A DNA stretch of 64,000 nt. Source: Eledone cirrhosa. Lineage: Eukaryota. Within the stretch, counting starts at the first letter, position 1; each line of letters starts with the position of its first letter. The stretch is taken from NCBI GenBank assembly GCA_964016885.1, contig OZ024754.1, positions 36,704,001 to 36,768,000 on the forward strand, read 5' to 3'. Below are positions 1-64,000 of the stretch, piece by piece. The position numbers were made by a program, and so were the translations under genes. Under the pieces are notes generated by a model. That model was not told the origin of the DNA and did no database searches. It saw only the letters and a program-made list of their open reading frames with translations.

Positions 1-30562: not shown

Positions 30563-30590
30563 GCTGCTGATGCTGCTGCTGCTGTAACTG

Positions 30591-30656
<66 letters not shown>

Positions 30657-32008
30657 TTACTTTAATCCTTATTACTAGTATAAGACTGAATACGTTTTCA
30701 TTATGTTTGTATATATAATGACATGCTGAAATGTATAGAAATATATGTTTGTGGTTGTGTGTGTATGTGTGCATTTGTCTATGAGTATGTAGGTATGTAT
30801 GCATTTACGTATGTATATATGTGTGTATGTGTGAGTGTATGTGTTTTCCTTCTATGTATACGCCTGTGTATTACACCCTGTCTGACAATTCTTCACCGCT
30901 TGACACACTAAACATATGTACTGAATGTGTGTGTCTGTGTGTATGTGTGTCTGCGTCTGCGTGTGTGTGTGTGTGTGTGTCTGTGTATGTCTACGTGTGT
31001 ATGTTGTCTGCGTGTGTGTCTGTGTATGTGTGTGTGTCTGCGAGTGTGTGTGTGCGTGTGTGTATGTGAGTGTGCGTGTATGTGTATGACCGTGTGTGTG
31101 TGTGTGTAACATGAACGCATGTTTCACTTAATCTGTGATTGCATTTAAAGACCAATGCTTCCCGATATTTCCTCCAGAAATTCTACGCAATCACAATTGT
31201 CCCACACAAGTAAATGTACACCATTTAGCGTTCTTGACAGCCATTTTTACCAGTTTATAAATGGCTGTTGTTGGATTAAGATTAATAATCTTCACAACTA
31301 ATATTCCAGGCGTTTGTGGCAATTTCTCTGGAATTCTCTATTCCTAAATTGGAAAATATTCTTAATCTAATTATTGCTTTATTGGAGGAAAAAAATAAAA
31401 ATTGAATACAAAAACAAAATGGTGGGAGAAATAGCAAGAAGAAATGTGGATAGCTAAGGGAGATAATTAGTGGTGTAATTTAGTTATATGAGTGAAGCAA
31501 GTTTTGTATACAAACGTCTTAGACGCTATTGGACACAATAATTTATACATTTTGTTGTAGTTATTGCTATAGTCATTGTTGTAGGTGGCGGTGGTGATGA
31601 TAATGGTGGTGGTGGTGCTGCTGGTGTTGATGGTGGTGGCAGGGGTAGTGTGATGGTGGTGGTGATGGTGATGATGATAATGGTGGTGGTGCTGTTAGTG
31701 TTGGTGGTATACATATATGGAGAGAGAGTGAGAGAGAGAGGAGGGAGAGTGTGTATATGTATGTGTATACGTCTGCATGTGTTGTTCTATGTATATGTAT
31801 TTGTGCAACTGCATATTTACGTGAGTAAGACCCTATCCCATTCTATGTCCACGGGGGGTCACATTTTTTTCATTCCTTTTTTTGTCATTCCGATAAACAA
31901 CGTGCATCCATGTTGTAAATTTAATGGACATCTTAACTAGCTAGGATATATATATATATGTGTGTGTATGTATATATATATATATATGTGTGTGCGTGTG
32001 TGTGTATG

Positions 32009-32039
<31 letters not shown>

Positions 32040-32042
32040 ATG

Positions 32043-32073
<31 letters not shown>

Positions 32074-32120
32074 ATGTATATATATATATATGTGTGTGTG
32101 TGTGTATGTATATATATATA

Positions 32121-32171
<51 letters not shown>

Positions 32172-32218
32172 AAGTATTTATATATGGGATCTTGTCAATC
32201 GACTGTCGACTGTCGATC

Positions 32219-32296
<78 letters not shown>

Positions 32297-32302
32297 CACG
32301 GG

Positions 32303-32554
32303 TGTGTATGATTGTGTATAGAAGATTATATTAATAAAAGGAATTCCAACTTTGTCTGATTTACTCGTTTTATTTACAATCCTTTAAAAATGATAATGGT
32401 ATTAGAATGAAATAGTATGGTAGAATATTAAATGTTAAGTGTTAATTGAACAAGTACTTTCCTGCTTTCGCAATCTTCAGGTTCATATTCTGTGGTGACA
32501 GTCAAGTTTGTAATTTTCAACTGTGTTGGAAATTACAAACTTGACTGTCACCAC
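32303..32554 (-). mobile_element. Family D hammerhead element with terminal 30-bp fold-back (32492-32554)
   Basis: Near-identical to 52433-52928. Hairpin GTGGTGACAGTCAAGTTTGTAATT.../...AATTACAAACTTGACTGTCACCAC. Confidence 0.85.
32447..32485 (-). ncRNA. Minimal type I hammerhead motif (family D)
   Basis: UGAAC-CUGAAGA-U-UGC-GAAA-GCA-G-GAAA-GUAC-UU-GUUCA. Stem I 5 bp, palindromic stem III AAGUACUU. Confidence 0.8.
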
Positions 32555-33302
32555 GTAAAATAAGAAAATTATAATAATTAACTTACTTACTTAAGTTTCA
32601 CTCCAACTAATTAGTTTCTGAAAGGGGATATATATAGTGTTCAAAACCATTTTACGTCTTTCATATAATTGTTCTACATTTTTGTATTGAACCACAAAGT
32701 TACTAAGACAAAATCTATATCTTGCTAGCATAAGTATACTTCTGTATAAATATGTTGGTAGATATACTAATTCTTTATAATTATCTCCAAATTATTTGTT
32801 GAGCAAAAATTTGCCTGAATTACTGCTATGATTCATAGTAATATTTTGTCTACTGCCTTTTTAACACCCTACTCCTCACTGATTAACCTCGATGTCACGT
32901 GATTGATTCTTTTGAATTTGCCACTGACCGGGAAAGTAGTGAAATTTTCAGTATCTTGAAATTTAGTCCGCGCTTGCTTCTTTTCCATTCACTGAATTAT
33001 TTTTGTTTGAGATCCCTGTGTCCGCCTATCGCCAGGGATCTTAGCAGAGAATTGACTCCCTGATGAAGAAAGGAATTCTCCATGGTTTTGAACACTATGT
33101 ATATCCCCTTTCAGAAACTAATTAGTTGGAGTGAAACTTAAGTAAGTAAGTTAATTATTATAATTTTCTTATTTTACGTCTTTCATATAATTGTTCTACA
33201 TTATTGAACCACAGTATTGAACCACAAAGTTACTAAGACAAAACCTATATCTTGCTAGCCTAAGTATACTTCTGTATAAATATGTTGGTAGATATACTAA
33301 TT

Positions 33303-33306
<4 letters not shown>
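32555..33306 (+). mobile_element. Family E retrozyme-like element: 522-bp unit plus partial repeat, inverted 5' segment
   Basis: TTTACGTCTTTCATAT at 32651 and 33173 (522-bp period). 32555-32650 is the reverse complement of ~33082-33177. The 3' end runs into (TA)n. Confidence 0.85.
33055..33132 (+). ncRNA. Type I hammerhead motif (family E)
   Basis: ACUCC-CUGAUGA-a-GAAAGG...CCUUUC-a-GAAA-CUAAUUAG-UU-GGAGU. Palindromic stem III AACUAAUUAGUU, GUU site. Confidence 0.85.
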
Positions 33307-33330
<24 letters not shown>

Positions 33331-33333
<3 letters not shown>

Positions 33334-33517
33334 GGAACAAGTGAGACCCCGACGGCTGAGCTCAAGCCGTTTCGACGGTTAATTCTGAATTAGCCGTCGA
33401 AACGGCTTGAGCTCAGCCGTCGGGGTCTCACTTGTTCCTATTACCCACTCTACTACCCTAAGTATTGAGTACTTTGGTGCGTTATGGTCCACCTGGTTCC
33501 TTACCACATTTCCTTCG

Positions 33518-33520
<3 letters not shown>
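33331..33520 (+). mobile_element. Family H fold-back element (55-bp arms, 1-nt loop) carrying the 3' half of a hammerhead
   Basis: Inverted repeat 33331-33441. GACGGTTAATTC-T-GAATTAGCCGTC-GAAA-CGGCT-TGAGCTC-AGCCG-TC-GGGG. 3' end TTCGTTA(TA)n. Confidence 0.85.
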
Positions 33521-33573
<53 letters not shown>

Positions 33574-34072
33574 GCTGGAACATTTTAATTTAAAGTGCAA
33601 TCTTATACAATGGGAGATTTTCTTTCATAGTACCCGAGGCAATTTTGGTTGGTTGTTATCATATCAAAATAGTTAACTAAAAAAAAAATAATCAAACACA
33701 AGTTGGCAACATAAACCATTTGATACAGTGGACAAAATCATAGGACAGAGTCCATTTTATTTAAGCTAACTTACTTTCGAGAATTAAAAAGAAATTTCTA
33801 GAGAACACCTTCTGGCGACCATAAATTCCGATTTCGGTTCTCATTCAGATGCCGGTGATTAATTTCCTTCAATGCAATGCATGAAAGAATATCTCATCTT
33901 CATTTTATCGTTTATTCATTTATATAGTTATTTTATTAAGAGTTTCTTATTCATTTTTATTCTCTTTCTCTACTTCTTCCTTGATCCCATCCCTTCTTTC
34001 ACTACTTTATTCTTTCTTTCTTCCTTTCTTTCTTTCTTTTAAAGATAGATTTTTTTTGTTTTGTTTTACGCG

Positions 34073-34119
<47 letters not shown>

Positions 34120-34205
34120 ATTGTTGTTTTTTCTTTCGCCTCCTCTTTTCCTCACTTTCTAGACCTCTACCTATCTATCTATCACTATCTATATCTCTAT
34201 TTTCC

Positions 34206-34285
<80 letters not shown>

Positions 34286-34596
34286 ATGTATGTATATTTA
34301 TGTATATATATATATTTATGTATATATATATATATATATACACACACAGATCTTTGTCTGGCTGTCTTTCTTTATCTATCTATTTAACACTCCCCTTCTC
34401 TCTCCCACTCTCCCTCCTCCTCTTTATCCATCTATTAACCCCCCCCCTCTCTCTCTATCTATCTATCTATCTATCTCCCTCTCTCTCTGTCTCTCCTCGT
34501 TCCCCATCCATATATTTTCAACTTCTCTCTACTCAAACAATTCAATAGTTTCAGGGAGGTGGATCTTTCTTACTTCCCTTCCTTTATTCTTTTAGT

Positions 34597-34995
34597 TGCC
34601 GTCGATTGGCAGTATCGGTAGAGCGTCAGACGCCATGCTTTGCAGCATAGAGTTACGTCCCTTTACGTTCTGAGTTCAAATCCCGCCGAGGTTAACTTTG
34701 CCTTTCATCCTTACGGTTTCGATAAAATAAAGTACCAGTCACACACTGGGGTCGATTTAATCGACTTTCGCCTCCCCCAAAATTGCTGGCCTTGTGCCTG
34801 CATAAGAAACCATTATTTTAGGTGCCGTGGATTGGCAGTATCGGTAGATGGTCGGACGCCATGGTCCCTTTATGGTCTGAGTTCAAATTCAGCCGAGGTT
34901 AACTTTGCCTTTCATCCTTACGGTGTCGATAAAATAAAGTACCAGTAATGCACTGGGTAATTGCTGGCCTTGTGCCAAATATAGAAACAATTATT
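34597..34995 (+). mobile_element. Two tandem SINE-A copies
   Basis: 34597-34816 (longer 3' variant) and 34822-34995. Confidence 0.9.
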
Positions 34996-35249
34996 TTAAT
35001 TGCCGTCGGGTTTTTTCTTTCTTTCATTGTTCTCATTCTTTAATTATTTCCCTTTCTTCCTTCTTTTCTTTCCCCCTTCCTTTCATTCTTACCACATTTT
35101 TTTTCTTTTCAAATTTATTTTCAATCTCTTTCACATTCCTTCGTTATTCTTTCGTTTGTCTTTCATTCAGTAATTCGTTCATTTTCTTATCTGTCTTCGT
35201 TCATTTCATTTCAGTTATTCCTACATTAAATATCCTTCCTTTGTGGACA

Positions 35250-35980
35250 TACAATGATTGAACAAAGAAGTTTACTTCTCAATCATTAGGTCCCGGGTTC
35301 AATCCCATTGCGTGGCATCTTGGGCAGGTCTCATTTATCATAGCCTTCAAGTCGACCTATGCCTGGTAGACGAGGACTATGTGAATGCCCATTGGGTGAG
35401 TTGTATTTGTAATTCAAGGCACCAGGCATGTTTCGCACACTGACACACTGAATCTTTCTGACAATTACGTTATGAGCACACGTGACTGTGGAATGCTCAG
35501 CCACTTATAGGCTAATATCATAAGCAGGCTGTTCAGTTGATTGAGTAACTGGAACACTCATCGTCAGAAACGATAGAGATCCATTCCATTCATCCTTTAT
35601 CTATTTCACGTTAATTTAAAGTTGTGAAGGAGCCTGGATTAGTGGTTACAGTGTTCGGCTCACGGTCGTGAGTTCGATTCCCAGCAGCACGTTGTATCAT
35701 TGAGCAAGACACTTCATTACACCTACTCCAGCTCACTCAGCTGGCAAAAATGATTTGTACTTGTCATTCAAATGACCAGGCTTGTTATATATTGTGTTAC
35801 GCTGAATCTTCCTGAGAATTAGATTAAGGTACACGTGCTTGTAGAATGGGCAGCCTCTTGTACATTAAATTCACGTCCTGACTTTCCTTATTTGAAACCA
35901 CAGGAACAGACATTAATTTTACAAGATGGTTGTTTCGTTGATCGAATAACTGTAACAATCATCGCCGAAAACGATGGAGG
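35250..35980 (+). mobile_element. Degenerate SINE-B-related copies
   Basis: B-boxes GGTTCAATCCC (~35296) and GAGTTCGATTCC (~35670), TTGAGCAAGACACTT, and a shared 3' domain. Confidence 0.55.
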
Positions 35981-36099
35981 TCCGCTGAATTATTCCTTAA
36001 TTTAAGGAGCTGACTTATGAAATTGTGTGTAACAGGTGGAGAACAATAGATGGCGCGTCTTCACATACATATATAAATCAATAGTCAATCAAAGTAAAG

Positions 36100-36345
36100 T
36101 TGTTGGACCATCGGATAGAGTACCTTGCGGTATTTGTTGCGACTCCCTTCCCTCTGAGTGTAAATCCTGCTGAGATCAACTTTGCTTTTCATCCTTTTGA
36201 GGTCGATCAAAAAAGTACCAGTTTAATACTGGTGTCGATTCTTCTTCTATGTCTCTTTCTCACTTCGACTCTCCCACTTTCTGTCATTTTCTGGAAGAAA
36301 TCTGCAGTGATCAGATCTGGTGAAGGATGGGCTCCGCCAGTTTTA
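36100..36345 (+). mobile_element. Old SINE-A-type copy with the same 3' tail as 1430-1570
   Basis: Colinear similarity through ATGGGCTCCGCCAG. Confidence 0.65.
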
Positions 36346-36445
36346 TAAATTGACCAATAAATGCCGTATGCCACTACGGCACTCCTACGAATCCAGTTAT
36401 GGGACGATGCCATATCATACCAATCAATCAAGATCCCGTAATGGA

Positions 36446-36600
36446 TGAAGGCGCATGGCTTAGTGGTTAGAGCATTGGGCTTGCAATCGAAAGGTTGTGA
36501 ATTCAATTCTCGGACAGGGTGATGTGTTGTTTCCTTGAGCAAGACACTTTATTTCACATTGCTCCAGTTTACACAGCTGTAGAAATGAGATGATAGGACT
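36446..36600 (+). mobile_element. SINE family B 5' half
   Basis: TGGCTTAGTGG A-box and CCTTGAGCAAGACACTTTATTTCAC. Confidence 0.8.
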
Positions 36601-38627
36601 GGGGTCCCTATCATTAAAATTACCCAAGACACCTCCAACGAGATATACCTTGGAGGAGGCCAGATAAACCTGCATAGGTGTCACACACAACAGGTGCAGC
36701 CAGTCACTGGGGTGCCACATTAGATGTTTGACTGTGAATCCATCAGAACATTTCAAAGGACCTTAGAAATGCTTAGCAGTGTTTTCTCCTCTCCAAGATA
36801 AATATGTAAGCTTGTGCTTTTAAGTAAGAAATATTTACCAAACTATATGGGGGCTCAGCACTGCTTACAGCCCAATTTATTCTAAATTTGTGAGTAGTAC
36901 CGGGAAATTTGAGGGAGATTTGACTGTTATTTCTTGTTATTTCCTGCAGATGTATCTACTACATATAAACTTGTTTTATTTGCAGTAACATACAGTAGTT
37001 CATTATATCAACTATTCCACCGCCCCAATAGAAAGACAGTGGTTGTACTAAGACAAAATAAATAGCTATTATGTTACCTTTGTGTCTGAAGAAGAAATCA
37101 TTATAACCATTTAAGATCATTCTCTTCATCACCACCACCATCATCATCATTATTGTCATCAATATAGTCGTTTGTCATTATCGTCGTTGTCGTCATCATC
37201 AATATCATTATCATCATCCACATTATCATTATCATTATCATCATTATTATCATCATCATCATTACCGCCAACATCAACACCGTAATCTCGTCCTCATTCT
37301 CATTAACATCATCTTAATGTCCTCAAAATGTGGTTGTTGTTGTTATTATTGTCTTTCGTACTTATTTTTTCTGTTAGTGTTTTCTATGTTCTTTGATTAG
37401 TTTCCTACGTCATCAAATGTGAAAATATATTGGCTATAAAGCAGTTTACTAAATAAAAGGCTTTCAATCAAACATGGCTGCTAAGCAACGCTGTTTAGTG
37501 TCGTCTGCTGAAACATGGTTTCAGTTGTTGACCGAGAGAAAAATAAATGAATAAGATTACTTTGCTTTATCTTGGCTTATCATTTGCATTAATTTTTTTT
37601 TATGATTTACGTGTGTATTGTTTGGTTTTTAAGGCTTAGTTTAAATCGTTCGAACCACGCTGATAACCAATAAAGACTAAACCCGACAACCCCGACCCGA
37701 AATACTGATTTCTACATCTTTACAGTCGGCAATGATTTTCTATCAATCGACAAAAACCAAATGATAAAATCACAGCCATTAAAACTATGAGCATCTTTCT
37801 AAGAAATGAATAGTTTTAGAAAAAAAGTCAAACGGTTGGAAAGCTGTGATCCTAGAGTGTGGAAACCTTGAATAGAACGTGTATCCGGATGATTTAAACT
37901 GTGTGGTGTGTACTGTGGTTAGATATAACTGGAAACTCTGTTATAAGAACGTACGCAAAGTTATCTGAGATGCTGTCATTTGATAAGACCACTTCAGAAA
38001 CTAGAAAACATAAAATTAAATCGATGATAATACAAGAGAAATAGACGTACGGAACAAAGAAAGCTCTTCTTCTCTCCTTACTCACTCCCACTTTTGTCAT
38101 GGCGATATGGATTATATACCAATGGCTAACTGACCATGGGGTTGCCTCTCTGAGGTATAGATCTGGGCAGAATGTTTTGTGGAAGACAAACAGTCGCCCG
38201 TGTATGCCAGTTACCCCTCTTCATGCCATCGATTTAGCCAAAGAAAAAAGCAAAAACTGATACAGTTTATCACCTATGTACGTCGTATGGATTGTATCTG
38301 CATTTCAAAGGGTCGGGCAAGTCGCAAACTATCATGCCGAATCTCCCTGAGAATTACATTCAGAATACACGTGGCTGTTGAATGTTCAACCAATTGCACG
38401 TTAACTGTTCCGTTGATCGAAAACTGGAACACTCATCATCGAAACCGAGGAAAGTCCCTTACATCTAGATGTTACAAAACAATTTAGGCACCAGGTTGGT
38501 ACTTTATTTTATCGACCCAGGGAGGGTGAATGACAAAGTCGACTTTGGTGGAGTTCGAAACTAGAACGAAAAGAGTAGGCACTTAAGGCACTTTTCTGAC
38601 GATCTACCGATTACAAATATATATATA

Positions 38628-38702
38628 TAACAGAGAGGGTGTGGTAAGATACCAGGTGGACCAGAACGCATCAGAGTACTCGATATGTGGGGTAGTAGAG
38701 TG
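38628..38702 (-). mobile_element. Family H 3' fragment
   Basis: Reverse complement of the family tail, abutting (TA)n. Confidence 0.65.
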
Positions 38703-39101
38703 AGGTCCTGAATCGTTTGTTTACCAGCATATCATGAACAAAAATTATACCTTTTCTATGTACTTTGTCCGAAGAGGACATGTTTTGCTATGTTATACAT
38801 AAAACTTTGCATCTTCGAAATATATATAATAAAGTAAATAGAGATGATATAAAGTATATATCAGTCGTTCATCACTATTATTATTATTATGGTCAGGGTC
38901 ACTGTAGCTTTTTAATGGGCTTTCTCCACGAATGTCCCTTGGAAGTCTCCCCCCTATTGGGGAATTTTTCATTGTTATTTTTTTGTTACATCTTCTGTTT
39001 TTGTTTTTTACACGCAGAAATGCCCATTTGTACAGTCCTGTATTGTCCTGTATTGTCCTTAATGTCTACTTTATGTAAACCCTTGTGGTTAATAAAGAAA
39101 G

Positions 39102-39141
<40 letters not shown>

Positions 39142-39157
39142 TTATATTATTATATAA

Positions 39158-39345
39158 GGGCAGTGAATTGGCAGTATCGGTAGAGGGTTGGACGCCATGC
39201 TTTCTAGCATAGTTACGTCCCTTTACGGTCTGAGTTCAAATCCCGCCGAGGTTAACTTTGCCTTTCATCCTTACGGGGTCGATAAAATAAAGTACCAGTA
39301 ATGCACTGGATAATTACTGGCCTTATGCCAAAAGTAGAAATAATT
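39158..39345 (+). mobile_element. SINE family A
   Basis: Full copy. Confidence 0.92.
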
Positions 39346-39583
39346 ATTATTATTATATATATAGAGAGAGAGAGAGATAGAGATGTGAGAAAAACCACAA
39401 ACCCTCCATCTCAACTCTACTTTTGAAAAGCAGAAGAACTGCGAAACCGGTAAAGGAACCAAATAAATATATATTTTTTTTTAAATAAGACTCCAGTTGT
39501 ATTTTCGATTTCATCTTTTTTTCTTTATACTTTCATTCGTGTAGGACACCTCGGTTATTTTTCATTTTGTAAAAAAACCTCAC

Positions 39584-39674
<91 letters not shown>

Positions 39675-39719
39675 TGAAAAAGAACAAAGGAACTATTATG
39701 ACATTATAACAAGTTTATT

Positions 39720-39764
39720 GCCGACAGCCGTTTCGTCCGACCACATGGTGGGACTTATCAGAGC
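39720..39764 (-). ncRNA. Type I hammerhead motif with G8A core mutation (family F)
   Basis: GCU-CUGAUAA-GUCC-caccaugugguc-GGAC-GAAA-CGGCUG-UC-GGC, GUC site. Confidence 0.7.
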
Positions 39765-39844
39765 TTAACTAGCTACCGGCACATATTTGGTAGGTCAGAC
39801 GTGATCATCACGATTCACATACGACCTACCATACATCTTACTTA

Positions 39845-39911
<67 letters not shown>

Positions 39912-40186
39912 AACAAGGGGAGAAGAATACTGCATGGTTGCACATGCATTACATATTATAAAATTAGTCCCTCATCAGTGATTTGCCAACGATCATTGGT
40001 ATTTCATCGCATTAAAAATCATATACCTCACGTTGGTGCGAGCAATAACTAAAATAAGCTATTGGGACAAGTGAAACGCGTAAAGCGAGTGAGACAAGTA
40101 AACAACATCGAAGAAAGGCTAACTATATAATATATATATATATATATACATATATATATACATATACATATACATATCATTATTAT

Positions 40187-40378
40187 GGTGGATTGGCAGT
40201 ATCGGTAGAGGGTCAGACGCTATGCTCTTGACGTATAGAGTTACGGCCCTTGCCATCCTGAGTTCAAATCCCGCCGAGGTTAACTTTGCCTTTCATCCTT
40301 ACGGGGATCGATAAAATAAAGTACCAGTAATGCACTGGGATAATTGCTGGCCTTGTGCCAAAAGTAGAAACAATTATT
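40187..40378 (+). mobile_element. SINE family A
   Basis: Full copy. Confidence 0.9.
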
Positions 40379-40519
40379 AGCAAGTACTACCACTAATACG
40401 ATATTACAAACACATAATCTACATACCCAAAACAAATGATGGAGTTCCGCTGAGTTATACAGTGAAATGATAATAACAACAACAACAGCAACGACGATGA
40501 TGATGATGATGATGGTGAT

Positions 40520-41018
40520 AAGGGTGGTGGTGGTGGTGATGGTGGTGGTAGTAGTGGTGATGGTGGTGGGGTAATGAATGAGAGGGTGGCGGTGGCAGTG
40601 GTGGTGGTGGTGGTGTTAGTAGTGGTGATGATGGTGGTGGTGGGGTAATGAATGAGAGGGTGGCGGTGGCAGTGGTGGTGGTGGTGGTGGTGGTGGTGGT
40701 GGTGGTGTTAGTAGTGGTGATGGTGGTGGTGGTGGGGTAATGAATGAGAGGGTGGCGGTGGCAGTGGTGGTGGTGGTGGTGGTGGTGGTGGTGGTGGTGG
40801 TGGTGGTGTTAGTAGTGGTGATGGTGGTGGTGGTGGGGTAATGAATGAGAGGGTGGCGGTGGCAGTGGTGGTGGTGGTGGTGGTGGTGGTGGTGTTAGTA
40901 GTGGTGATGGTGGTGGTGGTGGTGGGGTAATGAATGAGAGGGTGGCGGTGGCAGTGGCAGTGGTGGTGGTGGTGGTGGTGGTGGGGCAATGAATGAGAGG
41001 GTGGCGGTGGCAGTGGTG
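40520..41018. repeat. (GGT)n higher-order repeat
   Basis: GGGG(T/C)AATGAATGAGAGGGTGGCGGTGGCAG occurs six times between GGT runs. Confidence 0.92.
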
Positions 41019-41354
41019 GGACGTTTCGGACGTCTTTTGTGTTGTTTGCGTGACAAGAGAAAGCGGTCGGCTGCACCGCTGTGGTGCTCTGATAGAATGG
41101 TAGAGGCAGTACTCAATGTGGGGTTGTGTTGGTTTCTGCTATGTTGTGTTAGGAAGACGGACTGGGGGAAGGGGAAAGATTTGGTACCCCAGTTCCTCCC
41201 TCCCTCCCTCCCTCCCTCCCTCTCACATGCACACACAGAAGCAACGCTCTCTTTTTATGAAAGCTCGTCCATCTCTCTCTCTCTCTCTCTCTCTGTCTGT
41301 CTGTCTGTCTGTCTGTATGTCTGTCTGTCTGTATGTCTGTCTCTCCCTCTCTCA

Positions 41355-41394
<40 letters not shown>

Positions 41395-41488
41395 GTGTAT
41401 ATATATATACAGATATATGTATGTATACATATATATATACTCCTACTAGTACTATTACTACTATTGTCAAAATTCAATTGATTTTAGT

Positions 41489-41535
<47 letters not shown>

Positions 41536-41696
41536 TGTGTGTGTGTGTATGTGTTTGTGTGTGTGTGTGTATGTGTGAGTGTGTATGTGTGAGTGTGTGT
41601 GCGGATGAGAGTGTGTCTGTGAGTATGTGTGTGTGTGGGTGTGTGGGTGTGTGGGTGGGTGTGTGTGGGTGTGTGTGGGTGTGTGTGGGTGTGTGT

Positions 41697-41770
<74 letters not shown>

Positions 41771-41885
41771 GAGTGTTTTGTTCCTATTCCGAGCACATAT
41801 GCACACACGCAATCCTACATGACTATGCGCCTATACACTTTTCTTCCAATTTTCACAGATGCACGAACTTACATGCTCACATACA

Positions 41886-41917
<32 letters not shown>

Positions 41918-42262
41918 TACACATACACACACACACACACACTTTCAAACCTTCAGAATACTATTCAGATTGTCGCCTACACACATCCACACACGCCCAC
42001 ACAAATACACACACACAAACACACACATACGTCCACACACTTACACACATACGTCCACACACACACACACACATACGTCCACACACGTACACCACTCTGC
42101 AGACAATACAATGATGACAAAAATCAGATTTCGACATAAAAGGCCATAATCAAAGCGATTAGCCCGAAAAGTCCAATTCAATGATTGCAGTAATGTTTAC
42201 GACAACATATCGTCTGCTTTTAAGCAATTAATTCCGGCTGTGTAATAGATTGCATAAAAGAA

Positions 42263-42340
42263 AAGATGGCTACTTCACCGGAATTAACGACTGAGCTGCT
42301 TCCTATTGGCTGTGACAGACCACGCAATCGGGTCATGTGG
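42263..42340. promoter_or_regulatory. Candidate promoter/enhancer motif cluster
   Basis: AAGATGGC (YY1/PHO-like), ATTGGCTG (reverse CCAAT) and GGTCATGTGG (E-box) within 80 bp of non-repetitive sequence. Confidence 0.3.
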
Positions 42341-42700
42341 TACATTATTATTGTTATTAGCTTGGATAAAAATAATTGTTCTCTATATAAGCTGGAGTGT
42401 AAGGGATTTTTTTGCTCTCTTTTATCTGAATGGAAACGGAATGTTGTGACGTTCATGCCTTAGCGTTAAGAAGAATGACAAAAGCATATAGAGATATATT
42501 TTGTAGTTGACTAATTCATGTATAACTCATTGGATATAACATATAACTGGTATCAATTTGTAGTTTAACAAGTAAACATTAACCAGAAATAATAAAGCAA
42601 ACGACACTTTACAAAAGGTAACCAGAAACAACACAGCACACGATACAGTACAATGAAGAAATATATTAGTTTAATGCATGAAATAATATGAAAAGACTGT

Positions 42701-42730
42701 TAACGTTTTGGACACTAGTCCTTCATCAGA
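42701..42730 (-). ncRNA. Degenerate family C hammerhead (G12A)
   Basis: CUGAUGA-A-GGAC-UAGU-GUCC-AAAA-CGUU. Flank is homologous to 21105-21230. Confidence 0.55.
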
Positions 42731-42879
42731 AAATAGAATGTGAAATAAAAGATGAAATAAAGAGAAAAGGAGTAAGAAGAGAAAGAACGGAAAAGAAATT
42801 AAGAAAAAAAAATAAAACAAAACAAATGTGCATATTCAGTCAGCCATTTTGGAATTTAGCATGTATCTGTTTGTATCTG

Positions 42880-42940
<61 letters not shown>

Positions 42941-43417
42941 CTCTCTCTCCTCATACACAAGCATACATACATACACACATATACACACGCACACACACAT
43001 ACATACATATATACATTGTAAACCCCCACTGTCCCTGTCTTTGTATTGTCCCATATATGTCGGTCTTTGTGGTCAATAAATGACACCATTATTATTATTA
43101 CTGTTGTTGTTGTTGTTGTTAATCTTGTGCACTTATATGTAATATTTTCAATGACAGTATTTTGTCTTAATATATATTTTCCTTTTTCTTTCATTACGAC
43201 TGAGAATGTAACAAAACTAATTACATTAAATCACATCAAATTATGTGAAATTACATCAAATTCTTGTTGTCTTTTCATTTCTCTTATTTCAACAAATGGA
43301 GGAATTGTTGCAAACGTTGTTCTGTTGAAAGGAAATGTTGTGGCGACGGGAAACAGTGTAATTATTAATATTACAATATGGCGACTCATTGAAAAAAAAT
43401 GAACATGTCCAAACTAT

Positions 43418-43503
<86 letters not shown>

Positions 43504-43512
43504 GTATATAAT

Positions 43513-58711: not shown

Positions 58712-58777
58712 TATTTTATCTGATGAAAGCGCACCGTAATCTGCCTTGGTGGCCCTTGAAATATGTATAATGAAATA
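58712..58777 (+). ncRNA. Type I hammerhead motif (family A-like)
   Basis: UAUUUUAU-CUGAUGA-AAGCGCACCG...UGGUGGCCCUU-GAAA-UAUGUA-UA-AUGAAAUA. 8-bp stem I. Confidence 0.7.
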
Positions 58778-59180
58778 AATATGGTTTTATAAATATAGTT
58801 TCCATTTGTTAATATATTGTATTTTCTTGGTCGTATTTTTGGCTGTGCGAATGATTGTTTAAGCATCGTCTCAGTGTGTTGGTATTAAACGTTAGTTATA
58901 GCTCTGGTTTGTCCGAACTATTGAGCACTTTGCCGCACATTTCGAAGATTGTGTTTCGTTATTTCGTGTGCCGAAGTTCCGATTCTCGATAATTTATTTG
59001 TATATATATATATTTATATGGTATATATATTTATATGGTATTTTAACGATAGTTATAGCTCTGATTTTTCCAAATTATTGAGCCCTCTGCCACATATATC
59101 GGATATTGTTTATCGTGATTTCGTGGGCTGATATTCCGATTCTCGATTATTCTACTATATATATATTTATATATATAAGT

Positions 59181-59420
59181 AAGTTTGTTTTAAAACAGCG
59201 AGCGAGTTTGAAAATAGTAGTAGATGCTTCCGCCGTATTTTTTACTATAGAAATTTTAGCCTGGAAGTGGGGTTTAGGACCCTCAAAGAAATGGAAAAAG
59301 ATGAGTATTGACGTTTGAGGGTCCTAAACCCCACTTCCAGGCTAAAATTTCTATAGTAAAAAATACGGCGGAAGCATCTACTACTATTTTCAAACTCGCT
59401 CGCTGTTTTAAAACAAACTT
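59181..59420. repeat. Fold-back inverted repeat, 107-bp arms, 26-bp spacer
   Basis: Arms 59181-59287 and 59314-59420. Confidence 0.95.
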
Positions 59421-59422
59421 TA

Positions 59423-61541
59423 TATACACACACATGCATATATACACACTCACACACACACATTTACATACATAATCACACTGACACACACACACATGCA
59501 TATACACACTCACACACACACATTTACATACATAATCACACTGACACATACACACCCACATCCAATCACACACACACACACACACATGCATATACTCACT
59601 CACACACACATTTACATACATAATCACACAGACACAGACACACCCACATCCAATCACACACACACACACACACATGCATATACTCACTCACACACACACA
59701 TTTACATACATAATCACACAGACACAGACACACCCACATCCAATCACACACACACACACATGCATATACACACTCACACACACACACATGCATATTCACA
59801 CTCACACACACACATTTACATACATAATCACACTGACACATACACACCCACATCCAATCACACACACACACACACACATGCATATACTCACTCACACACA
59901 CACACATTTACATACATAATCACACTGACACAGACACACCCACATCCAATCACACACACACACACACACATGCATATACTCACTCACACACACACACATT
60001 TACATACATAATCACACTGACACAGACACACCCACATCCAATCACACACACACACACACATGCATATACTCACTCACACACACACACATTTACATACATA
60101 ATCACACAGACACAGACACACCCACATCCAATCACACACACACACACACACATGCATATACTCACTCACACACACACACATTTACATACATAATCACACT
60201 GACACAGACACACCCACATCCAATCACACACACACACACACACATGCATATACTCACTCACACACACACACATTTACATACATAATCACACTGACACAGA
60301 CACACCCACATCCAATCACACACACACACACACATGCATATACTCACTCACACACACACACATTTACATACATAATCACACAGACACAGACACACCCACA
60401 TCCAATCACACACACACACACACACATGCATATACTCACTCACACACACACACATTTACATACATAATCACACAGACACAGACACACCCACATCCAATCA
60501 CACACACACACACACACATGCATATACTCACTCACACACACACACATTTACATACATAATCACACAGACACAGACACACCCACATCCAATCACACACACA
60601 CACACACACATGCATATACTCATTCACACACACACACATTTACATACATAATCACACTGACACAGACACCCACATCCAATCACACACACACACACACACA
60701 TGCATATACTCACTCACACACACACACATTTACATACATAATCACACTGACACAGACACCCACATCCAATCACACACACACACACACATGCATATACTCA
60801 CTCACACACACACACATTTACATACATAATCACACAGACACAGACACACCCACATCCAATCACACACACACATGCATATACACACTCACACACACACACA
60901 TTTACATACATAATCACACAGACACAGACACACCCACATCCAATCACACACACACATGCATATACACACTCACACACACACACATTTACATACATAATCA
61001 CACAGACACAGACACACCCACATCCAATCACACACACACATGCATATACACACTCACACACACACACATTTACATACATAATCACACAGACACATACACA
61101 CCCACATCCAATCACACACACACACACATGTATATACACACTCACACACACACATTTACATACATAATCACACAGACACATACACACCCACATCCAATCA
61201 CACACACACACACATGCATATTCACACTCACACACACACACATTAACATACATAATCACACTGACACATACACACCCACATCCAATCACACACACACACA
61301 CATGCATATACACACTCACACACACACACATTTACATACATAATCACACTGACACAGACACACCCACATCCAATCACACACACACATGCATATACACACT
61401 CACACACACACATTTACATACATAATCACACTGACACATACACACCCACATCCAATCACACACACACACACATGCATATACACACTCACACACACACTTT
61501 TACATACATAATCACACAGACACAGACACACCCACATCCAA

Positions 61542-61574
<33 letters not shown>

Positions 61575-61643
61575 CATATACACACTCACACACACACACA
61601 TTTACATACATAATCACACAGACACAGACACACCCACATCCAA

Positions 61644-61676
<33 letters not shown>

Positions 61677-61965
61677 CATATACAGACTCACACACACACA
61701 TGTACACACATAATCCCACTGACACAGACACACACACATCCAATCACTCACTCACACAAACGCACACACACACACATGCATATACACACTCTCACACACA
61801 CATTTACATACATAATCACACAGACACAGACACATCCAATCACACACACACACACATAATCACACTCACACTCACACACACACACATCCAATCACACACA
61901 CACACACATGTACACACATAATCACACTCACACTCACACTCACACTCACACACACACATCCAATC
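59423..61965. repeat. CA-based minisatellite, ~86-92-bp unit, roughly 27 copies
   Basis: TTTACATACATAATCACAC.GACACAGACACACCCACATCCAATC recurs, with variable CA lengths. Confidence 0.95.
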
Positions 61966-62170
61966 ACTATATCATTCCGAGAGGGAAACAAATGAAGGAT
62001 GTGAAATTGATCTGTTCTACACACGTCACATTACCATGGTTACGCGTCCTGTTGTGGATTTCAGTAAAACCATGTGTTTATCTCAATATCCAACTATCTC
62101 TCCCCCCCCCTCTCTCTCTCTCTCTCTCTCTGTATATATATATAACTATATGTCTCTTCACCCAGCCCCC

Positions 62171-62214
<44 letters not shown>

Positions 62215-62292
62215 CGTCTTCTCTCTTTCTTGTTCACGACCTCTTCCTTTTTTATCTCACGCTTTTTTTTTCTAGATCTCTTTCTATTTATC

Positions 62293-62325
<33 letters not shown>

Positions 62326-62932
62326 TTATCTATCTATCTATCAACCATCGAATGGATGAAAGGCAAAGTTGACCTCGGCAGGATTTGAACTCAGAGAGAA
62401 GAGAGTTGGAACTAATCCCATAAAGTATTCTATCTGACGTCCTAACGACTCCGCCAATTCGTTGCCTTTATGTTCCTTTATGTTAAGGAGTTCAAATCTC
62501 ACCGAAGTCAATTTTACATTTCATTTATCCGAAAGAGATATAGAGGAAGAATCTACCTCAGTAGTAGACTGGTACTTTACTTATCGACCTCGAATGGATA
62601 AAAGGGCAAAGTTAATCTTGGTCAGGTTTCAACTCAGAGGTTCTAATGACTGCCAATTTGGTGCCTTACGAAATGTTTATGTATAATAAATATACATATA
62701 TATTTCTTATTGGAAAGATATATATTTCTTTATACTAAATATACATAGAGTCAGCCTATGAAGGAGTGATGCTAAGGCTGTGCGATCTTGCAAGCATTAA
62801 TTTCAAATTGTTTTTATTAATAACTGCATTGTTTCTTTCTGGAGACCATATTGAAAAATAAACCTTATTTTGGTCATTCCATGGGAGTATCTTAGTCCCC
62901 CTATGAATTTATCAGTCGACATTCGTATGTAG

Positions 62933-63247
<315 letters not shown>

Positions 63248-63333
63248 TAAGGAAAAGAAAGAGTTGAAACTGTCTTGTGGGTCTTAAACATACAGGAAAA
63301 ACTCCTGAGTGAAAGGGCAAGGAATCGACATTA

Positions 63334-63456
63334 TGGTCTGAGTTCAAATCCCGCCAAGGTTAACTTTGCCTTTCATCCTTACGGGGGTCGATAAAATAAA
63401 GTACCAGTAATACACTGGGATAATTGCTGGCCTTGTGCCAAAAGTAGAAACAATTA
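63334..63456 (+). mobile_element. SINE family A, 5'-truncated
   Basis: B-box through the AAGTAGAAACAATT end. Confidence 0.88.
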
Positions 63457-64000
63457 ATAAAACTAGACGGTGAAACGTCAGGTAGAATGCCTTGCGGTAT
63501 TCATTCCGGCTCATTTCCCTCTGAGTTCAAATCCCGGGATAAAAGGCAAAATTGAGCTCGGTCGGATTTCAACTCAGGGAGCGGAGAGTCGGAACAAATC
63601 CCGTAAAACATTCTATCAGACCTTCTAATGACTCTGCCAATTTGCTACCTTACGAAATGCTTATGTATACTAAATATACATATATAATTCTTTATTAGAA
63701 AGAAGAGCAGAAAAACCACCCTTCGGGTAGTTTTCTGCTAGCATTTGTAGTGTGTATATTGATATTATACGCAGGTATATATGCATGTAGATATGATACA
63801 TCAAATAAAATCGTAATTGACAATATACACAGAAATTGAACGAAGACTGCGTTACACTGTCTTATGTAATCAGTAAAGTAATCCTTGATACATTTCAAAA
63901 AGACGATATTATATATAAACTGCATTAAGAGAAAATTAGCGACGGAAATAAATGAATGTTTATTTAAGCATTCGCTAACAAAAAGTGTTGACATTTGAAA

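What the first reader, a model, noticed from the sequence alone, without database searches (positions are those of the whole stretch)
33331..33520. Family H: no local copy retains the ribozyme's 5' half, and inversions sit at stem II
Seen: GAAA-CGGCU-UGAGCUC-AGCCG-UC-GGGG is a good HHR 3' half (hairpin stem III, GUC site), preceded by a 12-bp hairpin in the stem II position. Where CUGANGA should be, the sequence is an inverted copy of the downstream part. Copies at 10977, 10350 and 8491 also invert in this region. Copies at 15724 and 38628 are 3' fragments. All six have the same 3' terminus (...CGTTA or ...TGTTA) against (TA)n. Inference: stem II self-primes the cDNA, giving recurrent palindromic insertions with no intact ribozyme.
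Basis: partly seen in the sequence, partly recalled or inferred. Interest (0 to 1): 0.7.

Follow-up and report, generated by a model that had tools for sequence, protein, structure and literature searches.

The report
Half-ribozyme stubs of a Penelope retrotransposon
This 190-base mirror-image insert is one of many thousands of short stubs left by a Penelope-type jumping gene; both halves stop at the same spot inside its self-cutting-RNA motif, likely because the gene's RNA starts there and was probably copied twice, from both sides of a DNA cut.

Summary
The palindrome, the five other copies and their shared (TA)n end are real; the proposed mechanism is not supported. The element is the terminal repeat of a Hydra-clade Penelope-like retrotransposon (3.6-kb unit, RT plus GIY-YIG). 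A 28-mer of the hammerhead 3' half has 23,767 exact matches genome-wide; 1,864 arms carry the 5' half, with U3-A8 or C3.A8 cores, not CUGANGA. The '12-bp stem II' is only the palindrome centre. Of 100 unbiased arms, 85 end within 24 nt upstream of GAAAC, none in the next 31 nt. This wall is T(C/T)AGT, an initiator-like motif inside loop L2, also seen in a sister family; an extra G there hints at a cap. Arms pair one long end with one short end (41 of 44), share haplotype, and either may reach further. Best reading: both ends of the cut prime on one RNA at two start sites 80 nt apart, both cDNAs run to a transcription start inside the ribozyme, and are joined head to head. No RNA data were available. 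Inverted ends and tails are published, and this scan noted twin-primed Penelope stubs in other genomes; the promoter-in-ribozyme reading was not found.

The parts
33306..33333 (.). Left (TA)n target; the last ATA is shared with the short arm's end
33331..33387 (-). Short-ended inverted arm: element positions about +5 to +61 (A of T[C/T]AGT = +1), ending at the upstream RT start site TTCCTAT
33374..33398 (+).
33387..33521 (+). Long-ended arm: element positions +7 to +141, ending at the downstream RT start site TTCGTTAT
33391..33426 (+). Type I hammerhead 3' half: stem II 3' strand 33391-33398, GAAA 33399-33402, stem III with palindromic loop, cleavage site after 33421, stem I 3' strand 33422-33426
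33442..33521 (+). 80-nt 'tail' between the two fixed ends, present on one arm only
33519..33570 (.). Right (TA)n target
10977..11159 (+). Second palindromic stub; short arm reaches TTTAGT plus an A-run filler; long arm starts near GAAA and is damaged there
10350..10582 (+). Stub of the sister family (about 82% identical); left end cut by an N gap; about 45 nt of filler at the junction
8491..8602 (-). Stub with a full short arm (8546-8602), a partly templated filler and only 41 nt of the long arm
15724..15792 (+). Tail-only fragment in (TA)n
38628..38702 (-). Tail-only fragment, sister-family type

Best explanation
The insert is a short head-to-head stub of a Hydra-clade Penelope-like retrotransposon, likely made when both ends of a cut in (TA)n primed reverse transcription on one element RNA at two fixed sites 80 nt apart and both copies ran to the RNA's 5' end, which is probably a capped transcription start inside loop L2 of the element's hammerhead. 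Shown: parent element, two fixed outer ends, one long plus one short end per insertion, the wall at T(C/T)AGT, and full hammerheads in longer copies. Inferred: that the wall is a Pol II start (initiator, with the ribozyme's CGAA at the +18 position of an MTE); that the downstream-primed cDNA displaces the upstream-primed one on the same RNA; that the two cDNA ends are trimmed and joined by microhomology or filler. An RNA starting at +1 lacks the 5' half, so it could not self-cleave; the two priming sites lie only 61 and 141 nt from its start, so the products would be analogues of retroviral strong-stop DNA. The roughly 20% of arms that pass the wall would come from the RNA's 3' repeat or from read-through transcripts.
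For: Parent: L143, L149 and L150 hold the repeat in tandem with an ORF starting at about +230; unit 3,629 bp; Atlas look-alikes carry RVT_1/GIY-YIG/HTH_animal. Wall: 85 of 100 unbiased arms end within 24 nt upstream of GAAAC, 0 at 25-55 nt, 15 at 56 nt or more; genome-wide 25,611 arms reach +2, 9,205 reach -4, 5,014 reach -6; in read-derived contigs summed depth falls from 4.57M to 0.29M across +1, with listed loose ends at exactly +1, +61 and +141. Sister family: wall at TT|AGTT, again 18 nt before GAAAC, with an unrelated loop upstream. Motifs: Drosophila Inr TCA+1GTY; MTE CGANC +18..22 and CGG +27..29 (PMC5580651 passages); the element has CGAAA at +18 and the sister family CGG at +27. Untemplated base before +1: G 80, A 20 of 100 rows, against 49:51 before +6 (Fisher p 7e-6 raw, 0.02 after dropping point-mutant classes); an extra 5' G is read as the cap in L1 (PMC11702581 passage). 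Pairing: long+short in 41 of 44 short pairs, 3 unclear, no long+long or short+short; 17 of 20 long inverted pairs. Same rare haplotype on both arms in 23 of 26 rows, 8 insertions counted twice. In vitro an anole PLE nicks and extends both strands and starts at two internal sites that bound the tail (PMC11167929).
Against: No transcript evidence could be examined. The cap-G excess is lost under the strictest filter (25:14 vs 19:15, p 0.63). The Inr and MTE consensus come from Drosophila and are short; the TATA-like TATTTAAA 29 nt upstream is not kept across subfamilies and the DPE match is poor. The wall is fuzzy from +2 to -4 because T-runs and ATTC microhomology blur it, and 35 of 100 arms end 3' of +2. 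The sister family leaks: 8 of 50 rows end 20-34 nt upstream of GAAAC (the rows include duplicates and a few main-family arms). A few insertions have arms of different subfamilies (L077, L069) and L143 has two long ends, so one RNA is not always the template. The runs laid are one study and may be the assembly's own source.
Confidence: 0.68

Rival explanations
1. Twin priming as above, but the wall is not a transcription start: the RT stalls there, or the RNA is cut or spliced there (TTTCATTYAG reads like a 3' splice site).
For: A pyrimidine run plus YAG precedes +3 in the main family. The sister family has a strong hairpin just upstream of the wall (fold), and 8 of 50 rows end within it. The strict cap-G test is not significant.
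Against: No constant upstream exon or leader is joined to the arms. The main family has no strong structure at the wall. Position and AGT motif are kept between two families whose loops differ otherwise. The ribozyme's own cut site is at +41, not +1.
Confidence: 0.17
2. Self-priming: one cDNA folds back near its end (first reader: at stem II; Arkhipova et al. 2013: on an antisense template), is copied, and the endonuclease resolves the hairpin at the second fixed site.
For: Self-priming is the published reading of palindromic PLE junctions (PMC3846280 passage). Arms usually share haplotype; 34 of 87 junctions show overlap, often at AATT or GTAC.
Against: A fold-back from the long arm needs that arm to reach further 5'; the short arm reaches further in 17 of 87 junctions and both reach the wall in many others, with filler in 42 (approximate, includes sister-family rows). 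In L149 the short-ended arm holds about 4 kb absent from the long-ended arm. Some arm pairs differ at three linked subfamily sites (L077). Later deletion at palindrome centres could blur this.
Confidence: 0.11
3. A non-autonomous palindromic mini-element (SINE- or MITE-like) that copies itself as a unit.
For: Very high copy number and uniform size; a 30-nt centre recurs in 15 of 74.
Against: 69 different junction strings among 74 palindromes. The five commonest tail haplotypes each have long, 5'-half-bearing copies. The 30-nt class is several different microhomology joins.
Confidence: 0.03

Closest known systems
Hydra-clade Penelope-like elements, e.g. Hydra-1_Obim (Craig et al. 2021, PMC8557442; section 11, passages and supplement hits read)
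   Same: C-terminal GIY-YIG, RWR for RWK, DKT, CxCX5C linker, CxxC and CxH around the conserved E and N, (TA)n target, hammerhead at the end; the protein lines up by eye with the Hydra rows of the supplement.
   Different: A different family: 3.6-kb unit with a long 3' UTR against 2.5 kb; hammerhead with 6-bp stem III, 37-nt loop L2 and A8 core; five of six motifs searched were absent from the supplement.
EN+ PLE insertions with inverted 5'-truncated pLTR and 30-40-bp tail (Adineta Pen2a, PMC3846280, part 1 of 5 and passages; PMC8557442)
   Same: Head-to-head inverted copy, tail on one side, partial tandems; TATA and Inr-like motifs noted in pLTRs.
   Different: Tail is 80 nt; most insertions are only the two stubs; both arms share a hard 5' limit; those papers favour self-priming or endonuclease resolution.
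Poseidon_Ac in vitro (Frangieh et al. 2024, PMC11167929; parts 1-2 of 4 read)
   Same: Two internal RT start sites bounding the tail, both strands nicked and extended, AT-rich target, ribozyme not needed for insertion.
   Different: There the start sites lie in the ORF and need no homology; here they lie in the 5' UTR and both end in TAT matching (TA)n. The parts read do not map a transcription start or explain inverted ends.
PLE hammerheads (Cervera and de la Pena 2014, PMC4209133; passages read)
   Same: Type I fold, palindromic loop 3, U3-A8 covariation, and pairs of hammerheads on opposite strands are all reported.
   Different: Long stem III, large loop L2 that appears to hold the start site, and an abundant C3.A8 subfamily.
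L1 twin priming and retroviral strong-stop DNA (recalled; L1 cap G from PMC11702581 passage)
   Same: Second target strand primes internally; short cDNA running to the RNA 5' end.
   Different: In L1 the two cDNAs copy non-overlapping parts; here they copy the same 60 nt and start at fixed sites.

Membership tests
Hydra-clade PLE | Single ORF with RT and C-terminal GIY-YIG | tested here: met
   YRDD RT and VIY..YIG endonuclease in L146, L150-L152; Atlas neighbours RVT_1/GIY-YIG; Pfam scans gave no significant hit
Hydra-clade PLE | RWK motif and DKG changed to DKT | tested here: met
   RLRWR (R for K) in the N-terminus; SDKTG
Hydra-clade PLE | CxCX5C linker; CxxC and CxH flanking E and N instead of CCHH | tested here: met
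   CNC-x5-C; CNLCSEE..LLNK..CKH against the definition; read by eye
Hydra-clade PLE | Insertion into (TA)n | tested here: met
Hydra-clade PLE | Generally under 3 kb (a stated tendency, not a diagnostic) | tested here: not met
   unit 3,629 bp in L143
Hydra-clade PLE | Placement in the clade by RT phylogeny | not tested
   reference proteins were seen only in a paper supplement; no tree built
Neptune-clade PLE | CX2-5CxxC linker and CCHH endonuclease motif | tested here: not met
   linker is CxCX5C; my early 'Neptune-like' label was dropped
Type I hammerhead ribozyme | Three helices around the core, open at stem I | tested here: met
   96.7% of 180 cells pair in 10 real copies, one compensatory pair in stem II; not above shuffles (76 of 500), so covariation support is weak; lowest-energy folds differ; Rfam no hit
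Type I hammerhead ribozyme | Core CUGANGA with a 3-8 base pair | tested here: inconclusive
   U3-A8 in 63 and C3.A8 in 37 of 100 rows, G8 in none; U3-A8 is a reported covariant; the window's copies lack this half
Type I hammerhead ribozyme | Self-cleavage after GUC | not testable with these tools
   needs an assay; no arm end piles up at the cut site among the arms examined, but the 28-mer sample spans that site and cannot show it
Non-LTR retrozyme | Tandem non-coding units, each with a complete hammerhead | tested here: not met
   stubs are inverted half-ribozymes; the tandem unit is the coding element; definition from the 2026 preprint, part 1 of 5
Pol II Inr/MTE/DPE core promoter | Inr at +1 with MTE at +18 and DPE at +28 | tested here: inconclusive
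   TCAGTC, TTAGTC, TTAGTT at +1; CGAAA at +18 (4 of 5); CGG at +27 in the sister family only; DPE poor; no RNA

The most novel reading that the evidence does not exclude
The element's Pol II core promoter is nested inside its hammerhead: the initiator sits in loop L2 and the catalytic CGAA doubles as the +18 promoter motif. Promoter-driven RNAs are therefore born with half a ribozyme, only read-through RNAs can self-cleave, and twin priming near the capped end yields strong-stop-like DNA that has filled the genome with tens of thousands of palindromes, a fossil map of both the transcription start and the two RT starts.
Probability: 0.45. Interest if true: 0.7.

Novelty: new variant of a known kind. 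Interest (0 to 1): 0.5.

Why it matters
How Penelope-like elements form inverted ends and tails, and what their hammerheads are for, is named as open in the papers read. This family gives base-level rules from thousands of events: one long plus one short end, shared haplotype, either arm longer, a common 5' limit. These favour two-ended priming on a sense RNA over self-priming and name exact sites for an in vitro test. If the limit is the transcription start, it explains why the ribozyme does not destroy the template, why a subfamily with a mismatched core can be abundant, and it would be a case of one sequence serving as promoter and catalytic core. The stubs also seed the genome with short perfect hairpins.

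Tried and rejected
Rfam found no hammerhead in the window or in an intact copy; hits were simple-repeat and hairpin noise. Pfam scans of three ORF pieces gave nothing significant (one E=0.23 hit ignored) and the solved-structure search gave only E about 0.5. No RNA holder was listed, so expression and start site were not examined; this blank is no evidence. Lowest-energy folds do not give the hammerhead fold. The first 5'-half pattern (345 matches) missed subfamilies and was replaced. A TATA box at -29 was dropped as not conserved. A separate master with TTG before +1 was rejected: the long copy of that haplotype has TTC (L247). 'Neptune' was replaced by Hydra. Target-site duplications cannot be read in (TA)n. 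The 30 best-BLAST loci are biased toward the query's haplotype and were not used for the concordance claim. Nine paper searches listed no paper on this family or on a start site inside a PLE hammerhead; subscription papers, Repbase notes and preprint supplements were not visible and may bear on novelty.

Full report
Observation. Window 33331-33441 is a 111-nt palindrome between (TA)n runs, followed by an 80-nt unpaired extension. The right arm holds a type I hammerhead 3' half. The '12-bp stem II' has a 1-nt loop and is the palindrome's centre.

Parent element. The window lies in a 3.0-Gb genome, G000, probably of an octopus-like animal (inference from repeat content and the likeness to Hydra-1_Obim). 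Of the 30 best loci, 5 are not inverted at the ribozyme, 24 carry an inverted arm and 1 joins (TA)n directly. Longer loci lead to an ORF with RT and C-terminal GIY-YIG. L143, L149 and L150 hold the repeat in tandem: the internal copy continues past the tail to an ATG at about +230, and the unit is 3,629 bp. The motifs RWR, DKT, CxCX5C, CxxC and CxH and the (TA)n target fit the Hydra clade of Craig et al. (section 11); the supplement's Hydra-1_Obim is a related but different family. No tree was built.

The ribozyme. Intact copies read stem I ACCCC, core YTGANAA, stem II G-CT-CGGCTA with TAGCCG-TC around a loop of about 37 nt, GAAA, a 6-bp stem III, GTC, GGGGT. The named structure pairs in 96.7% of cells with one compensatory pair, which is weak covariation. 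A 29-mer of the 5' half has 1,864 exact matches; in the first 100 rows 63 are U3-A8 and 37 C3.A8. G8 occurs in 12 arms, literal CTGANGA in 2. U3-A8 is a reported PLE covariant. Activity is untested.

Two fixed outer ends. Arms end at +61 (TTCCTAT) or +141 (TTCGTTAT), both sharing TAT with the target. Among the 100 unbiased arms, 44 short inverted pairs were found: 41 long+short, 3 unclear, none alike. Among 20 long opposite-strand pairs that I picked from listings, 17 are long+short, 1 long+long, 2 unclear. This matches the PLE tail, which Frangieh et al. showed to be the stretch between two internal RT starts, with both target strands extended.

A fixed inner limit. The 3'-half 28-mer has 23,767 exact matches. 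I fetched all of the first 100 listed: 85 end within 24 nt upstream of GAAAC, 0 at 25-55 nt, 15 further; the sample is conditional on holding that 28-mer. Whole counts fall from 25,611 (+2) to 9,205 (-4) to 5,014 (-6). Contigs of two public runs of one study show a 16-fold depth step and loose ends at exactly +1, +61 and +141; inverted joints occur in them too, so this is not an assembly artefact, though the runs may be the assembly's source. In the sister family (48 matches, 30 fetched) 19 of 50 rows end 17-19 nt before GAAAC, at TT|AGTT, 8 end at 20-34 nt, 1 is the reference and the rest end earlier.

Why there. The limit reads TCAGTC, TTAGTC or TTAGTT; the Drosophila initiator is TCA+1GTY and the MTE is CGANC at +18 and CGG at +27. 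The ribozyme's CGAA starts at +18 in both families, and the sister family has CGG at +27. D. virilis Penelope has an internal TATA-less promoter (passages) and Adineta pLTRs have Inr-like motifs. The untemplated purine before +1 is G in 80 of 100 rows, against 49 of 100 before +6; p is 7e-6 raw, 0.02 without point-mutant classes and 0.63 when partner-like contexts are also dropped. This suggests a cap but does not prove it.

One RNA or two. Junctions are nearly all different (69 of 74), so each stub is made anew. For a haplotype with 1,541 arms, 23 of 26 rows with a neighbouring arm share it (8 insertions counted twice; one mismatch is a separate insertion), far above its share of about 6%. 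A few pairs differ at linked sites. Either arm may reach further: long 30, short 17, equal 40 of 87 (approximate). The simplest model is priming at +61 from one DNA end and at +141 from the other on one RNA, displacement of the first cDNA, and joining of the two ends. Fold-back from the long arm fits these asymmetries poorly.

Known and new. Inverted ends, tails, opposite-strand hammerhead pairs and U3-A8 are published. Unchecked notes of this scan reached a twin-priming reading for Penelope stubs in other genomes and for retrozyme arrays in this one; I read them after forming the reading. A start site inside the hammerhead was found neither in the paper searches nor in the scan's notes. Verdict: real, a new variant of a known kind; origin near certain, twin priming likely, promoter-in-ribozyme plausible and directly testable.

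Noticed in passing
window 58200-58520: About 320-bp palindrome with two complete hammerhead-like motifs head to head (cores at 58301 minus and 58414 plus) of another family; the flanks are mirrored too.
   Followed up: no
window 10715 (+), 21221 (-), 32480 (-), 52585 (-) and 52751 (+): Further CTGANGA..GAAA motifs with short stem II, probably ends of other Penelope-like families; the last two face away from each other.
   Followed up: no
window 15050-15260: Another near-perfect palindrome of about 200 bp with short (TA) stretches in both arms.
   Followed up: no
L039, L070, L186 and others: A subfamily with a C3.A8 mismatch in the ribozyme core is abundant (37 of 100 rows), so cleavage may be dispensable for spread.
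   Followed up: partly
L044, L068, L121 junctions: Long untemplated A/T runs (15-20 nt) at the end of arms that reach TTTAGT, suggesting RT slippage or tailing at the template end.
   Followed up: no
L073 2060-2530: Three tandem solo short arms, each starting at +2 within (TA)n; local duplication or repeated insertion.
   Followed up: no
L066 3294-4649 (-); L067 2-1597 (-); L070 4009-6028 (+): ORFs of other retroelement families beside or inside the insertions: a second Hydra-like RT in L066 and other Penelope-type RTs in L067 and L070.
   Followed up: no
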